64,000 nucleotides of DNA from an uncultured virus (IMG/VR IMGVR_UViG_3300034110_000988). Lineage: Duplodnaviria; Heunggongvirae; Uroviricota; Caudoviricetes. The translations under genes and the position numbers were made by a program. The notes under the pieces were generated by a model. That model saw nothing but the letters and a program-made list of their open reading frames with translations. It searched no databases and was not told where the DNA came from. Numbering within the stretch: the stretch's first letter is position 1; each line of letters starts with the position of its first letter. The stretch lies in the IMG/VR virus record IMGVR_UViG_3300034110_000988; one strand, written 5' to 3'. Below are positions 1 through 64,000 of this stretch, one piece after another.

Positions 1-335
1 TTATTGTTAAAGGTCTTTTGAATTAGCCACTGTTCTGACTGGCTATTTTCTTTATTTTTCTCATGCAAATTTATACACAATAGCTCAAACCAACCATCAA
101 TGATGAGTTTCTTCTCTTTTGACCAGCCAGAATTTAAAATGAGATCTAAACCTACAAGCCAATCATTTTTCAAACACTCTTTCAAAGCCAAGGCGGCTCT
201 TTTCTTATCAGGAGGGCCATTTTTCAACCAGTCTGTTAGATCAGCTAATTCATAATTTTTAATCATTTTCACAATGTCTGATTCTTTAAAGTTCTTTTCA
301 GAATATTTTGGATTGTATTGAAAAATATAGCTCAT
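1..335 (-). CDS. hypothetical protein, 3'-truncated by window edge
   Basis: ATG at 335 with GGAG RBS upstream; frame MSYIFQYNPKYSEKNF... stays open to position 1. Confidence 0.7.
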   Translation of the reverse strand, partial: MSYIFQYNPKYSEKNFKESDIVKMIKNYELADLTDWLKNGPPDKKRAALALKECLKNDWLVGLDLILNSGWSKEKKLIIDGWFELLCINLHEKNKENSQSEQWLIQKTFNN

Positions 336-463
336 AGATAACTCCCATTATCCTTATACAATAGCATTTTTCTTTTATTTTGTCAAAATAGATTATAATA
401 ACATTGAAATTTTTCGTTTTGTTGTTATGCTTCAAATAATAAACTAACAATCAGGCATACTTT

Positions 464-1024
464 GTGAACACCGCATTATTCTTTTCTGGATTGGCTTTAA
501 TGTCTGTTACTTCGATGGCGAACACTCTGGATTATACCGCTCCTACTTTAAATGACATTGTTGATTACACCATCGTCAAGAAAGACCAAGCTGGTAATGT
601 CCTATTTTCCACTGAATTGGTGAGCATCGTTGGTTATGAGTTACCATTCGCCAGTAGTAAAGTAACCAGTGATCCTGATGGAGTTTGCAATGTGGATGTT
701 AAAACTGTTGTGGATGAGTTTACGGATATTAATAAAACGACTATTGAAGAATTTCCACCATCCGGGGATTATGCGATTGTGCTTTCATTGAAAAAGAATG
801 TGGATACCGTTGATACACTGTTTACCTTTAAAGAAGTAAGCTACATGCCTGTTGGCGAGACAACACAAGTGAGTGATACCTGTACAATCACCAATTCAGT
901 ATCCAGTGTACATAAGATTAAATGGCATGGTTCATTAACATTTGGTCAAGCTGTAGACATCAAATTAGACAATGGCACGACGTTCTCTATCACCGCTATC
1001 AACAAAGTCCACGAAAAAAGATGA
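464..1024 (+). CDS. putative secreted protein
   Basis: N-terminal hydrophobic signal peptide ending SMA; 186 aa. Confidence 0.65.
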   Translation: MNTALFFSGLALMSVTSMANTLDYTAPTLNDIVDYTIVKKDQAGNVLFSTELVSIVGYELPFASSKVTSDPDGVCNVDVKTVVDEFTDINKTTIEEFPPSGDYAIVLSLKKNVDTVDTLFTFKEVSYMPVGETTQVSDTCTITNSVSSVHKIKWHGSLTFGQAVDIKLDNGTTFSITAINKVHEKR

Positions 1025-1091
1025 TAATTTATATTGCCTCCGTAATTTTCTTTTGCTACAATAGTGGCAGACCAAAAGAGAATAGTTGCTT

Positions 1092-2099
1092 ATGATCCTT
1101 TATCCGACCAATTCATTTCGTTATCTGGCTGATGACATTATTCAGAATCTTGACATCCGGCCAAAAGAAAAGAAAGCTCTCAAGCAAAACTTTGCTGAAT
1201 CGGTGAAGCTTGTAAAAATCATTGAACGTAATTTCTTGAAAGAAATTTACATGTCGTATAATTCTCAATTCTTTTTAACCGAAGCTGATGCTTTTGAACT
1301 GGTGGCTATTGTTAAGGCGACCTTTGGCCTTGATTTGAAGCCTACGCCAATTGATGAACCTATTGAAGTCGTTCGACTGTCTGGCTTTGTTGATTTTAAA
1401 GACATGATCAGTCAGGCCCGTGAAGCCATGTCTTCGGTTGAGGCGAAAGAGAAAAAGGAACTGGCAAAAGCCGCTGTTCCAAAAGAAAAATCCATCATTG
1501 ATGGTTTCTATGCTTTCCGTAAATCTTTGCCAAAATCAATCAATAATCTTCGTATTTTGTCGATTGACTTTGAATATGACCAAAATAAGAATTTCCAAAT
1601 TTCTGAATGTGGTATGTCTACCTATTTTAATGGTGATGTGGTACATGAGCATTATATTATTGAAGGTAACTACGAAAACAAAAAAAATTACAACCTACAA
1701 TTCAAGTTTAAGTTTGGCAGTAGCCAAATTATCAAGATGGAAGAATTGTTGAAAATCATTGAAACCAAAATTGCGAATGTCGATTATATTTTGGGTCATG
1801 GAGTCGCGGCTGAATACCTTGTGCTGAAACACTATGGTTTTGACCTATCTAAAATGAAACATCTGGCAGGGCTTGATACTCAACGTATTTTCTATTCAAA
1901 GTTTCATTATGAAACTGAACATCAGAGTGTTTCTTTGGGTGATATGTTGTCTTTGTTGGTTATTCCCTATGAACACCTTCATAACGCTGGTAATGATGCG
2001 GCCTATGCACTGATGGCTCTTGTTAAAATGGTTGATAGTGTTGTAAAATATAAAAAGAAAGGTTTGCGGAAAGTTCCTGTCACGGCACTTGTTGCTTAA
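1092..2099 (+). CDS. DEDDh 3'-5' exonuclease, Gfd2/YDR514C-like
   Basis: ILSIDFEY (ExoI), LGHG, DTQ, HNAGNDAAY (ExoIII); paralogue at 7262. Confidence 0.8.
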   Translation: MILYPTNSFRYLADDIIQNLDIRPKEKKALKQNFAESVKLVKIIERNFLKEIYMSYNSQFFLTEADAFELVAIVKATFGLDLKPTPIDEPIEVVRLSGFVDFKDMISQAREAMSSVEAKEKKELAKAAVPKEKSIIDGFYAFRKSLPKSINNLRILSIDFEYDQNKNFQISECGMSTYFNGDVVHEHYIIEGNYENKKNYNLQFKFKFGSSQIIKMEELLKIIETKIANVDYILGHGVAAEYLVLKHYGFDLSKMKHLAGLDTQRIFYSKFHYETEHQSVSLGDMLSLLVIPYEHLHNAGNDAAYALMALVKMVDSVVKYKKKGLRKVPVTALVA

Positions 2100-2214
2100 T
2101 TTACTGAAACCTTTACAGCCTTCATTTGAAGGCTTTTTTATTTTCTTCTTTACTATAATGCTTTATTTTGTTATACTTTTGTTATCAATCATCAAACTAC
2201 TTAGAGATTAATTT

Positions 2215-3189
2215 ATGCACACTTGGTCGAAATATAAGAATTTCCTGTTCACCACCCTTTGCGGCAATGGTAAAGATGAAGTTCGTGTGGTCTACCAAAT
2301 TGATACCCAGAAGTCGTTCTTTTGCTTCGATGACTTCATGGGTGCTTTGAAATACAAGAAAGACGAAAATGGCTCCATGAATTCGGATATTGCACGCCGA
2401 TATGCTACTCGTATCAAATTTTTCAACTTTATTGAGATCTTTCCTACGGCGATTTTCGTTCCGGTAGACAAACTCAAAAGTTTGCCTTCACAAGTCACCG
2501 CTCTGTCGCGTGTCGATACCCATCACACTGAACTGTTGGCTGTGATTGCTTCCACCCTGAAAGCCTTTACTCCAGCGTTCAAAGAACGTAATGAAGTGGT
2601 CATTGCTGAAGAAATTGAAAGCTTTGTTGAAGTGTATACCAAGCAATTTTCGATTGCGACCTTTGACAACCGTATCGTGGTCAAGGCCACAGACGTTATT
2701 CGTTATTGCGGCTACAAAAAAGTCAAAGTGAAAGACAACATCAAAGAACATTCGGTAAAAATTAAGACCAAGGCTGGTGTGACCAACTTTATCTTTCTTG
2801 ATGCATTCCCAATCATTGCTGATGAAATGAGCACTGATGTGTATGCAAAACGCTTGATTTCTCTGTATAACGGTATTAGCCGGTTCATGCCCAACAAGAA
2901 TGACAAGGTTATTCTTGACCGTGAGAAGTCAGTAGCTATTATCGGAAGCACTGTTATTCCGTTTGTTATTGAAGAAGACAAGGTTATGTTCCAAACGTCT
3001 ATTGTTCAGCGTGTTTGTGGCTATAAAGGTGAAGGTGTAATGGATAACTTCAAACGAGTTTCGGATAAGGTTGGTGATTTCTACTACATGACCGTTGCTG
3101 GGATGAAAGATTTGATTGAAACCCGTATGACAGCCGAATATAAAGGTAATGTTAAAAATCTGGTCAACGCCCTTCACAAATTCGCATAA
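2215..3189 (+). CDS. protein with three BRO-N-like DNA-binding repeats
   Basis: EVRVV..FFCFDDFMGALKY / IVVKATDVIRYCGYK / VMFQTSIVQRVCGYK resemble the BRO-N core. Confidence 0.55.
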   Translation: MHTWSKYKNFLFTTLCGNGKDEVRVVYQIDTQKSFFCFDDFMGALKYKKDENGSMNSDIARRYATRIKFFNFIEIFPTAIFVPVDKLKSLPSQVTALSRVDTHHTELLAVIASTLKAFTPAFKERNEVVIAEEIESFVEVYTKQFSIATFDNRIVVKATDVIRYCGYKKVKVKDNIKEHSVKIKTKAGVTNFIFLDAFPIIADEMSTDVYAKRLISLYNGISRFMPNKNDKVILDREKSVAIIGSTVIPFVIEEDKVMFQTSIVQRVCGYKGEGVMDNFKRVSDKVGDFYYMTVAGMKDLIETRMTAEYKGNVKNLVNALHKFA

Positions 3190-3300
3190 CTTTGCGTAAA
3201 TCAAGGCACCTTCGGGTGCTTTTTTACGTTATATGGTTCACTTTTTAGGTTGGTTGTGATATAATCACTACCATATTATAGACATCAGAGGATTACACGA

Positions 3301-4227
3301 ATGTTCACATTGAATGGCAACCGTCGCCCAGCTCCATCGTTTATCGTCTCCCTGTCGATGAAGAAGGGCAAATACGTTATGCCTTATCTTCAACAACGTA
3401 TTCTTGAGAATGGTGTTCAACAACTGAACCGTATTTATGGTGAAGTCACTGAACGTGAGATTGTGAATGCTTTTTCATCGTTGGACATGAAAGTTTCTGT
3501 GAATATCCTTCAGTCGAATATTGAAAAATTGGATAAGGTGCATAACCATATCCTGTTCAACATTGTGCAAAACAAACGTACCAAAAAAGGCCATGTGGCT
3601 AACCCTGATTTTGGTTCGGTGGCTTATATCTATGTTATTCCTAAATCCAGCATTGTGGGTAACCCAATTCAATACAAAGATCGATTCACTGCCAAAATGC
3701 AACCTGATTGCATTGTTGAAAGCCGGGATGAAATGAAGATGACTAACATTTTCAAGTTTCCTCGCCGTCAACGAGGTGAAATCTTTGTCAAAAGTAAAGC
3801 CGAAGCTGATTTCTTTTCTAAAATCAATGATAATGCTGAATACGAAACGATTCAAGCTTTGCGTGTGGGTTCTGACTACCTTGTCAACGATAAAAAAGTG
3901 AAGATTGTGAGCATCAAAACAGATTTGCATACCATTCGTTGCTTTGATAGCGAAGATGTGGCAAAAGAAGCCTTCGGTCAAATCTTCAAGTTTAGCTTCT
4001 CTGGCTCTAATTACGGTTCCTATGCCAATGTCAACGTAAAAAATCTTAATCCAGGTCTTTACCGTTGTGTGAATAAGAAGGAAGGGTATATGTTCATTGA
4101 AATTTTTGACAGTGTTGTTTCTGGCAAAATTAAAATGATTCACTTCTTGGATACTAACAAGGAGAAAACAGAAGAAATTCTGATTAACCATGTTATCCAA
4201 GCGGCATGGACTAACCCAACCTACTGA
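3301..4227 (+). CDS. hypothetical protein
   Basis: GAGG RBS, own TGTGATATAAT promoter, 308 aa. Confidence 0.75.
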   Translation: MFTLNGNRRPAPSFIVSLSMKKGKYVMPYLQQRILENGVQQLNRIYGEVTEREIVNAFSSLDMKVSVNILQSNIEKLDKVHNHILFNIVQNKRTKKGHVANPDFGSVAYIYVIPKSSIVGNPIQYKDRFTAKMQPDCIVESRDEMKMTNIFKFPRRQRGEIFVKSKAEADFFSKINDNAEYETIQALRVGSDYLVNDKKVKIVSIKTDLHTIRCFDSEDVAKEAFGQIFKFSFSGSNYGSYANVNVKNLNPGLYRCVNKKEGYMFIEIFDSVVSGKIKMIHFLDTNKEKTEEILINHVIQAAWTNPTY

Positions 4228-4284
4228 TTGACCGAGCCTCTAATATGATTAGGGGCTTTCTTATATTAAGAAAGGAACATTCCA

Positions 4285-5442
4285 ATGATTTTTAATGCTT
4301 TTTATGACAACTATAAAACTAAAATTGAATCGTTTTTTATTGAACACAAAATTCGTGGCGTTGAGAAGCTGTATGAATTGAAAAAAGACACCTATCGTTC
4401 TAATATCATAAACGATACAGAAACATCGTATATTATCAATCATGATTTAACAAAGTTTCTTTCTGTTATGTTTGGTTTTTCTGATAAATCTATTAAATCG
4501 ATTAAGAAAGAAGTTTCATTTCTGAATGCTTTGATGCATGTCAAACAAGATTCTATGGATTTTGCAGATCTTAATACTGTTCTCATTAAGAAGTCTATTA
4601 ACAAGGATTTAAAAAAAGATATTACACTTACATTTTTGTGGGCACGGTTGAGTTTGTCCATTACAGCATCTTCTGTTGTGATGTATGACAGTAATGGTTA
4701 TATCAAACTAGAACCTACAACTATTGATGGTGATGTCGATAACGCTATTATTGAAGCTATTCAGTCGTTCAATCTCGAACTGGCTAATTTGATCGACGTT
4801 GATACTCCGAAGTTTAATAAATCTTTTTTTGACAATATCAAAAATAGTTCAGACACGACTGTTATCAAAAGAAGAATTAAAAATGATTATTTTCAATTTA
4901 TTGAAAAAAATGATATTGAACATTTGCTCTATCCTGTTCGCTTGAAAGAGCGTTTTTCGTCTATTTGGGTAGGTGACGACAATTGTGTGATGATTGCTTC
5001 AAAATATCCCCAACTGTTTTTAAACTGTGTTAAAACTATCTTGAAAGGGGTGGCTTATAAACATTTCGTACAGGCTTTTAATTTCTACCACAACTACAAG
5101 TTAATGATGAATGAACAATTCATGAGCACCATTAAATTTGAATTTGAACATAAACTGGCTCCGCTTGATACTGCAGTGATTACTATCAGCATCGGTTGTG
5201 AATTTGAGATTACGATTAGCACACCTGTTTCGAAAGAAAAGAATATGCGAATGAGTGTATTTGGAATCTCTGAATATGACAAGACTACAGATGAGACAAA
5301 TGCTCTCGCTTCTGATGACTTGCATGAACTTTATGATTTTATTTTTCCAAAATGTTCACAAAAAATATCTGAATTGTTGAATAAAGACGCGATGGAATTA
5401 GAGTGGCGTGATATTCAAGTATTGAGAATGATTAAAATCTAA
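4285..5442 (+). CDS. hypothetical protein with C-terminal MxxI motif
   Basis: 385 aa, ends IQVLRMIKI. Confidence 0.75.
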   Translation: MIFNAFYDNYKTKIESFFIEHKIRGVEKLYELKKDTYRSNIINDTETSYIINHDLTKFLSVMFGFSDKSIKSIKKEVSFLNALMHVKQDSMDFADLNTVLIKKSINKDLKKDITLTFLWARLSLSITASSVVMYDSNGYIKLEPTTIDGDVDNAIIEAIQSFNLELANLIDVDTPKFNKSFFDNIKNSSDTTVIKRRIKNDYFQFIEKNDIEHLLYPVRLKERFSSIWVGDDNCVMIASKYPQLFLNCVKTILKGVAYKHFVQAFNFYHNYKLMMNEQFMSTIKFEFEHKLAPLDTAVITISIGCEFEITISTPVSKEKNMRMSVFGISEYDKTTDETNALASDDLHELYDFIFPKCSQKISELLNKDAMELEWRDIQVLRMIKI

Positions 5443-5511
5443 ATTTTTACAATATTGCGATTATTGTTGATTTGTGCTATAATCTGTTCAACTTTTTAGG
5501 AGAATTACCCA

Positions 5512-6063
5512 ATGGCTAAATTGATTCGTATTGTTGTAGACACCGATTCTTACGCTGGTAACTTTGAACGTGAGCTTTGTGCTTATGTGACTGGGCAATT
5601 TGGTGAATGTGGTGTGGGTGAAGATTCAGCTAAACTGTTTTCGGAACAGATTACTCACATTGAATGGTGGGATAAGCATATCGTTAAACGCTCCGAAGGC
5701 CGTCATGAATCGCCTTGTAAACGCCCTGCAACAATTTATTGGAGCAATAAGCGAAGTGGATATAACTCCGTTGCTATTTACGTCAAAAAGCTCCCACCAG
5801 AAGAGGTGTTGATTGAGTTTTCAGAACGAGTGAAAGAATTCTGTAACAACCGCGACCTGATTAAAGCTCAACTGCATAACCATGAAGTAAAAGATCCTAT
5901 GCGAGCAGCCTTGCGAAATTTGATGGGTATTGGTGGTAATCCTATTGATTTAGCATCTGTTGTCAATAAAGAAATCATCATGATTGATGGCATTCGTATG
6001 TTTGAAGGTGTTAAAGATGAAGTGCTTGTGTCTGAGATGGCGTTTCATGGGCAATTGAGTTAA
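5512..6063 (+). CDS. hypothetical phage protein
   Basis: AGGAG RBS, extended -10 promoter. Confidence 0.75.
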   Translation: MAKLIRIVVDTDSYAGNFERELCAYVTGQFGECGVGEDSAKLFSEQITHIEWWDKHIVKRSEGRHESPCKRPATIYWSNKRSGYNSVAIYVKKLPPEEVLIEFSERVKEFCNNRDLIKAQLHNHEVKDPMRAALRNLMGIGGNPIDLASVVNKEIIMIDGIRMFEGVKDEVLVSEMAFHGQLS

Positions 6064-6103
6064 TTCAATATGCTTAATAAAAAAGAGCCTTTCGGCTCTT
6101 TTT

Positions 6104-7141
6104 TTATTTTTTTTCTGTCTTAACGAGTGAAGCTAAGAAAAGATATTGTGATTTATTTTCTTTTTTAGCCCTATTTTCAGCTAATAACTGTTTTGCTTTT
6201 TCCATCGCTTGTTGCTCTTGTCCAGCTAAAATCATTTTGGCGACTGTGAGTTCAGCGTCTTTGTTGCGAAGATAAAACTCTTTACTTTGTTTCATCATGC
6301 TATCATTATACAAAGATGGTGCGTTTCGCTCTATCCATGTTGTATTGTCATAGCTTTTGTTTGCTTCATAAAACATAACAACTATCTCAGCTTTCTCTCT
6401 AATATTTGTTACTTTTTTTATTATTGAGATATAGGAATATGTTGAACCTGCTTTTGCGAACTCTTTTTCAGGATCTTTATTGTCTTTCAATGGACATTCT
6501 TTATTTTCTAAAAAGAATATATTTGTAACGTTTACATAGGTGTCTTTGCAATAGAATATAGTTGGCACAAATGCATTTGAATTTCGATCTATCATGCCAT
6601 TGTAGATATTGAGATAAGAGACTGTTGCTAAGTATATCCCAACCATAAACATAATTTTAAACACTAACACTTGGAGTAAAAAATTCCATATCTTGTATAG
6701 TTTTCTGGTCATGTAAATGGCACCAATTAAAACCATATCTATTATGTAGAGTGTTTTATTGAAAACAACATCATAAATATGCGATGTGTTTGTAGTTATG
6801 TCCCACATAAATTGTTCTGGTGTCCTGTCTATTATGCTGTTAACAATACTGATGAGGATTATTGTTCCTATCAAATAGAGTCCGCATTGAAGAAGATGTC
6901 CTTTGTAATTTGTTTTTTTACTGTCATCCTTTTCCATTGTTAAACATATAAGTGCGAGCAATGCTATCACACTGACTGCAACTGATCCCATAATGGCCGC
7001 AAACTCGCCAAATGAGCCATCGTGGATAAAGCCACTTAACCAAAATAATTTTGCAAACGATATTGATTGCGTCATTGATATTATAAAAATAGCATGAATA
7101 ATATAAGTTTTATTCACTAAATTCCTTATTGTTTCTTTCAT
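6104..7141 (-). CDS. multi-pass membrane protein
   Basis: about 5 hydrophobic segments; AGGAG RBS. Confidence 0.7.
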   Translation of the reverse strand: MKETIRNLVNKTYIIHAIFIISMTQSISFAKLFWLSGFIHDGSFGEFAAIMGSVAVSVIALLALICLTMEKDDSKKTNYKGHLLQCGLYLIGTIILISIVNSIIDRTPEQFMWDITTNTSHIYDVVFNKTLYIIDMVLIGAIYMTRKLYKIWNFLLQVLVFKIMFMVGIYLATVSYLNIYNGMIDRNSNAFVPTIFYCKDTYVNVTNIFFLENKECPLKDNKDPEKEFAKAGSTYSYISIIKKVTNIREKAEIVVMFYEANKSYDNTTWIERNAPSLYNDSMMKQSKEFYLRNKDAELTVAKMILAGQEQQAMEKAKQLLAENRAKKENKSQYLFLASLVKTEKK

Positions 7142-7261
7142 TATAAACTCCTGTTTTTTTTTTATATTATTATACTTTTATTCGAAAATGCAAATAAAAG
7201 AGTGCTTTTTCTTTCTTGTTATGATACAATTCTATTACTAATTTTCATAAGGTGTTTTCGT

Positions 7262-8230
7262 ATGTCTCTTTATCTTATCAAGTCATTTAAAAGTGCATTC
7301 AATGATGCAGCTTCTAAGGCTGGTTTACAAAATGATATCCGTGACGGCCTTAATAAAAAAATTGTAAAATTTGTAGATTTTAAAACCTTATTCAGTAAAC
7401 AAATCATTAGCACTGTCTATGTTTCTTATGATTTAAGATTTTTCGTTGATCAACAAGGTTATGACGAATTATCAAAAGCCATTTTTGAAGAATTCTCCAT
7501 TGAAATTGAGCCGATCAATCGAACGATTGATATTGATTGCATGATTATTAATGATTATCATTCTTTCAAAGACATTATGGCACAAGTAACAAGTATAACA
7601 TCTAGTCCAGAAGGCAAAGAAAATAGCAAACAGTTTTATGAGCAACAACGACTCATAAGAAAAGAAAAAGAAACAATAAAAAATCTTTTGTATTCGTCAC
7701 TTCCCAAATCTATTTCTTCAAGAAAATTAATTACAATAGATTTCGAATATGACCAGAATAAAAATCATCTGATATTTGAATGTGGTGTTACCAAATATTT
7801 TAATGGTGAGTTGCAGTATGAACACTATTTAATTGAAGAAAACTATAAAAATAAAAAAGACTATGAATTACAATTACAATTTAAATTTGGAAAATCTGTA
7901 GTTGTATCTATGGAAAATCTTCTTGTTATACTCAATGATGTATTAACAGAGACTGATTGTCTAATTGGTCATTGTGTGTTTAGTGAATATTTAGTTCTTA
8001 AGCATCATGGTTTGGACATCTTTGAATATAAACAGTTGAAATGTATGGACACTCAAAAAATCTTTAATTCTCATTTCATAAATCATTCGCAAAACTCACA
8101 AATATCGTTACTTAACCTTCTTTCGTTATTCGATATAACACCGGAACATTTACATAATGCAGGTAATGATGCGGCTTATACAATGATGGCTTTTTTGAAA
8201 ATGGTTGAGTCTATTAATATCCAATATTAA
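7262..8230 (+). CDS. DEDDh 3'-5' exonuclease, paralogue of 1092..2099
   Basis: ITIDFEYDQNKN, IGHC, DTQ, HNAGNDAAY. Confidence 0.8.
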   Translation: MSLYLIKSFKSAFNDAASKAGLQNDIRDGLNKKIVKFVDFKTLFSKQIISTVYVSYDLRFFVDQQGYDELSKAIFEEFSIEIEPINRTIDIDCMIINDYHSFKDIMAQVTSITSSPEGKENSKQFYEQQRLIRKEKETIKNLLYSSLPKSISSRKLITIDFEYDQNKNHLIFECGVTKYFNGELQYEHYLIEENYKNKKDYELQLQFKFGKSVVVSMENLLVILNDVLTETDCLIGHCVFSEYLVLKHHGLDIFEYKQLKCMDTQKIFNSHFINHSQNSQISLLNLLSLFDITPEHLHNAGNDAAYTMMAFLKMVESINIQY

Positions 8231-8307
8231 CAATGACAATTATCTATTTATTAAATTGATTTTTTTCTCAATATGTGATATAATTGTCCCTTAATAAAGG
8301 AAAAATT

Positions 8308-8724
8308 ATGACCGACATTTTAAAGCGTTTAGCTGATTTAAAGCAACAAGAAGCCAATTTAAAAAAAGAAGCAAAAAAAATCACAAAAGAATTTGAAAGT
8401 TATATTGCTGACAAAAAAATCCCACTAGGTGAGCGGTGGTTCTTATTTGTTGAAGCACCTGATAATTTAAGTAACCACGAAAAATATTTCATTAAAGCTC
8501 AGTCTAAAGGCTTACAACATATTAAAGACAACTGGTTTGATGCACCAGAAGTTTATGGTCGTGGCAAAAGAATTAATACCAAAGAACTTTTTGAAGATAT
8601 TTTTGAAGATGAATCCTTAGCTTATGACCCTGCCGATTATGATCCATCTGAAATTGAATTATACAAAGATGCTATGGAAGACATCTTAAATCAAAATTGT
8701 GCTTCTTTCTGTTTTGACTGGTAA
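8308..8724 (+). CDS. hypothetical protein, paralogue of 61691..62083
   Basis: shared PLxERW and ExILxxNCxSFxFD motifs. Confidence 0.75.
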   Translation: MTDILKRLADLKQQEANLKKEAKKITKEFESYIADKKIPLGERWFLFVEAPDNLSNHEKYFIKAQSKGLQHIKDNWFDAPEVYGRGKRINTKELFEDIFEDESLAYDPADYDPSEIELYKDAMEDILNQNCASFCFDW

Positions 8725-8821
8725 CTTTTTCCGATAATATATTGTAAATAATCCATTGACCAGTATATTATCGTTGCTATACTTGAACTAGGAACTTTTT
8801 AATTTCATCAAGGAGAAAAAA

Positions 8822-9127
8822 ATGAAGATTCGTATTACTTTTGACGCTACTGCTGGCGTTCCGATTCGTGATGGTGATTCTGACACGCTGGTTCAGTCTT
8901 GGATTGATGGTGGTGTTGATGTTGAGTTTGTAACAGGAACATCTAACGTCATTGATAGCGTTCGTTTAGCTCTTGCTCAGGACAAACTAACACAAGACCA
9001 AGTGGTCTATGTGTTTGAAGGTTCAGTGTTGGTTAACAATGGGAAATCGGGTATCAAATATTGGCCGAAAGGGTTCTGCGACCATGCCAGTAAGCGTTTG
9101 AGGGGTATTGCAGGTTCACCAGAATAA
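8822..9127 (+). CDS. hypothetical protein
   Basis: AAGGAG RBS, TTGACC/TATACT promoter, terminator downstream. Confidence 0.75.
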   Translation: MKIRITFDATAGVPIRDGDSDTLVQSWIDGGVDVEFVTGTSNVIDSVRLALAQDKLTQDQVVYVFEGSVLVNNGKSGIKYWPKGFCDHASKRLRGIAGSPE

Positions 9128-9236
9128 TTTTGATGGTTTTCAACAAGGAGCTTAGGCTCCTTGTTTTGTTCTTTAATGCTTGTTATTTTCTGCTTTTTTT
9201 GCTATACTATCAATTATTTTTAAAGACTATGAGGTG

Positions 9237-9695
9237 ATGTGTTCAATGAAAATGAGTAAGAAAGTTCATGCCATGATTGTGATTGTTTTCTTGTCCATCA
9301 TTGCTATTGGTGCGTATTTCTATAATTCAACCAGTTATCTGCGAGAAATTAAAACATATCCAGTTACATTAACAGAAGCCTATAGCTCTACACTGAATGT
9401 TGGTAAAGGTAATACACAAGAAGTCTTTCGTGGTCGTTTCTTTCATGCTGAATCCAACCTGTTGCTTGATCGCAGTATTGATGGCTTCTACTATCAACGT
9501 TTTCTGGATGGTGGTAAGAAACCCTTGGTGGGAACGCTGCAGCTTTCTCGACTTGATTTAGGTGAGAAAGAACCTGCTTATGCGATTAATTCCTTCATAT
9601 TGGCAGCAACTTCTATTGTAGGTCTAGTTTTGTATAGCTTGATGGCTTTGTTTGGTGTTTTTAATGATTATGAGAGTTACCGTTATAGACTTTAA
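9237..9695 (+). CDS. two-TM membrane protein
   Basis: hydrophobic segments near both ends; start uncertain. Confidence 0.65.
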   Translation: MCSMKMSKKVHAMIVIVFLSIIAIGAYFYNSTSYLREIKTYPVTLTEAYSSTLNVGKGNTQEVFRGRFFHAESNLLLDRSIDGFYYQRFLDGGKKPLVGTLQLSRLDLGEKEPAYAINSFILAATSIVGLVLYSLMALFGVFNDYESYRYRL

Positions 9696-9718
9696 GTTTT
9701 TTCAATGAGGATTTGATT

Positions 9719-9940
9719 ATGCCAGAATTTGACCATTCAAAATGTAAAAATCCTATCAGAGACGTTAAAGTCTTTGGACGATACTTTGCCTTGCAAAAAG
9801 CGAATACATGGTGGAATTTTAGAGAAATTGATGGCACCAAACGAATTTCATATTTGTTGATTTCAACAATTGATTTTAAAGGACAATCCGCGACTCAAAT
9901 TGTTTTCTTCAAATACATTTTAACCGTATCAAAGGTTTAA
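9719..9940 (+). CDS. hypothetical protein
   Basis: GAGG RBS. Confidence 0.6.
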   Translation: MPEFDHSKCKNPIRDVKVFGRYFALQKANTWWNFREIDGTKRISYLLISTIDFKGQSATQIVFFKYILTVSKV

Positions 9941-10020
9941 ACATTAGGCTCTCACGAGCCTTTTTTGTTGCCTCTATTTTATCTTTATGCTATAATTCCA
10001 CTATTATTTAGGAGCTATCT

Positions 10021-10260
10021 ATGACTAATATTATCACTCATGTGACCAACGAAGGCGGCGATTATGAAGCACTTTACCTCAATGGTAATCTTGTGTCCCA
10101 ACAAACTCATATTCCACGTCATGAGTTGAAAGAAGTTACCGAACAAAACCAACCATTCACGATGCAGAGCATTGAAGTGACCGAATCTTGGATTGAAGAC
10201 GAAGGTGGCACTTACCCTGACGCTCTTTCTGATATTCCTCTTGAAGCTCACGCTTCCTAA
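10021..10260 (+). CDS. small acidic protein, paralogue of 10648..10884
   Basis: shared EALYLNG, NQPF, YP..L.DIP. Confidence 0.75.
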   Translation: MTNIITHVTNEGGDYEALYLNGNLVSQQTHIPRHELKEVTEQNQPFTMQSIEVTESWIEDEGGTYPDALSDIPLEAHAS

Positions 10261-10293
10261 TTTACACAATCGTTATCTAAAGGAGAAATAATT

Positions 10294-10611
10294 ATGAACA
10301 AAAATCAAAAACAAGTTATGAAGTATATTCAGGACAATAACATTCCACTGGTTGCTAACAACGTTATTGATGTTGGCATTCAAGAAAGTTGTGAAATGGC
10401 GACGGTTGAACTGAACGGCAAGTGTTTGATGATGGGTAACTTTTGGGATTTCCATAATGGTTGTCATGGTATGAAAATTCCAGAATTCAGTAGCTATCGT
10501 GAATTGTCCTTACTGTTCAAAGACGCACTCATTGCGGCTAATCAAGAAGTTGAATTGGTAGTAAACAGCAAATGGAAATATGATGAATGCGACGAATGTG
10601 AAGACGACTAA
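10294..10611 (+). CDS. hypothetical protein
   Basis: AAGGAG RBS. Confidence 0.7.
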   Translation: MNKNQKQVMKYIQDNNIPLVANNVIDVGIQESCEMATVELNGKCLMMGNFWDFHNGCHGMKIPEFSSYRELSLLFKDALIAANQEVELVVNSKWKYDECDECEDD

Positions 10612-10647
10612 TTTTTTTTAACGAACTATAACAGAGGATTTAACAAT

Positions 10648-10884
10648 ATGAAGAATAAAATTGCTATTGTATCGAATGATTTTGGTGGTCGTGAGGCTTT
10701 GTATCTGAATGGCGTTCTGGTCATTCAAAACAACCCAATGCCTCGTTTTGAAGTCACTGAAACCATGACGGCTAATCAGCCTTTTGAATTTCAAGAGATT
10801 GAAGTATCTGGGGATTGGCTTGATGAGGTTGGACGTTATCCACAAAAACTTGAAGATATTCCTGCGGATGTGTTTACACAATAA
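10648..10884 (+). CDS. small acidic protein, paralogue of 10021..10260
   Basis: EALYLNG motif; GAGG RBS. Confidence 0.75.
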   Translation: MKNKIAIVSNDFGGREALYLNGVLVIQNNPMPRFEVTETMTANQPFEFQEIEVSGDWLDEVGRYPQKLEDIPADVFTQ

Positions 10885-10937
10885 TCAGTTTTTGATACTA
10901 TGCATATCTTGGTTTGTTAAATATAAAGGTGAAAAAC

Positions 10938-11267
10938 ATGGCGATTGGTTCTGTTATTATTAAAAATGAAGGGCTAAAAAAGTTCTTCACCCACTTTTTC
11001 GGTGATGTTGTTTCGGATGCTTATATTTCCAAATTGGTTGATATTAAAGATTTTGATGCTGATGATGAGAAATTGATGGCCAAGCATAACAAAGGTATCA
11101 ATGCTTCATTGGCTTCTGTTTCTGATTTCATGGAACTTGATATTGGGTATTTGATTGTCCTGACTTTTACTTCTGGTCTGTCTGTTGAAATCAATTTGGC
11201 TGCACAATCATGCCCGATGAATTTCACAAAATTTGATATTCAAGATGCACTCGTTTTAAACACCTAA
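10938..11267 (+). CDS. hypothetical protein
   Basis: AAGGTG RBS. Confidence 0.65.
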   Translation: MAIGSVIIKNEGLKKFFTHFFGDVVSDAYISKLVDIKDFDADDEKLMAKHNKGINASLASVSDFMELDIGYLIVLTFTSGLSVEINLAAQSCPMNFTKFDIQDALVLNT

Positions 11268-11354
11268 AATTTCAGTAATATTTGATTGAAAGTGTTTACA
11301 CTTTAAGCTGTTTTTGATAGAATATACACTCAATTAGACGATAAGGATTACATC

Positions 11355-11525
11355 ATGCACAACATTACTGCACGTATCTATTCTTGCGGTCCCGGTGGTC
11401 GTAAATGCTCTTGCTGCAACCCGTTTCATGGCAAAAGCAAAAACAAGATGAACCGCATCATCCGTCGCCGTCTTGCTGTTGAAAACCGTAAAGAAGTCCA
11501 CGCCGAACTCAGCTCCAAGGACTAA
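11355..11525 (+). CDS. small basic Cys-rich protein (56 aa, GPGGRKCSCC), below ORF-track cutoff
   Basis: AAGGA RBS, TTTACA/TAGAAT promoter; MHNITARIYSCGPGGRKCSCCNPF... Confidence 0.7.
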   Translation: MHNITARIYSCGPGGRKCSCCNPFHGKSKNKMNRIIRRRLAVENRKEVHAELSSKD

Positions 11526-11530
11526 TTACA

Positions 11531-11989
11531 ATGACTGCAGTTGTTATCAACTTTCCTAAACCATTGAAGCCTCGTGACGAGGCTTTTAATGCTGCTTGTG
11601 CGGCTTATGAGTATTTTGACGGCTCTATCCAAATGATGGAAGCTGCACTTGTGACTGATAGCAGGGGAATCATTTCGGGCATGCACAATGTCTTTGGTGG
11701 TTTCCGTCCTGAAATCAAAAACAAATTTTTGTCGTTTATGAATAAGCCTTCTTTTTCTTCTTGGCTGGCTATTCGTGATTATCTTGTTGACCTTAGCACA
11801 ACTTCTTGGCAGTTGTGGTTGAAATATGATCCACATGCACCACAAACATGTAGTAAGATTGAGGTAGATGGCCCATTTCCTAAGCCTGATGACTTCATTC
11901 GATATTATAGTCAACACAAGTCAGAACGCCTTGCTATGCTTATGAAAAAGCGTGATGAAGCGTTGGCTGTTATGCAAACATATGAGTAA
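11531..11989 (+). CDS. hypothetical protein
   Basis: 152 aa, AAGGA RBS. Confidence 0.7.
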   Translation: MTAVVINFPKPLKPRDEAFNAACAAYEYFDGSIQMMEAALVTDSRGIISGMHNVFGGFRPEIKNKFLSFMNKPSFSSWLAIRDYLVDLSTTSWQLWLKYDPHAPQTCSKIEVDGPFPKPDDFIRYYSQHKSERLAMLMKKRDEALAVMQTYE

Positions 11990-12011
11990 TTAATCTTTTA
12001 TTGAGGAAATT

Positions 12012-12536
12012 ATGATGGCTATTGCAAATTATGATCCTATTGTTGTTCCAGTGTTTCCAAAGCGTAATGATGTGACACGTCTTGCCATTGCCATTGACAC
12101 ATCAGGTTCTACAGCATATATGTTTAATGATATGATCCGTCACACAATGCGTCAGCTACTTGATTCTTTGGTCGCTTCTGGTTCATTCCAGCTCATTGTT
12201 TGGTCATTCGATCATAGTATTCAACGTCACTCAATCACTGAGTTTAGTGATCGTGATTACAGCGATTTTGAGGCTAAAATTGATAATATTCTCAAACATG
12301 GTGGTGGTGGAAGTTCATATGATGAAAGCTTTTATTTGGTTAAGGCTCTTCGGTTTGATCCCACAGCAATGGTGTTTATCACTGACTCTGCTATGATGTC
12401 ACCAGAAGAACCAGCAACCATGTTGGCAAACACTCTCAAAAATTACGTGATTTTGTTGCATAATGCTGTTCATCCAAAAATGTATACCATTCCTTTTAAA
12501 TCAGAAGTCATTCCTTTGTTTTATCTTGAAAATTAA
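12012..12536 (+). CDS. vWA domain protein
   Basis: AIAIDTSGS (MIDAS DxSxS), GGGS, VFITD. Confidence 0.8.
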   Translation: MMAIANYDPIVVPVFPKRNDVTRLAIAIDTSGSTAYMFNDMIRHTMRQLLDSLVASGSFQLIVWSFDHSIQRHSITEFSDRDYSDFEAKIDNILKHGGGGSSYDESFYLVKALRFDPTAMVFITDSAMMSPEEPATMLANTLKNYVILLHNAVHPKMYTIPFKSEVIPLFYLEN

Positions 12537-12626
12537 AGAAAAGTCTTGACATTTTTGAAAATAGCAACTTACAAGTGTCCACAGTTCATGGATTGTGGAC
12601 ACCTACGGAAAAAAAATTTAAAAAAG

Positions 12627-14297
12627 TCAACCTTTATTTTTTTCAATATCCAATTTTTTAAGATTAATCATCTTGATACACTCTTGTAAATATTCATCAT
12701 TATTTTTTATCTTTGTATCATCCTTATAATGAGCTACGTCAAGCTGACCATCGTTTAAGGTTATGCCAATAAGAGATGATTTATCTGTCAATTTCATTTC
12801 AAAATTATAAATAAAATACTGCTTTTTATTATTTTGAGTATATTTTTGAAAATATTGATCTTCTCTTGTTATACACCAAGAAGAGCTACCAAAATGTTTA
12901 CTTTGATTGAAGTTTTCAATTTGCATAATCATAATTTTATTATCGGCTCTAATAATTTTAATATTCATGTCTTTGCAGTCTACAAGCATTTTCTCTCTAT
13001 TCATATCAGTAAAATATTTGTAAAACTTATATAATATTTCATTAAATTCAACACTATCTTTATATGATGCCATTTTTTTACCGATTTCATTTTGTATGAT
13101 TTCTGTATTTATTTTAAGATCGTATATGTGTTCCATTATTAACATTGTTTCTTCATTATAAAGGCTATGATATTTTTTGCTGGCTATACTATATGCGAAC
13201 TGCTTAATTTTGTGTTTTCTGATTAACTTTTGAATGCTGTCGTCAATTTGTTCAAGTTCATTATAATTACAATTACCGTTAATTGATGATAATGATTTAA
13301 CTATATCGAAATCATAGTGCTTTAATATTGTTTTATTTTCTTGATATATTTTTATGATTTCAAAAATTTGATTATGGTTTGTATCTGTTCTCTTTATAAC
13401 ATCAATCATGGATTTTAGAAATGAAGGATTTTTTCTTAACTCATGTCTAATAATATCTATTTTAATTTCGGTTTGAATTTGATTGAGATGTTGATTATCA
13501 GAGACTTCTGTATACCCAAAATCTTTATTTTTAAGTAACACAGAGTTATCTTCAAATAAGAACATGGCATCATATTTACTTTTTATTATTTCTTTATATT
13601 TTATTTTATTATTTTTTTCAAAAGTTTCTAAAAATAAGTCTGCATCAGATATAACATAGCCCATACTACGTACTTTTTTAAATATTGTAAAATTATAGGA
13701 CATAGCTATGTCAAAATAATTATTAATAAAGTCTAAGTTTACTATATTAATAATACTATATTCAAAATTTTTATATATTTCTTTTAATTCAGATATCTCA
13801 CTATAGTCAGGATTGTTCTCTATCTTAAATTTATCCATACACTCTTTTATTACAGAAAACCCTAATCTGGTTTGATCTATTTCTTTTAGTATATTGCGTG
13901 TTTGTTCTTCTTTCAAAATTTTATTTGCAATATTAGTTAATTCTTTAATTTCGTTACCTATATTCACATGAATAATGTCTGTAATTATTTTATACTCTTG
14001 AATAATACTTTTAATTTTATCAGGAAAGGATTCTATATATTTTTTTAATGTTGCTATACTACCTAATGCGTAATTTATATTGGTGTTTAGATATTGAATA
14101 TCAGTCCAATCATTATGTTCTAATATATTATTAAATTTTGATATAATGAAGTTGTTTTTATATTTTGTATTATTTGTATTAATACGTTCTTTTATTTCAT
14201 ACATCTTATTAAATGGATTCTCATATAAACCTCTAACAGATTGTTTATTTGAATTATACTTGAAAAATATGTTTTTTGAAAATTCTTCATTAATCAT
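12627..14297 (-). CDS. hypothetical protein with C-terminal PcfJ-like (GxxxWCI) domain
   Basis: SKHFGSSSWCIT..YF motif; extremely AT-rich. Confidence 0.6.
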   Translation of the reverse strand: MINEEFSKNIFFKYNSNKQSVRGLYENPFNKMYEIKERINTNNTKYKNNFIISKFNNILEHNDWTDIQYLNTNINYALGSIATLKKYIESFPDKIKSIIQEYKIITDIIHVNIGNEIKELTNIANKILKEEQTRNILKEIDQTRLGFSVIKECMDKFKIENNPDYSEISELKEIYKNFEYSIINIVNLDFINNYFDIAMSYNFTIFKKVRSMGYVISDADLFLETFEKNNKIKYKEIIKSKYDAMFLFEDNSVLLKNKDFGYTEVSDNQHLNQIQTEIKIDIIRHELRKNPSFLKSMIDVIKRTDTNHNQIFEIIKIYQENKTILKHYDFDIVKSLSSINGNCNYNELEQIDDSIQKLIRKHKIKQFAYSIASKKYHSLYNEETMLIMEHIYDLKINTEIIQNEIGKKMASYKDSVEFNEILYKFYKYFTDMNREKMLVDCKDMNIKIIRADNKIMIMQIENFNQSKHFGSSSWCITREDQYFQKYTQNNKKQYFIYNFEMKLTDKSSLIGITLNDGQLDVAHYKDDTKIKNNDEYLQECIKMINLKKLDIEKNKG

Positions 14298-14473
14298 TAT
14301 GGCAACCTCATTTAGCTTTCCATAATACCATAATTCAACTTATTAATCAACATATATTAAGATTAATTAAACTTAAAAACTCAATATTTTTTTCAATTAT
14401 TATTGCGTTTTTATTTCCTTTGTAGTATTATATCGGCCTAACCAAAATCTATTAATTAGGAGATTCAAACAGT

Positions 14474-14947
14474 ATGCGTAAATCTATTATCAGTATGTTT
14501 GCTGGTGTTGCAATCGCTTGTCTTTCAATGGTCGCAGTTGCGTCAGCTACTGAAGTGATTGGATCTGTCAGCACAACTTTCAATATGGTTGGCCCCAACG
14601 ACAAAATTGTTCTGTCGGCTTTCGATGATCCCGATGTCAAAGGTGTCTCTTGCTACCTGTCGAGTGCGAAAACAGGTGGTCTTTCTGGTGCTGTCGGTCT
14701 AGCCACTGATGCTTCGGATGCTTCGGTGTCGTGTGTTAAGACTGGGCCAATCACGTTTGATGACTCGCTTAAAAGTGGTAAGGAAGCTTTCAGTGAACGA
14801 CGTTCACTTGTTTTCAAGAAACTCCATGTGGTTCGTTTTATTGACCGCGAACGAAAAATGCTTATTTACATGACGTACAGCGATCACCTTGTGGACGGAA
14901 GTCCTAAAAATTCAATCTCTGCTGTCAGTTATGGCTCAACTCAGTAA
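14474..14947 (+). CDS. creA: CreA family secreted protein
   Basis: signal peptide; [37 protein letters not shown]. Confidence 0.9.
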
Positions 14948-15016
14948 CTGTTCAAAACAAAAGCCCGCTTGGCGGTTTTTGGCATTTAAAAATTTAAATA
15001 ATTAGAGGAATAAACA

Positions 15017-15535
15017 ATGAGAAAAGAACTAGAAGACATTACTTATAAACATGCAGTTAATCCTAACGTGTTCGAACATGAAGGAAAAACTATTTTAAAT
15101 CTTTGGGATATGCTATACAAGCTTCAAGAAATCCATAATGTCGATTTCTGGGATTATTATGGCAGTGGACAAGCTTTCGATAAATGGGCTGACTCAAAAG
15201 GCTATGGTGCAACTGACCCTGATGGCAAACGCCGTGGTGCCAGCAATATCTGGTATAAAGAATGGCAAACGGACATCAAAAATGGTGTATGGAAAGATAT
15301 CCCTTACTGTTCTTTCATTGATATGTTCAACTATGATATTGAAGATTTAGGTAATGACGAATCAGAAGAAATTTATGAAGTTCACTTGGACTGGATGATG
15401 AATCGTGCTGTTGAAGAAGACAATAAACAATTTGGAAAAGCCGATTACCGTGTTCACTTGACTGGTATTTTGCTTGCTGAATTGGGGGATACTGTCCTTG
15501 TTGATCAATCACCAGAAACCATTAATCAATATTGA
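15017..15535 (+). CDS. hypothetical protein
   Basis: GAGGA RBS, 172 aa. Confidence 0.7.
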   Translation: MRKELEDITYKHAVNPNVFEHEGKTILNLWDMLYKLQEIHNVDFWDYYGSGQAFDKWADSKGYGATDPDGKRRGASNIWYKEWQTDIKNGVWKDIPYCSFIDMFNYDIEDLGNDESEEIYEVHLDWMMNRAVEEDNKQFGKADYRVHLTGILLAELGDTVLVDQSPETINQY

Positions 15536-15600
15536 TTGCAGTATGCCTCATTTTCGAGTATACTGCGTGTCTACTTTCTAACTCAATCAGGTGCATTATC

Positions 15601-15834
15601 ATGAAAAAAATCCAAACTAAAAATGAATTTGTTGAACACTTCCTGAAAACTCGCTATTTGGAAGATAAAATTAAATTTGAAAAAGATCCAAAAAACAAAG
15701 GTAAAACGTCCACTTTTGGTACTACAAAAGAAGGTCGCACCTTGTTAATGCAACATGCTTTGGCAATGTATCAACTTTATCTTGTAGCTGCTACACTGCC
15801 AGAAATCAAAATTTCTGAACCTTTTAGTCACTAG
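15601..15834 (+). CDS. hypothetical protein
   Basis: AGGTG RBS, TATACT promoter. Confidence 0.65.
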   Translation: MKKIQTKNEFVEHFLKTRYLEDKIKFEKDPKNKGKTSTFGTTKEGRTLLMQHALAMYQLYLVAATLPEIKISEPFSH

Positions 15835-15938
15835 TTGAATATTGTGAGAGCGAAGCTCTCATAATTGATTGAATTTTGGTTGATGTGGTTTTTACTTTCA
15901 GGTATAATTAGCGTCTACTCAACAGACAGAGGTCTAAC

Positions 15939-16313
15939 ATGCAAAAAGTTATTGAAGTTCATGGTTTTAACTTTTCGTTTAAACTTGATGGTATCGGTGT
16001 ACGCGATAAATCCTTTGAAATCGTGAATTTCAGTTATGGGGCTGGCACATTCTACCAGAAGTTTAAGTCGAAAGTGCCTGTTGAACTACATGATGATCTG
16101 AAAGCCATGAAAGACGTGGATGTCTATGTGATGGACGGTGGTGGCGAAGACTTCCATTTCATTACTCTCAGCAAAGATGAAACTGCAGTTCGTGATCTGG
16201 CGGGTCGTGTGCTTCGTATTTGTAAAGCGGTTCACAACTACAACCAGCCAGTTGAAGTCTCTATTAAAAAACGTGTGTTGGTTGAAGAAACCAGTGACGT
16301 AATTGTAGCTTAA
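15939..16313 (+). CDS. hypothetical protein
   Basis: GAGG RBS; ends DVIVA. Confidence 0.7.
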   Translation: MQKVIEVHGFNFSFKLDGIGVRDKSFEIVNFSYGAGTFYQKFKSKVPVELHDDLKAMKDVDVYVMDGGGEDFHFITLSKDETAVRDLAGRVLRICKAVHNYNQPVEVSIKKRVLVEETSDVIVA

Positions 16314-16407
16314 TTACGGTTTAAGCTCGCAAAATAGAGATTATTCTTGACCTTTCGAGCCATATTTGTTAATATGGCTTCATTAACCACACAATTGGAG
16401 CAACAAA

Positions 16408-16965
16408 ATGATTAATCTGCAAACCTTTAAAATCGCACAGTCGATGGGCTTTGATCAGAAAAACATTTTTCACCGTCTTACTAAGGCTATGGAAGAACAA
16501 GGCGAACTCGTTGGTGCTTTTTTCGAACTCAACGATTTGAACGAAACCATTGAAGAAGCTATTGATAACATCTTGGTTAACACCTCGATTGCTTATGTCA
16601 TCAATCCAGCTTCGATGATGGACGCTCAAAATATTGTCAACGATGCCTTTAACAGTGCTACCTTTGATAACTCTTTGAGCCAAGGTCTGTTGATGAAGTT
16701 CATTATCAAGAACGGCCTGATGTCCGATGCTATCCAGAAACAACAAAAGATTGCTGCTAGCCACTACAAAGGTGCTGTTACCGATGACGAAGCTCTGCAA
16801 GCTGTCTATGCCACACTGCAAGTGCTTTGCAGCTTCTTGCACAGTGTTACCGAAGATGTTGACCTGATCAACGCTTTGATTTTGAAGAAGAACCAGAAAT
16901 GGCTGGAAAAATCGCTGCAGGGCATTGAACATGCTAATAAACAAGCTGCTTTGATTGTAGCCTAA
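16408..16965 (+). CDS. MazG-like NTP pyrophosphohydrolase
   Basis: KAMEEQGEL...IEEAIDNI acidic helix motifs. Confidence 0.6.
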   Translation: MINLQTFKIAQSMGFDQKNIFHRLTKAMEEQGELVGAFFELNDLNETIEEAIDNILVNTSIAYVINPASMMDAQNIVNDAFNSATFDNSLSQGLLMKFIIKNGLMSDAIQKQQKIAASHYKGAVTDDEALQAVYATLQVLCSFLHSVTEDVDLINALILKKNQKWLEKSLQGIEHANKQAALIVA

Positions 16966-17069
16966 GTTAGATATTACTCAAAAAGCCCATCTTCGGATGG
17001 GTTTTTTGTTTCTTATTTTTTTGTTCTATGGTATAATCATACAAATTTAAAGTATACTTAAGGTGAATT

Positions 17070-18071
17070 ATGAAAAACTTTATTCATGAGCACAAAATAG
17101 ATTGCTCATCTATTAGTAAGATCGTGCTTAATTCAAAAAACTGGCAGCTCTTAAAACTTGAAAGCCATCCCGTTAGTATTTTTATTTATATCGACAAAAA
17201 AACTGGTCTGGTTTTTAAATTTGAATTTAATAGAGCTAGATCTAGCGATTCTGCTGCACTAACAGTTCAAGATAAAAATAGTGTTTTATGTAAATATATT
17301 ACACCTATTCATTCTTTATTTCTAATGCCATCAAAAAATAAAGAATTACTTCACCATTTAGTAGAAGTAGTTCATAATTCATTTTATTATAATTTTCCTA
17401 ATAATATTCGGGATGATTTGATTAAATATATCAACATAAAAAATTCTATTGATAGCAAAGATAACCCTTATATTACTACAGAAACGTTTCGCAGTTTACC
17501 TCAGTATTCGCCCAATCGGTTTGAATTTAAAGCTTTTGACACTCTTTATATATCTTATCCTAGGTGTTATATCAAGGCGGCTTTTAATCAAGACCATGAT
17601 AATAAATTTCTTTGTTCTGACATTACTCCATTATTTAATAAGAAAATTAAAGAACTTTTATCATATTATACGATAAAGAATATTGAGCACCATTTTTCGT
17701 TATCAAAAGAAGAGCATTACTATAATGTTATATTCTACAAAAATGATGATAATAAATGGATAGACCATTCAGTCAAGGCTTTTTATAACACATTAACCAA
17801 TATTGCAACATTTACATCAACAATCACTTCATCAACTTACAAATTAATAGATGACAAGTGGGTTAAACCTGATTCAATTGTTGAAGTTAAGGATATTTTT
17901 ATTGAAAATAATAAAGATATTCAATATAATATGATTATGAATTTGACTGCGTTGCACTTGAAAAATTACATTCGAAAAGATATTTTACAGCAATTTAATA
18001 ATGCTTCTATTGATTTAAGCGATGGCATTACAGAAAATAATCTACTCTTATTAAAAATGGTTACTATTTGA
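17070..18071 (+). CDS. hypothetical protein with C-terminal MxxI motif
   Basis: ends LLLLKMVTI; distant tandem paralogue of 18088. Confidence 0.75.
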   Translation: MKNFIHEHKIDCSSISKIVLNSKNWQLLKLESHPVSIFIYIDKKTGLVFKFEFNRARSSDSAALTVQDKNSVLCKYITPIHSLFLMPSKNKELLHHLVEVVHNSFYYNFPNNIRDDLIKYINIKNSIDSKDNPYITTETFRSLPQYSPNRFEFKAFDTLYISYPRCYIKAAFNQDHDNKFLCSDITPLFNKKIKELLSYYTIKNIEHHFSLSKEEHYYNVIFYKNDDNKWIDHSVKAFYNTLTNIATFTSTITSSTYKLIDDKWVKPDSIVEVKDIFIENNKDIQYNMIMNLTALHLKNYIRKDILQQFNNASIDLSDGITENNLLLLKMVTI

Positions 18072-18087
18072 TTTGTGGAGTTAATAT

Positions 18088-19026
18088 ATGACTGATTATT
18101 TGTTGGATTATGGAATCGAAGCAAGTGGAAAAAAATTTCCTAATAAGTCTATTGAATTGGATAAAGACCACTATCAGTTGATTAAAGCAGATAAACTATT
18201 CTTTTATATTGACAAACAATCTGATATTGTTATTCGCCTTGAACCGTTTAAGACCTCACGGGGCACTGCAATCATTAGTGTTATGAAAAAAAATAAGCAA
18301 ATTTGCCATTATCGACACCATATTGAAGAAGGTCTTGTTCACGATTATAACTATAATCGTTTTCTTGAAGTCATCGTATTTCTTGCACAAACGTCTTTTT
18401 ACTTTTTGTTGGAAGCTGTCAGCAGACAAGAAGTTGTGGATTTTTTAAACACAAACGATAACTGCAGGCTTAAAGTTCAGACAATTGATAATTCAGTTGT
18501 TGATAGACCACATCATGAATTTGTAAGCATGGATATTTGCAATGACCATCCTTATAAATCACAAAATATTGATTTGTTTGTTGTCGTCAAACCTGAAATC
18601 AGTGATCGATTGATTATGCGTAATCTGGCTATTTTCAATGATTTTTATGTTAACCGTGTTAAAAAGCTGTATCAAGTTCAACAAACGATTCATTATCATT
18701 CTATTAATAAAGATTTTCATCACTATGAACTTGTCATTAGAGGTGATTATCATGCAGAATTGAAAATAAAATATGATAAGAAAAAGGCAAAGACTATTTT
18801 TTCTTTGCACACTTATCCACATGGTGAACCCACAATTAAAACCAAAAATGTGGTTATTACACATGATGATGATTTTCATGCTTCAATTTTCAAAATGGCA
18901 GGCGAACTGTTCTTACACAAATATCCATCAACAGAACTGGTGGCTTATTTCGATGATTTACACATGGATGTGTCTAATGGCCTTGAAAAAGACCATTTAA
19001 CACTGTTGGATATGGTTGAAATTTGA
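18088..19026 (+). CDS. hypothetical protein with C-terminal MxxI motif
   Basis: ends LTLLDMVEI. Confidence 0.75.
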   Translation: MTDYLLDYGIEASGKKFPNKSIELDKDHYQLIKADKLFFYIDKQSDIVIRLEPFKTSRGTAIISVMKKNKQICHYRHHIEEGLVHDYNYNRFLEVIVFLAQTSFYFLLEAVSRQEVVDFLNTNDNCRLKVQTIDNSVVDRPHHEFVSMDICNDHPYKSQNIDLFVVVKPEISDRLIMRNLAIFNDFYVNRVKKLYQVQQTIHYHSINKDFHHYELVIRGDYHAELKIKYDKKKAKTIFSLHTYPHGEPTIKTKNVVITHDDDFHASIFKMAGELFLHKYPSTELVAYFDDLHMDVSNGLEKDHLTLLDMVEI

Positions 19027-19055
19027 TAAACATCCGTATTAAATTAATATCTCAA

Positions 19056-19430
19056 TTACAATTGTGCCATTATATCAGCAACTACTGATTCTTCCAATGT
19101 TACCCAAATAATAGCACCCATCGGGTGTTTGTATTTCACGGGGGTTGTTAGGCGTTTGGCGTCAGACAATACCCACCCGTTAGGATTCTTGTAAAAGCTT
19201 CTGAGGGTTATTTCATCAACACAACTTTTAATCACGATATCCGACAAATCAGCTTGTTCAACCAAATTAATACTGTCATTAACCATACAGGTTCCGATAA
19301 CTTGCCCGGTACCACTTGCAATCAAGGCGATTTGCCCTCGAATGTTTGTTTTTGAACCTCGTATTTCAATCGTTTTCTTCCCTGCTAAAATAAGGTCGAT
19401 CCACGGTTGCTTGATAATCAGTGCTTTCAT
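19056..19430 (-). CDS. ASCH domain protein
   Basis: KALIIKQPW..LI..GKKTIEIR signature. Confidence 0.85.
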   Translation of the reverse strand: MKALIIKQPWIDLILAGKKTIEIRGSKTNIRGQIALIASGTGQVIGTCMVNDSINLVEQADLSDIVIKSCVDEITLRSFYKNPNGWVLSDAKRLTTPVKYKHPMGAIIWVTLEESVVADIMAQL

Positions 19431-19579
19431 TATTTTCTCCTTTGTTTAATAATAACATACTTATTTTAGTTTTTCTGTACCTTTTTTGTTAACATTAAAT
19501 AATTATTTTATTTATATTATTGTGTTTTCTTGAGGTTTTGTTATATTTTTAATTACAAGAACAATAATAAATTAACAAA

Positions 19580-22528
19580 ATGAAAAATATAATACTTACT
19601 GCATCTCTTTTTAGTGTATTTTCTATCAGCTATGCAAGCTACATACTTAATGTTCCACTAGAACAACAGAATGGTGGTGCTTTACCATCAGGTTCCATTA
19701 TTATGGGTGCTAGTTCCAACAATGTGTGGCTAGCTATATTGCCTGCTTATACTGTATGGTCATCTACTGGCACGCCTTACAACTGCCTTACTTGGAATCC
19801 AGACCCAAGTGAAGTACCCATTAATAAATTGTTTATACAAGAATCGAATGATTGTTCTATTCAGCAGTCAAGAACAAAACAAAATCAAGAAAAAAATAAA
19901 TTATCTGGGGTTGTTAGAAACGTTGGAACCCCTATTACAGAATCTAAAATAGTGAATAATGCTCATGATAGTCGTTCTGCTACTGGAATACGAGAATCAT
20001 GGAACAGTACAACACCTATTTACACAGCATGGATTGACTCAGGTATTGTTTCAGGTTGTTCTAATTGGTCACCATCCCCTGCAACAGTAGGTCTAAATGT
20101 CAATTTTACTCAGACTGCTACTGATTGTCAGCAGCTCCAAACAAGAACCCGTCAAGATAGAGAACAAGAAGTTACAACTTTAATTTATAGAAATATTGGG
20201 AATCCAGTAGAAGAAAAACAATCAATATTAACCAGCAGTTCTCGTTCAGCAGTTGGTGAAAAAGCAACATGGGTAGCTACGACCCCTGTTTATACTGATT
20301 GGTTGAATTCTGGCGATCTTCAATCATGTAGTAATTGGAGTCCATCGCCTTCCAGCATAGCGATGAATGTTTCATTCACTCAAACAGCAACAAATTGTAC
20401 ACAGGTTCAAACTCGTGATAGACAAAATAGAGAACAAGAAACAAATACACTTGAATATCGTAATGTAGGCGAAGTTATTGTTGAACAACAAACCATTTCT
20501 GCTACAACAACCAGAGAGTCAAAAGGAACGAAAGAGAATTGGACAGCAGCTTCTTCTACTTATACAGCATGGATTAATACTGGGACCATTTCTAGTTGCA
20601 CTAACTGGTCACCGGCTGTAAACACAGTTAAAATAGGGGCCACATTTACTCAAACGGCAACTGATTGCAAACAATCTCAGACACGTAACAGACAAGACAG
20701 AGAGCAAGAAACAACCACGTTGGCTTTCCGTAATGTTGGCAGTCCAGTTATAGAAAATCAGACGATCACTGTTAATGATACACGTTCTGCTACGGGGACG
20801 ATGGAGGCTTGGGTTTCGACAACTCCTGTTTATACTGCTTGGGTGAATACTGGATCTATTACTTCATGTAGCAACTGGTCACCAGCCACAAACACAGTCA
20901 CCATAAATACTTCGTTTACACAAACTGCAACTGACTGCCAACAAGCTCAGACCCGTAATAAACAAAATAGAGAACAAGAAACAACAACATTAGCTTATCG
21001 TAATGTGGGTTCACCTATTGTAGAAAACCAATCTATTACAATCAGCAATACTCGATCTGCAACAGGTATAAAAGAAACATGGGTGGCAACTACTCCAACT
21101 TATACGACATGGGCCAATTCAGGAGCAATCACTTCTTGTACTAATTGGTCACCGGCTGTAACGACCGTTAATACTGGTACTGTGTTCACACAAACAGCTA
21201 CCGATTGTAAACAACCACAAACTCGTTCACGTCAAGATAGAGAACAAGAAACGACAACGCTTGCTTATAGAAATGTGGGAGCATCTGTTGTTGAAAATCA
21301 ATCTATTGCTACAACAAACACTCGTTCAGCTACAGGAACCTTGGAGAATTGGGTAGTGGCTGTGCCTACTTATACTGCATGGGTAAGTTCAGGTACTATT
21401 ACTTCCTGTACGAATTGGTCACCCGCTGTTACAACGGTTAATAAAGGCACTACATTTACACAAACAGCAACTGACTGTAAACAAACTCAAACACGTTCAA
21501 GACAAGATAGACAACAAGAAACTAATACACTTGTTTATCGTAACTCAGGAAGTCCAGTAGTTGAGAGCCAAGTGGTTACTGTAAGTGATAATCGTTCTGC
21601 AATAGGCACAAAAGAATTGTGGGCTGCAACAACACCTACCTATACTGCGTGGGTTAATAATGGTGCAATTAATAGTTGTTCTAACTGGTCGCCATTAGCT
21701 AATACTGTTACTATTAATAGTTCATTTACTCAAACAGCTACTGACTGTAAACAACCTCAGACTAGATCCCGTCAAGATAGAGAGCAAGAAGCAAATACCT
21801 TAGCATATCGTAATGTAGGGGTTCCTGTTACTGAAACACAAAACGTGACTGTAACTAGCACTCAATCAGCCGTTGGAACTAAAGAAACATGGGTAGCTTC
21901 TACTTCCACTTATACCGCTTGGGTAAACAGTGGTGCTCTCACTGGATGTTCTAATTGGTCACCAGCTACTAGTGGAGTTGATTTCGGACTTATTTACACA
22001 CAAACAGCCACTAACTGTTTACAACCACAAACACGTTCAAGACAGGATAGACAACAAGAAACAACAACATTGGCTTATCGTAATTCTGGTAGCCCAGTAG
22101 TAGAAAACCAAAATATAACAGCTAATAGCACACGATCAGCATCAGGCACCTATCCGGCTATTCGTAACAACCCATTATCACGTTTTAACTCATCTACGGG
22201 TGTTAATCGTGGTAACTCGGTGTATACGAACGGAGTTTCAGGTGCATTAATGTATGGCCCATATGTTAAAAACTTCCCGGCTGGAAGGTACCGTTTAACC
22301 GTTTACGGAACTGTCGTTTCTACAGGTGGTGCCGCTGTCGATGTGGTTACTAACGGCAGCAATCAAATAATTTGGACAGGTGGCTTTGCTGATAATACTT
22401 CTGGTGTTATCGTTGATCAGATAATTAATACTCCTACTATTAATGACATTTATGGTATTGAGATTAGAGTTATGGTCAATAATACAAGTAATATCACAGT
22501 AACAGGTTATACATTTACACCTTACTAA
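19580..22528 (+). CDS. secreted repeat protein: nine 90-aa Trp/Cys/Arg repeats plus C-terminal carbohydrate-binding-like domain
   Basis: signal peptide; 270-nt periodicity; YGPY..PAGRY C-terminal beta domain. Confidence 0.85.
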   Translation: MKNIILTASLFSVFSISYASYILNVPLEQQNGGALPSGSIIMGASSNNVWLAILPAYTVWSSTGTPYNCLTWNPDPSEVPINKLFIQESNDCSIQQSRTKQNQEKNKLSGVVRNVGTPITESKIVNNAHDSRSATGIRESWNSTTPIYTAWIDSGIVSGCSNWSPSPATVGLNVNFTQTATDCQQLQTRTRQDREQEVTTLIYRNIGNPVEEKQSILTSSSRSAVGEKATWVATTPVYTDWLNSGDLQSCSNWSPSPSSIAMNVSFTQTATNCTQVQTRDRQNREQETNTLEYRNVGEVIVEQQTISATTTRESKGTKENWTAASSTYTAWINTGTISSCTNWSPAVNTVKIGATFTQTATDCKQSQTRNRQDREQETTTLAFRNVGSPVIENQTITVNDTRSATGTMEAWVSTTPVYTAWVNTGSITSCSNWSPATNTVTINTSFTQTATDCQQAQTRNKQNREQETTTLAYRNVGSPIVENQSITISNTRSATGIKETWVATTPTYTTWANSGAITSCTNWSPAVTTVNTGTVFTQTATDCKQPQTRSRQDREQETTTLAYRNVGASVVENQSIATTNTRSATGTLENWVVAVPTYTAWVSSGTITSCTNWSPAVTTVNKGTTFTQTATDCKQTQTRSRQDRQQETNTLVYRNSGSPVVESQVVTVSDNRSAIGTKELWAATTPTYTAWVNNGAINSCSNWSPLANTVTINSSFTQTATDCKQPQTRSRQDREQEANTLAYRNVGVPVTETQNVTVTSTQSAVGTKETWVASTSTYTAWVNSGALTGCSNWSPATSGVDFGLIYTQTATNCLQPQTRSRQDRQQETTTLAYRNSGSPVVENQNITANSTRSASGTYPAIRNNPLSRFNSSTGVNRGNSVYTNGVSGALMYGPYVKNFPAGRYRLTVYGTVVSTGGAAVDVVTNGSNQIIWTGGFADNTSGVIVDQIINTPTINDIYGIEIRVMVNNTSNITVTGYTFTPY
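19720..22150 (+). repeat. intragenic tandem repeat, 9 x about 270 bp, diverged at DNA level
   Basis: TATAC(YT) codons recur at 20291, 20561, 20831, 21101, 21371, 21641, 21911. Confidence 0.9.
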
Positions 22529-22639
22529 TAGATTAAATATTGTAAAATAACCTATCAGCAATGATGGGTTATTTTTATTTTGAACTTTCTTTTTTTATTA
22601 ATTTGTGTTACAGTAAAGGATAATTTGAGGATCTTGATT

Positions 22640-22918
22640 ATGGTATTTAGAATTTTTATTGCAAGTCTGCTCTTTGATTTCTTGATTTGGCTTCCATTGT
22701 TTGCCAATTATTTTAAACCGTGGATTATCAACCTTCATCAGACAGGTGTTATCAGTTATTTTACGTTTACTAGTAGCACTCTGGTTGTGTGTCTTTTGCC
22801 TTGGGCTTTCATGGCTATCACAATGGGCGGGTATGCTTATTTCGAAAATCGTAAGCCTTATGAACTAAAAAAATATAAAAAGAATAAGAAAATACTTGTC
22901 AGTGTAAAAGCTACTTGA
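22640..22918 (+). CDS. small two-TM membrane protein
   Basis: GAGG RBS, two hydrophobic helices, basic tail. Confidence 0.65.
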   Translation: MVFRIFIASLLFDFLIWLPLFANYFKPWIINLHQTGVISYFTFTSSTLVVCLLPWAFMAITMGGYAYFENRKPYELKKYKKNKKILVSVKAT

Positions 22919-22968
22919 TATACTTAGGCTGTAACAACGAAACAACATTAACTATAAAGGTGAATATT

Positions 22969-23100
22969 ATGCAAGGTTCCTTCGGTGATGCAAAAGAGTC
23001 TTTTCGTGGTGGCAAAAAACGAGATAATGAAAAAGCAAAAGAAAATCGACAAAATCAAGCTTTCCGAAAACGCCGCCGAAACCGACATGAAGACGCATAG
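22969..23100 (+). CDS. small basic protein
   Basis: AAGGTG RBS; RKRRRNR; terminator follows. Confidence 0.6.
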   Translation: MQGSFGDAKESFRGGKKRDNEKAKENRQNQAFRKRRRNRHEDA

Positions 23101-23210
23101 TTATAATTGAAAACGAAAAGGTAGCCTAGTGCTGCCTTTTTTTATTTGATTTTATTGATTTTTTGTTGACTTTCATGTATTATATAAGGTCTAAATGGAG
23201 TAAAAATAGC

Positions 23211-23570
23211 ATGAATAACTCACTTTACTGGGCTTACAATGTCCCTGTACAAATATCACCTACCTATGAAACATGCGAAGAAGATCCTGATGCTTATATC
23301 CTAGATGATAACGGCAATAAAAAAATATCTGGCTTTTCGGTCATTAATTATATGCCAAGAAAATCAACTTGTTGCGAATGCGATTTAGATGAATTGTTGA
23401 ATGGTCAAACCCGTGAAGAGTTTCTTGAATACGCCGCTCAGCATCTTGAAAATTTAGCTCGCCTCATGCGAGAATCTATCCATAATCCTGATGAACATGT
23501 CTACTATGCTGACGCGGGGTTTGAATTAGACGAAAAGAAACTTGAAGAAAACCTTCGTAAACCTGAATAG
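23211..23570 (+). CDS. hypothetical protein
   Basis: GGAG RBS. Confidence 0.65.
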   Translation: MNNSLYWAYNVPVQISPTYETCEEDPDAYILDDNGNKKISGFSVINYMPRKSTCCECDLDELLNGQTREEFLEYAAQHLENLARLMRESIHNPDEHVYYADAGFELDEKKLEENLRKPE

Positions 23571-23724
23571 GTTATGTTACAATGGAGAAACTGGTAGTGT
23601 TGGGTACTTCAAAACTGTACATTACAAAAAAGAATAAAAATAATAGCTTACAAGCGGAGCAATCTTTGGTATAATAGTCACAAATAAACAGATTATTTCA
23701 AATATTTTTGTAAGGAACCTTCTT

Positions 23725-24435
23725 ATGACTGTTGTTCAAAACGTAAACAAGCACAAAATCTTTTTCAGCGAACATGCTTCCACTCAACTGCATGCCCGTA
23801 GTCAACTGAAGCGTTCGGATGTGCTTCGATTGCTTTCGGATAAAATTACTATGCCTGTTGGTGCCGATAAACATCGCATTCACACGGTTATCTATTCTGT
23901 AAAAGATGATATCCCACTGGTGATTGTGCATGATGAACGTAATGGCGAAATCGTGACTGTTTTGTTTTTGGAGTACAATAACAAATTCAAAATTGATCCA
24001 AACATCACCGAAAAAATCAAAAAAATCACCGTCGAATACACGGAACGCACCAAACCACGAGAAACCATTGCTGAGAAAACTGCTTGGCTTGAAATGTACA
24101 GTCAGGTTCGTAACTGTCCAGAAGTAAAAGGTCTTATTCGTCTCTACTTCAATGTAAAAACGGGCGATGGTATGAAAGAAGTTGAATTCATCACATTGAA
24201 TTCGGTTGATTTTGGTGGTGACGTGTCGAAGATTTGCGAAATTCCACACATTAAAATCAAAATTGAAAACGGTCGAGTGCGTAAACAAGTTGCAAAACTT
24301 GCCATTGTGAATATTTTCACTCGCCTTGATACTGGGCGTGTTGTTAAAATCGGCCAGTCCCGTGATTATGAACTGATGGTTCAAGCTCAATTGAACAAGA
24401 GCCAGCAGAAGCAACAAAAAGCGAAAAAAAACTGA
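23725..24435 (+). CDS. hypothetical protein
   Basis: AAGGA RBS, 236 aa. Confidence 0.75.
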   Translation: MTVVQNVNKHKIFFSEHASTQLHARSQLKRSDVLRLLSDKITMPVGADKHRIHTVIYSVKDDIPLVIVHDERNGEIVTVLFLEYNNKFKIDPNITEKIKKITVEYTERTKPRETIAEKTAWLEMYSQVRNCPEVKGLIRLYFNVKTGDGMKEVEFITLNSVDFGGDVSKICEIPHIKIKIENGRVRKQVAKLAIVNIFTRLDTGRVVKIGQSRDYELMVQAQLNKSQQKQQKAKKN

Positions 24436-24444
24436 AATAAATGG

Positions 24445-24473
24445 TTTACAGAGATGTAGTTTTTTGCTAATAT
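24445..24473 (+). promoter_or_regulatory. sigma70-type promoter of RNA locus
   Basis: TTTACA-17-TAATAT with TG extension. Confidence 0.6.
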
Positions 24474-24517
24474 AGTCACACAAGGTTAGGAAGAAAAACA
24501 CTTAACCTTGGCAATAT

Positions 24518-24597
24518 GCGATGTGGTGGAGAGGTATCCACGTTGGTTTCAGCCAATTCCCTATGGAACAAGAGTTCGAGTCTCTTCCATCGCACCA
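24518..24597 (+). tRNA. aberrant tRNA-Leu-like gene (6-nt anticodon loop TTTCAG)
   Basis: GCGATG/CATCGC-ACCA acceptor, GTGG/CCAC D-stem, long variable arm, AAGAG-TTCGAGT-CTCTT T-arm. Confidence 0.7.
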
Positions 24598-24600
24598 GAT

Positions 24601-24923
24601 TAAAGCGGTCTAACAATAACTTACTGTCTATTAGTTGAGTGCCCGAGGTGAGCTACCGATGCAGAACTGACTACTAATTATATTATTGATAAATTATAAT
24701 GATGAGCTTAACTTGAATGTCGGAAAAGCAATAGAGTGGATCTAACGAATTCAAGGCTCCTATGCTAGAGGATCTGCGGCTGGCAACACTGTAGAACGGG
24801 GGTTGTCTAGTGCAATACAGGTTTGATAACAAGTGGTAAAGTTTCGACTTAATTGTTGATGACTACCGTTTAGCGAAAGCGAACAAGGTATTTTTAACTG
24901 ACAATTCATCGTCGCCTTGTTTC
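24601..24923 (+). ncRNA. putative structured ncRNA, about 270-320 nt
   Basis: no ORF; closing pairs AAGCGGT/ACCGTTT and TAACAAT/ATTGTTG; internal CTTGAAT/ATTCAAG; GC-GAAA-GC. Confidence 0.55.
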
Positions 24924-24938
24924 AATTATTAAAAAAAA

Positions 24939-24959
24939 GAGCCTCTTCGGAGGCTTTTT
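24939..24959 (+). terminator. intrinsic, probably bidirectional, terminator
   Basis: A-run, AGCCTC-TTCG-GAGGCT, T-run; identical copy at about 47090. Confidence 0.8.
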
Positions 24960-24974
24960 GTTGACTTTCTTTTC

Positions 24975-25583
24975 TTAACTTCTACATGCATAATAGAACG
25001 CTGTATACCCTACGCTGGCGTTTCCTTCCATACTTGAATAATTCCCACGAGAATACTCATATCCATTGTAAGTATAAGTGCTTGGCCCACTTGGAAATGA
25101 GACTTCAACATTGTCACTATACCAAATGACTGTTGTTTTCCCAGCGGATTCTAACCAATAAGCCTTGCCACCACCAAACATACAGACTTCATCTTTTGGT
25201 TTATTTCCAACAACAGAACGTGATGATGACACTTTAACTGTTTGTGATTCAGTGATAGCAGATCCCACATTTCTTATACTGTTTGAAAGCTCATCTTTCT
25301 CTCTGGCTTGGTTGGTTCTGATTTGTATTTGATCGCAGTCTGTTGCTGTTTGTGTAAAAGTTACGCCAGCAGCTACAGTATTTTGAAGAGGTGTCCATGA
25401 ACAATTCTCTACACCACCTGTGTTCGACCAGTCAGATATTAATGGTGTGTATGGTGTGTATTTAGTAAATTTGAGAGTGTTGTCGCCTCCAACACCTACT
25501 GGATAAATAGCGGTGTATGAGGCATTCGCTGTGCTGAGCAAGCAAGATGCTGAGAGCAAAAGAAGTCCGATTATCTTTTTCAT
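24975..25583 (-). CDS. secreted protein with one 90-aa repeat
   Basis: signal peptide; SDWSNTG..NCSWTP...TFTQTATDC.Q.Q.R. Confidence 0.8.
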   Translation of the reverse strand: MKKIIGLLLLSASCLLSTANASYTAIYPVGVGGDNTLKFTKYTPYTPLISDWSNTGGVENCSWTPLQNTVAAGVTFTQTATDCDQIQIRTNQAREKDELSNSIRNVGSAITESQTVKVSSSRSVVGNKPKDEVCMFGGGKAYWLESAGKTTVIWYSDNVEVSFPSGPSTYTYNGYEYSRGNYSSMEGNASVGYTAFYYACRS

Positions 25584-25642
25584 ATGTATATTTGTTGTTT
25601 TTATTTTTATACTTTAACATATTATTATACTAATGGAAGACT

Positions 25643-26299
25643 TTAATATTCAGCAATCTCTTTGAGCTGTAAATATTGTCTTACTTGTTCAATTGAAAGT
25701 TTATAGATATCAACGTCTTCTAACATGATCTTAAAGTTATCATCATTCATATAAAGAAAAAAGAAAGAGACAAACTCTTGTCGTTCTTCAAAGTCTTTGT
25801 CTTTGTAAGGTTTAAAAAACTCATCAATGTAATAAATGTTGACCATTTCATAATCAGCATTAAATACACATACAATTTTTTTTTCTATTCTAACGACATG
25901 ATGAATTTCTAAGATATCGTCTTTTTTATCAATAAAGACGTTGTATTCTACTTTTAGTCTTTTTGACTGAAATAGATAAGGAATGGAGTGTTTCAATGTT
26001 TGCAACATGTAAAAATCTATAATAGAAAAATAGTTTTCAGATTTTGAGCAAGGATTTAGATCGCTAAGATATTTTAACGTTGTTCTGGTTGGCGTTTGTG
26101 ATTTTGTTTGATATTTACGACCAGCAAAAGTATCTGCAAACGACATGATATTACCTTTACTATCAACTTCATAGTTGCCAAGATAAGTAATAGAGCGTGC
26201 CTCATTACTACTAAGGGTGTCATGATTGCTGTGTAGATACCTTATGAAGTAATTGTGAGGTTCTAGATTGATAGTGTTTTCTTGTTCTAATTCCGACAT
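25643..26299 (-). CDS. hypothetical protein (degenerate C-terminal motif LKEIAEY)
   Basis: 218 aa. Confidence 0.65.
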   Translation of the reverse strand: MSELEQENTINLEPHNYFIRYLHSNHDTLSSNEARSITYLGNYEVDSKGNIMSFADTFAGRKYQTKSQTPTRTTLKYLSDLNPCSKSENYFSIIDFYMLQTLKHSIPYLFQSKRLKVEYNVFIDKKDDILEIHHVVRIEKKIVCVFNADYEMVNIYYIDEFFKPYKDKDFEERQEFVSFFFLYMNDDNFKIMLEDVDIYKLSIEQVRQYLQLKEIAEY

Positions 26300-26475
26300 A
26301 ACGCCCCCATTTTTGCTATAAAATTATCATATTTCACCATAAAAGTCAAACAAATTGCTCACCGATTTTTTCTATGTTCTAATAACAAAAAATTATAGAA
26401 AAATTGTCTCTTTTCCTCGCCTCAATGGCATTGTCTTGTTATAATAGCTTCCATAGTGAAAGAGTAGGAGGATGT

Positions 26476-26649
26476 ATGGACTTGAACGGTGATGATATAG
26501 AGACAAAAGAAGAAATTTGCAAAATAGAAGAACTCATTGTTCATGGCTTCTGCTATGTATTGTTTTCTTTGCCAGTGATTGCCATTTTGAAAATTAAGGT
26601 GTACGACCCATATTTTCCAATGATTAAAAATTTAATCAAATTACAATAA
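26476..26649 (+). CDS. small membrane protein
   Basis: AGGAGG RBS, one hydrophobic helix. Confidence 0.55.
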   Translation: MDLNGDDIETKEEICKIEELIVHGFCYVLFSLPVIAILKIKVYDPYFPMIKNLIKLQ

Positions 26650-26695
26650 TAAAGCTACCTTCTGGTAGCTTTTTTTATTTTTTTTTTATTTTTTT

Positions 26696-27601
26696 TTAAT
26701 TTCTTTTTAATCCATATTCTGCACCGCGACCACGACTTGTTTGTTGTGGGCCAATTGTGTAGGATCTCCCATCAGTCCCATTAAATGTAACACCTGTTTT
26801 CAAAGCAGTATTACATGATGGCCCACTTCTTGTATTTCCTTGTGCCAGTAATACTTGTGAACCGCCATATACAGCTTTTGTTTGCCATAAGTCTGGGCCA
26901 GCCGCAGCACACACAAATATATACGTTGAATTATAATCATATAAATAAGTTGATTTTGTCCCTGCTACAGATTGATAGCCAATTTGTCCATTTTCAATTC
27001 TTGATTCACTTTGTAAATCACCAACATTTCGTATTTTTCCTATTGTTGTTTCTATTTCTCTATTTTGTACTGTTCTTGTCTGATTTATAGAACAGTTAGA
27101 TGATGTTTGATTTACAGTGGTTCCAATATCACCAGTTGAAGCATCAGGAGTCCATCCTGAACAGTTATAAACTGACCCATTATTTGTCCAATCACCATAT
27201 GAAGGTGTTGTTGGTATCCAGTTTTCCTTTGTTCCTACAGCATTTCTAATATTCTCGACATTAATTGTTCGTGTATTAATATAAAAATCACCAATGTTTC
27301 TTATGTTGCCAGATAGCTTATCTATTTCTTGATTTTGTGCTGTCCTTTCTTGGTTTTGTTTACAATCATTAGCTAATTGCTGAAAGTTCTCCCCAATCTT
27401 GATTGTTGATGGGCTTGGTGACCAATTATTACAATTATAGAAATCGCCTATATTTTCCCATTCTCCATACAAAACATCTTTTGAAACCCATTCAGTTACA
27501 TTAATATTTCCATCTAATTTAAATTTAACTATATACTCAGCATTTATATTTTTCGATATACACGTTAATCCTATTGTAAAAGTTATTAATATTTTTTTCA
27601 T
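26696..27601 (-). CDS. secreted protein with two 90-aa repeats
   Basis: signal peptide; YGEW..CNNWSP and YGDW..CSGWTP repeats. Confidence 0.8.
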   Translation of the reverse strand: MKKILITFTIGLTCISKNINAEYIVKFKLDGNINVTEWVSKDVLYGEWENIGDFYNCNNWSPSPSTIKIGENFQQLANDCKQNQERTAQNQEIDKLSGNIRNIGDFYINTRTINVENIRNAVGTKENWIPTTPSYGDWTNNGSVYNCSGWTPDASTGDIGTTVNQTSSNCSINQTRTVQNREIETTIGKIRNVGDLQSESRIENGQIGYQSVAGTKSTYLYDYNSTYIFVCAAAGPDLWQTKAVYGGSQVLLAQGNTRSGPSCNTALKTGVTFNGTDGRSYTIGPQQTSRGRGAEYGLKRN

Positions 27602-27792
27602 AATTCTTTTTATTTAGTTATTTTATACATTCTAGCACAAAACAACAATATTAAAATAGAATATTTTTCCATATTTGACCCAAGAAGAGAAAAAAATTCT
27701 ATTTTTATTTTTTTGTTCCTTTTCCTTTTTGTTGCTTAAAACTTCTCATTTTGCTATAATATACCCACTTTATTAAACCAAGAGGATTTACC

Positions 27793-28731
27793 ATGATTGT
27801 TAACCGTGTTGAAAATGGCCTTGTTGCTGAACAAAACTCTGTTTTCATTGCTTATTTCACCAAACCCAGCCACATCTATCAAAAGAACCCAGACTGCCGT
27901 GCTTGGGGCGATTCTGCTTGGTTTGCAAAAGTAGCCCTGTTGGGTGTGATGGTGCGTTGGGATGGTTCATTTGGTTTTGTGGGTGGTAAGGTTGATCCGG
28001 GTGAAACCCTGCTGGAAGCAGCTAAACGTGAAAGTTGGGAAGAAATCAACCATACTCCAAAAGATGGTGATTTGAAGTTGGTCTGTTCGCATTCGATGGT
28101 TGATGGCAAGTTTGTACAGAACACTCACCTTTATGCTTGTGAAGTGACCCCTGAAGAACTGTACAACATTCGTCGTAAATCGGGTGAAAGCGTTCATGGT
28201 CAAGTTGAAAGTGCGGGCTTTGTAGCTGTTCACATGGTGAAAGGTGCTCCAAATAACCTTCAAAACAACGTATGGGCGGGCACTGCACTGGCTGAACTCA
28301 ACATCTTGTTGGAATCTGGTATCATTGCTCCGGCTGCTTATGAAGACAATGGCTACGAATACAAAGAGCCTGACTATGCGGGTGCGTATGCTGAATACAT
28401 CGCTACCATGCCAGTAACTTCATCCACATCTAAAACCGTTTTGCAAATTGCTGAATTTATGGAAGTATTGAACAGCAACTATCCAAAAGAACACCGTAGT
28501 CTAGCCGGTGATGAATTTTTTGAAATGCTTGAAAAACGACTGGTTGACGCAATTAAGCTTGGCATTGAGGCAAAATACGAAAATAGTAATGTTGGTTGTT
28601 TTGACTCCCTTATTCTGACCAGTCCGTATGCTCCAACGATGAAAGAGTCCTACTTCTTGGTCGATCACTGCATGACTATTGTGGGGGATGGTGTGAAAAC
28701 TGACCATGATATGATTCGGTATATGAGCTAA
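27793..28731 (+). CDS. Nudix hydrolase, NUDT16-like, with C-terminal extension
   Basis: VRWDGSFGFVGGKVDPGETLLEAAKRESWEE Nudix box with R-x-D-G-x-x-G-F prefix. Confidence 0.8.
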   Translation: MIVNRVENGLVAEQNSVFIAYFTKPSHIYQKNPDCRAWGDSAWFAKVALLGVMVRWDGSFGFVGGKVDPGETLLEAAKRESWEEINHTPKDGDLKLVCSHSMVDGKFVQNTHLYACEVTPEELYNIRRKSGESVHGQVESAGFVAVHMVKGAPNNLQNNVWAGTALAELNILLESGIIAPAAYEDNGYEYKEPDYAGAYAEYIATMPVTSSTSKTVLQIAEFMEVLNSNYPKEHRSLAGDEFFEMLEKRLVDAIKLGIEAKYENSNVGCFDSLILTSPYAPTMKESYFLVDHCMTIVGDGVKTDHDMIRYMS

Positions 28732-28845
28732 CACCTGTTGTGTAAAAAATTAAACCGCCTTCTGGCGGTTTTTTATTATTGAAAACTTGAAAAATAATCA
28801 ATATCCTGTTATAATTTAGTCAATTCTTTCATTGAGGGCTTCATC

Positions 28846-29196
28846 ATGACGACTTACAATTTGACCATCGAATCTGGCAAAGTAACCAGCTCTGACACCT
28901 TTGCTCGCCGTTACAGCTTGACCATCATCAAAGAGACTGACAAAGGCTCTGTTGTAAATCTAAAAGCTGTTGATATTGTACCAAGTGGTTATCAGCAAGG
29001 TGGTACCGAAGTTCGTTTGCTGCAGAATGCGTTGGTTAAGTTCAAGGAAACTGAAGTAAACAAAAATATCGCAAAACTTGCATTGAAATTTGATGATAAA
29101 GTGAATGCAATTCGAAATTATGATAAAGGACTTGTGGTCATCAAAGCAGAGCTTGAGAAAAAAGCTAATGAAAAAGTCAAGGCTATTGTCATTTAA
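28846..29196 (+). CDS. hypothetical protein
   Basis: GAGG RBS, own promoter. Confidence 0.7.
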   Translation: MTTYNLTIESGKVTSSDTFARRYSLTIIKETDKGSVVNLKAVDIVPSGYQQGGTEVRLLQNALVKFKETEVNKNIAKLALKFDDKVNAIRNYDKGLVVIKAELEKKANEKVKAIVI

Positions 29197-29260
29197 TCAG
29201 CGTCATTGCAGTAACAATAGAGACGCACTCGTTGCGTCTCTTTTCATTTGAGGTCTTATT

Positions 29261-29482
29261 ATGTTTAAGCAGTTAAAATCCATTTTATTTAAACAAAAGC
29301 TTCCACCTATCCCCGTTCGCATGGAACACGTTGATTCTGGCACACAAGGGTTGATTGTAGTCTGGTCGGATGATAGGAAAACCCAGCTCGCAACGTTTCC
29401 TGATATCGTTAAGCCCGCCAAGTTAGAACAGTTCTTGAAAGAAAACAACTATCAACCAGTTGAATACTTTGTCAATAGTTGA
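29261..29482 (+). CDS. hypothetical protein
   Basis: GAGG RBS; MFK..K start like 62523. Confidence 0.65.
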   Translation: MFKQLKSILFKQKLPPIPVRMEHVDSGTQGLIVVWSDDRKTQLATFPDIVKPAKLEQFLKENNYQPVEYFVNS

Positions 29483-29506
29483 CTATTACCTTTGTTTTGA
29501 TTGCTG

Positions 29507-30367
29507 TTAGATAAGCACCATTTCAAAGATTTTCAAGCTATCTTTTAATTCTTCATACGAATAGATTTCGTTATCAACATGATCAATTGATAGGAGTTTG
29601 GTTACTCTCTTGGTTAGGATTGAGTGAAATAAAGCTTCAACCATCGTTTCATCAAACGCTTCTGCTGACTCATCATCTTTCAAGTATTCCATATGAAAGG
29701 CGTTATTTCTATCTTTCATTATTTTCATTTCAAGATTTTTTGTGTTAATTGTTACCATGCAATTGGCTATATTTAAATGATAAATGTTGCAAATTTTGTC
29801 ATCATCGCAGATTGCAGTATGGCAATAATATACAATACCCACTGAAAGACCACTTTCTTCACCGAGTCCTTTATAGTGAACTTTACCTACTGTTTTAAGG
29901 CTATCTGAAGTATCACAAAACATTATATTACCTTCATTTTGTTTTGTGTAATATTCATTAGCCACATTATTGAATTTAGAATACAGTTCTTGAGTAATAT
30001 TCAAATTATTGAAAGCATCAATTATTCCATTGATTTTATTTTTACAATACACGTCTCTATTATTAAGATTGACGATTTGACTAATTAAAGATGATTCATC
30101 AATTTCTGTATTGTTAGTTTTTATACGAAACAGAAAAGGTCGTGTACTATAGGTTTCAAAGAAAACAAATTCATCACCATTGTTTTGACGCACTTCAAAG
30201 TTGAATTTAGACTCGATGCCAGATGTGTCTTTGATGGTTATTTTACAATCAGGAACAGCACGCTTGATAGCATTAAAAATGCTCATTGTTTGTAATGTTG
30301 GATTAACAATAAAAAGATCATTCAAACAAATCATGTGGTCATTCGTTTCGTCTTCAATTAAAGTCAT
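29507..30367 (-). CDS. hypothetical protein with C-terminal MxxI motif
   Basis: ends LKIFEMVLI. Confidence 0.7.
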   Translation of the reverse strand: MTLIEDETNDHMICLNDLFIVNPTLQTMSIFNAIKRAVPDCKITIKDTSGIESKFNFEVRQNNGDEFVFFETYSTRPFLFRIKTNNTEIDESSLISQIVNLNNRDVYCKNKINGIIDAFNNLNITQELYSKFNNVANEYYTKQNEGNIMFCDTSDSLKTVGKVHYKGLGEESGLSVGIVYYCHTAICDDDKICNIYHLNIANCMVTINTKNLEMKIMKDRNNAFHMEYLKDDESAEAFDETMVEALFHSILTKRVTKLLSIDHVDNEIYSYEELKDSLKIFEMVLI

Positions 30368-30500
30368 CAGTCATCACCATTAAAATAATAGCTCCCATCA
30401 TACCAAAATGTCAGTAAAAAGTCTATCAATTACTGCTATCTTTTCATTGACCTATCTTTTAAATTTTGATATTATCAATATCTAATTTTGAGGTTTTTGT

Positions 30501-31268
30501 ATGCCCTATGATATTATCATTCCAAATAATTACAAAGATGCCGTAGCATCGGCTATTGCTGGCAAGAAGCTTACTGGTTTGAATGAGCGTGATTGTTTAG
30601 CTGTTCTTGATTCCATTGCAGAATTTGCAAGAGGTTCAGCAGAACTCTTTGGGCTTTTGGCTTCTTTAAACATGCAATATATCTGTAATAACTCAAATTT
30701 CAATGTGCCAGAAATTTCTAATAAATCAATATTTAAATCAGCCAAAATTTTTCAAGATGCTGATATATCAGTTGGCAATGTCTATCTCATCCATAATAAA
30801 CTTGTACTTGTTCGAGCAGTAGATAAAAATCGTTTTGTTGGTGTTTTGGTTACTAAGAATATTGATATCATTATAGACTGTAAAAAAGCCATGTTAATTG
30901 GTTCTTTTAAAGATCCGATTGCGATTCCATCATTTGAACTTGAAATCACTGATTGCTATGTGCTCTATACTCCAGCATTAGGAGTTTTTTGGGGTTTTAA
31001 TTGCAATGATAATGGTGATTATTTAAAATTAGATACAATTAAAGATGAGAAAACTTTAACCGAAGGTGTTATGCACTTTGTTAATGGCATAGAACATAAT
31101 TTTAATCTGCTTATCACTAAAAATCCAGATGATAAAAACAGGCTTATCGACAAAATGAAAACCGTTATTGAAAATGAGCAGTCTGATAGTGATATTTCTG
31201 CTAAATGGTTTCATTTTGATGAGATTGAATTGTTTCACATTCCTTTCAGTCAGGTCGTTAAAAAATAG
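30501..31268 (+). CDS. hypothetical protein
   Basis: GAGG RBS, 255 aa. Confidence 0.7.
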   Translation: MPYDIIIPNNYKDAVASAIAGKKLTGLNERDCLAVLDSIAEFARGSAELFGLLASLNMQYICNNSNFNVPEISNKSIFKSAKIFQDADISVGNVYLIHNKLVLVRAVDKNRFVGVLVTKNIDIIIDCKKAMLIGSFKDPIAIPSFELEITDCYVLYTPALGVFWGFNCNDNGDYLKLDTIKDEKTLTEGVMHFVNGIEHNFNLLITKNPDDKNRLIDKMKTVIENEQSDSDISAKWFHFDEIELFHIPFSQVVKK

Positions 31269-31339
31269 CAACGTCATTTTGACAAACTCATTCCATATTG
31301 TTATAATCCACAACTAATATTTAATTTTAGGAATCTTTC

Positions 31340-32080
31340 ATGCCAAGAGACATTGAGTATATCCGTCGCTACATTGGGCCAGTTTTTTTTGTTGAGAAAA
31401 AATCCATTGAATTTGGATCTGTCAGTCGCAATATAGAATCGTGCCCAAATGCAGAGTGTTCACAACACCAGAAACCTGTTCTTGGCCTACCGCATCACTG
31501 CTTTGAATGTGGCAGTAAAATTGACAATGTTCGGTGCGAAAAACAATTTGAAAAACTGCCTAATACCCATTTAAAAGATTTTTATGATAAATGCATTGGT
31601 GTATGCAATCAAACGTTTAATGGTGTTCGTTCTTTTATGGAACCTAACGTTAAATTGTTTGCTGATGACAATCAGGTAGTTTATGTTCCACGGCTTGGAA
31701 AAGATGAAGAACACTTTGCCATTGTAGGTAATAAAACTTTTGGTCATTATTGCATTAATAAAAATTGTATGTGGCATGAACGTTATGTTAATACTGAGCA
31801 TAAGTATTGTGAAGAATGTGGTGGTAAGCTGAATATCAATATCACTCATAATGTGACAGGGATCATGAAGGAACAGGCGGCTATTGATATTCTTGACAGC
31901 TATTCTCATAAAAATTATGATCATTTCGAGTTTATCGACCATCAAGCATTCATTCATTTTGTTGAAAATTATAGCCAAACCGACCGATGTAAAGAACTCA
32001 TCAGTGTTTTTGAAAAGACTTACGGTGAAGGTTGTGTTTCAATGCGGTTGGCGTTTGTGAGTTACCACTCGCATTACTAA
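31340..32080 (+). CDS. double zinc-ribbon protein
   Basis: CPNAEC..HCFECG and CINKNC..YCEECG. Confidence 0.7.
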   Translation: MPRDIEYIRRYIGPVFFVEKKSIEFGSVSRNIESCPNAECSQHQKPVLGLPHHCFECGSKIDNVRCEKQFEKLPNTHLKDFYDKCIGVCNQTFNGVRSFMEPNVKLFADDNQVVYVPRLGKDEEHFAIVGNKTFGHYCINKNCMWHERYVNTEHKYCEECGGKLNINITHNVTGIMKEQAAIDILDSYSHKNYDHFEFIDHQAFIHFVENYSQTDRCKELISVFEKTYGEGCVSMRLAFVSYHSHY

Positions 32081-32245
32081 TCAGCCTACGTTAAATAAGA
32101 GCAGTCTTCGGACTGCTTTTTTTGTTCCTAAAATAATTATAAATCGTTTACACTCAACTTCCATGTTGACTTACATGATGACTTCCGTGGTCATTGATTT
32201 TTTATTGTTTTTGTGCTATAATGGATTAACATTAAGAGGTGTATC

Positions 32246-32830
32246 ATGAGTTCAATTCTATACTTTATGCATGATCTAGCAGGTGTGGACTATTCTGTTA
32301 GTTTGCAAAAAATTGGTGAGATTGAACCTACTGTTTTTAAAACACTTCTGGATGAATTTCCGCACTGCGAAGCTATTGGTTGGGACTTTAAAGAAGTAGA
32401 TGAGCACGAAGACTTCTCAGAACAGGCTGGAGTAGACTTGGTGTTTTTTGATAATGATGAATCCATCAAATTCAACTTTGACAGTTTTTGCCCTCTTTTT
32501 GATGAATATGTTAGCTCACTCTATCCAGCCATCACACAATACTCTGTCAGCACATCCTTTTGTGAAAGTGTGTATGCGAACATGCACAATGATTTAGAAA
32601 CCATAGCTTCCCGTGGGCAGTTAATGTTTATTTATGAGAACGCTGCAGGACATGTGCTTCATTCAGTAGATGACAACGGTGTCCATCATTCAATTACCCC
32701 AAAAGCAGGCGATATTATCTTTTTGGATATATCCTGCAACCATGCTCTAATCCCTTCCAATAACAATGCTGACAGTCTCGAAGATCTACTTCCACTAAGA
32801 ATGGGACTTGTGGCTATCAATAACTTTTGA
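32246..32830 (+). CDS. 2OG-Fe(II) oxygenase/cupin-like protein
   Basis: MHND...GDIIFLD...HAL (HxD...H); paralogue of 44512. Confidence 0.6.
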   Translation: MSSILYFMHDLAGVDYSVSLQKIGEIEPTVFKTLLDEFPHCEAIGWDFKEVDEHEDFSEQAGVDLVFFDNDESIKFNFDSFCPLFDEYVSSLYPAITQYSVSTSFCESVYANMHNDLETIASRGQLMFIYENAAGHVLHSVDDNGVHHSITPKAGDIIFLDISCNHALIPSNNNADSLEDLLPLRMGLVAINNF

Positions 32831-32880
32831 TTTTTTGTTAAAATTATGATAGACTACCGACAATTACAGGAGTCTTTCGT

Positions 32881-33729
32881 ATGTATGATAACGTTTCACT
32901 AAAATCTAAAATCCATGAAAATGGGTCTAAACAAATTGTGATTAAGTCTCCGAATGGATTGATATATACAATTGTTGATAATTATCCTGATGTCTATCAT
33001 ACGCATTTAAAACTGACCTATTTAGATGACCTTATTTTTGAGCAATCTATTGATAAATTCAAAGAAGATGCTGTCTTTGACACTAAGTATTTTTCAAACA
33101 CGAAGCATCATTACTTGTTCAGAATGGATAAAGATTCATTAAAAAAATTTTTAGATGAAACGAATCGTAAAATTATTGTTCCTTTTTCACATTATTATGA
33201 TCATTATCTGTACATTGATGGATACCAATATCAATTAGATTTCTCATCTCACGAGCTAAACCTAACATCAGATATGGATTATGATAACAATAACAAACCT
33301 AACAAAGACCATAAATGGGTGTTTACTTATGATGAAGTTAGAGAAACTGCTATCGCCAGAATTGTAGATAATCATAGTAATGACAGATACACTATTGATG
33401 GATATGCTAGACCATCTGAATATAGGCACTATCATATTGTTGGTGATCATTTTCAGCTTATTGGTGTATTTAATGGTCATTTTCAAGAACTATTTTCATT
33501 ACGTTATTCACCAAAAACATTAGAATTACACTTTAAAAATGTCAAAGGTGAGTATGCGTATTTAACTAATCAGTCATTTGACGACTTAACACTTATATTT
33601 AAAAATGAGTTCTGTAATTGGTTGTCTATGGATGGTGACGCTACTGTGAAATTTGCTTTAAGTGATTATGAATTTAATGAAATATCTTTAGACGATACGT
33701 TAAATTTGTTAGAAATGGCAATTATTTAA
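32881..33729 (+). CDS. hypothetical protein with C-terminal MxxI motif
   Basis: ends LNLLEMAII; N-terminal I.S.NGL.Y shared with 60756. Confidence 0.75.
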   Translation: MYDNVSLKSKIHENGSKQIVIKSPNGLIYTIVDNYPDVYHTHLKLTYLDDLIFEQSIDKFKEDAVFDTKYFSNTKHHYLFRMDKDSLKKFLDETNRKIIVPFSHYYDHYLYIDGYQYQLDFSSHELNLTSDMDYDNNNKPNKDHKWVFTYDEVRETAIARIVDNHSNDRYTIDGYARPSEYRHYHIVGDHFQLIGVFNGHFQELFSLRYSPKTLELHFKNVKGEYAYLTNQSFDDLTLIFKNEFCNWLSMDGDATVKFALSDYEFNEISLDDTLNLLEMAII

Positions 33730-33798
33730 GACTGTTGTCTTAAAATTTTACTCGATTTTTTGTTATAATATATCCATATTAAAGGCGGAGCAATTATC

Positions 33799-34473
33799 AT
33801 GCGAACAACTCAAGACCGAATCAACATCTTACTCAGTCATTTTGGAATGGATCGAATTCGTGAAAATATGTTAAATGAAGAACTGGTATTTACAAAAGGG
33901 GCCGCATTTTCTGCAAGAGACGGCGATAATATGACAGTTATTGCTACATTTGGTTTTAATTCTAAATCTACAAGAGATGTTAACCATTGGTTCTTTAAAC
34001 CTTCCGATATCGTTTTTAAACAAGCTTTTCATAAAATTGAAAACGATGAATCCAAGTATCTACAAATTTATCTTAATCATTCTTATGATTTGATTCATAA
34101 GACAGATTATGATAAAAATAAGGCATTATTCATCAAAAATATACCTATTTTTGAAGCATTAAGCACAATTTTTGGTGGCACTATGAATCGAATTAGTGTT
34201 CATGAATATTTTGAAGAATTTAAAGGTGTTGTGTCTAACTCTTATGAAATCTTCATTCATGTTACTGATGTTTTTTGTGGTTCTTTGAATGTTGTTTTTA
34301 ATGCAACTATGGCAGATTTAGCTAATGATGATATATTTCTTACTTCTGTTATGGAGTTTATTAAAAAATACTGCAATGGTGTAGTAACTATTGATGAACT
34401 AAAAACAGATCTTGTTGGGACTATTTTAAAATTTGAATGTAACGAAAAGCTTATCAGGTTAGATTTGCGTTAA
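33799..34473 (+). CDS. hypothetical protein
   Basis: GGAG RBS. Confidence 0.7.
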   Translation: MRTTQDRINILLSHFGMDRIRENMLNEELVFTKGAAFSARDGDNMTVIATFGFNSKSTRDVNHWFFKPSDIVFKQAFHKIENDESKYLQIYLNHSYDLIHKTDYDKNKALFIKNIPIFEALSTIFGGTMNRISVHEYFEEFKGVVSNSYEIFIHVTDVFCGSLNVVFNATMADLANDDIFLTSVMEFIKKYCNGVVTIDELKTDLVGTILKFECNEKLIRLDLR

Positions 34474-34856
34474 ATCTTTAAATTCAAATTTGATGAATTG
34501 TCAGACTTATAAGCATCCAGTTTCTTGTTTACAGCAGGAGCTGGATTACTCAAAATATTCAATGAAGTCTGATCGAGGTTGAAATCTCTTAAATTGTTTC
34601 GTCTACCATCATAGAACACTTTTTCTTCTGGTACTGGCAGTTGTGAATCCTTGTAGGCTTGATATTCAATGCTGTTCATGTTTTTTGTTTCATTGTATTC
34701 TTTCTTGAACGCATCATAACTTTCGTTGTCCATTGCCATGATGATATCTTTCAATTCGTTTTTTTCTTCTGATGTGTATACCTTGTCTCTACGCTCAGTG
34801 GTTTTTAACACTTCATGAAAGGTATTAACTCTGTCTACTAGTTCAGGATATTCCAT
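34470..34856 (-). CDS. hypothetical protein
   Basis: 128 aa, TGGTATAAT promoter on minus strand. Confidence 0.65.
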   Translation of the reverse strand: MEYPELVDRVNTFHEVLKTTERRDKVYTSEEKNELKDIIMAMDNESYDAFKKEYNETKNMNSIEYQAYKDSQLPVPEEKVFYDGRRNNLRDFNLDQTSLNILSNPAPAVNKKLDAYKSDNSSNLNLKI

Positions 34857-35014
34857 AAAAATCTCTTATCGTTTATATTATTATACCATGCGAACGTTTA
34901 AAGAAAAGTAATAACATGAGTGCTTTATTATTTTGATTGAGTGTGGTATAATAGCTGCAATCAACGGGTTTACTCTGTTAGCCTATTTTATCACCTTCTT
35001 CGAGATGAAAAATT

Positions 35015-35380
35015 ATGTTAAAAGTTTTCATTTATTGGAACATCACTCGCGGCGTGTGGTCTGTTAAAGCACTGCAAGGCCCAAATCGTGGTCGAGTTAT
35101 CCAGCATGCGACTGACATCACCTTGACCGATTGTGTCTTCAAGGTATCGGAAGCTGGTCGTAAAAAAGTGTTGGCCCAAAAAGTCAAAAACGTCCATGCT
35201 GGTGTGGTGGGTTATATGAACTCACTTGTTGAACCAGACGTGTCTGGTGATGTCATTGATGTTACTTACAACCCTTATAAATTTTCGACATTTGTTAACC
35301 GTGCTAATACTGAACAAGCCGTGCATGAAGCCCGTGCAGTTAAACTTCACCAGAATCGCTCTGTTCAAGCATTTGTGTAA
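35015..35380 (+). CDS. conserved phage protein
   Basis: YWN..WS..GRVI.H..VSEAGR..VL..K.KNVHA pattern recalled from phage hypotheticals. Confidence 0.7.
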   Translation: MLKVFIYWNITRGVWSVKALQGPNRGRVIQHATDITLTDCVFKVSEAGRKKVLAQKVKNVHAGVVGYMNSLVEPDVSGDVIDVTYNPYKFSTFVNRANTEQAVHEARAVKLHQNRSVQAFV

Positions 35381-35398
35381 CCGCCATGAGTATTTAAT

Positions 35399-36151
35399 AT
35401 GCCATTGACCAAAAAACAAAAAGATAATTTGAAAAATTTTATCAAAGATAAAATCGGCGTTGATGTCTATAGAATTTCATTGTGGGACAGTCTTTATCAA
35501 AACGAGCATCCAGAAGAAGAGAACTATTCTCTTTACTGTAAAGGAAAAAGCAAAGGTGCTTGGTTACATTTAAAAAGAGAAACTGCCAATACCAATTTTG
35601 TTTTAAACTTTACTGCACCGTCGTTTGTTATTTTTTCTGACTTCTTTCATCTTATCAATAAGGGTATTTATTCCCAACTTGATGAAATTATTAACATCGT
35701 TAATTACAAAGATTTGATAGTGATTCCAGAATTCGAAATAATTGATTTGGCTTCTGGTAACTTGGATAACCTTGATGAAAGTGTTGATGTTAAATGGTCT
35801 TTTGTATTGAAATATCTTCACCTTCCCAGTGATTATTTTTTAGATTTTTCAACCTATGTGACGGAAAGTGAGAACAAAGTCATTGTTAGAGCAATGAATG
35901 AAAATATGAGTGTATTGCGTGCAGATGATGATCTTGATATTAAAACACGAGAGGTGGCTGTTTTTGATGATCAAGAAGAAGCCTTACGCTATCTCATGTT
36001 ATCGTTTATTGAGTGCATTCACTACCTTTCTAAACATAGCGTTATGATTGAACATCATCCTTATGCAGACTTTGAAAAAAATAACACACTCGCTGCTCTT
36101 ATTGAACATTATAAAAACCATCGGCTGGTTGATGATATGCGAATCATTTAA
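35399..36151 (+). CDS. hypothetical protein with C-terminal MxxI motif
   Basis: ends RLVDDMRII. Confidence 0.7.
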   Translation: MPLTKKQKDNLKNFIKDKIGVDVYRISLWDSLYQNEHPEEENYSLYCKGKSKGAWLHLKRETANTNFVLNFTAPSFVIFSDFFHLINKGIYSQLDEIINIVNYKDLIVIPEFEIIDLASGNLDNLDESVDVKWSFVLKYLHLPSDYFLDFSTYVTESENKVIVRAMNENMSVLRADDDLDIKTREVAVFDDQEEALRYLMLSFIECIHYLSKHSVMIEHHPYADFEKNNTLAALIEHYKNHRLVDDMRII

Positions 36152-36488
36152 CAAAATCGCAGCATTGTCATTTAGTTTAACAATGACATTAGATAGGTGT
36201 GTTAGCATTTAATTTGTAACATACCTTATATCGTTAGCATAATCAGGATTGGATACACTAACAAAATGACACCTAGAACAAAAATAGAGAATCCTACAAT
36301 TTTCATTTACAGTCTCCGCTTGTTTTGCCTCTATCTTACCACTGTTTTAAATAAATACAAAATAGTGAATTTCAATCCTGTCAATCAATATTTCAAATGA
36401 TTTAGTTCTTAACATTTTTCGCTATGATTGACAAAAAAGTCAAAGTCATTTAAACTGACATCAATTAAAACGTAACCGAGGATAAAAA

Positions 36489-36899
36489 ATGAATTCTAGC
36501 AAACCGTATCTTGTCAGTGCTGTCTATGAGTGGATTGTGGATAATGATTGCACACCACATGTGCTTGTAAAAGCTGATTATACTGGTTGTGATGTCCCAC
36601 AAGAGTTTGCTAAAGATGGTCAGATTGTTCTTAACGTGGCTATGATGGCGGTCAAATCGTTTGTGATGGATAAAGAAGCTCTTAGTTTCTCAGCTCGCTT
36701 CAAAGGTGTTGAACAATCTGTGTATGTTCCAATGGGTGCTGTTCTGGGTATTTTTGCACGCGAAAACGGACAAGGGATGATGTTTGAAGCCGACCCAGAA
36801 CCTGTTAAGCCAGAAGTTAAATCAGATACCGAAGTTAAAACTAATTCAGAAACGCCGTCAAAAAGTAATGTAAAACCTTTTTTGAAAGTTGTTAAGTGA
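36489..36899 (+). CDS. sspB: ClpXP adaptor SspB
   Basis: PYL..VYEWIVDNDCTPH, DGQIVLN, F.ARF, ARENGQGM, C-terminal XB motif LKVVK. Confidence 0.93.
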   Translation: MNSSKPYLVSAVYEWIVDNDCTPHVLVKADYTGCDVPQEFAKDGQIVLNVAMMAVKSFVMDKEALSFSARFKGVEQSVYVPMGAVLGIFARENGQGMMFEADPEPVKPEVKSDTEVKTNSETPSKSNVKPFLKVVK

Positions 36900-37006
36900 T
36901 ATTTTTGATGTAAAAAAAAGCCTCTTATGAGGCTTTTTTGTTGTTCTTAAAAACTCATAAATAAATGAAAATCTTGTGTTTTTTTTAATTTTTCTTAAAA
37001 AAGGTG

Positions 37007-37035
37007 TTGACTTGGGTACCGCTTTTCTCTATAAT
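37007..37035 (+). promoter_or_regulatory. sigma70 promoter of tRNA operon
   Basis: TTGACT-17-TATAAT. Confidence 0.8.
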
Positions 37036-37089
37036 TCTCACATCAAGACGAAACGGAGAAACACAATCTTGCAGCAAAAATGAGCACTT

Positions 37090-37182
37090 CCTTTGTATGG
37101 CACCTTTCAGGATAAAGGCTTCGGCCTCCCGATATAATACAAAGGTATGGAACACTACTCGGTGCATAGATAAATAGAGTAG
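37090..37182 (+). ncRNA. structured leader RNA with possible kissing loop
   Basis: CCTTTGTAT/ATACAAAGG, GGC-TTCG-GCC, CTACTC/GAGTAG; GCACC complementary to GGTGC. Confidence 0.45.
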
Positions 37183-37208
37183 ACCGCGATGATACTAGCA
37201 ATACCCAT

Positions 37209-37285
37209 GTCTGCGTAGCTCAGTTGGATAGAGCATCCGCCTTCTAAGCGGATGGTCACTGGTTCGAATCCAGTCGCAGGCACCA
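37209..37285 (+). tRNA. tRNA-Arg(TCT)
   Basis: canonical cloverleaf, TCCGC-CT-TCT-AA-GCGGA, CCA encoded. Confidence 0.95.
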
Positions 37286-37300
37286 GATTTTGATACACAC

Positions 37301-37373
37301 GGGGCTGTAGTTTAATGGGAAAACGACAGGGAGCATCCTTGTCTTCTGAGGACGACACTCAGCAGCTCCACCA
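37301..37373 (+). tRNA. tRNA-like RNA with Ala acceptor stem and non-canonical anticodon and T loops
   Basis: GGGGCTG/CAGCTCC-ACCA (G3.U70), GTTT/AAAC D-stem, GACAGGG-AGCAT-CCTTGTC, CTGAG-GACGACA-CTCAG. Confidence 0.75.
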
Positions 37374-37391
37374 GATTTATGTAACACCCAC

Positions 37392-37476
37392 GCCCGAGTG
37401 GTGAAATTGGTAGACGCGGGGGACTTAAAATCCCCTTCCTCACGGAGTGCCGGTTCGAGTCCGGCCTCGGGCACCA
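37392..37476 (+). tRNA. tRNA-Leu(TAA)
   Basis: GGGGA-CT-TAA-AA-TCCCC, long variable arm, CCA. Confidence 0.95.
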
Positions 37477-37490
37477 GATTTTAGTTTTAT

Positions 37491-37628
37491 GCATGTGTAG
37501 CTCAGTGGTAGAGCGTCACCAAGTTATGATGGGGAAACGCCCCGCAAAAAACACTTGGTTGGAGAAATGTCTCATGAGGCAGAGTATCCGTAAAGTAGGC
37601 CGCAGGTTCGAATCCTGTCACATTCACC
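37491..37628 (+). ncRNA. enlarged tRNA-like RNA (about 138 nt)
   Basis: canonical D-arm and T-arm, acceptor GCATGTG/CACATTC; about 60 extra nt in anticodon/variable region. Confidence 0.7.
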
Positions 37629-37701
37629 TTTTGTAGATGTAAAGCAACACTTCCTATATAGCAAAGAGCTATGGTGCAAACTAACTATAGAGGAATTTAA
37701 A

Positions 37702-38004
37702 ATGAAAGACGTATACATGTTGAAAGAAGTGGAAGCCGTTACTAAAATTGCTAAAAACATTTTTGGTGATATTGTTCATAAGGTTTACTATGCTGAATCG
37801 CATTATTCTACTGTTGAAGAAGCGGAAACTATCGCTAGAATTGACAGAGAAATTGCAAGTTCATTCCACACAGAGAATAGCATTGACCAAGATGGCAGAA
37901 CGATTGTCATTGAGTTTGTTAACGGTCGAAGTGTTGTGTTTTCTAACTCTGAGTGGGGTGCTATGGAAAAATTTGAGTTTGATGAGAATGTTGTTTGCAT
38001 TTAA
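37702..38004 (+). CDS. hypothetical protein
   Basis: GAGGA RBS. Confidence 0.7.
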   Translation: MKDVYMLKEVEAVTKIAKNIFGDIVHKVYYAESHYSTVEEAETIARIDREIASSFHTENSIDQDGRTIVIEFVNGRSVVFSNSEWGAMEKFEFDENVVCI

Positions 38005-38065
38005 CATCCGACCCTGTTATACTTAAAGCTTAACGAAACATAACCTTAATGAATAGGAGTTTGAT

Positions 38066-38239
38066 ATGGAAAAGCCAGTTGCTGTTGATGAATCTGCTGT
38101 TGAACCACGTAAGAGCCGTTTTGGTTCCACGCTTACCCTCAAAGGTAAAGTACTCAATACGGATACGTCGAAAGTCAGCGATGATGAATTGCTTCATCTT
38201 GCTTTGATGGCTGCACTTGCCAAAGACGCTGACCAGTAA
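38066..38239 (+). CDS. small hypothetical protein (57 aa), below ORF-track cutoff
   Basis: AGGAG RBS; MEKPVAVDESAVEPRKSRFG... Confidence 0.65.
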   Translation: MEKPVAVDESAVEPRKSRFGSTLTLKGKVLNTDTSKVSDDELLHLALMAALAKDADQ

Positions 38240-38261
38240 GGTTTATGCTGTAAAATGTTTT

Positions 38262-38387
38262 AAGAAAGAGCGATGTATGCACTACTGTTGGTAGTCTTGA
38301 ACTATCAAGGGGACGTGCCTTGCGATGACAACTTCGGTTGTTCTGAAGCGTTACTTTGGTATTGATACTAGTTAATAGCTCTATCTT
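38262..38387 (+). ncRNA. putative structured RNA upstream of tRNA-CAT
   Basis: AAGAAAGAGC/GCTCTATCTT closing stem; ACAAC-TTCG-GTTGT hairpin. Confidence 0.4.
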
Positions 38388-38470
38388 TACCGATTATGTT
38401 AGATATTGAGGCTGGTTAGTTTGTAATCCCCTCTTTATGGCTGACGTTTCAGTAGGTGCAAAGCTCGCAT

Positions 38471-38547
38471 GGGACTTTAGCTCAGTTGGTTAGAGCGTCC
38501 GACTCATAATCGGCAGGTCGTAGGTTCAAGTCCTACAAGTCCCACCA
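38471..38547 (+). tRNA. tRNA-CAT, probably Ile2 (lysidine type)
   Basis: CGA-CT-CAT-AA-TCG anticodon arm as in enterobacterial ileX; G1-C72 paired; CCA. Confidence 0.85.
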
Positions 38548-38623
38548 GATTAGTAATGTGTTTAATAGAAATCCACTTTCGAGTGGATTTTTTGTTTTCA
38601 GATATTAATCAATTTTAACTGCA

Positions 38624-39361
38624 TTATATATAGTACATTTCAATTAAATTAATGTTTTTCACAATGGCTTCTTGTGAACATTCAATACCTAATTCGCTTA
38701 ATTCTTTTTCATAAATTGTATAGTTTAAATACATGTGGATAATCTTTCTTTCATAACCAGTAAAGTTCTTGTAGTTATCAGCATTTATGTTAATAGGTTT
38801 CAATAGTTCGTTGTATTCTCTCTGCGTATATTTTATTTTCTCATTGTTCGGTTTAGAAACTATCCACACTGATTGATCTTGAGCAATTGAACCATCATCA
38901 TTATAGATAATTTGCTTTGGTAATGTGTACGAATTTAGTCCATCTATTTCTTTGGCTGAGTAATAATTATATTCTTTGTAATTTTGATCATCAAACATAA
39001 AGCTTCCATAGACTTCTCTTTCTACTTTTCCATTTTTTATGATGATATGCACTGGTTTGGTATAATCATATCTCGCAAAATAACCTAAGCCACCTATTAC
39101 ATATTCAATCTCAGTTATCTGTTTTGTTTTGTAATCTACGCCTATTTCAGTAGGTAATTCTTTGTCGTAATAGGGAATGTTTTGAATATCAATATTATAA
39201 TCAGACATCTCAAAACTTATAGATGTTTTCTTACTTTTTCTCATTCTACTTTTTAATATATGTTTAGGAATAGTTGCGATCTTCAATTTACCATAATAAA
39301 TATCAACAGCATCTGTTAAGCCGAGAGTTGTCTTGGTCTTATTTTTTAACCACTGTAACAT
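38624..39361 (-). CDS. hypothetical protein with C-terminal MxxI motif; tandem paralogue of 39384
   Basis: NIPY.D, SYT.P; ends INLIEMYYI. Confidence 0.75.
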   Translation of the reverse strand: MLQWLKNKTKTTLGLTDAVDIYYGKLKIATIPKHILKSRMRKSKKTSISFEMSDYNIDIQNIPYYDKELPTEIGVDYKTKQITEIEYVIGGLGYFARYDYTKPVHIIIKNGKVEREVYGSFMFDDQNYKEYNYYSAKEIDGLNSYTLPKQIIYNDDGSIAQDQSVWIVSKPNNEKIKYTQREYNELLKPININADNYKNFTGYERKIIHMYLNYTIYEKELSELGIECSQEAIVKNINLIEMYYI

Positions 39362-39383
39362 GTTAAATCCTCTTTTTATTTTT

Positions 39384-40121
39384 CTAAATATAAATCATTT
39401 TTAATAATAGTAAGTTAGCTTTAACACTTTCTTTGGTTGCTTCTATATTGAATTCTTTCAGTTTAAATATATAATCATCTGGTTTCATGTACATATTTAT
39501 TGCCATTCTTTCATACAATGTAAAACTTTTGAAATTATCTATATCTATATCAATTTCTGCTATCATTTTTTTATAGCTTTCATGCTTTATGGTAGTGGGC
39601 TTAAAGTTTTCATCACACTGATTTTCCATATTCCATGTAGATTCTTCTTGGTTAATTAAACCATTTTTGTATATGATTACATGCGGAACAGTATAAGAAG
39701 TGTATCCATATTGAGTTTTTGAAGTTTGGTGGTTGGATGCATAGTGTTCTTCTACTATTTTACCATTGTCAAATTTCATATGACTGGGGACTTCTCTATT
39801 TGTTCTATGCAGACGACCAAGACCTTCTCTGATGTATATTACTTCTTTTATCTGTTGGTCTTTATCTACAATGGTTATTGTGGGAAAGTCAGCATCAATA
39901 TACGGAATATTGGCAAAATCAATGACCAAATCATCTAGGTCATCTCGATACTGCAGACCTCTTAAATCTATAGCGTATAGGCCGTTATAATCATTCTCTA
40001 TTGAAGGATTAATTTTTCTAACAATTCGACCATCAAATTTTGATACCAGTAATTCGCCATAATAGGCTTCGAGATCTCTTCTGTAATATCGTTTGATTTT
40101 TTTTATTATTGATTTCAACAT
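39384..40121 (-). CDS. hypothetical protein with C-terminal MxxI motif
   Basis: ends LLLLKMIYI. Confidence 0.75.
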   Translation of the reverse strand: MLKSIIKKIKRYYRRDLEAYYGELLVSKFDGRIVRKINPSIENDYNGLYAIDLRGLQYRDDLDDLVIDFANIPYIDADFPTITIVDKDQQIKEVIYIREGLGRLHRTNREVPSHMKFDNGKIVEEHYASNHQTSKTQYGYTSYTVPHVIIYKNGLINQEESTWNMENQCDENFKPTTIKHESYKKMIAEIDIDIDNFKSFTLYERMAINMYMKPDDYIFKLKEFNIEATKESVKANLLLLKMIYI

Positions 40122-40363
40122 GGTACTTATCCTATATTTATATTGACAACGAGAAAACGAACGTTTATTATTTCATGTTAAATTCTACAATAGATTATTT
40201 GAAAAGCAAATTTCATATTTTTATATTAGATTTATTTTTACAATTTTTTTCAAAAAAGCTTGCAATTGTTTTTGGTTGTTGTTATGATGGCGACTTACTT
40301 GAAAGCCTTTGTTTAAAAGGTTCTTGGGTCGAAATAAAAAGTTAAATAGTTGAAAAAAAATGC

Positions 40364-40392
40364 TTGACGATGAATGGTTAGAGTGCTACAAT
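40364..40392 (+). promoter_or_regulatory. sigma70 promoter of tRNA operon
   Basis: TTGACG-17-TACAAT with TG extension. Confidence 0.8.
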
Positions 40393-40412
40393 AACCCCAT
40401 CAAGACAAGACA

Positions 40413-40550
40413 GAGCAAGCGGCTAGAACCGTGGGAAGAAAGAGGAAAGGCTTACCCTCCTACTTGCTCGAAAACCTTTGTGAAGGGCTGATTATTTGGC
40501 CCATATGAGTCTGTAACAAAGGTGCCACTGTATGACTCTAACGGTGACCA
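40413..40550 (+). ncRNA. structured leader RNA(s) ending in ACCA
   Basis: GAGCAAG/CTTGCTC; ACCTTTGT/ACAAAGGT; CACTG/CGGTG; GAGTC complementary to GACTC. Confidence 0.45.
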
Positions 40551-40555
40551 TTTAT

Positions 40556-40631
<76 letters not shown>

Positions 40632-40695
40632 GTCTAGATTGTTTGCTTATTTTGATGGATAACTACTGTCCAATAAGTGGCAATCGCTGATTTGA

Positions 40696-40772
40696 CGCGG
40701 GGTGGAGAAGCCCGGTAACTCACCAGCCTCATAAGCTGGAGATCGCAGGTTCAAATCCTGCCCCCGCAACCA
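40696..40772 (+). tRNA. initiator-type tRNA-fMet(CAT)
   Basis: CGCGGGG start, C1.A72 mismatch; anticodon stem CCAGC/GCTGG. Confidence 0.9.
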
Positions 40773-40876
40773 TTTCGGATACATCTCTGGTGTGTCCACC
40801 TGTGAAGAAAAACACAGAGTCAACTTAGACTGAATAAAACGGCTGTGAGTAAACACAGTTTTTAAAAAATCACTAT

Positions 40877-40952
<76 letters not shown>

Positions 40953-40965
40953 GATTTGTATTTTT

Positions 40966-41041
40966 GTCCTTTGTAGCTCAGTTGGTAGAGCGGGCGGTAG
41001 AAGCCGCCGCGTCATAGGTTCGATTCCTGTCGGGGACACCA
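40966..41041 (+). tRNA. aberrant tRNA-Phe-like gene (6-nt loop TAGAAG)
   Basis: canonical D/T arms; GGCGG-TAGAAG-CCGCC; one extra nt in 5' acceptor strand. Confidence 0.75.
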
Positions 41042-41048
41042 TTTAGAA

Positions 41049-41072
41049 ACCATGCTTCGGCATGGTTTTTTT
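41049..41072 (+). terminator. intrinsic terminator
   Basis: ACCATGC-TTCG-GCATGGT plus T-run; near copies at 43241 and 44410. Confidence 0.85.
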
Positions 41073-41146
41073 CTTCAGCTTGAAAAAACTTTACAGATAT
41101 TGAGTATTTTGATATAATTACTTTCTATTTCTTGGAGCCTGTTATT

Positions 41147-41650
41147 ATGAATCGTGTTGATATGATGGTTGATATTTTTCTGAAATCTTATCCAGCTCAG
41201 CATTGGCCGTCTAATCCAGATAATTTTCTTAAAGCACCTACACTTTTGGAAAATCTTGAACATGTTGAGCAGCATTTGAATATGTTGATTGATCTTCCTG
41301 AATGGTTTCGTTCTAATGGTCGTATTCGTCATACAAAATTGTTGGAAGGAGTTATTCTTGAACTGGAACAAGCACTTGCTGTTGAACACGAACAAAAAGC
41401 AGAACTATTAAAAGAAATGTTTTATGATTACATTAAAGGTCATTATACATTCATTAAAAAAGTGTTTTCAATTGAAGATGTTAATAAAGCATTTTCTCTT
41501 GATCCGGCAATATATGAAAAATTTAATTTGACGTTTGACTTCTATAATAAAGAAATCTTACAAGAATTGTTGGAATCTTTTAATGATATTTTGGAAGTCA
41601 TTGAAAAGGTTAAACATGTCAAGAAACTATTGGATAAATCTAGATATTAA
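41147..41650 (+). CDS. hypothetical protein
   Basis: GGAG RBS, own promoter and terminator. Confidence 0.7.
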   Translation: MNRVDMMVDIFLKSYPAQHWPSNPDNFLKAPTLLENLEHVEQHLNMLIDLPEWFRSNGRIRHTKLLEGVILELEQALAVEHEQKAELLKEMFYDYIKGHYTFIKKVFSIEDVNKAFSLDPAIYEKFNLTFDFYNKEILQELLESFNDILEVIEKVKHVKKLLDKSRY

Positions 41651-41739
41651 TTTTATGAAGACATCTTAAGATGTCTTTTTTGTTTACATCAATTCACTTT
41701 TTTGTTATAATATAATCCATTTATTAATGAGGATATTCT

Positions 41740-42072
41740 ATGAAAAACACACTTCCTGCTGTTTTGTTTATTATTGGTTTGGTTGGGCTTACTGGCATCA
41801 GCACTGCTAAGGCCGATGTTGTGGAAGATCACGTTGAACGTTTTTCAGCATATTGTGTATCGTATGATCGTTATGTTGTTAATGAAGATTCTGTAAAAGA
41901 TATTATTCGTGAGGCAGATGGATATATTACAATGACAACAGAAGATAATCGTAAAATTATTACAGGTGGTGTTTGTACGTTTAAACAACTTAAACCCAAT
42001 AAAAAAGTGACGATGATTGAAAATAAAGAATTTCCAGAAGATGGTGAGCAACGATATGCCATTGGTCATTAA
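41740..42072 (+). CDS. putative secreted protein
   Basis: signal peptide ending AKA. Confidence 0.7.
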   Translation: MKNTLPAVLFIIGLVGLTGISTAKADVVEDHVERFSAYCVSYDRYVVNEDSVKDIIREADGYITMTTEDNRKIITGGVCTFKQLKPNKKVTMIENKEFPEDGEQRYAIGH

Positions 42073-42118
42073 TGGATATTAATTTTTACACTCCCTCATT
42101 TTCAATCAAGGAATTCTC

Positions 42119-43219
42119 ATGATTATTAATTACCCCGTATTGATTAAAGCCATTTATGAAAAGTGCCAAGAAGCGATTGCTTCTGGAGAAGATTGGACAT
42201 TCATGGAAAATAAGACAACCTTTGCTGTCTTTAAAAGTCACTTGCAAGAAGCTTTTAATGCAACCTTAATTGATTTTGGTGGTCACAACCATAACAACAT
42301 GGCTGGTGATACGCTTGCTGTCGTTGCAGAAAAAGAACCTCATATGTATGAAAAAATCAAAGAACGAACAACACAAGCTTTGAAATATTTTGTGCGAGAT
42401 GTTTATAAATCCATTAAAGAAAATCAGCCCTACGAAAAGATCGAAAAATCCGTTCTTTGTAAACGCAGCTATTTTTATACGATGGCTATGTTGATTCAAG
42501 GTTCACCGGGCACTTATTGTTTTGTATGTGGTAAAACCAACGGGCTTTACATGAAAAATGGCATCATTTCACCGGGTTGTTTCATTGATCAAGCCAACCC
42601 ATTGTGGGAACTGCTCCATGATGATTATAAAATCATGTTGCGTGAAGAAGGTGTTTCAGAAGATAAGCTTTGTGCATATCCAGATGGTATTGAAAAATTC
42701 GAACAATTCATGACCATTAAATCTAATCACTTGGTGTTTGCGAATGATTTGCGAAGTGATGTTAAAGTTGACCCCATTGAATCCCTTAAATACAGCACAG
42801 AACGTTCTGGTTATTACAACAGTATCAACTCTGATTTGGGTGCTATGTATGACCAAGAATACTCACTTAGCCTTGGCTTACTTAAAGTCAAAACAGGTAA
42901 TTCATCTCCGGTTGTTGCTTATAATGCAAAAACTGGGGTAATCTTGGCGGCAGATCAACACGCTTGGAAACAAAAGAAACAATACCAGTTCCCACTGGAT
43001 GTTGAAGGATTTAGGGCTAAATGTACTATTTGCACGGATGTTTGGACGGTTCAGGCCGTTGATAGCATTATTTACGAAGACTATGCAAAAGAACAAGGAA
43101 TTACACTGAAAGAAGCAGCAGCAAGAAATGGTGATATTATTCCAGTGACACCGGGGAAATACAAAATCACCACGTATACAGCCCCACCTGTCTTTTTCAC
43201 TATTGAAAAAGTGGGTTAA
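42119..43219 (+). CDS. hypothetical protein with CxxCG; tandem paralogue of 43360
   Basis: shared FGGHN.N, YC.VCG, LVFAN, YNSINS.LGAMY, PVTPG.Y. Confidence 0.8.
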   Translation: MIINYPVLIKAIYEKCQEAIASGEDWTFMENKTTFAVFKSHLQEAFNATLIDFGGHNHNNMAGDTLAVVAEKEPHMYEKIKERTTQALKYFVRDVYKSIKENQPYEKIEKSVLCKRSYFYTMAMLIQGSPGTYCFVCGKTNGLYMKNGIISPGCFIDQANPLWELLHDDYKIMLREEGVSEDKLCAYPDGIEKFEQFMTIKSNHLVFANDLRSDVKVDPIESLKYSTERSGYYNSINSDLGAMYDQEYSLSLGLLKVKTGNSSPVVAYNAKTGVILAADQHAWKQKKQYQFPLDVEGFRAKCTICTDVWTVQAVDSIIYEDYAKEQGITLKEAAARNGDIIPVTPGKYKITTYTAPPVFFTIEKVG

Positions 43220-43359
43220 GTCGTCACTTTTGTAAACAGAACCATGCTTAGGCATGGTTTTTTTTATAATTTTATTTCTTTTTAACTCATTTTGTTGTAT
43301 AATCACATCATTAAACACTACAATCAATTTCCTAAAATTCACTTTTAAGGTTGAAAAAT

Positions 43360-44388
43360 ATGAAAATTAATTACGAAATCCTTATTGATACTGTTTATCA
43401 AAAAGCCTTGGTTGATATGAGTAATTCAGAACCATTTGATGTAATTAAAAAACAGGCTGTTGCCGATATTTTTGAACAAGAAATCAAAGCGGCATTTTAT
43501 GCTACATCACTTAAATTTGGTGGTCATAACAATAACCTTTTTAATCGCTATTCATTGAAAAAGCTTGAACAAAATTCCAGCTATGATGCAAGAAGCATGT
43601 TCAATGAAATTAAAGAAAAAGTGATGTTTGCACTTAATTTTATTGTTGATTCTATCTACAATGGCGTTAAAGCAGAACAAAACTACAATACTATTAAAGC
43701 AAATACGCTTACTGTCGCTGAGAAGTTAATGACCTTTAAAGTTTCAAAATATTGCTCTGTATGTGGTCAAGACAGTAATTATCAAATGAGTAATGGATCT
43801 ATTTCAGAGACTTATAAAAAATGCCCATTTCCAAAAGGTATTGAACCTTTTACACAATATATGCCAGTAAGGTCAAATCGTTTGGTCTTTGCAAATCATT
43901 TTGAAGATATTTTTAACACGGTTCCGTTAGAGTTTAGAGATCATATTGCACAATACAATCGTGAATATAATTCTATCAACTCTGAATTGGGGGCAATGTA
44001 CGAACAACAACACCAATTGAATAACAAACTTTTACAAGTGTTGGTAAGTGATGCAGGTTCAGTTATTGTACAGAACCCCGTTTCTCGTATTATTATGGCT
44101 GTAAGTATTGATGCTTGGAATAATCCAAAAAAGTATAAGTTCCCTATCCCTACTGATGACTTTACGGTTTTGGGTTATGTAGACAGTAACGCTCATATTA
44201 TGCAAGTCATTGACAGTTTCTATGTTGAAGAATACGCAAAACAACATGGAATGTCTTTCGAAGAATTTCTTGAAAGATATGAAGCATTTACTGTTCCTGT
44301 TACACCGGGTACCTATTCTGTCAAAAATTACAATGCTCACAATTATGATGACATAAAACCAGTATTCTTTTCTCTCAATAAAATTTAA
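43360..44388 (+). CDS. hypothetical protein, paralogue of 42119
   Basis: same motifs, same terminator family. Confidence 0.8.
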   Translation: MKINYEILIDTVYQKALVDMSNSEPFDVIKKQAVADIFEQEIKAAFYATSLKFGGHNNNLFNRYSLKKLEQNSSYDARSMFNEIKEKVMFALNFIVDSIYNGVKAEQNYNTIKANTLTVAEKLMTFKVSKYCSVCGQDSNYQMSNGSISETYKKCPFPKGIEPFTQYMPVRSNRLVFANHFEDIFNTVPLEFRDHIAQYNREYNSINSELGAMYEQQHQLNNKLLQVLVSDAGSVIVQNPVSRIIMAVSIDAWNNPKKYKFPIPTDDFTVLGYVDSNAHIMQVIDSFYVEEYAKQHGMSFEEFLERYEAFTVPVTPGTYSVKNYNAHNYDDIKPVFFSLNKI

Positions 44389-44511
44389 GTGAAAATTTGT
44401 CTCTTTTAGACCATGCTTCAGCATGGTTTTCTTGCTTCTTTTTTGAATCCATTTTACTTTCAAGACGATTTTTGATATAATACAGCCATCAAAACCTATC
44501 AGGAAACTATC

Positions 44512-45111
44512 ATGTCAAACGATCAGAACAATCAATTCAAAGTGCATTCAATCGTTGGTGTTCAACCTTCAGTTTCATTGACCAAAATTGGAACATTGTC
44601 TTCTGCTCAGCTTTCAAATGTTTTAGCATCTTTTACTGATTGTGATCCTATCGGTTGGGATGCTACTAACGATAATCCTGATGATGTTGCACTTTCAAAA
44701 CAATTCAACTTTGACATCGACGCTTGCACTGCTGATGAAGATTTTGTTCTTTTTGGTTTTACCCGAGGGGATCAAAAACAAAACCAACTTAAAACCCTTT
44801 TTGAGTTGTATCCAGAAATCGCTAATGAGTCTTTTGGTGTATTGACGTGTGATAGTTATTTTGCTCACACACATAATGACAAAGATGTAGTCCGTTCTGC
44901 AGGTCAAATCATGTTTGTTGTAGAAAACAATGCTGATCATATCTTGTATTCAAAAGATAACAATGGTATTGAACATACATTTGTGCCAAAAACAGGTGAT
45001 GTTGTCTTACTGGATGTTTGGTGTGATCATGCAGTTATTCCAAATCAGTCGAAAGGACTTAATTTCATGAGGGATAATGGCATGAAATTGGTATGTTTTG
45101 CCATTGATTAA
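44512..45111 (+). CDS. 2OG-Fe(II) oxygenase/cupin-like protein
   Basis: HTHND...GDVVLLD...HAV; paralogue of 32246. Confidence 0.6.
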   Translation: MSNDQNNQFKVHSIVGVQPSVSLTKIGTLSSAQLSNVLASFTDCDPIGWDATNDNPDDVALSKQFNFDIDACTADEDFVLFGFTRGDQKQNQLKTLFELYPEIANESFGVLTCDSYFAHTHNDKDVVRSAGQIMFVVENNADHILYSKDNNGIEHTFVPKTGDVVLLDVWCDHAVIPNQSKGLNFMRDNGMKLVCFAID

Positions 45112-45227
45112 TTTATTTTTTACATCTGATATCCTTTTGATGTTAAATAAGAAGTGTTCTCAATTGTATTGACTTTTATAATTTTTGTGTTATATTCTAC
45201 TGAACACAACTTATAGGAGTTCAAATT

Positions 45228-45542
45228 ATGAAAACCAAGTTAATTGTTATCGCTGGCATCTTATCTCTACCATTGTCTGTGGCATTTGCAGATGTAAATA
45301 ATTCAAACACCATTCCTAATAATACTGACGGAACTACGACTACTCAACCAATTGATAAAAACAATCAACCTTCTACTGGTACTGATCGTCATGACAAATC
45401 AAATATACATCGTTCAAATGATATGCATAAACGAGGAACACATAATGTAACCGATGATGTCCCAGTCAAACAAACGCCTAATGATGTCCCAGTTAAACAA
45501 CCATCAGATCTTAGTCCTTCCCATCCAAGCACGACTAATTAA
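45228..45542 (+). CDS. small secreted low-complexity protein
   Basis: signal peptide ending AFA; DVPVKQ repeated twice. Confidence 0.7.
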   Translation: MKTKLIVIAGILSLPLSVAFADVNNSNTIPNNTDGTTTTQPIDKNNQPSTGTDRHDKSNIHRSNDMHKRGTHNVTDDVPVKQTPNDVPVKQPSDLSPSHPSTTN

Positions 45543-45588
45543 AGATAACAAAAAACACGCTCAGGCGTGTTTTTTCTTCTATAAACAA

Positions 45589-46197
45589 TTATTCAAATCC
45601 ATCTAACATGTCGTTGTCCTTCGCTAAATTGTAAGCCAATGAAAAAGGTACTGCCAAGTTTGGATAGCTTGCTTTTAAATTCTTGCTGACCATTTCTACT
45701 TTGTTTACCCCAAACATCCCTGCTGGTGTGAATTTTATATCCCATTCTTTTATATACTTACCTATATCTTTTAACTCTTTATAATTCTCAATGGCGATCT
45801 CGATATCGTTTAATAACTGATGGTGTGTCACTTTTTCAGCATAATTAGTTTTATTTTCTGGATTGAACTTTTTCTTTACAGTAAATTCGTTATACCACTT
45901 GTTGATTAAGTAAAGATCATTACTGTGTGTTTCATCTAATTTATACTTTTTAACGTAGTCATAGAGCCAAGTCACTTCTTCACGTTTCAAAAACTTGTTA
46001 TAAAACTCTTTAATGGTTAGTCTTAGGAAATGATTTAAGGCTAAGAGCTTATCCACATCAGACGCATTTTTAATTTCGCTCCGTGTTCCAGCAAACATCT
46101 GGTATTCAGCCGCAAACACTTTTTCAGTTACCGCGTCAGTTCTGGCATGAATTTCTTTTAAAAACTCTAAATAGGCTATCGTATCTTTATTCATCAT
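45589..46197 (-). CDS. hypothetical protein
   Basis: AGGAG RBS, 202 aa. Confidence 0.7.
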   Translation of the reverse strand: MMNKDTIAYLEFLKEIHARTDAVTEKVFAAEYQMFAGTRSEIKNASDVDKLLALNHFLRLTIKEFYNKFLKREEVTWLYDYVKKYKLDETHSNDLYLINKWYNEFTVKKKFNPENKTNYAEKVTHHQLLNDIEIAIENYKELKDIGKYIKEWDIKFTPAGMFGVNKVEMVSKNLKASYPNLAVPFSLAYNLAKDNDMLDGFE

Positions 46198-46347
46198 TAA
46201 CTCCTAATATTCAACAGATAATACTATATAATATTTAAAAATCAATTTTTTTATTACTGATTTTGTCAAAAAAAACAAAAACTTTGACAGTCGTCCCCAT
46301 TTTTAGTATACTTGGCAGGTGAATACAACTACATGAGGATGTCCCCA

Positions 46348-47076
46348 ATGGAAGCAACAACAGAACCTACCGTAGAACTTTTTAATGGTATGACTTTTGA
46401 AGAAAAAATCAAATCGCTGTCTCCAATGTATGCGGTGGTGTGTGTGAACCCAGATGGAACTCTTTCTGGTTTGGTTGAACATTCTTTCTCTATGGATAAA
46501 AGCCTTGAACGTGTAAATGTCTTTTGGACTTCTGAAAAACGTGGTATTGATGGTAAAAAATGGGCAAAAGAAAACAGTAACCCATCAAACGGCTGGTTTG
46601 TAATCGAGCTTACAGCAGAAGATTGCCCTATTGAAATCGACTGGATGTCTTGGCTTAAATCCACCTACAAATTTACCAGTCGTAACGCACGGTTTAAATT
46701 GCGTGAAGGTTTTGACTTCTCGGAACAAGCCAAAGAAGCAACCATCCGTGAAAACTATAAACAAAAACATGATGCGATCATGGAATTTGTTTCGGTTCAA
46801 AACAAAGCAGAAGAACGATACAGTGCAGCAATGCGTGCTGCTCAGAAAGTGATGGACGCAGAAACGGCTGAAATCAAGCCTGAGATTCAAAAATTGCGAA
46901 ACAAATATCAGGCAAAAGCAAAACAAATTGCTATCGCCAAAGGTGTTTGTCCTAAATTGCCAGATGGCCGTTATATGAATACTGGTAATAGCCGTATCAC
47001 GCAATATGGCGTTCAGTTGAAATGGTTCTCTGCTGGTCAGATTACCTATACTGTTCCGTGGAAAGAACTGTTTTAA
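46348..47076 (+). CDS. hypothetical protein with coiled coil
   Basis: GAGG RBS, TTGACA/TATACT promoter. Confidence 0.75.
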   Translation: MEATTEPTVELFNGMTFEEKIKSLSPMYAVVCVNPDGTLSGLVEHSFSMDKSLERVNVFWTSEKRGIDGKKWAKENSNPSNGWFVIELTAEDCPIEIDWMSWLKSTYKFTSRNARFKLREGFDFSEQAKEATIRENYKQKHDAIMEFVSVQNKAEERYSAAMRAAQKVMDAETAEIKPEIQKLRNKYQAKAKQIAIAKGVCPKLPDGRYMNTGNSRITQYGVQLKWFSAGQITYTVPWKELF

Positions 47077-47171
47077 TCAACAGATGTAAAAGAGCCTCTT
47101 CGGAGGCTTTTTTGTTGCTTAAATACGTCAATTGTTGTATAATATCCTTCTTAAAACTTTAGGTAATTAAT

Positions 47172-47576
47172 ATGTCTCTTTTTGAAAACGCATTCTCTTT
47201 GGGCGAAATTTCCGAAACCATTTATCCAAAGCTTTCTGATGATGTCAAGTTTGCTTTGACGGATGAAGAACTCGGGAGCATCATTGATTTCTGCATTGAC
47301 TCCAAAGGTGCTGTTCGTCTTGGTTCTGGTTTTACTTCGATGTCAGCCGAAACAGATGATAATCCAGAATATGTACCTCGGAATCGTTATGAGTTGAAAT
47401 TGAGTCCTTGGAATAGCCATAGTCTTTATTTTGAACTTGAACTACCGAACCCAGCAGAAGATTTGGCATTCTATACCTTGATTCGCACTGCTATGTTGAC
47501 CGAATTGAAAAGTCGGATTGATCGACACAAGAGAAATGCTCAAACTCGGATTCGCCGCGAAGCTAAAAAAGTTTAG
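47172..47576 (+). CDS. hypothetical protein
   Basis: AGGT RBS, promoter. Confidence 0.7.
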   Translation: MSLFENAFSLGEISETIYPKLSDDVKFALTDEELGSIIDFCIDSKGAVRLGSGFTSMSAETDDNPEYVPRNRYELKLSPWNSHSLYFELELPNPAEDLAFYTLIRTAMLTELKSRIDRHKRNAQTRIRREAKKV

Positions 47577-47621
47577 TATGTCATTATTTTTATTTTAATT
47601 AAACTATTTATATGGTGCAAT

Positions 47622-48188
47622 ATGCTTGAAACTAAACAATTCTCACATTCCTTAATTTACGATAAAATTAAAGATTTTTGTTCTTTTCATGGCATTACTG
47701 AACATGAATTTAAATCTTTTAATTCTCCATCTCTTATTTTTGAACATATTCTTATTGATAATAATAAATCAAAACTAACATCTACTTTTAAAATAAATAA
47801 TTATCATACATTTCATGATATATTTTCAGAATATTTCTTGACGAGTTATTCATTCAAATCGAAATTGATTGATATTGTTGAAATGTACGATAATTTTTTC
47901 AACACTAAAAAACATAAGATTTGTTATAACATATATAATGTTTACTTTATAAATTTAGATAGCGAAATTCAACAAGCTATTGTTTTTTCATTCGAAGAAT
48001 TAAACTTTGGTAATCCTTTTACGCTAGTCATTGAGGCAAATAACAGTAATATCTTAGATCTTGAATATCAAGTTTTTGATTATTATAAAAATACTTTCAC
48101 TGTTAATAATATACCAGAAGATTTTGTAAAATTGCTTAGTCAAATGACAGAAGATGAAAAGATTTTACTACGAATGCTTATTATTTAG
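47622..48188 (+). CDS. hypothetical protein with C-terminal MxxI motif
   Basis: ends EKILLRMLII; AT-rich. Confidence 0.7.
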   Translation: MLETKQFSHSLIYDKIKDFCSFHGITEHEFKSFNSPSLIFEHILIDNNKSKLTSTFKINNYHTFHDIFSEYFLTSYSFKSKLIDIVEMYDNFFNTKKHKICYNIYNVYFINLDSEIQQAIVFSFEELNFGNPFTLVIEANNSNILDLEYQVFDYYKNTFTVNNIPEDFVKLLSQMTEDEKILLRMLII

Positions 48189-48308
48189 GAACTTTTACAG
48201 AAATCCCCTGTAACTAATTGTCCTGTGTGTGTCTCTATATTATTCTCTTTTAATTGCTCTCATCTTGTGGTATAATAGCTTGACTAATCACACTGTGAGA
48301 GAATTCTT

Positions 48309-48617
48309 ATGTATTACCCTACCAACGAAGATTTGCAACGCATGGACTCATTTGTCGAAGAAATGAGCTATTATTTCAAAAAAACGTTTGGTCAATATGA
48401 TCGCTCTTTAGTGCGAAATGTTGTCTACATCGAATCGCATTCTAGTCATGAAGAATCCACTGGTCTGGTTATCTATCAAGACTGGAACGGCTATTTCTAT
48501 TCAGTAGATTTTGGTCATTGCGTTATGGGTGGAAATGATGTTTATACACCACAGCAGGTAACTGAAGATCAAGCCATTCAGATGATGATTGAAATGGATG
48601 AACTCGCTTTTAATTAA
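48309..48617 (+). CDS. hypothetical protein
   Basis: TGGTATAAT promoter. Confidence 0.7.
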   Translation: MYYPTNEDLQRMDSFVEEMSYYFKKTFGQYDRSLVRNVVYIESHSSHEESTGLVIYQDWNGYFYSVDFGHCVMGGNDVYTPQQVTEDQAIQMMIEMDELAFN

Positions 48618-48641
48618 TCATCTATTTAACGGAGACTATCT

Positions 48642-49076
48642 ATGCAACTTACTCAACAAACACCCGCTGACAATGGGTTTTATTTTCTTAGCTACTATGC
48701 TAATACTGTAAATTCATCTGGATTTTCAGAAGTCTCTTTGAAGCAAATTAAATTGACCAAAAGTGGGATGTTGGTGGTCGAAGATGACGAAACGCTTGAT
48801 GGTTATCCAGAAGCTGGTTTTTCTTTGAGAACACCCGATTATGTTACCAGTAAGTTTGCTACATTGGTTAACACTTATATATTGTCGCAAAATTATGACG
48901 TTAGTATTGAAATGGCAATCAATGAAGCCGTAGGTTATGATGACAGCTTCACCGTGTTCATCGGCCCTAGTCATTCAGCAGAATTGATGATTCTAACACA
49001 ACACCCGAATGGCAAGGTTGATCAGTCAATTATTCGTGGTCAGAATGCTTTGCAAATTTTAGCAAACTTTCTCTAA
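48642..49076 (+). CDS. hypothetical protein
   Basis: GGAG RBS. Confidence 0.7.
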   Translation: MQLTQQTPADNGFYFLSYYANTVNSSGFSEVSLKQIKLTKSGMLVVEDDETLDGYPEAGFSLRTPDYVTSKFATLVNTYILSQNYDVSIEMAINEAVGYDDSFTVFIGPSHSAELMILTQHPNGKVDQSIIRGQNALQILANFL

Positions 49077-49084
49077 AAAAAGCT

Positions 49085-49113
49085 TTGACATATGTGGGGT
49101 ATTTTGCTATACT
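49085..49113 (+). promoter_or_regulatory. sigma70 promoter of RNA operon
   Basis: TTGACA-17-TATACT with TG extension. Confidence 0.85.
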
Positions 49114-49171
49114 TATCTCATTGAAACGAATAAGGGGATGGGCTTTAAAGGCTCATTGTTAATCCAGCGTG

Positions 49172-49345
49172 GTCGGGGCGTGGGTTAGGTGCCAGTATGG
49201 CACAAGGTTAATTGAGATGTGATGAATATCATGTCTATGTAGAAATGGCGAAAGCCAGCTCAGTAGCGAGGAATGCAAATACTATTGGTGTATTTCCATT
49301 CAAATAGGTCACTCAGGTAAACCTAGCTTACTCGTCGGCCCTGAT
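49172..49345 (+). ncRNA. multibranch structured ncRNA, about 175 nt
   Basis: TCGGGG/CCCTGA and TGGGTTAGG/CCTAGCTTA closing stems; TGCCA/TGGCA, TGGC-GAAA-GCCA, AAATAC/GTATTT arms. Confidence 0.6.
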
Positions 49346-49349
49346 TTAA

Positions 49350-49428
49350 CGGAGTGTAGGTTAGCCCGGCTTATACCGCTTGCTTTGGGAGCAAGATGTC
49401 GCAGGTTCGAATCCTGCCACTCCGACCA
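49350..49428 (+). tRNA. tRNA-Pro(TGG)
   Basis: CGGAGTG/CACTCCG, CTTGC-TT-TGG-GA-GCAAG, CCA. Confidence 0.93.
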
Positions 49429-49441
49429 AATTTTATTTTGT

Positions 49442-49520
49442 AGCGAAGTAGAGAAGTCTGGCTGTTCTCGCTAGCCTCATAAGCTAGAGATCGGGGGTTC
49501 AAATCCCTCCTTCGCATCCA
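49442..49520 (+). tRNA. second initiator-like tRNA-Met(CAT)
   Basis: A1.A72 mismatch, CTAGC-CT-CAT-AA-GCTAG, T73, CCA. Confidence 0.8.
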
Positions 49521-49616
49521 ATTAAAGAAGCTAACAGCAATGTTGGCTTTTTTTTGTTTCATTTTTGACATATCTCTTTTTTAATGTAAAATTATAGCAC
49601 TAAAAAGGATCTATAT

Positions 49617-50105
49617 ATGTCTGACAACTCTAATTATTTCACAACTGTTTTAAAATCACTTTTTATTGTATTCTTTTTTATATTGATTACAATAGGTATG
49701 TTTTCTTATTATAGCTACTTACTTCACTTGCCAAAAGATATAGAAAAATATACTTATACTGATAGTGTGTTATCATTTACATTGGCTCCTAATACAGTTC
49801 TATTTATGGAAATGCCTAGGTCATTGATGGAATATGAACTTACATTACCAAAAGATGCTCATTTTAATCCTGACGATCACTTATCTGTTGTTATGATTCA
49901 TGAATATCATACGCCTAAAAAAGATTTAAGCACTGATCCTATGTATACTCGTTATAGAGTTAAACCTGTAGAGCATCATCAATCTAAAGAAATTGCTTTG
50001 TATGTCAATGGTATATTAAAATATGACTTGAAAGATAACGTTGTATTAAAACAAAAATTTAAAGATACACATACAGGCATTGTAACAGAAAGTATATTTC
50101 AGTAG
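49617..50105 (+). CDS. membrane-anchored protein
   Basis: N-terminal TM helix. Confidence 0.65.
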   Translation: MSDNSNYFTTVLKSLFIVFFFILITIGMFSYYSYLLHLPKDIEKYTYTDSVLSFTLAPNTVLFMEMPRSLMEYELTLPKDAHFNPDDHLSVVMIHEYHTPKKDLSTDPMYTRYRVKPVEHHQSKEIALYVNGILKYDLKDNVVLKQKFKDTHTGIVTESIFQ

Positions 50106-50168
50106 CTCTTTTATTTTTGTGAGAATTATGTTACCATTAGCTAATTATTTTTTATTGAGGATTTTCTA

Positions 50169-51002
50169 ATGGGTTCATTTATCGTTACAGTCGTTGGGGC
50201 CAATCCAGAGCAACAAATGCTGAAATATTCTAGCGTTAATTCCATTGAACGCCCCAACCCTTATATTCAATTGTTTGATGCGACAGATACCCTTCATGAA
50301 AAAATTCCTCTGGATTTTGACGGATGTATTCCAACTTTCTTGAGTGATATGTATTGTCTTCATGAGTTGAAAACCGGTGAAGTGCCAGATTTCAATGAAA
50401 AACATGTTTATGGTTACTATACTCTTGGAACTGATGGTAAAATAGAAAAGCTTTTTGAACGTAAAAATCCCCTTGAAGAGTGTGATGGCTTTGTGTTAGG
50501 TGGTGGTTGGGCTGGCTTCTACTTTATCAAGCCGGGGCATACTGGTGTTCAGATCGGAACTCCACGTCGCGGCACAGTCATTCGTCCGAATACTGCAGAT
50601 ATGGCTGAAAAAGGTAGTATTGATTTTGAGCGTATGATGCGTGAAGCTGGTGATAAGGCGGCTCAACAGTATGATGCCTTCTATGCTCTGGCGGCAAAAC
50701 ACAACAATTACATTGATGAGGCGTTTGAAGAAGAGTTTTTCAAAGGTACACAAGATGGCACATTCCCTATGTATGCCAGCACTTATGACTACAATCACGA
50801 AAGAAGTCATTTCATCAAGTTGCGAGAATATTATGAAATTAGCAGCTATGCTTTCATTATCGACGGTGAAATCAACAAAAAACCACATTCTATTGGGCCT
50901 TTGCCGCTAGACGCAGAAATTGCTTGGTTGGAATCGTTTTGGAATAAGCTATTTAGCTTGCCAGATGACACATTGTTTAGCCTCTATCAGTGCCATGAAT
51001 AA
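50169..51002 (+). CDS. conserved phage hypothetical protein
   Basis: NP...GGW.G and LPDDT..SLY.CH pattern; GAGG RBS. Confidence 0.7.
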   Translation: MGSFIVTVVGANPEQQMLKYSSVNSIERPNPYIQLFDATDTLHEKIPLDFDGCIPTFLSDMYCLHELKTGEVPDFNEKHVYGYYTLGTDGKIEKLFERKNPLEECDGFVLGGGWAGFYFIKPGHTGVQIGTPRRGTVIRPNTADMAEKGSIDFERMMREAGDKAAQQYDAFYALAAKHNNYIDEAFEEEFFKGTQDGTFPMYASTYDYNHERSHFIKLREYYEISSYAFIIDGEINKKPHSIGPLPLDAEIAWLESFWNKLFSLPDDTLFSLYQCHE

Positions 51003-51036
51003 TCATAACTTTAATTTAAAATATAGGAAATATACA

Positions 51037-51636
51037 ATGGACAACAAAACTAGATCTAGAATTGTAATTGATATGTATCATGAACGTTTTGATACAAGTT
51101 ATCATAAAGAACAAGGCCGTGGTTTTCTTCGGCAGCCAACATCTCTTGAAAATTTGATTCATCTGATTGATCATGTTAATTATATGATAAAAAATAATTA
51201 TGCCAATATTCAACATTATACAGCAGAAGGTAAATTGAACTACCTTCAACATCTTTATATTGTTTTTACTGAGCTACGCTCTCCTGCTCAGATTGAAATC
51301 CATACAGAATTAAAAGCCTTACATGATATTTTTCATATGTATTACAGAAGAAACCTTATGGAATTCAGCAATCAATCTGAGACTATCACAAGGGTCTTTT
51401 ATGATTATTCTGACAATCGAAATGATGAAAATTTACCTTCTCGGATTGCTCATGATAATAAATTGTGTGATGGTCAAGAATTTGCAAGGTTTTTACAATC
51501 TACTATCTACAGAGCTGATGATACTTTACTATCATTTTATTCCTTGAAATTACATGAGATTGAAGATTTTTTTCAATCCGCCATGAAATCTAACTCACTA
51601 GACAATTCATCAGAATTTTCTTTAAAAACCTCTTGA
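51037..51636 (+). CDS. hypothetical protein
   Basis: AGGA RBS before ATG 51037. Confidence 0.65.
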   Translation: MDNKTRSRIVIDMYHERFDTSYHKEQGRGFLRQPTSLENLIHLIDHVNYMIKNNYANIQHYTAEGKLNYLQHLYIVFTELRSPAQIEIHTELKALHDIFHMYYRRNLMEFSNQSETITRVFYDYSDNRNDENLPSRIAHDNKLCDGQEFARFLQSTIYRADDTLLSFYSLKLHEIEDFFQSAMKSNSLDNSSEFSLKTS

Positions 51637-51678
51637 AAGGTGATATAATCGGTAAAATTAAACCACAGGAGTCATCTA

Positions 51679-52101
51679 ATGACTGTTAGTACGCAAGAAG
51701 AAATTAATGTGTTGATGGCTGAATGCTCGGCCATCGAAGCTCAGTTGCTGGCGAAGCGTGAAGCTCTTGAATCCGCTGTCATGAGCAAGTTGACAGCAGA
51801 TGGTAAGCAGCATCCATTGTCTTCGTTTTTGGGAACTGTTGCTACCTATGACCGCCCACATAAATGGCAAGCCCCTCGTTCGTCTGTCCTGACCGAAGAC
51901 GATTTGAAGCATTACGGCTATCTAAATTTTAATGGCATTGTAACAGGTGCTCAGGTTAACTCGTTGTATCATGAGCCTCGCTATAATGATAATGATACCT
52001 TTTATAGCTTTGCTATTCCAGAAGAATGGTCGGAAGTTCCGAAAGGTCATCAAATTCCGATTGAAGAAGTGTATGAACTGTTGATTTTTAAAACGCAATA
52101 A
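51679..52101 (+). CDS. hypothetical protein
   Basis: AGGAG RBS. Confidence 0.75.
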   Translation: MTVSTQEEINVLMAECSAIEAQLLAKREALESAVMSKLTADGKQHPLSSFLGTVATYDRPHKWQAPRSSVLTEDDLKHYGYLNFNGIVTGAQVNSLYHEPRYNDNDTFYSFAIPEEWSEVPKGHQIPIEEVYELLIFKTQ

Positions 52102-52119
52102 ATAAAAAATAGGAGAATA

Positions 52120-53028
52120 TTGATGAGAACACATTTGATTGAAAATGATATTAAGCTTTTTTTGGAATCGTCACCTGATGTGTTCTCTTCGACTATTAAG
52201 AAACGTATCAAAACTTGGCAAACTGCCGAAGATGGTTTCGGTCGTAACTTCCTTGATCTATTAGTCTATCAACTAGCTATTCATCACGAAAAATCAGACC
52301 ATCTGTGGGTTGAAATTTTTGATAAGCTTGATTCACTATCGTTTCAATTTCAAGCATTCCATTACTTCCCTGATCATGAACTATTAGGGCACTATACTGA
52401 TTTGCGAAACCCTGAAATTGCATTTCATTCAAAGCAAGTTTTAATGGGTCTTATCCAGCGTGGCATTCCGTTTCAGCAGGCCGATCTTGAATGCTTTATT
52501 AAAGTGTATGGCAACAAGATGGACGATTCATTACTGGCGTTGTTTAAAAGGTTGGCTCCGATTGATGATGTTGTCTTGTTCAGTGAGGTTAAAGACACCA
52601 TTAAACACCTTATTGATGACGCTTATGAGCATGCTGTCATAGATAACCCATCCACTGCATCACGGTTTGAAACTGCTGGCATTCAGTCTGTTTTGTTGAT
52701 GTTGGAAAGCTTTGGTGGCGACTCTGTTAAAAATAAATTGAACTCTTATCTAGATGGACAACAAGAAAAAAGAACTTTTATTCTAGATTACATTGATTCG
52801 GCTAACATCACTCAATCTGATGCTATTGAACTTCTACGGTGTTTCAAACCTTGTAGTTCAGTGATGATCAACCTTGATCGACTAACCAGATCTGATCGTA
52901 ATCATATGCTTCTTTATTTTGAGAAAGTTCGAAATAATCAGTTAATTCCTAAGCAATATTTTACAAAATTACAGCTTGAATTGATGGAAGCGTTACAGCA
53001 GAAATTTAACGTAAAAATTTTGGAATAA
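52120..53028 (+). CDS. hypothetical alpha-helical protein
   Basis: AGGAG RBS, 302 aa. Confidence 0.75.
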   Translation: MMRTHLIENDIKLFLESSPDVFSSTIKKRIKTWQTAEDGFGRNFLDLLVYQLAIHHEKSDHLWVEIFDKLDSLSFQFQAFHYFPDHELLGHYTDLRNPEIAFHSKQVLMGLIQRGIPFQQADLECFIKVYGNKMDDSLLALFKRLAPIDDVVLFSEVKDTIKHLIDDAYEHAVIDNPSTASRFETAGIQSVLLMLESFGGDSVKNKLNSYLDGQQEKRTFILDYIDSANITQSDAIELLRCFKPCSSVMINLDRLTRSDRNHMLLYFEKVRNNQLIPKQYFTKLQLELMEALQQKFNVKILE

Positions 53029-53050
53029 GGTAAAATAATCAAATAAACGC

Positions 53051-53079
53051 TTGACGGTTGGCTCTTAATTTTGTATACT
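53051..53079 (+). promoter_or_regulatory. sigma70 promoter of ncRNA operon
   Basis: TTGACG-17-TATACT. Confidence 0.8.
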
Positions 53080-53123
53080 AGCCAAATAAATTGATAGCAA
53101 AAAGATACAGTCTTTTTGTCAGG

Positions 53124-53280
53124 AAGTTGGGAGATGAACAGTAGGTTCATTACGGGTCTAGCGATGGTTAGGGGCGGTGACCAAGTGGCATAATGCTGCG
53201 AACCAGTTTAATGGATAGTGCATTGGCTTAGTCACTAAGCCCGTGAAGACAAAGTTATTTGTCTGTTCACTGTCCGATTT
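53124..53280 (+). ncRNA. multibranch structured ncRNA, about 160 nt
   Basis: AAGTTGGG/TCCGATTT closing stem; ATGAAC/GTTCAT, TGGTTA/TGACCA, GACAAA/TTTGTC arms. Confidence 0.55.
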
Positions 53281-53285
53281 TTTAT

Positions 53286-53474
53286 GGTGGAATAAGGCTC
53301 AATGGCGATTGAAAGTAGAGAAAGCTTTGATCAGGCTGACGAAATCAACGGATTTTGATGGAAGCAAAGGAATAGTTGGAGTAATTAACCAAATTGAACT
53401 TTGACAAAATCTTAATTTAGAGCTGCTAGCTAATCCCTAGTGTGTGCAGGGTTCGAATCCGGCTTCCGCTACCA
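53286..53474 (+). ncRNA. tRNA-like RNA with about 110-nt insertion in the D-loop
   Basis: GGTGGAA/TTCCGCT-ACCA; GGCTC...GAGCT D-stem; GCTAG-CTAATCC-CTAGT; TTCGAAT T-loop. Confidence 0.6.
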
Positions 53475-53483
53475 AATTTAGAT

Positions 53484-53587
53484 TAAACCAGACGGAAAAA
53501 GGCATAATAGTACGATTAACATGAGTATGCCCGAAAGACCCACAGGCTTAGGCCGGTTGAAGCTCTAATGTTAATGTATCTGGTTTA
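53484..53587 (+). ncRNA. rod-like structured RNA, about 105 nt
   Basis: TAAACCAGA/TCTGGTTTA and ATTAACAT/ATGTTAAT stems. Confidence 0.5.
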
Positions 53588-53688
53588 TTGATGTTTCCCG
53601 AGGTGTTTGCGATACGAATGAGTTCTGCACTAGGCAACAATACAGCAGGATAACATTCACTACAAGGCAAATGGCTCTTACTTTTAAT

Positions 53689-53806
53689 GATGATATGGCT
53701 GAGTGGCTTAAGGCTATTGTAGATAGGTTGCGGAGCGGGTTCTACTGCCCAGTGGTTTCGACTACATCTCTTTGGCCCGGAGGTTCGAATCCTTCTATCG
53801 TCACCA
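53689..53806 (+). ncRNA. tRNA-like RNA with 39-nt anticodon loop
   Basis: GATGATA/TATCGTC-ACCA, class-II D-arm TGGCTGAGTGGCTTAAGGC, TGTAG/CTACA stem, GGAGG-TTCGAAT-CCTTC. Confidence 0.75.
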
Positions 53807-53886
53807 TTACCAAAGACACAGCAATGTGTCTTTTTTTTGCCCAAAATTATGCTATAATACAGCTTGAAACCGGTGAGGATATTGTC

Positions 53887-54126
53887 ATGAAACGATTTCG
53901 TTTGAAAAAGGATTATCAGCTTGTGCTCTTTGATAAAGTTAAATTTATCAATAAAGTGCATGAAGACACTGGTGCATCTATTATGATGTCGAGTGAGCTT
54001 TTCTTTACTTTGTTCAAAGATAACCCAACGTTTACTGTCCAACAACTGGATGACATTATTGAAACGTATCCAATGCGGCTGCTTTATTTCAATAAAATTC
54101 TTGCTATTGTTGAGCGGTCTGATTAG
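53887..54126 (+). CDS. hypothetical protein
   Basis: GAGG RBS and own promoter after RNA-operon terminator. Confidence 0.65.
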   Translation: MKRFRLKKDYQLVLFDKVKFINKVHEDTGASIMMSSELFFTLFKDNPTFTVQQLDDIIETYPMRLLYFNKILAIVERSD

Positions 54127-54188
54127 TAAAACTTTAGTATTGCTTATTGTTGTGGTATGCTGCTGTCCATCTTTTAAAGGGTAAAAAA

Positions 54189-54413
54189 ATGAAAATATTT
54201 CAACTAAAAGAAAAAAAAATCGATATCTCTTGGCGTAATGTCTTGGTCAACCGAAATCATACCATTAACCATGTTTCCGACATGGCTCAAACCGCATTCA
54301 TGCTTGGATATCCACTCATGCTCTGGAATGGTCGTGTATATTTTGTTGAAGAAAAAGACTCCACTGATTACACCATTACTGATACTCAATTTCTTGAAAA
54401 AGACATCGCTTAA
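54189..54413 (+). CDS. hypothetical protein
   Basis: AAGG RBS. Confidence 0.65.
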   Translation: MKIFQLKEKKIDISWRNVLVNRNHTINHVSDMAQTAFMLGYPLMLWNGRVYFVEEKDSTDYTITDTQFLEKDIA

Positions 54414-54429
54414 TTAAATAGGAGTTCAT

Positions 54430-54723
54430 ATGACCGAAGATACAGAAGAAAAAGACGAAATTTCCCAACAAGCTCTTAATGCAGCAGATACTGTCATTAA
54501 CGAAATTCGTCAACACCACCAACATGATTACACATCAAAACGCTTGGAAATCGCTGATTTCTTTGAGAATGATTTGTGGTGCGGTAATTGGGATTCAACA
54601 TTGGATTTTGATAACATGCCTACACTTCGTTTCATTCAAGAAGATGAGTATGATCAACACATGGATGACGACCAGCCAGAATATGATTTGTATTCTGAAG
54701 GTCATTACATCATCATTGGCTAA
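54430..54723 (+). CDS. acidic hypothetical protein
   Basis: AGGAG RBS; terminator follows. Confidence 0.7.
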   Translation: MTEDTEEKDEISQQALNAADTVINEIRQHHQHDYTSKRLEIADFFENDLWCGNWDSTLDFDNMPTLRFIQEDEYDQHMDDDQPEYDLYSEGHYIIIG

Positions 54724-54861
54724 TAAGTATTTAAGCATTGATGTCTAATCCCGTATCGAAAGACGCGGGATTTTTGTTTGTGAATAACTAATAATTCTGT
54801 TGACATTTTTCATAAATATTGATACAGTTGAGACAAGCTTTGATAATATAAGGAGGAAGCT

Positions 54862-56384
54862 ATGTCACTGTTAAACGTAATCTAACCAAAAATTTCGAAT
54901 TCAATCAACACGAACATCAAATCTATCAGACATGGATTGATAATAATTCTTTTCTACCGCAAAACAATTCAAAAACATTCTTTATGCCTATGCCACCGCC
55001 TAATATTACAGGTAAATTGCATATCGGCCATGCTTTATTCTTATCCATACAAGACGCATTAACTCGTTATTATCGAAAATCTGGTTATGAAACCTTATGG
55101 TTGCCGGGAACCGATCATGCTGGTATTGCTACACATTCTAAAATCATTGAATCTTTCAATAATGAACCGTTTTCAGAGATTGAATATGCGATTCGTGGAC
55201 AAGAAATAAAACAAATCAACCAGTCTACGATCATCCAACAAATACAACGAACAGGGGCCAGTTGCGATTGGAGCCGTTTAAACTATACAATGGATGACAA
55301 TTTTAAACAGGCTGCTATTCATGCTTTAAAACAATTGAATAATGATGGTTTACTCTATCAAAAAGATGGTCAATGGTATATTGCTATGCAAGATATGGCA
55401 AAAGAATTACTGGCCGATATCCAATCTGGTTCGTTTATTATTAACGATATCACACAACTCAATAAACTTATTCCAATGTTAGAACATAGTGAAGATTGGT
55501 GCATATCAAGACAAATTAAATGGGGACTTTCTTTACCTATTTACATTGATAATAACAACAACCATCACATCTTTAATAACGATGAAGAAGCCTCTCTTCA
55601 TTTACCAGATGGTTTTTTGAAAGAGACATCTACGTTTGATACGTGGTTTACATCATCGCTTTGGCCGTTTGCGACACTAGGCTGGCCGAATAATACTGAT
55701 GACTATGCTAGATTTTATCCAGCTCAAATCATTGAAACAGGAGCTGACATTTTGTTCTTTTGGTGTGCTCGCATGTTGATGATGGGGAAAAAATTGACGG
55801 GTAACTATCCTTTCAAAGAAATCTACCTTCATGGCATTTGTAGAGACAGCGAAGGTAAGAAGATGTCTAAGTCATTAGGCAACGGTATTGACCCATTGGA
55901 TATCATTGATAGATATGGTACCGATACTTTACGATTTGCCTTATTGTCTAAGGCGACCAACAAAGATATGAAAATGGCTGATAATGACTTTTTGAATGCG
56001 TCCAAATTTATCAATAAAATTTGGCAATCTTTTAGGTTTATTGATATGCATATCAAAGCAAATGAAACACCTTGTGACTTAAACAATCAGGGTTCTTTTA
56101 CAGAACACTTGAATACGTTGAAAATACAATTTCATGAAGCTATGAATAAGCGTGAGTTATTAAATATTACGCGAGACATTCAGTATTCTTACAAGCATCA
56201 TTTTTGTGATGAGTGGATTGAACAGAATAAAAAAGCTATCTTCGCTGGCGATCATGATATTCTTCAACATGGTTTGTTTATTTTAATGAGTTATATGGAA
56301 TTGCTTCATTGTTTCATTCCATTCATTACTACTTACATTACAGAGCATTTTGAACAAGGAGATATTATCCAGAATCAATATTGA
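54862..56384 (+). CDS. valS: minimal valyl-tRNA synthetase; N-terminus split by a -1 frameshift (annotated ORF 54984..56384)
   Basis: PPPNITGKLHIGH, WLPGTDHAGIAT, DWCISRQ..WG, DTWF.S.LWPF, TG.DILFFW.ARM, KMSKS; homologous N-terminus continues upstream of 54984 without an in-frame ATG. Confidence 0.9.
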
Positions 56385-56450
56385 TTTTAGTGTTGTTTTT
56401 TGATACAATCGAGCGATTAAACAAAAAATAGTTACTTTTTAGGAGTTACC

Positions 56451-57245
56451 ATGAGCCAGCTAAGCAGTGTAAGATCTTTGACAAATACCACGTTCACTTT
56501 GCCAAAGGCGTCTGATGTTATGTTGGCTCTTGGCACTAATTTTTATGCCGTAAATTATGAAAAAGCAGATTGTTTGAATCTATTGAATAAAGATTTTATC
56601 TTGTTCGTTAATAAATTCATGCCAGAATTTGTTATTCAACACAATTTTGAATTTGTCGTATCGACAATTCATGATTATCAATTGAAATGTCTTGAATTGA
56701 GTGTACATCATGATTTAAGAAATCGCCTAGCCGATATTGTCTATGGCCCACTGGTTTATACTTGTGGTTGTGAGCATGTCAGCCAAGCTTTAGACTGCAT
56801 TGCATTTGATACCAGTGATTCATTTGAAAAAGATGCTTTTGATACGGCTGTGAAAAATGGTGAAATTACCGAAATTCTAGCTGGCTTACAGGGTATGGTG
56901 GATCATGTTGCGGAATTTTATCGCCATTTTGTAACAAACCTGAGTAAACGTGAATGGATTTTTGAAGAAGATTCCATTATTCAAGGCATTCATACTATCA
57001 ATAAAGCAGATATTACTAAAATTGCAGACAGCATTGCACTTGAATTTAATACTCATTATTCAAGCACCCTGCAGTATGTCAATGAAATCAACATGAAACG
57101 ATACTTTCCCGTTGGGTTGGCTCAATTGAAATTTATTTTGGCGGCTGATGTCCAATCTCTTGTTAATAAAGGTTCTGCTATTGAATATGCTGACTTCTGC
57201 GATTTTGTTGCCAAATACAATCTTCATTTTCGATATTTTAATTGA
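56451..57245 (+). CDS. hypothetical protein
   Basis: AGGAG RBS, 264 aa. Confidence 0.75.
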   Translation: MSQLSSVRSLTNTTFTLPKASDVMLALGTNFYAVNYEKADCLNLLNKDFILFVNKFMPEFVIQHNFEFVVSTIHDYQLKCLELSVHHDLRNRLADIVYGPLVYTCGCEHVSQALDCIAFDTSDSFEKDAFDTAVKNGEITEILAGLQGMVDHVAEFYRHFVTNLSKREWIFEEDSIIQGIHTINKADITKIADSIALEFNTHYSSTLQYVNEINMKRYFPVGLAQLKFILAADVQSLVNKGSAIEYADFCDFVAKYNLHFRYFN

Positions 57246-57293
57246 TTTATAGTGTATTGTTTGATATAATCACCCTATATTTAGGAGTGCTTT

Positions 57294-57626
57294 ATGAACG
57301 ATTTGATGAAAATGGCATTAGAAGAATCGCTTGAACTTACTTCTTCGGTGATTAGTAGAACGTATCGCACGAAAAATGAATTAAATTCAATCTACAATAA
57401 ATATCAAGAAGACATTAGAACCATTTCGTCACTCATCAGTATGGCTCATGATGCCAAAAACACGTCTGGTAATAAAGCGGATATGGTGATTGCTCTTGAA
57501 AAATTGATGCTGAGCAAACAGAAAGATGTGAATGAGCTTAGTAAAGTAATTGAATTGACGACTGAAAATGCCATCGATTTAGAAAAATCTAAAAAATGGA
57601 TTAAAACCATAACAGAAACGCATTAA
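57294..57626 (+). CDS. coiled-coil hypothetical protein
   Basis: AGGAG RBS. Confidence 0.7.
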   Translation: MNDLMKMALEESLELTSSVISRTYRTKNELNSIYNKYQEDIRTISSLISMAHDAKNTSGNKADMVIALEKLMLSKQKDVNELSKVIELTTENAIDLEKSKKWIKTITETH

Positions 57627-57647
57627 CTTTAACAGAGGTCATACCAC

Positions 57648-57815
57648 ATGGACGCACTTTTTGGATTCTCGCAAACGGCTAAATTTAAAGAAGCTCTTGA
57701 AAGGACATCTCAAAAATTTGAGAACATGTCAGCACAAGAAGTTTTTGAATTGTCTCGAAAACATGCTGATGGTGATATTGCTCAGTTTGTAAAACACACT
57801 CAAGATAGTCAATAA
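57648..57815 (+). CDS. small hypothetical protein (55 aa), below ORF-track cutoff
   Basis: GAGG RBS; MDALFGFSQTAKFKEALER... Confidence 0.6.
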   Translation: MDALFGFSQTAKFKEALERTSQKFENMSAQEVFELSRKHADGDIAQFVKHTQDSQ

Positions 57816-57828
57816 AAAGGATTAATTA

Positions 57829-58080
57829 ATGCTATTATTTTTGTTTATTTTTGTGTCTTCAACTTTTGGGATGACTATCGCGTTTGAAGCCTATAAAAAC
57901 CCCACTAATCACATCTTGATTCGTTGTGGAAAAGAGCTTATGATGTTTCCCCGCGTGGTTCAAGCGGTTAAATATGTCTCACCGTTCACAGCCAAATTTG
58001 GCATGCACCCTTTGAAGTTTTTAGCAATAACTGCTTATTTGCTTACTTTTCTTATTTGTCTTACCATTTCCGTACTTTAA
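57829..58080 (+). CDS. small membrane protein
   Basis: two hydrophobic segments. Confidence 0.6.
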   Translation: MLLFLFIFVSSTFGMTIAFEAYKNPTNHILIRCGKELMMFPRVVQAVKYVSPFTAKFGMHPLKFLAITAYLLTFLICLTISVL

Positions 58081-58102
58081 CTAGATTCTTTTGGAGAAAA
58101 TC

Positions 58103-58705
58103 ATGAAAACTATGAAATATATTGTAATTACCTTGCTGATTGCCTTGTCTCTGTCAGGGTGTAAGCGAAGCCCCGAAGAACAAATCGAATTTGAAAAGGT
58201 TCGTGCTGAAAACGTCATTCGCGTTGATGCTCTCAACCAAAAATCTTTTGACAATCCAGTGCCGGTGGCTAAAACCAAAAATGGTCAAGTGGTGACAATG
58301 GCAAAAACTCTCTATATTTGCAAGGATTGTGATGGTCGCTATCCTGACACACATTATGTCTATATGGTTGATGGCACTGTCAGTGAAAACTATACTTATC
58401 GTTCAGGAAAAACGTCACATCTTCGTACAGAAGTTTCTTTGAACAATGGTCAAGTTGCAAGTAAAGCAACTGACAAAGAAACGTCACGAACTTCTACTGA
58501 TACCGTTGGTGCGACTTCTATTCTTGATAACGAGTCAGAATCTTTAAATACAGAAGAAGTGGTTAATGATGGTTCTATTGTCGTTAATGGCGTTACCTAT
58601 CAATTGATTGAAGTGGTCAGTCGCATGTCAATGGATAACTTTAAGAAGTATGATGTTGCAGCACCTATTGACATCAATGGTTCAAAATACGTTAAACTCA
58701 AATAA
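58103..58705 (+). CDS. lipoprotein
   Basis: lipobox LSGC; C-terminal I.ING.KY.K shared with 58732. Confidence 0.75.
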   Translation: MKTMKYIVITLLIALSLSGCKRSPEEQIEFEKVRAENVIRVDALNQKSFDNPVPVAKTKNGQVVTMAKTLYICKDCDGRYPDTHYVYMVDGTVSENYTYRSGKTSHLRTEVSLNNGQVASKATDKETSRTSTDTVGATSILDNESESLNTEEVVNDGSIVVNGVTYQLIEVVSRMSMDNFKKYDVAAPIDINGSKYVKLK

Positions 58706-58731
58706 TTCATAACTTTAAAAAGGAATACAAT

Positions 58732-59061
58732 ATGTTTAAGAAAATGCTTTTGGTTGCGATGTGTTCGGTCTTTGCTTCGACTGCTTATGCTGAAAAAGGT
58801 TACAAAGATATGACATCAACCTTTGAATTGCCACCACACATGAAAAATTGCACCATTACTCGCCTTGAAAATGACGGTTTTGTTGCTAAAGTACTGTATG
58901 TGACAACGTGTCCTAATTTGAAAACATCTACGACAACTGCCGATAAATACCCAGTAACTGTTAATTCAAATTCAATTTTGGATGAAGATGAAGATCGAGC
59001 CATTGTACAAACACCTAAAACCATTGAAGTGAATGGTGAGAAATATATCAAAATTAAATAA
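58732..59061 (+). CDS. secreted protein
   Basis: signal peptide ending AYA; IEVNGEKYIKIK tail. Confidence 0.75.
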   Translation: MFKKMLLVAMCSVFASTAYAEKGYKDMTSTFELPPHMKNCTITRLENDGFVAKVLYVTTCPNLKTSTTTADKYPVTVNSNSILDEDEDRAIVQTPKTIEVNGEKYIKIK

Positions 59062-59168
59062 CAAAAGCTGTATGAATGTGCTAATCCATACCCAGTAAAA
59101 TAAAAGTCAACTTCGTTTGGCTTTTTTTGTTTTTAGATTACACTATTAAAAATAACTATTTTTCTATT

Positions 59169-59783
59169 ATGTTAACTTTAAAAGAACTCAAACTTCAAAT
59201 AAATGATTTCTATCAAAAACTAAACGATCCAGTTTATATTAATAGTGTTTTAACCAATCACCCGGCCACGTTTACAAAAACTATCTGGTCAAAAGACATG
59301 GCTTATTCATTAAAACCTTTCGGGTTAGAACTCCTTGGTTTTAAAGGTTCTAAATACCTTACAAAGAAGCCCGTTAATGCCAAATATCTCTATGAACATA
59401 AATTAATTGATGACACTATTAGAGAAGTGCTGGTTCATGATAAAGTTGGTAATCATATTCAAACCGATTACTTATACCGAGATGGTGACGCTTTTTTTGA
59501 ACTAAGCTTCGATTTAGTTGATAGTCAGGCAACTTCATTAACTAATGTTGTTTACAAAGACGATAGAATTATTTCATCATTAAGAGTTGATTCCGATAAA
59601 CATTTTTGGTATTCAGAATACGTTTATGTTGAAGGTCGCATAAAGCAAATTTTAGTGAGACAATATAACAGTCAGGATGGTAAGTATGTTGGAACTATTG
59701 AAGTAGATTATATTGATAACATGGTTTCAAATATTTATTATTATTATCTTGGCAAAAGATATAACTATTACATTTATAGATAA
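59169..59783 (+). CDS. hypothetical beta-rich protein
   Basis: Tyr-rich strand repeats. Confidence 0.6.
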   Translation: MLTLKELKLQINDFYQKLNDPVYINSVLTNHPATFTKTIWSKDMAYSLKPFGLELLGFKGSKYLTKKPVNAKYLYEHKLIDDTIREVLVHDKVGNHIQTDYLYRDGDAFFELSFDLVDSQATSLTNVVYKDDRIISSLRVDSDKHFWYSEYVYVEGRIKQILVRQYNSQDGKYVGTIEVDYIDNMVSNIYYYYLGKRYNYYIYR

Positions 59784-59810
59784 TGAAAAAGCCTACTAAT
59801 AGGCTTTTTG

Positions 59811-60032
59811 TTATTCTTCTACTACGATATAATGACACCAAATATCAAATTCTGGTAAAAAGCATTGGTTATGTCCGTTTATTTTTTCTGGTTCAAATAC
59901 TGTATCGCCTAATGCTATTAATGCTTTCAGTTTTCTGATAATGTAGAACGACTCCATAATAGATAATTCTGTCAACTCTTCTTCTGTATAATTTTGGTTA
60001 ACAATGATATCTTTATCTAGTTTTACTTTCAT
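59811..60032 (-). CDS. hypothetical protein
   Basis: AAGGAG RBS. Confidence 0.65.
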   Translation of the reverse strand: MKVKLDKDIIVNQNYTEEELTELSIMESFYIIRKLKALIALGDTVFEPEKINGHNQCFLPEFDIWCHYIVVEE

Positions 60033-60208
60033 TTTTTGAACTCCTTTAAATGTTAATTTTTTGATATTTTAGTTGACTTATTATACAATATATTAAAAAA
60101 AAGTCTACTGGGTTTGCGATGCTTATTAATTTTATTTTTTGTTGGCGTTCATCAACGTTTGTGCTATAATCATCTTGTAGGCAACCATTAACCACACGAG
60201 ATTTCGCC

Positions 60209-60739
60209 ATGATTAGTTTGAAAAACATTCTGGATGTCGCTGAAGCCACCTTTAAGGTTGCTGCAGCAAAAGGTTACTCAGTCAACAAAGTGGTTACGTT
60301 TGCTGTCAATCCACGTTTAAATTCATCTTTGGGAGTTTTTAAAGTCAAAAAAACAGAATTGTATGGTGTTGTCAGTGAAACAATGAGCATTGACATCAGT
60401 GGCCGTTTTACTGAAGTTGGGGAACAGTTCATTGATACCGTTCGTCATGAAATTGCTCATTTTATTGCTTACATACATTTTGGAGATCTGTCACATGGAC
60501 CGAAATGGAAGAAAATAGCATCCGATTTGGGAGCGGTGCCAAAGTCTTATGTGATGCTGACTGATAATGATCCTGTCGCTCCTGCAAAGGTCCGTCAAAA
60601 ACGTTTGGTGATTAGAGCACGATGCGTTTGTTGCCCAAAACTTTATCGGCCAAAAAAAGAACAAAAAATCCAAATTCAATCTGGATTGATACCTTGTCCT
60701 AAATGCAAAGTCAAAAAACTTTATCTGGTTAAAGTTTAA
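60209..60739 (+). CDS. SprT-like zinc metalloprotease
   Basis: HEIAH, HGPKWK, C-terminal Cys pairs. Confidence 0.85.
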   Translation: MISLKNILDVAEATFKVAAAKGYSVNKVVTFAVNPRLNSSLGVFKVKKTELYGVVSETMSIDISGRFTEVGEQFIDTVRHEIAHFIAYIHFGDLSHGPKWKKIASDLGAVPKSYVMLTDNDPVAPAKVRQKRLVIRARCVCCPKLYRPKKEQKIQIQSGLIPCPKCKVKKLYLVKV

Positions 60740-60755
60740 AGTCCTTTTTTGTTTT

Positions 60756-61556
60756 TTATATTTTAATCATTTTCAACATTTTTTGAACTTGTTTGTACGT
60801 CATGTCATCAGTAAAAAAATAATCATTCACAATCGTTTCAAACGTATCTTTTGGATTATTGATAGCCCACTTAATTAAACAGTCATTTAACAAGACTTTG
60901 TATTTTGATTGATCTAATCCTTCAAACACTTGTTCAGGCTCATTTTTAAACTTAAATGTCCCCTTTCCAGTTGCCTTATTATATATAGATGAAAATAAAA
61001 CATTGTTCTTTGCTTCTTTTATATTGTAAATGACTAAATTGTTTCTAATGTCATGTTGAAGAGATGTTCTTTTTTTGATTGTTGTATTTTTATATAGAAA
61101 ATCTTCCATAACACTGGGTTTTCGGTATTTGGCAGCTTGCTCTTGGGTGACTATCCCTAAAACATTATCTTCTCTGAGATAGTTTACTTTTCGGTGAAGC
61201 CACACTGCACTGACACCATCTTTGATAAATAAAGTGCCTATACCTTTATCCTTATATTGATTAACAAAGTATTCAATCTCATCTTTGTCTAACTTGAACA
61301 AAATATGATCAGCACAATTAACAAAGGAGTCAGCACGATACGCAGAAGCGTTTATATTACCATTCATTAAAATTTTACCGTTGTAGTTGAGGTATAAATT
61401 TGTAAGACTTTTGCTTTTGGGTTTGTTGGTTACCTTGTAAGTCAGTCCATTGCTGGATTGAATAGACACTGCAGTGACGACCTTTGCCCCTGTTTTTGGA
61501 TTTTCCGTTTCTACGGTTTCAAATTTTATTATGTGTTGCTCTTTAAAGATAGCCAT
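60756..61556 (-). CDS. hypothetical protein with C-terminal MxxI motif
   Basis: ends QKMLKMIKI. Confidence 0.75.
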   Translation of the reverse strand: MAIFKEQHIIKFETVETENPKTGAKVVTAVSIQSSNGLTYKVTNKPKSKSLTNLYLNYNGKILMNGNINASAYRADSFVNCADHILFKLDKDEIEYFVNQYKDKGIGTLFIKDGVSAVWLHRKVNYLREDNVLGIVTQEQAAKYRKPSVMEDFLYKNTTIKKRTSLQHDIRNNLVIYNIKEAKNNVLFSSIYNKATGKGTFKFKNEPEQVFEGLDQSKYKVLLNDCLIKWAINNPKDTFETIVNDYFFTDDMTYKQVQKMLKMIKI

Positions 61557-61690
61557 GCCCCTTCACCTCAAATAATACTTCATGTTACATCAAAAAGAAT
61601 ATTAATCAAATCTTGATATTTCTTTTATATTTTGTTGTTTAAATAATGATTTTTTGCTATAATATCTATCTACATTTAATGGAGAATTAC

Positions 61691-62083
61691 ATGTCTATTC
61701 ATCAACAGTTACAAGCAATTAAAGATAAAATTGATGCTTTAAAACCAGAGTTTGTAATCTATATTAAAGATCAATCAGTTCCATTGATTGAGCGATGGGA
61801 TGCTTTTGTTCTGGCTGATAGTCGTTTGAAAGAGCATAATAACTACGGCCCCGGCTTTGCATCATTAGATCGTGAAATTGTTGGGCATGACCGAGTTATC
61901 CATATGGTTCGTGAATCTACTAAAGACACTTGTGTTTTGGTGGATGATATCATGAATAAGCAGCTTAATCTTGATGAGATTCGTAGTGATTATGATGCCA
62001 ATCTATTAGAAAAAGTAGATATTGATGCGTTGAAGGAAGAAATTCTTGCTGCCAATTGTGGTTCGTTTACTTTTGATTTCTAA
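61691..62083 (+). CDS. hypothetical protein, paralogue of 8308
   Basis: PLIERW, EEILAANCGSFTFDF. Confidence 0.75.
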   Translation: MSIHQQLQAIKDKIDALKPEFVIYIKDQSVPLIERWDAFVLADSRLKEHNNYGPGFASLDREIVGHDRVIHMVRESTKDTCVLVDDIMNKQLNLDEIRSDYDANLLEKVDIDALKEEILAANCGSFTFDF

Positions 62084-62099
62084 TTCAGAATTTTGGCTG

Positions 62100-62128
62100 T
62101 TGACGCTTTTGTCTTAATAGGCTATAAT
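62100..62128 (+). promoter_or_regulatory. sigma70 promoter of tRNA operon
   Basis: TTGACG-17-TATAAT. Confidence 0.85.
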
Positions 62129-62160
62129 GCCCACCTGTCATACGTTGTTGTATGACACAT

Positions 62161-62238
62161 CTATGTGTAGCTCAGTTTGGTTAGAGCATCTGCTGCTGAA
62201 GCGGAAGGACATTGGTTCAAATCCAGTCGCATAGGCCA
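62161..62238 (+). tRNA. Arg-like tRNA body with CTG anticodon and G33
   Basis: CTATGTG/CGCATAG-GCCA; TCTGC-TG-CTG-AA-GCGGA; resembles tRNA-Arg at 37209. Confidence 0.75.
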
Positions 62239-62345
62239 GTTTGTTGAAAAGAAGTGCTGTAATAGTGCCAGTGTGCTGATTTAGGTGGCGACGAGTTACT
62301 AAGTTAGATGACATGGTTACAGTTAGGAAAGTCGCTATAACAAAC
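62239..62345 (+). ncRNA. pseudoknotted RNA directly 3' of tRNA
   Basis: GTTTGTT/AACAAAC closing; crossing helices GCTGTAAT/GTTACAGT and GTGGCGAC/GTCGCTAT. Confidence 0.55.
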
Positions 62346-62403
62346 ATCCGAGAAAAGCTTTGTGGATTAAACTTCTCTAAGCAAAGATAAACTTTTCTCA
62401 AAC

Positions 62404-62487
62404 GCCCATGTGGTGGAATGGTAGACGCGGTGGATTCAAAATCCTCTGTCGAAAGACGTGTCGGTTCGAGTCCGACCTTGGGCACCA
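62404..62487 (+). tRNA. tRNA-Leu(CAA)
   Basis: GTGGA-TT-CAA-AA-TCCTC, variable arm GTC-GAAA-GAC, CCA. Confidence 0.92.
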
Positions 62488-62522
62488 AATTAACAGCATT
62501 ATCTTAAAGGCACTCTATTATC

Positions 62523-62738
62523 ATGTTTAAAGCATTTAAAGCTATGTTCTCGAAACCTGTCACCAAACCAGCATGCTTGGAATATCTGGTGTCTTATGGC
62601 TCTGGTCAATTCATTCTTTGGAATATGGATCGCACTCAACAATTAAATACCTTCCATGAGCATGAATCCAACAAAATTAAACGTTGGGCGAAAATCAATG
62701 GCTATCACATTGCCGAAAAGTTTGAAACTGTGATCTAA
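62523..62738 (+). CDS. small protein, tandem paralogue of 62814
   Basis: EY...YGSG.FI, TF.EHES, HxAE. Confidence 0.75.
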   Translation: MFKAFKAMFSKPVTKPACLEYLVSYGSGQFILWNMDRTQQLNTFHEHESNKIKRWAKINGYHIAEKFETVI

Positions 62739-62813
62739 ACAAGCCGACATTGGTTGCGTTTTATGATGTTATTTGGTAAAATGGCATTATCAAATTCCTT
62801 ATGGAGCATTGAA

Positions 62814-63038
62814 ATGATGAAAATCTTGCAGAGCTTTAAACGCTTATTTGCCGTAGAAGACACAACGCCTGTTAGTGTTGAATACGTCAGCGATTATGGT
62901 TCGGGATCTTTTATTGTTCGCAGTCTTGACCATAAGGTTACGTTGAAAACGTTCCAAGAGCATGAATCTCGCCAGATGAAACCTTGGATGAAAGCTAATT
63001 GTTTTCATGTCGCTGAACGCTTAAACACTATTATCTAA
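62814..63038 (+). CDS. small protein, paralogue of 62523
   Basis: same motifs; GGAG RBS. Confidence 0.75.
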   Translation: MMKILQSFKRLFAVEDTTPVSVEYVSDYGSGSFIVRSLDHKVTLKTFQEHESRQMKPWMKANCFHVAERLNTII

Positions 63039-63056
63039 TTATTCAGGAGTGTTATC

Positions 63057-63260
63057 ATGGGTCAAGCTCGAAATCGTGGTTCTTTTGAAGACCGAAAAGC
63101 TAAATCTATTGTCGCTGAACAAGAACGGCTGGCCGCTTATGATCGTCGTCAAGCGTTGATTGAACTCAATCGCACACCCGAAGAACGTGCCGCTCGTAAA
63201 CGATCCCGCCATGCTTACCACACCATGATGGCAATTGCGGCTGGTGGTTTGATTCGCTGA
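63057..63260 (+). CDS. small basic phage protein (MGQARNRG type)
   Basis: AGGAG RBS; Arg-rich. Confidence 0.7.
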   Translation: MGQARNRGSFEDRKAKSIVAEQERLAAYDRRQALIELNRTPEERAARKRSRHAYHTMMAIAAGGLIR

Positions 63261-63274
63261 TTTTGGAGTGACTT

Positions 63275-63562
63275 ATGACTGATAAGATTAAAGTAACCAT
63301 TACCTATGAGTATGAGACGCTTCAAAAGGAAACACTTCTTTTTGCGAACATTTGTTTAGGTATTAGTATTGTTGTTTTTATGGTGTTCTTTCTGATTCGT
63401 CATCATGACATGAACAGTTTTATACCGGGAAACAGCAGTTATTTGTATCATTCTATGGACTCAGTGGCTCGTTTTAAAGTTGGCTTGTTAATCCACAAGA
63501 TTTTCGTTGCTCTTGCTGGTATCGGTTATTTGTCTTACTTTATCCAGAAGTTTCAAAAATAA
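63275..63562 (+). CDS. two-TM membrane protein
   Basis: GGAG RBS; terminator follows. Confidence 0.65.
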   Translation: MTDKIKVTITYEYETLQKETLLFANICLGISIVVFMVFFLIRHHDMNSFIPGNSSYLYHSMDSVARFKVGLLIHKIFVALAGIGYLSYFIQKFQK

Positions 63563-63664
63563 ATTAAAATTCATATTTTCAACAAAGCTGTCATTATGAT
63601 GGCTTTTTTTGTTCCATTTTTTTGTAGTTCCTGTTATAATCATGGCTCAATTTTGGGAGTTCGT

Positions 63665-64000
63665 ATGAATATTAAAATCATGTTGTTCAGTGTTTTTGCT
63701 CTGTTTCTGACAGGTTGCACCATCGGTTATTCTACTCACACGACCGCATTGCCTAACAATTATCGAGTGGTGTCTATTGCGAATACACCCGAATTGAAGG
63801 CCGACTTGTTGTCGATGACAGATTTCAACATTTTTTACAATCAAGTCCTGCCAGAATCGTGCCGTGGTGTTATTCAAGTGGGCGACTACATCCCCATGAT
63901 AGAAGAAACAACAACCACCTCATTGACGGTTGGTGAAGTGAAGACATTACAACCCTTGTTTCGGAGTGGTGAGTGCATTAAAGCCTCAAAAGATGCGGGT
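63665..64000 (+). CDS. lipoprotein, truncated by window edge
   Basis: GGAG RBS; MNIKIMLFSVFALFLTGC lipobox. Confidence 0.7.
   Translation, partial: MNIKIMLFSVFALFLTGCTIGYSTHTTALPNNYRVVSIANTPELKADLLSMTDFNIFYNQVLPESCRGVIQVGDYIPMIEETTTTSLTVGEVKTLQPLFRSGECIKASKDAG

Follow-up and report, generated by a model that had tools for sequence, protein, structure and literature searches.

Non-proteinogenic tRNA-Gly species of Staphylococcus serve as donors for Fem transferases; they are charged yet diverted from the ribosome, and they have altered T-arm features, the T-stem changes weakening the binding of EF-Tu while the anticodon loop is normal. Non-decoding RNAs of alanine type or of tRNA-like form are also already known from phages, namely the 'TLD only' RNA of the mycobacteriophage DS6A and the RNAC and RNAD of phage T4. 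RNAC and RNAD are encoded within the T4 tRNA gene cluster and are not, to our knowledge, known as derivatives of tRNA-Ala. In the passage cited here they are stable small RNAs 'of yet unknown functions' (PMC9697503). The DS6A RNA is a tag-less, tmRNA-like molecule which its authors, in the portion of their paper drawn on here, linked to a tmRNA inhibitor that may titrate SmpB (Hudson, Lau & Williams 2014, PMC4131195). The same portion describes the tRNA-like domain of tmRNA as having no anticodon stem-loop, with SmpB filling that space (PMC4131195). The bacterial alanine identity set, as given in the excerpt used here, consists of A73, G2-C71, G3.U70, G4-C69 and G20 (PMC9976931, Table 1), and recognition of G3.U70 by AlaRS extends even to minihelices and microhelices (PMC9976931).

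The RNA described here is encoded at 37301-37373 (+) of the window, by which we mean the whole 64,000-nt stretch of DNA from an uncultured virus that was analysed. It shares with the DS6A RNA a phage origin and an alanine-type acceptor. The DS6A element, however, has a canonical T arm and neither D stem nor anticodon arm, whereas in the RNA at 37301-37373 the cloverleaf is complete and the T loop has been rewritten. The likeness to T4 RNAC and RNAD, small RNAs that likewise do not decode and come from a lytic phage rich in tRNAs, is one of description only. The RNA departs from the Staphylococcus tRNA-Gly species in having the T stem of an ordinary tRNA-Ala, and the window yielded no gene for a transferase. 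What is new is a full cloverleaf with all stems intact and both the anticodon and T loops rewritten. No full-cloverleaf, alanine-type mimic in a phage was described in the literature searched as full text, which is not proof of absence, and the portions of two phage-tRNA papers considered here (PMC10264068 and PMC11555353) make no mention of T-loop changes or decoys.

Structure of the RNA

The RNA lies in a small operon downstream of a gene for the ClpXP adaptor SspB. The features of the region are as follows.

36489-36899 (+): gene for SspB (ClpXP adaptor), adjoining the RNA operon and outside it (Pfam PF04386, E 6.3e-34; phrog_8945, E 3.5e-27)
36914-36939 (+): hairpin resembling an intrinsic terminator at the end of the sspB unit, 11 pairs followed by a T run
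37007-37035 (+): sigma-70-type promoter of the RNA operon, TTGACT and TATAAT with a 17-nt spacer, 11/12 matches
37043-37208 (+): leader of about 165 nt, 5' of the first tRNA, placed from the sequence
37209-37285 (+): tRNA-Arg(TCT), found by ARAGORN and by Rfam RF00005 (70.6 bits)
37291-37379 (+): 89-nt unit (spacer, RNA and trailer) between CCAGATTT repeats, present or absent in close strains
37301-37373 (+): cloverleaf of 73 nt, derived from tRNA-Ala, its anticodon and T loops rewritten
37392-37476 (+): tRNA-Leu(TAA), found by ARAGORN and by Rfam (55.5 bits)
37491-37626 (+): second aberrant tRNA-shaped gene (Rfam RF00005, 41.1 bits), a 77-nt stretch replacing the anticodon region

The acceptor stem has 7 bp (GGGGCTG/CAGCTCC) and includes G3.T70, or G3.U70 in the RNA; it is followed by A73 and an encoded CCA. 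These are the ends, GGGGCTG/CAGCTCC-ACCA with G3.U70 and A73, that the initial annotation had given, and all of them are read on the plus strand. The D arm consists of the perfect stem noted earlier, GTTT/AAAC (4 bp), and a 7-nt loop, AATGGGA. Two readings of the anticodon arm can be made. In the first, a 5-bp stem closes a 7-nt loop, GAGCATC; in the second, G26-C44 and G32-C38 are also paired, which gives a 7-bp stem, a 5-nt loop (AGCAT) and a 2-nt linker. The second had been proposed at the outset and is seen, and the first is equally readable. The T arm has a 5-bp stem (CTGAG/CTCAG) and, as also described before, the loop GACGACA. Compared with the consensus T54-Psi55-C56-R57-A58, this loop retains C56, G57 and A58, while position 54 is G and position 55 is A. 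The variable region is 3 nt long and all 21 of the 21 cloverleaf pairs are standard.

The minimum free energy fold is the cloverleaf itself, with the anticodon helix lengthened to 8 bp and closed by a GCA triloop. The folding energy is -27.8 kcal/mol (z = -3.08), and none of 200 shuffled sequences was as stable. A canonical 7-nt anticodon loop with U33 and unpaired positions 32-38 was not found, since position 33 is A and G32 can pair with C38.

Standard searches pass over the gene. ARAGORN at its default setting finds 12 tRNA genes across the 64,000-nt window, and 37301-37373 is not among them. The Rfam tRNA model (RF00005) has no match there at the gathering score, nor at E<=10 in a search of 801 nt. 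With the ARAGORN threshold lowered, no call is made at 95%, and at 90% or lower the locus is reported as a tRNA-Cys(gca) with a 7-nt loop. Neither ARAGORN nor Rfam calls a tmRNA at 37301-37373. Protein coding at the locus was rejected, since the ORFs that overlap the tRNA genes here are all short and on the minus strand. An attP remnant of a tRNA or tmRNA gene was likewise rejected, both strands of the full cloverleaf being present and integrase matches numbering 0 among the 87 ORF translations.

Alanine identity and decoding

The alanine identity set, as tabulated in the excerpt cited (PMC9976931, Table 1), is complete in the RNA, the assignment of G20 depending on how the 7-nt D loop is numbered. 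In the copy of the gene on the metagenome contig L008, described below, the identity pair G4-C69 is G4.U69. On these features the RNA is probably alanylated.

Normal decoding, judged from the same sequence, appears implausible, because the anticodon arm closes to 7-8 bp with a loop of 3-5 nt that has no U33, and because T54 and Psi55 are absent. The initial annotation had called the RNA probably non-decoding, and the missing U33, the Watson-Crick pair G32-C38 and the failure of default ARAGORN and Rfam to call a tRNA are all in keeping with that description. The relaxed ARAGORN call, with its 7-nt loop, is what speaks for a molecule that still decodes, whether as a mis-assigning tRNA that combines a GCA (Cys-codon) anticodon with alanine identity or as a true tRNA-Cys. 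We regard this as barely credible. A33 stands in place of the near-universal U33, G32 and C38 are able to pair, the T54 and Psi55 positions are altered, and the Rfam model is silent even at E<=10. A true tRNA-Cys would moreover be at odds with A73 and G3.U70, which belong to the alanine set (PMC9976931, Table 1, in the excerpt cited). Recoding of Cys codons to alanine was rejected: of 6 homologues, 5 have a Cys aligned with Cys21 of the phage SspB, and the frequency of Cys codons, 13.6 per 1000, is normal.

Origin from phage tRNA-Ala(UGC)

A BLAST search of phage genomes with an 85-nt query, comprising the RNA and short flanks, gave as best matches the annotated tRNA-Ala(TGC) genes of 4MG (an Escherichia phage), KPP-1 and Ro1 (a Raoultella phage), all phages of the Vequintavirinae. 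The matches are weak (E 0.06-0.2) but nearly full-length, with 74% identity over 91-95% of the query. The RNA is identical to the 4MG tRNA-Ala in the 5' strand of the acceptor, in both strands of the anticodon stem and in both strands of the T stem. Its first 24 nt are those of the tRNA-Ala genes of two further viral contigs (L009 and L010), and its D arm is also that of the Bacillus phage P59 gene. The gene order in 4MG and Ro1 is Arg-Ala-Leu, and here the RNA takes the place of Ala between tRNA-Arg and tRNA-Leu. Canonical phage tRNA-Ala genes are recovered with E values of 1.8e-10 to 4.3e-8 by a covariance model (R1) that was built from the RNA and the homologue in L008, which is better than expected by chance. 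Because of the identities in the stems and at the 5' end, the shared Arg-Ala-Leu order and the matches of the covariance model, the RNA is assigned by sequence comparison to the phage tRNA-Ala(UGC) lineage.

The resemblance to this lineage is confined to particular parts of the molecule. The tRNA-Ala(UGC) genes of 4MG, Ro1, P59 and the contigs L009 and L010 have the same acceptor 5' strand, G3.U70, A73 and CCA, and those of 4MG and Ro1 also have the same anticodon stem, T stem and Arg/Leu flanks. By contrast, the anticodon loop is CTTGCAC or TTTGCAC in the phage tRNA-Ala(UGC) genes and GAGCATC in the RNA, and the T loop is TTCGATT in the former and GACGACA in the latter. The RNA further differs from them in its 3-nt variable region and in being called by neither default ARAGORN nor Rfam.

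Two patterns had 0 matches in genome contigs, among them the 24-nt 5' part of the RNA, which was absent from the 185,579 species genomes searched. Three candidate-specific patterns gave 0, 0 and 1 matches in IMG/VR; the single match (L004) was rejected as a chance match in a GC-rich coding region with no tRNA. An 18-nt 5' pattern found 3 loci, two of them canonical tRNA-Ala genes and one a tRNA-Glu gene.

Operon and phage setting

The genes of the operon are arranged in the order leader, tRNA-Arg(TCT), RNA, tRNA-Leu(TAA) and second aberrant tRNA-shaped gene. The promoter at 37007-37035 is the best within 36400-38700 and is conserved in L008. The leader folds no better than shuffled sequences (z = +0.44) and is about 93% identical in L008. 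One contig of an RNA library (X20) covers 37056-37198 with zero differences, by which transcription is not proven, and the lack of any contig over 37312-37368 in that library carries no weight either way. The 3' context of the RNA, ACCAGATT, is common to 5 other tRNA-type genes; it occurs 11 times in the window against 2.5 expected, and its plus-strand occurrences lie at the 3' ends of tRNA-type genes in 6 of 6 cases.

The acceptor, D and T arms of the gene at 37491-37626 are tRNA-like. The gene contains a C2.U71 mismatch, lacks a complete CCA and is conserved in L008 with 2 differences. It is probably a second non-decoder of the same operon. Its 77-nt insert was considered as a group I intron and rejected as too short. 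Two further tRNA-like genes of the window have unusual anticodon loops. The gene at 24518-24597 (+) is of type II (long variable arm), with a 6-nt anticodon loop (TTTCAG), a 5-bp D stem and a ACCAGATT trailer; ARAGORN gives it a 2-nt anticodon, and it may be either a damaged tRNA of the Leu or Ser type or an unusual one of the UCA type. In the gene at 40966-41041 (+) the anticodon loop is likewise of 6 nt (TAGAAG) and the acceptor stem is weak; the Rfam tRNA score, 30.9 bits, is barely over the threshold, and here too ARAGORN gives a 2-nt anticodon.

The window has a GC content of about 35% and is thus AT-rich. No PHROG family was found for 24 of its 28 large ORFs and no Pfam family for most of its 87 ORF translations. 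No close relatives of the window were found in the phage collection or in IMG/VR; of two neighbouring proteins used as queries (250 aa and 982 aa), neither has a match in IMG/VR, and the 982-aa protein has none in the phage collection (tblastn). The window appears to be a segment of a very large, novel phage. In its tRNA genes it is similar to the Pseudomonas jumbo phage PA5oct, whose own tRNA genes provide the best DNA matches to the region of the operon (82%, covering 20% of the query). PA5oct has no counterpart of the RNA, either in the matching slot or elsewhere in its record. The closest named relatives of the phage SspB are Pseudomonas SspB proteins (55-68% identity), and its C-terminal LKVVK is conserved in the alignment of homologues. 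A Pseudomonas-type host is likely, as judged from these sequences, because the SspB is closest to that of Pseudomonas and the tRNA genes are PA5oct-like.

Several other genes of the window may be recorded here. The ORF at 54984-56384 (+) encodes a 466-aa fragment of valine-tRNA ligase, corresponding to about residues 352-693 of an 860-residue model, which scores 439.6 bits against a family cut-off of 704 and is truncated at both ends, having lost the catalytic N-terminal portion as well as the C terminus; no matching N-terminal piece was found in the ORFs immediately upstream. Paralogous pairs are formed by DEDDh-exonuclease-like proteins (PF21762; 1086-2099 and 7202-8230, +) and by DUF7020 proteins (8284-8724 and 61646-62083, +). 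Two adjacent ORFs of 245 aa without a family (38624-39361 and 39384-40121, -) are paired here on equal length alone. The ORF at 14474-14947 (+) encodes a homologue of CreA (PF05981, E 6.7e-51), a protein typical of Gammaproteobacteria.

Relatives and alleles

A metagenome scan found one locus, L008 (JGI metagenome contig Ga0308158_10000001). It carries the same operon, about 97% identical, with a 136-aa sspB-like ORF upstream. Its version of the RNA differs from that of the window by a single base, C69 to T (U), which turns G4-C69 into G4.U69 and keeps the pair. The L008 operon is located at about 978 kb of a metagenomic contig of 1,859,102 nt, in which the 29-mer searched for occurs once, and the window's own SspB cluster (P0001) is also found on a contig of 773,483 nt. 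These two contigs are either mis-assemblies or belong to a phage-like genome far larger than those of known phages.

Logan contigs from three DNA metagenomes (X2, X4 and X9) were aligned to 36400-38100. The X4 contig spanning 37238-37417 has 2 differences from the window, both in spacers, and the X9 contig spanning the same interval has 3, two of which are placed in spacers; in the ORF downstream, the metagenome contigs differ from the window by about 6%. A second allele, in which the 89-nt unit between the CCAGATTT repeats is absent and 37290 is joined to 37380, is present in contigs of all three metagenomes. In X4 the two alleles have similar depths (129.9 without the unit vs 134.3 with it). 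A third allele, found in X2 and X9, follows the window over 37238-37331 and is unlike it thereafter. The RNA is conserved where it is present and is dispensable, because close strains exist without the 89-nt unit. Every relative that carries the RNA is about 97% identical, a closeness at which selection cannot be proven, and none of them shows a compensatory double change.

The deletion allele also bears on the proposal that the RNA is nothing but a processing signal, a tRNA-shaped element that marks the precursor for cutting by RNase P and 3' nucleases. Such an element would have the 3' context of real tRNAs and would keep its shape and not its loops, as is seen here. We nevertheless think it unlikely: the two ordinary tRNAs on either side bring their own processing sites, tRNA-Arg and tRNA-Leu are joined directly in the natural deletion allele, and a full alanine identity set is superfluous for cutting.

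Changes in stems and loops

In the comparison with the 4MG tRNA-Ala, 3 of 42 stem bases differ and no pair is broken. All three changes keep or improve pairing, two acceptor wobble pairs having become Watson-Crick pairs and G10.U25 having become G10-C25. The loops present the opposite picture, with 6 of 7 bases changed in the anticodon loop and 4 of 7 in the T loop, together 10 of 14 (Fisher p = 6e-6 for the contrast with the stems). In three comparisons of one canonical tRNA-Ala gene with another, the pattern was reversed: the stems differed at 13-16 of 42 bases and the loops at 1-2 of 14. Positions 26/44, 32/38 and 33/37 of the RNA can pair as G26-C44, G32-C38 and A33-U37, which would make one long anticodon helix. 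Since 4MG was chosen as the best BLAST match, its stem identity is somewhat inflated; that the 20 of 20 identical bases in two stems arose from the choice of 4MG alone is unlikely. The sequence pattern suggests that the fold was maintained while the two loops changed, which is unlike neutral decay.

The main rival explanation is decay of exactly this kind. The RNA would be a plain relic of a tRNA-Ala that lost decoding as the host supplies plenty of tRNA-Ala(UGC), and that rides along until it is deleted. Bacterial rRNA operons commonly carry tRNA-Ala(UGC), so that selection on a phage copy could be weak. An allele with an exact 89-nt deletion coexists in X2, X4 and X9, and the same 64 kb contain three other aberrant tRNA-type genes (24518-24597, 40966-41041 and 37491-37626), which a general decay of the tRNA set would fit equally well; the known relatives are too close to reveal purifying selection. 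Neutral decay, however, should strike stems as often as loops, and the observed counts are 3/42 and 10/14 with 0 of 21 pairs broken. Neither the conversion of two acceptor wobble pairs to Watson-Crick pairs nor the extension of the anticodon helix by new pairs is expected of a relic. We consider a relic possible, and a serious competitor, though we incline against it.

Comparison with tmRNA and the neighbouring sspB

The initial annotation described the ends of the RNA as tmRNA-like and pointed to sspB, a part of the ssrA pathway, close upstream. The match to the E. coli tmRNA acceptor on which the tmRNA-like label rested is exact: by direct reading, the ssrA ends have the same seven-base strands, G3.U70 and ACCA. 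BLAST of E. coli genomes, with the 73 nt as the query, found nothing at E<=10. The label does not hold, however, as these are the ends of tRNA-Ala, the 5' strand being identical in phage tRNA-Ala and the 3' strand nearly so. Beyond the acceptor the molecules diverge. The tRNA-like domain of tmRNA has no anticodon stem-loop, a reduced D region and a canonical T arm, whereas the RNA has a perfect D stem, an anticodon helix of 5-8 bp and a non-canonical T loop.

The idea that arose from this likeness is that the RNA is a decoy for SmpB or tmRNA, acting with the neighbouring sspB. In its favour are the common acceptor strands, the presence of sspB upstream both here, where the ORF at 36489-36899 was confirmed by its PF04386 match and ends 402 nt 5' of the RNA, and in L008, and a match of model R1 to an element of the phage 'TLD only' kind at DS6A 28478-28560. 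That match scores 26.3 bits, and the element has an alanine-type acceptor (G3.U70, A73), a canonical T arm and no cloverleaf; the Rfam models had no match in DS6A 1-50000 at the gathering score. The decoy reading is nonetheless very unlikely. The RNA is a full cloverleaf whose D stem and anticodon helix lie where tmRNA has SmpB (PMC4131195, in the portion cited), its T loop is GACGACA whereas E. coli tmRNA keeps TTCAACT and the DS6A element TTCGATT, and tmRNA is called by neither of the two programs.

The link to sspB is likewise not supported. The terminator at 36914-36939 and the promoter at 37007-37035 divide sspB and the RNA operon into separate units. Two IMG/VR phage contigs (L001 and L002) encode relatives of the SspB with 48-52% identity. 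No tRNA-type gene lies within 3 kb of sspB in either, so that 0 of 2 other phage sspB loci have such a gene; elsewhere, sspB is linked to the RNA only in the approximately 97% identical L008. The window provides no counterpart either for the suggestion that the RNA donates alanine for non-ribosomal transfer, the partner enzymes being found in 0 of 87 ORF translations: Fem/MurM-type, L/F-type and other aminoacyl-tRNA transferase families and SmpB were all absent from this set. No partner enzyme or target for the RNA was found in the window.

Proposed role

Our preferred reading, which we hold at about even confidence, is that the RNA is a structurally maintained, non-decoding mimic of tRNA-Ala that is kept in tRNA shape and acts off the decoding path. 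Under this proposal, the strong sigma-70-type promoter at 37007-37035 would produce a precursor that contains the leader, tRNA-Arg, the RNA, tRNA-Leu and the aberrant tRNA. The RNA would be excised in the same way as its neighbours, by RNase P at the 5' end and with the ACCAGATT context marking the 3' end. The host AlaRS would then alanylate it by means of G3.U70, A73, G2-C71 and G4-C69. Off the decoding path, it may occupy proteins that recognise the acceptor end of tRNA-Ala, as a competitor or decoy, or it may be a private carrier of alanine. Its role would be accessory.

A stronger version of this proposal is offered as a tentative and rather doubtful suggestion. The RNA could be a purpose-built, alanine-chargeable and ribosome-inert mimic, in which the surfaces read by AlaRS, and probably those read by EF-Tu and RNase P, have been kept while the anticodon loop and T54/Psi55 have been rewritten, and which is an accessory weapon of a huge Pseudomonas-type phage. 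In that case it would either be a private donor of alanine or, as a decoy or sink, tie up a host factor or defence toxin that recognises the acceptor end of tRNA-Ala. If so, its presence and absence among near-identical strains would reflect an arms race, and the RNA could exemplify a recurrent class of alanine-type, anticodon-less phage RNAs.

Even if the RNA is a relic, it is a warning that relaxed tRNA finders would mislabel such genes as tRNA-Cys. Because alanine identity is independent of the anticodon, tRNA-Ala is the easiest starting point for an RNA that must be charged and must not decode. The alleles that occur naturally, some having the 89-nt unit and some lacking it, amount to a ready-made experiment. 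That all the marks for loading with alanine and the four stems have been kept, while both loops have been rewritten, hints at an undescribed use of charged tRNA mimics in phage infection.

Follow-up and report, generated by a model that had tools for sequence, protein, structure and literature searches.

A conserved out-of-frame start in the gene for a valine-free valyl-tRNA synthetase of a huge-phage-like element points to a candidate valine-sensing −1 frameshift

The DNA analyzed here (IMG/VR record IMGVR_UViG_3300034110_000988, from an uncultured virus; the whole stretch of 64,000 nucleotides is called the window below) carries a valyl-tRNA synthetase (ValRS) gene, valS, whose start signals open a reading frame other than that of the enzyme. 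How can ribosomes reach the ValRS frame? All features described lie on the plus strand. A Shine-Dalgarno sequence (AGGAGG, 54851–54856) is read directly 5 nt upstream of ATG 54862. From this ATG, the sequence ATG TCA CTG TTA AAC GTA ATC TAA encodes the peptide M-S-L-L-N-V-I and ends after seven codons with a stop codon at 54883–54885. This mini-ORF (54862–54885, referred to as the zero frame) is in the +1 frame relative to ValRS. The ValRS frame, which is −1 with respect to the mini-ORF, is open from 54852, reads GGSYVTVKRNLTKNFEFNQHEHQIYQTWIDNNSFLPQNNSKTFFMPMPPPNITGKLHIGH and, with ...VTVKRNLTKNFEFNQHEHQIYQTWIDNNSFLPQNNSKTFFMPMPPPNITGKLHIGH..., runs to the stop codon at 56382–56384. It contains no ATG, GTG or TTG until 54984. 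The original prediction had described this layout and had assigned the −1 frame to the ValRS N-terminus. Both points were confirmed, the frame aligning to the Thermus thermophilus ValRS structure 1GAX from residue 13. Counted from the proposed shift, the ValRS frame spans 54876–56384 (502 codons plus stop).

Upstream of the locus, a terminator-like hairpin (AATCCCG ... CGGGATT followed by a T-run, 54747–54775) lies 3′ of an ORF ending at 54723. It was read by eye; the automated scan missed it because its loop exceeds the length allowed by the tool. A promoter-like site at 54800–54828 consists of TTGACA, a spacer of 17 nt and a TG-extended TACAGT, and with 10 of 12 consensus positions it is the best match of the region. 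The number of such sites in the region was not above that in shuffled sequences (11 observed, 10.1 expected), so that the promoter postulated at 54800 is kept here as a consensus match only.

The earliest in-frame ATG of the ValRS frame (54984–54986) is the start chosen by gene callers. It is located directly 5′ of the PPPNITG motif and has no Shine-Dalgarno sequence. Since the stretch upstream of it aligns to 1GAX from residue 13 onward, initiation at 54984 would delete the conserved N-terminus, in which F11, E17, Y21, W24, F30 and P32 are invariant (alignment A1), together with the first strand of the Rossmann fold. This start would come too late for a working enzyme. Internal initiation at 54984 was rejected for the lack of a Shine-Dalgarno sequence and the loss of the conserved residues and the first fold strand. 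Among the best 120 database relatives, 69 are called from this internal Met; gene callers truncate such valS genes, and the family is consequently mis-annotated in public data.

The window ValRS was matched by the Pfam families tRNA-synt_1 (PF00133; E 1.5e-94) and Anticodon_1 (E 1.2e-5). Its best solved relative is 1GAX (E 2.1e-87), and the best IleRS was found at E 4.7e-33. The class I catalytic core is present, with HIGH (55020–55031) and KMSKS (55860–55874) intact and PPPN kept. By similarity the product is a valine-tRNA ligase, nearer to ValRS than to IleRS, LeuRS or MetRS, and charging activity is predicted for it. In the alignment, query residues 17–167 correspond to residues 13–169 of 1GAX and query residues 168–492 to residues 356–690. 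Because query residues 167 and 168 join residues 169 and 356 of 1GAX, the CP1 editing domain is absent. Residues 170–355 (CP1) and 691–862 (the C-terminal 170 residues) of 1GAX thus have no counterpart in the phage ValRS. Cellular ValRS such as 1GAX have in common with it the catalytic Rossmann core, HIGH and KMSKS included, as well as a portion of the anticodon-binding domain, whereas the phage protein has a length of only about 500 aa and differs strongly in its valine content.

No GTN codon was found among the 502 codons of the window ValRS after the shift site, whereas 26 and 24 are present when the same DNA is read in its other two frames. For comparison, the median valine content of the 54 mechanically called ORFs of at least 150 aa in the window was 6.6%, and the next-lowest ORF contained 1.7%. 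In the tree set, 23 of the 51 rows with the split arrangement described below are valine-free and the others have 1 to 10 valines, compared to 38–75 in the long cellular ValRS. Of the best 120 protein-database representatives, 70 have no valine, 104 have two or fewer and none exceeds 10; a part of these counts is inflated, as mis-called N-termini take in a VTVKR stretch. Short ValRS that start normally were also analyzed for this trait: the outgroups L073, L079/80 and L085 contain no valine, and L088 has 7 in 742 residues. Since normally starting outgroups are valine-free as well, the trait arose before the frameshift and can exist without it. As a finding, the synthetase free of valine and of an editing domain is robust and stands by itself.

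The window contains 12 tRNA genes (12 Rfam tRNA matches at gathering thresholds). Pfam matches were obtained for 12 of 74 window ORFs and PHROG matches for 2 of 35, and no other synthetase gene was found in the window. The phage collection searched contained no DNA near-identical to it. Close ValRS relatives are located on IMG/VR contigs reaching 578 kb (240–578 kb for several of them), in the 320-kb Stenotrophomonas phages CM1 and RAS14, on many metagenome contigs and on a 581-kb contig of a Sphingomonas isolate, the genome of which also encodes a normal ValRS of 962 aa on a separate contig. Among the related IMG/VR records searched, direct terminal repeats were present in three, and CheckV estimated four to be 100% complete. 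The nearest relatives of the window are found on contigs of 1.5–1.9 Mb (L022 with 92% and L023 with 65% identity). The element is therefore called huge-phage-like here rather than a phage. The related phages carry 57–71 tRNA genes each, including their own tRNA-Val. An in-frame ATG opens all nine other class I synthetase genes checked in five related phage records (two IleRS, one LeuRS, two MetRS and four CysRS), and a use of the same device in other synthetases was therefore rejected for these class I genes.

For the analysis of conservation, related loci were selected by the ValRS-frame pattern V-[GK]-[RS]; the informative values are the counts of the features accompanying it. The selected loci share a block of 10 nt, G-T-N-(GG/AA)-A-(C/A)-G-T-(A/C), a few codons 5′ of a conserved L-T-K-x-F motif. 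In the window, the block is GTTAAACGTA (54870–54879). All fetched loci bearing it, with the window and locus L116 counted in, amount to 55 distinct loci, which are found on huge-phage contigs, in Stenotrophomonas phage RAS14, on the Sphingomonas isolate contig and on many metagenome contigs. A further locus, L040, is cut within the block by the end of its contig.

An out-of-frame ATG, in the +1 frame relative to ValRS, was identified in 55 of 55 loci; in L041 a TTG sits better for the Shine-Dalgarno sequence than the ATG. A GGAGG-type Shine-Dalgarno sequence is located 5–9 nt upstream of the out-of-frame start in most of the 54 tabulated loci and is replaced by a weaker purine-rich stretch in a few. 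The mini-ORF has the same form in all 55 loci: a start codon, 0–2 codons, L/W/S, D/N/E, V, 0–7 codons and a stop, the latter overlapping a Leu codon of the ValRS frame in every tabulated locus. In 32 of the 55 loci, no in-frame ATG, GTG or TTG precedes the Met of PMPPP, and in nine further loci in-frame starts are confined to the conserved N-terminal region. Seven loci have in-frame start codons at least 60 nt upstream, within long open frames. The remaining loci could initiate directly, six because they carry GTG at block position 0, and RAS14 because an ATG at +9 overlaps the mini-ORF stop; its record annotates the gene from there. As a separate observation on the leader, further contigs in one of three other runs that hold close relatives match positions 54851–54885 only, so that this leader is well conserved in nucleotide sequence.

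Short ValRS genes without the block (L073, L079/80, L085/86 and L088) start at an ordinary ATG. A tree of 70 rows placed every row with the block in a single clade (52 rows, SH-aLRT 98), without a loss inside it, and the ordinary-start short forms fell outside. No relative within this clade has reverted to a contiguous frame. Of the conserved split and the conserved AAC-GTN that the original prediction had looked to in relatives, the split was found in 55 of 55 loci with an invariant Val codon (GTA or GTC), but AAC is not fixed. The arrangement is very probably a real and deeply conserved recoding signal.

The constraint within the block was examined in a profile of 54 loci, leaving out L116. 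Positions 0, 1, 5, 7 and 8 are invariant in all 54. Positions 3 and 4 are GG in 31 and AA in 23 loci and never mixed, although at least two changes between GG and AA occurred on the tree; an intermediate was not seen. Position 2 is T (45), G (6) or C (3) and never A, which would create a stop in the mini-ORF. At position 9, A (40) or C (14) was found, resulting in the zero-frame Val codons GTA and GTC, respectively. With L116 included, all 55 loci have a Val codon in the zero frame directly after the proposed slip codon. The slip codon with its 5′ neighbor reads G_GAC, A_AAC or G_GAA in all 55, the neighbor being equal to the first base of the codon. A tRNA on this codon should thus be able to re-pair in the −1 frame at every locus.

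Four-fold sites in the PPPNITG/HIGH region retain 0.1–0.3 bits, and synonymous sites are thus saturated. In the ValRS frame, block positions 5 and 8 fall on the third bases of GGA/AAA and CGT. As they are invariant while four-fold sites are saturated, they must be held by the mini-ORF frame, in which they are the middle bases of the D/N/E and Val codons. Between the block and PPPN, 246, 203 and 497 differences were counted at ValRS codon positions 1, 2 and 3, the compared pairs not being independent. The stretch 3′ of the block appears to vary as ValRS-frame coding sequence, which points to the use of both frames. The GT at block positions 0–1 forms a ValRS-frame Val codon (GTT, GTG or GTC) with a free wobble base, GTT and GTG having been interchanged at least four times on the tree as if neutral. 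This invariant GT is unexplained by simple P-site slippage. An operator within the block that mimics the anticodon through GAC or AAC and is recognized by ValRS was considered separately and rejected, as it is broken in five GAA variants.

The window sequence G_TTA_AAC coincides with GUUAAAC, which is reportedly the slippery heptamer of equine arteritis virus (EAV), and had been taken as the signal for the shift. This part of the original prediction did not hold, since 32 of the 55 loci read GTTGGAC, GTGGGAC or GTTGGAA. These variants cannot slip in tandem, and the heptamer is therefore not the conserved signal; what is kept is a single P-site codon and its 5′ neighbor.

A conserved downstream stimulatory structure was not found by single folds, by comparison of 55 folds with shuffled sequences, by RNAalifold or with a hand-drawn hairpin. 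The 151 nt examined in the window fold no better than shuffled sequences (z +1.38). For the 90 nt 3′ of the block, the median z over the 55 loci was −1.02 (window −0.2). Ten of the 55 were below −2, and since these fold better than shuffled sequences, some lineages may use a hairpin. RNAalifold predicted 0 pairs for 24 GC-richer rows. The hairpin drawn by hand from the F-D and E-E codons of several GC-richer members was paired at 59.8% compared to 54.9% in shuffled sequences, with covariation no higher than in a slid control. Neither a T-box nor another Rfam leader was detected in the window at gathering thresholds, and a terminator/antiterminator pair is not present at valS.

On this comparative evidence, the best-supported mechanism for valS expression is a valine-sensing slip of the P-site tRNA, which we place slightly on the probable side. 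Ribosomes would initiate at ATG 54862 and shift by −1 a few codons later. With AAC (54874–54876) in the P site, the A site would hold GTA (54877–54879), the sole Val codon that a ribosome would meet along the valS message. When Val-tRNA(Val) is plentiful, GTA would be decoded and translation would terminate at the TAA two codons on, without production of ValRS. When charged tRNA-Val is scarce, the A site would be empty. The peptidyl-tRNA(Asn) could then re-pair one base back, from AAC (54874–54876) to AAA (54873–54875), whereby CGT (Arg, 54876–54878) would replace the hungry GTA in the A site. The slipped ribosome would make a ValRS of 507 residues starting with M-S-L-L-N-R-N-L-T-K. As the enzyme contains no valine, its synthesis would be independent of the missing product. 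The valine-free product also argues that the GTN codon 5′ of the slip point stays untranslated.

The slip model explains why the start is out of frame, why GG and AA covary, why the Val codon is invariant and why the stop comes early, together with the missing stimulator and the valine-free product. In a review (PMC7026636), the hungry route is described as slippage of one tRNA in the P site next to a vacant A site, independent of downstream stimulators. Of the Val-tRNA-sensing −1 switch put forward in the original prediction, the −1 shift at a Val codon agrees with the comparative evidence and the sensing is plausible, whereas the EAV-like heptamer had to be given up. We infer the site and direction of the slippage and its dependence on Val-tRNA from this evidence, which they fit. 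The trans-frame product is suggested by the coding pattern of the −1 frame, and an autoregulatory response of the shift to the level of ValRS by the cognate codon together with the valine-free ORF. A point against the slip model is that G_GAC would re-pair only moderately at −1 (G:C, G.U, then a mismatch).

Conservation of the split frame would be expected equally if the −1 frameshift is real but constitutive, providing a low fixed yield of ValRS, with the Val codon kept for reasons other than sensing. Programmed frameshifts with a fixed ratio are common, as stated in a review (PMC5009743). A constitutive shift gives no reason for a cognate Val codon in the A site at all 55 loci or for the avoidance of valine in the enzyme. 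Such a shift would also be expected to rely on a slippery site of greater strength or on a stimulator, neither of which is conserved. We consider a constitutive shift unlikely.

Alternatively, no frameshift may occur at all. Translation of ValRS would then begin by non-canonical initiation or by termination-reinitiation, at the block GTN or at the Leu codon overlapping the mini-ORF stop, and the mini-ORF would serve as a coupling or regulatory leader only. The six loci with GTG at block position 0 and the annotated ATG of RAS14 fit such a route, as does the constant overlap of the mini-ORF stop with the ValRS-frame Leu codon. However, 49 of the 55 loci have GTT or GTC as the block codon, and neither is known to serve as a start; the same holds for the Leu codons CTA and TTA. 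The Shine-Dalgarno sequence is positioned for the ATG and lies 10–16 nt from GTN, and the apparently neutral interchange of GTT and GTG argues against a start at this codon. Initiation at GTN also does not explain why position 5 is always A, why GT is fixed at positions 7–8 and why GG and AA covary, so that a route without frameshifting appears very unlikely. A natural initiator tRNA with a Val anticodon, an idea taken from a preprint on an engineered i-tRNA-AAC, was rejected in its own right: the tRNA-Val(AAC) of one related genome (G002) has a paired 1–72 end, unlike an initiator.

Equally little probability is assigned to a different decoding event carried out by tRNA-Val itself, be it two-base translocation, a backward hop or decoding by a special phage tRNA. 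The two invariant Val codons, both with a free wobble base, lie at a distance of 7 nt in different frames, and a movement of −7 equals −1 modulo 3. If peptidyl-tRNA(Val) hopped back from GUA to the GUN located 7 nt 5′ of it, the junction would read ...N-V-K-R-N (peptide MSLLNVKRNLTK), and two-base translocation at GU(A) would result in ...N-V-N-L-T-K. In both cases the product would contain Val, against the valine-free design, and the GG/AA covariation would be unexplained. For the hop, no slow codon follows GUA as a trigger. The window contains two tRNA-like genes with 6-nt anticodon loops, which would suit a special tRNA. Such a short loop was found in 0 of 159 tRNAs called by ARAGORN in the tRNA clusters fetched from three related phages, which represent part of their tRNAs. 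A doublet-decoding tRNA was rejected on this ground.

An explanation of the split by an assembly error, by a recent mutation or as a pseudogene has nothing in its favor beyond the split frame in a single sequence and is practically negligible: the split is common to 55 distinct loci from independent assemblies, contigs of 95–97% identical relatives from three other runs span 54835–54901 without an indel, HIGH and KMSKS are intact, the −1 frame has a coding pattern, and nine other synthetase genes in related records are intact. A further run, X1, probably gave rise to the window itself and does not count as independent evidence. The explanations discussed predict distinct junction peptides, except that tandem and P-site slippage result in the same peptide.

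The valine-sensing slip can be extended to include the invariant GT at the start of the block. In a distinctly unlikely version, the block would be a two-sided sensor of tRNA-Val charging, in which the zero-frame GUA waits for Val-tRNA and the GUN, located in the E site after the slip, locks the new frame. Uncharged tRNA-Val, abundant when charging fails, could bind the E-site GUN, although this binding is pure speculation. If true, the two-sided sensor and the valine-free, editing-free ValRS would form a self-starting rescue module for huge phages. Such a module would restore Val-tRNA after a collapse of valine charging caused by host defence or by the phage's own host shut-off.

Hungry-codon frameshifting has been known from constructs for thirty years. 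Its natural use was treated as an open possibility in the part of the 2016 review by Atkins considered here, and this part contains no synthetase case (PMC5009743). Full-text searches, which covered few subscription journals, so that a prior report is possible, returned no publication describing a phage ValRS that is frameshifted, lacks the editing domain or is free of valine. With valS, a natural and deeply conserved candidate for hungry-codon frameshifting is available in which the slow codon would be the one served by the encoded enzyme. If the valine-sensing slip is true, about ten nucleotides would suffice as a sensor of tRNA charging, without RNA structure or a protein factor. The valine-free synthetase represents a second design rule, by which a rescue enzyme is independent of what it restores.

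In canonical −1 programmed frameshifting, a heptamer of the type X XXY YYZ is combined with a pseudoknot or hairpin. The window resembles such sites in its EAV-like G_TTA_AAC, but the heptamer differs in the majority of the loci and no conserved structure was found 5–9 nt downstream. In prfB, which encodes RF2, a +1 frameshift takes place at a stop codon with an internal Shine-Dalgarno sequence 3 nt upstream. As in the model for valS, a short zero-frame ORF ends early, the product belongs to the chain that reads the codon at the shift site, and a shortage raises its synthesis. In contrast to prfB, the valS shift would be −1 and at a sense codon, which is sensed via tRNA charging. T-box leaders, the operator mimicry of thrS and leader-peptide attenuation likewise tie the synthesis of a synthetase to the charging of its own tRNA. 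They differ from valS, where an Rfam leader and a terminator/antiterminator pair are missing and the decision would be made within the reading frame.

The closest likeness in mechanics is to hungry-codon −1 slippage, with the constructs of Gallant and Lindsley and with dnaX and HIV-1 gag-pol under limitation of aminoacyl-tRNA as examples. Here a slip-prone P-site codon is followed by a limitable codon without a stimulator (PMC7026636), as proposed for valS. So far, such slippage is known from laboratory constructs or as a secondary route at tandem-slippage sites, whereas in valS the slip would be the sole route to the main product, would occur 3–5 codons after initiation and would depend on a hungry codon cognate to the enzyme. 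By analogy, valS would combine the logic of prfB and the mechanics of hungry-codon slippage with the purpose of T-box and thrS control.

Valine is almost fully avoided across the short ValRS family (window 54876-56384; fetched loci of relatives L001-L099; database relatives P0001-P0120). The ValRS frame of the window at 54876-56384 contains no valine codon in its 502 codons, and 70 of the best 120 database relatives (P0001-P0120) are valine-free proteins. Valine is likewise avoided in family members with an ordinary start codon. The motif PPPNVTG, which is the canonical form, is replaced by PPPNITG in the short ValRS family.

A MetRS open frame of 508 codons was observed in the related 543-kb phage G003 (locus L110, G003:C1:396500-400500, minus strand), and its only methionine is the start codon. 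The avoidance of the cognate residue may extend beyond ValRS to other phage synthetases. A second MetRS (locus L115) contains 13 methionines.

Two tRNA-like genes with 6-nt anticodon loops were found in the window, TTTCAG at 24518-24597 and TAGAAG at 40966-41041 (Rfam tRNA, 30.9 bits), both of which are assigned a two-base anticodon by ARAGORN. No counterpart of these two genes was identified among 159 tRNAs called by ARAGORN in tRNA clusters of three related phages. In the 578-kb phage G004, two neighbouring amber-suppressor tRNA genes (anticodon CTA), which ARAGORN labels as Pyl, are located at 6200-6356 of locus L195, and this pair hints at a reassignment of TAG in G004. The related phage G002 carries a tRNA-Val with the anticodon AAC (L197, 6188-6263), which is unusual in bacteria and their phages. 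The acceptor end of this tRNA is paired (G1-C72), so that it does not resemble an initiator.

The window further contains two pairs of paralogues, one encoding a DEDDh exonuclease C-domain protein (1086-2099 and 7202-8230) and the other DUF7020 (8284-8724 and 61646-62083), as well as an SspB-like (36489-36899) and a CreA-like gene (14474-14947). The remaining ORFs of the region are without known function.

A frameshifted short ValRS was also found on a 581-kb contig in the assembly of a cultured Sphingomonas sp. isolate (locus L116), which additionally encodes a normal ValRS of 962 aa on a separate contig. This isolate could serve as a laboratory system, and it offers a lead to the host. The closest relatives of the ValRS of the window (the metagenome contigs L022 and L023; P0001, P0009, P0039, P0114) are located on contigs of 1.07-1.9 Mb, a size range far beyond that of known phages. 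These contigs may represent giant phages or elements of another kind, or else come from small cellular genomes or from chimerism in the assembly.
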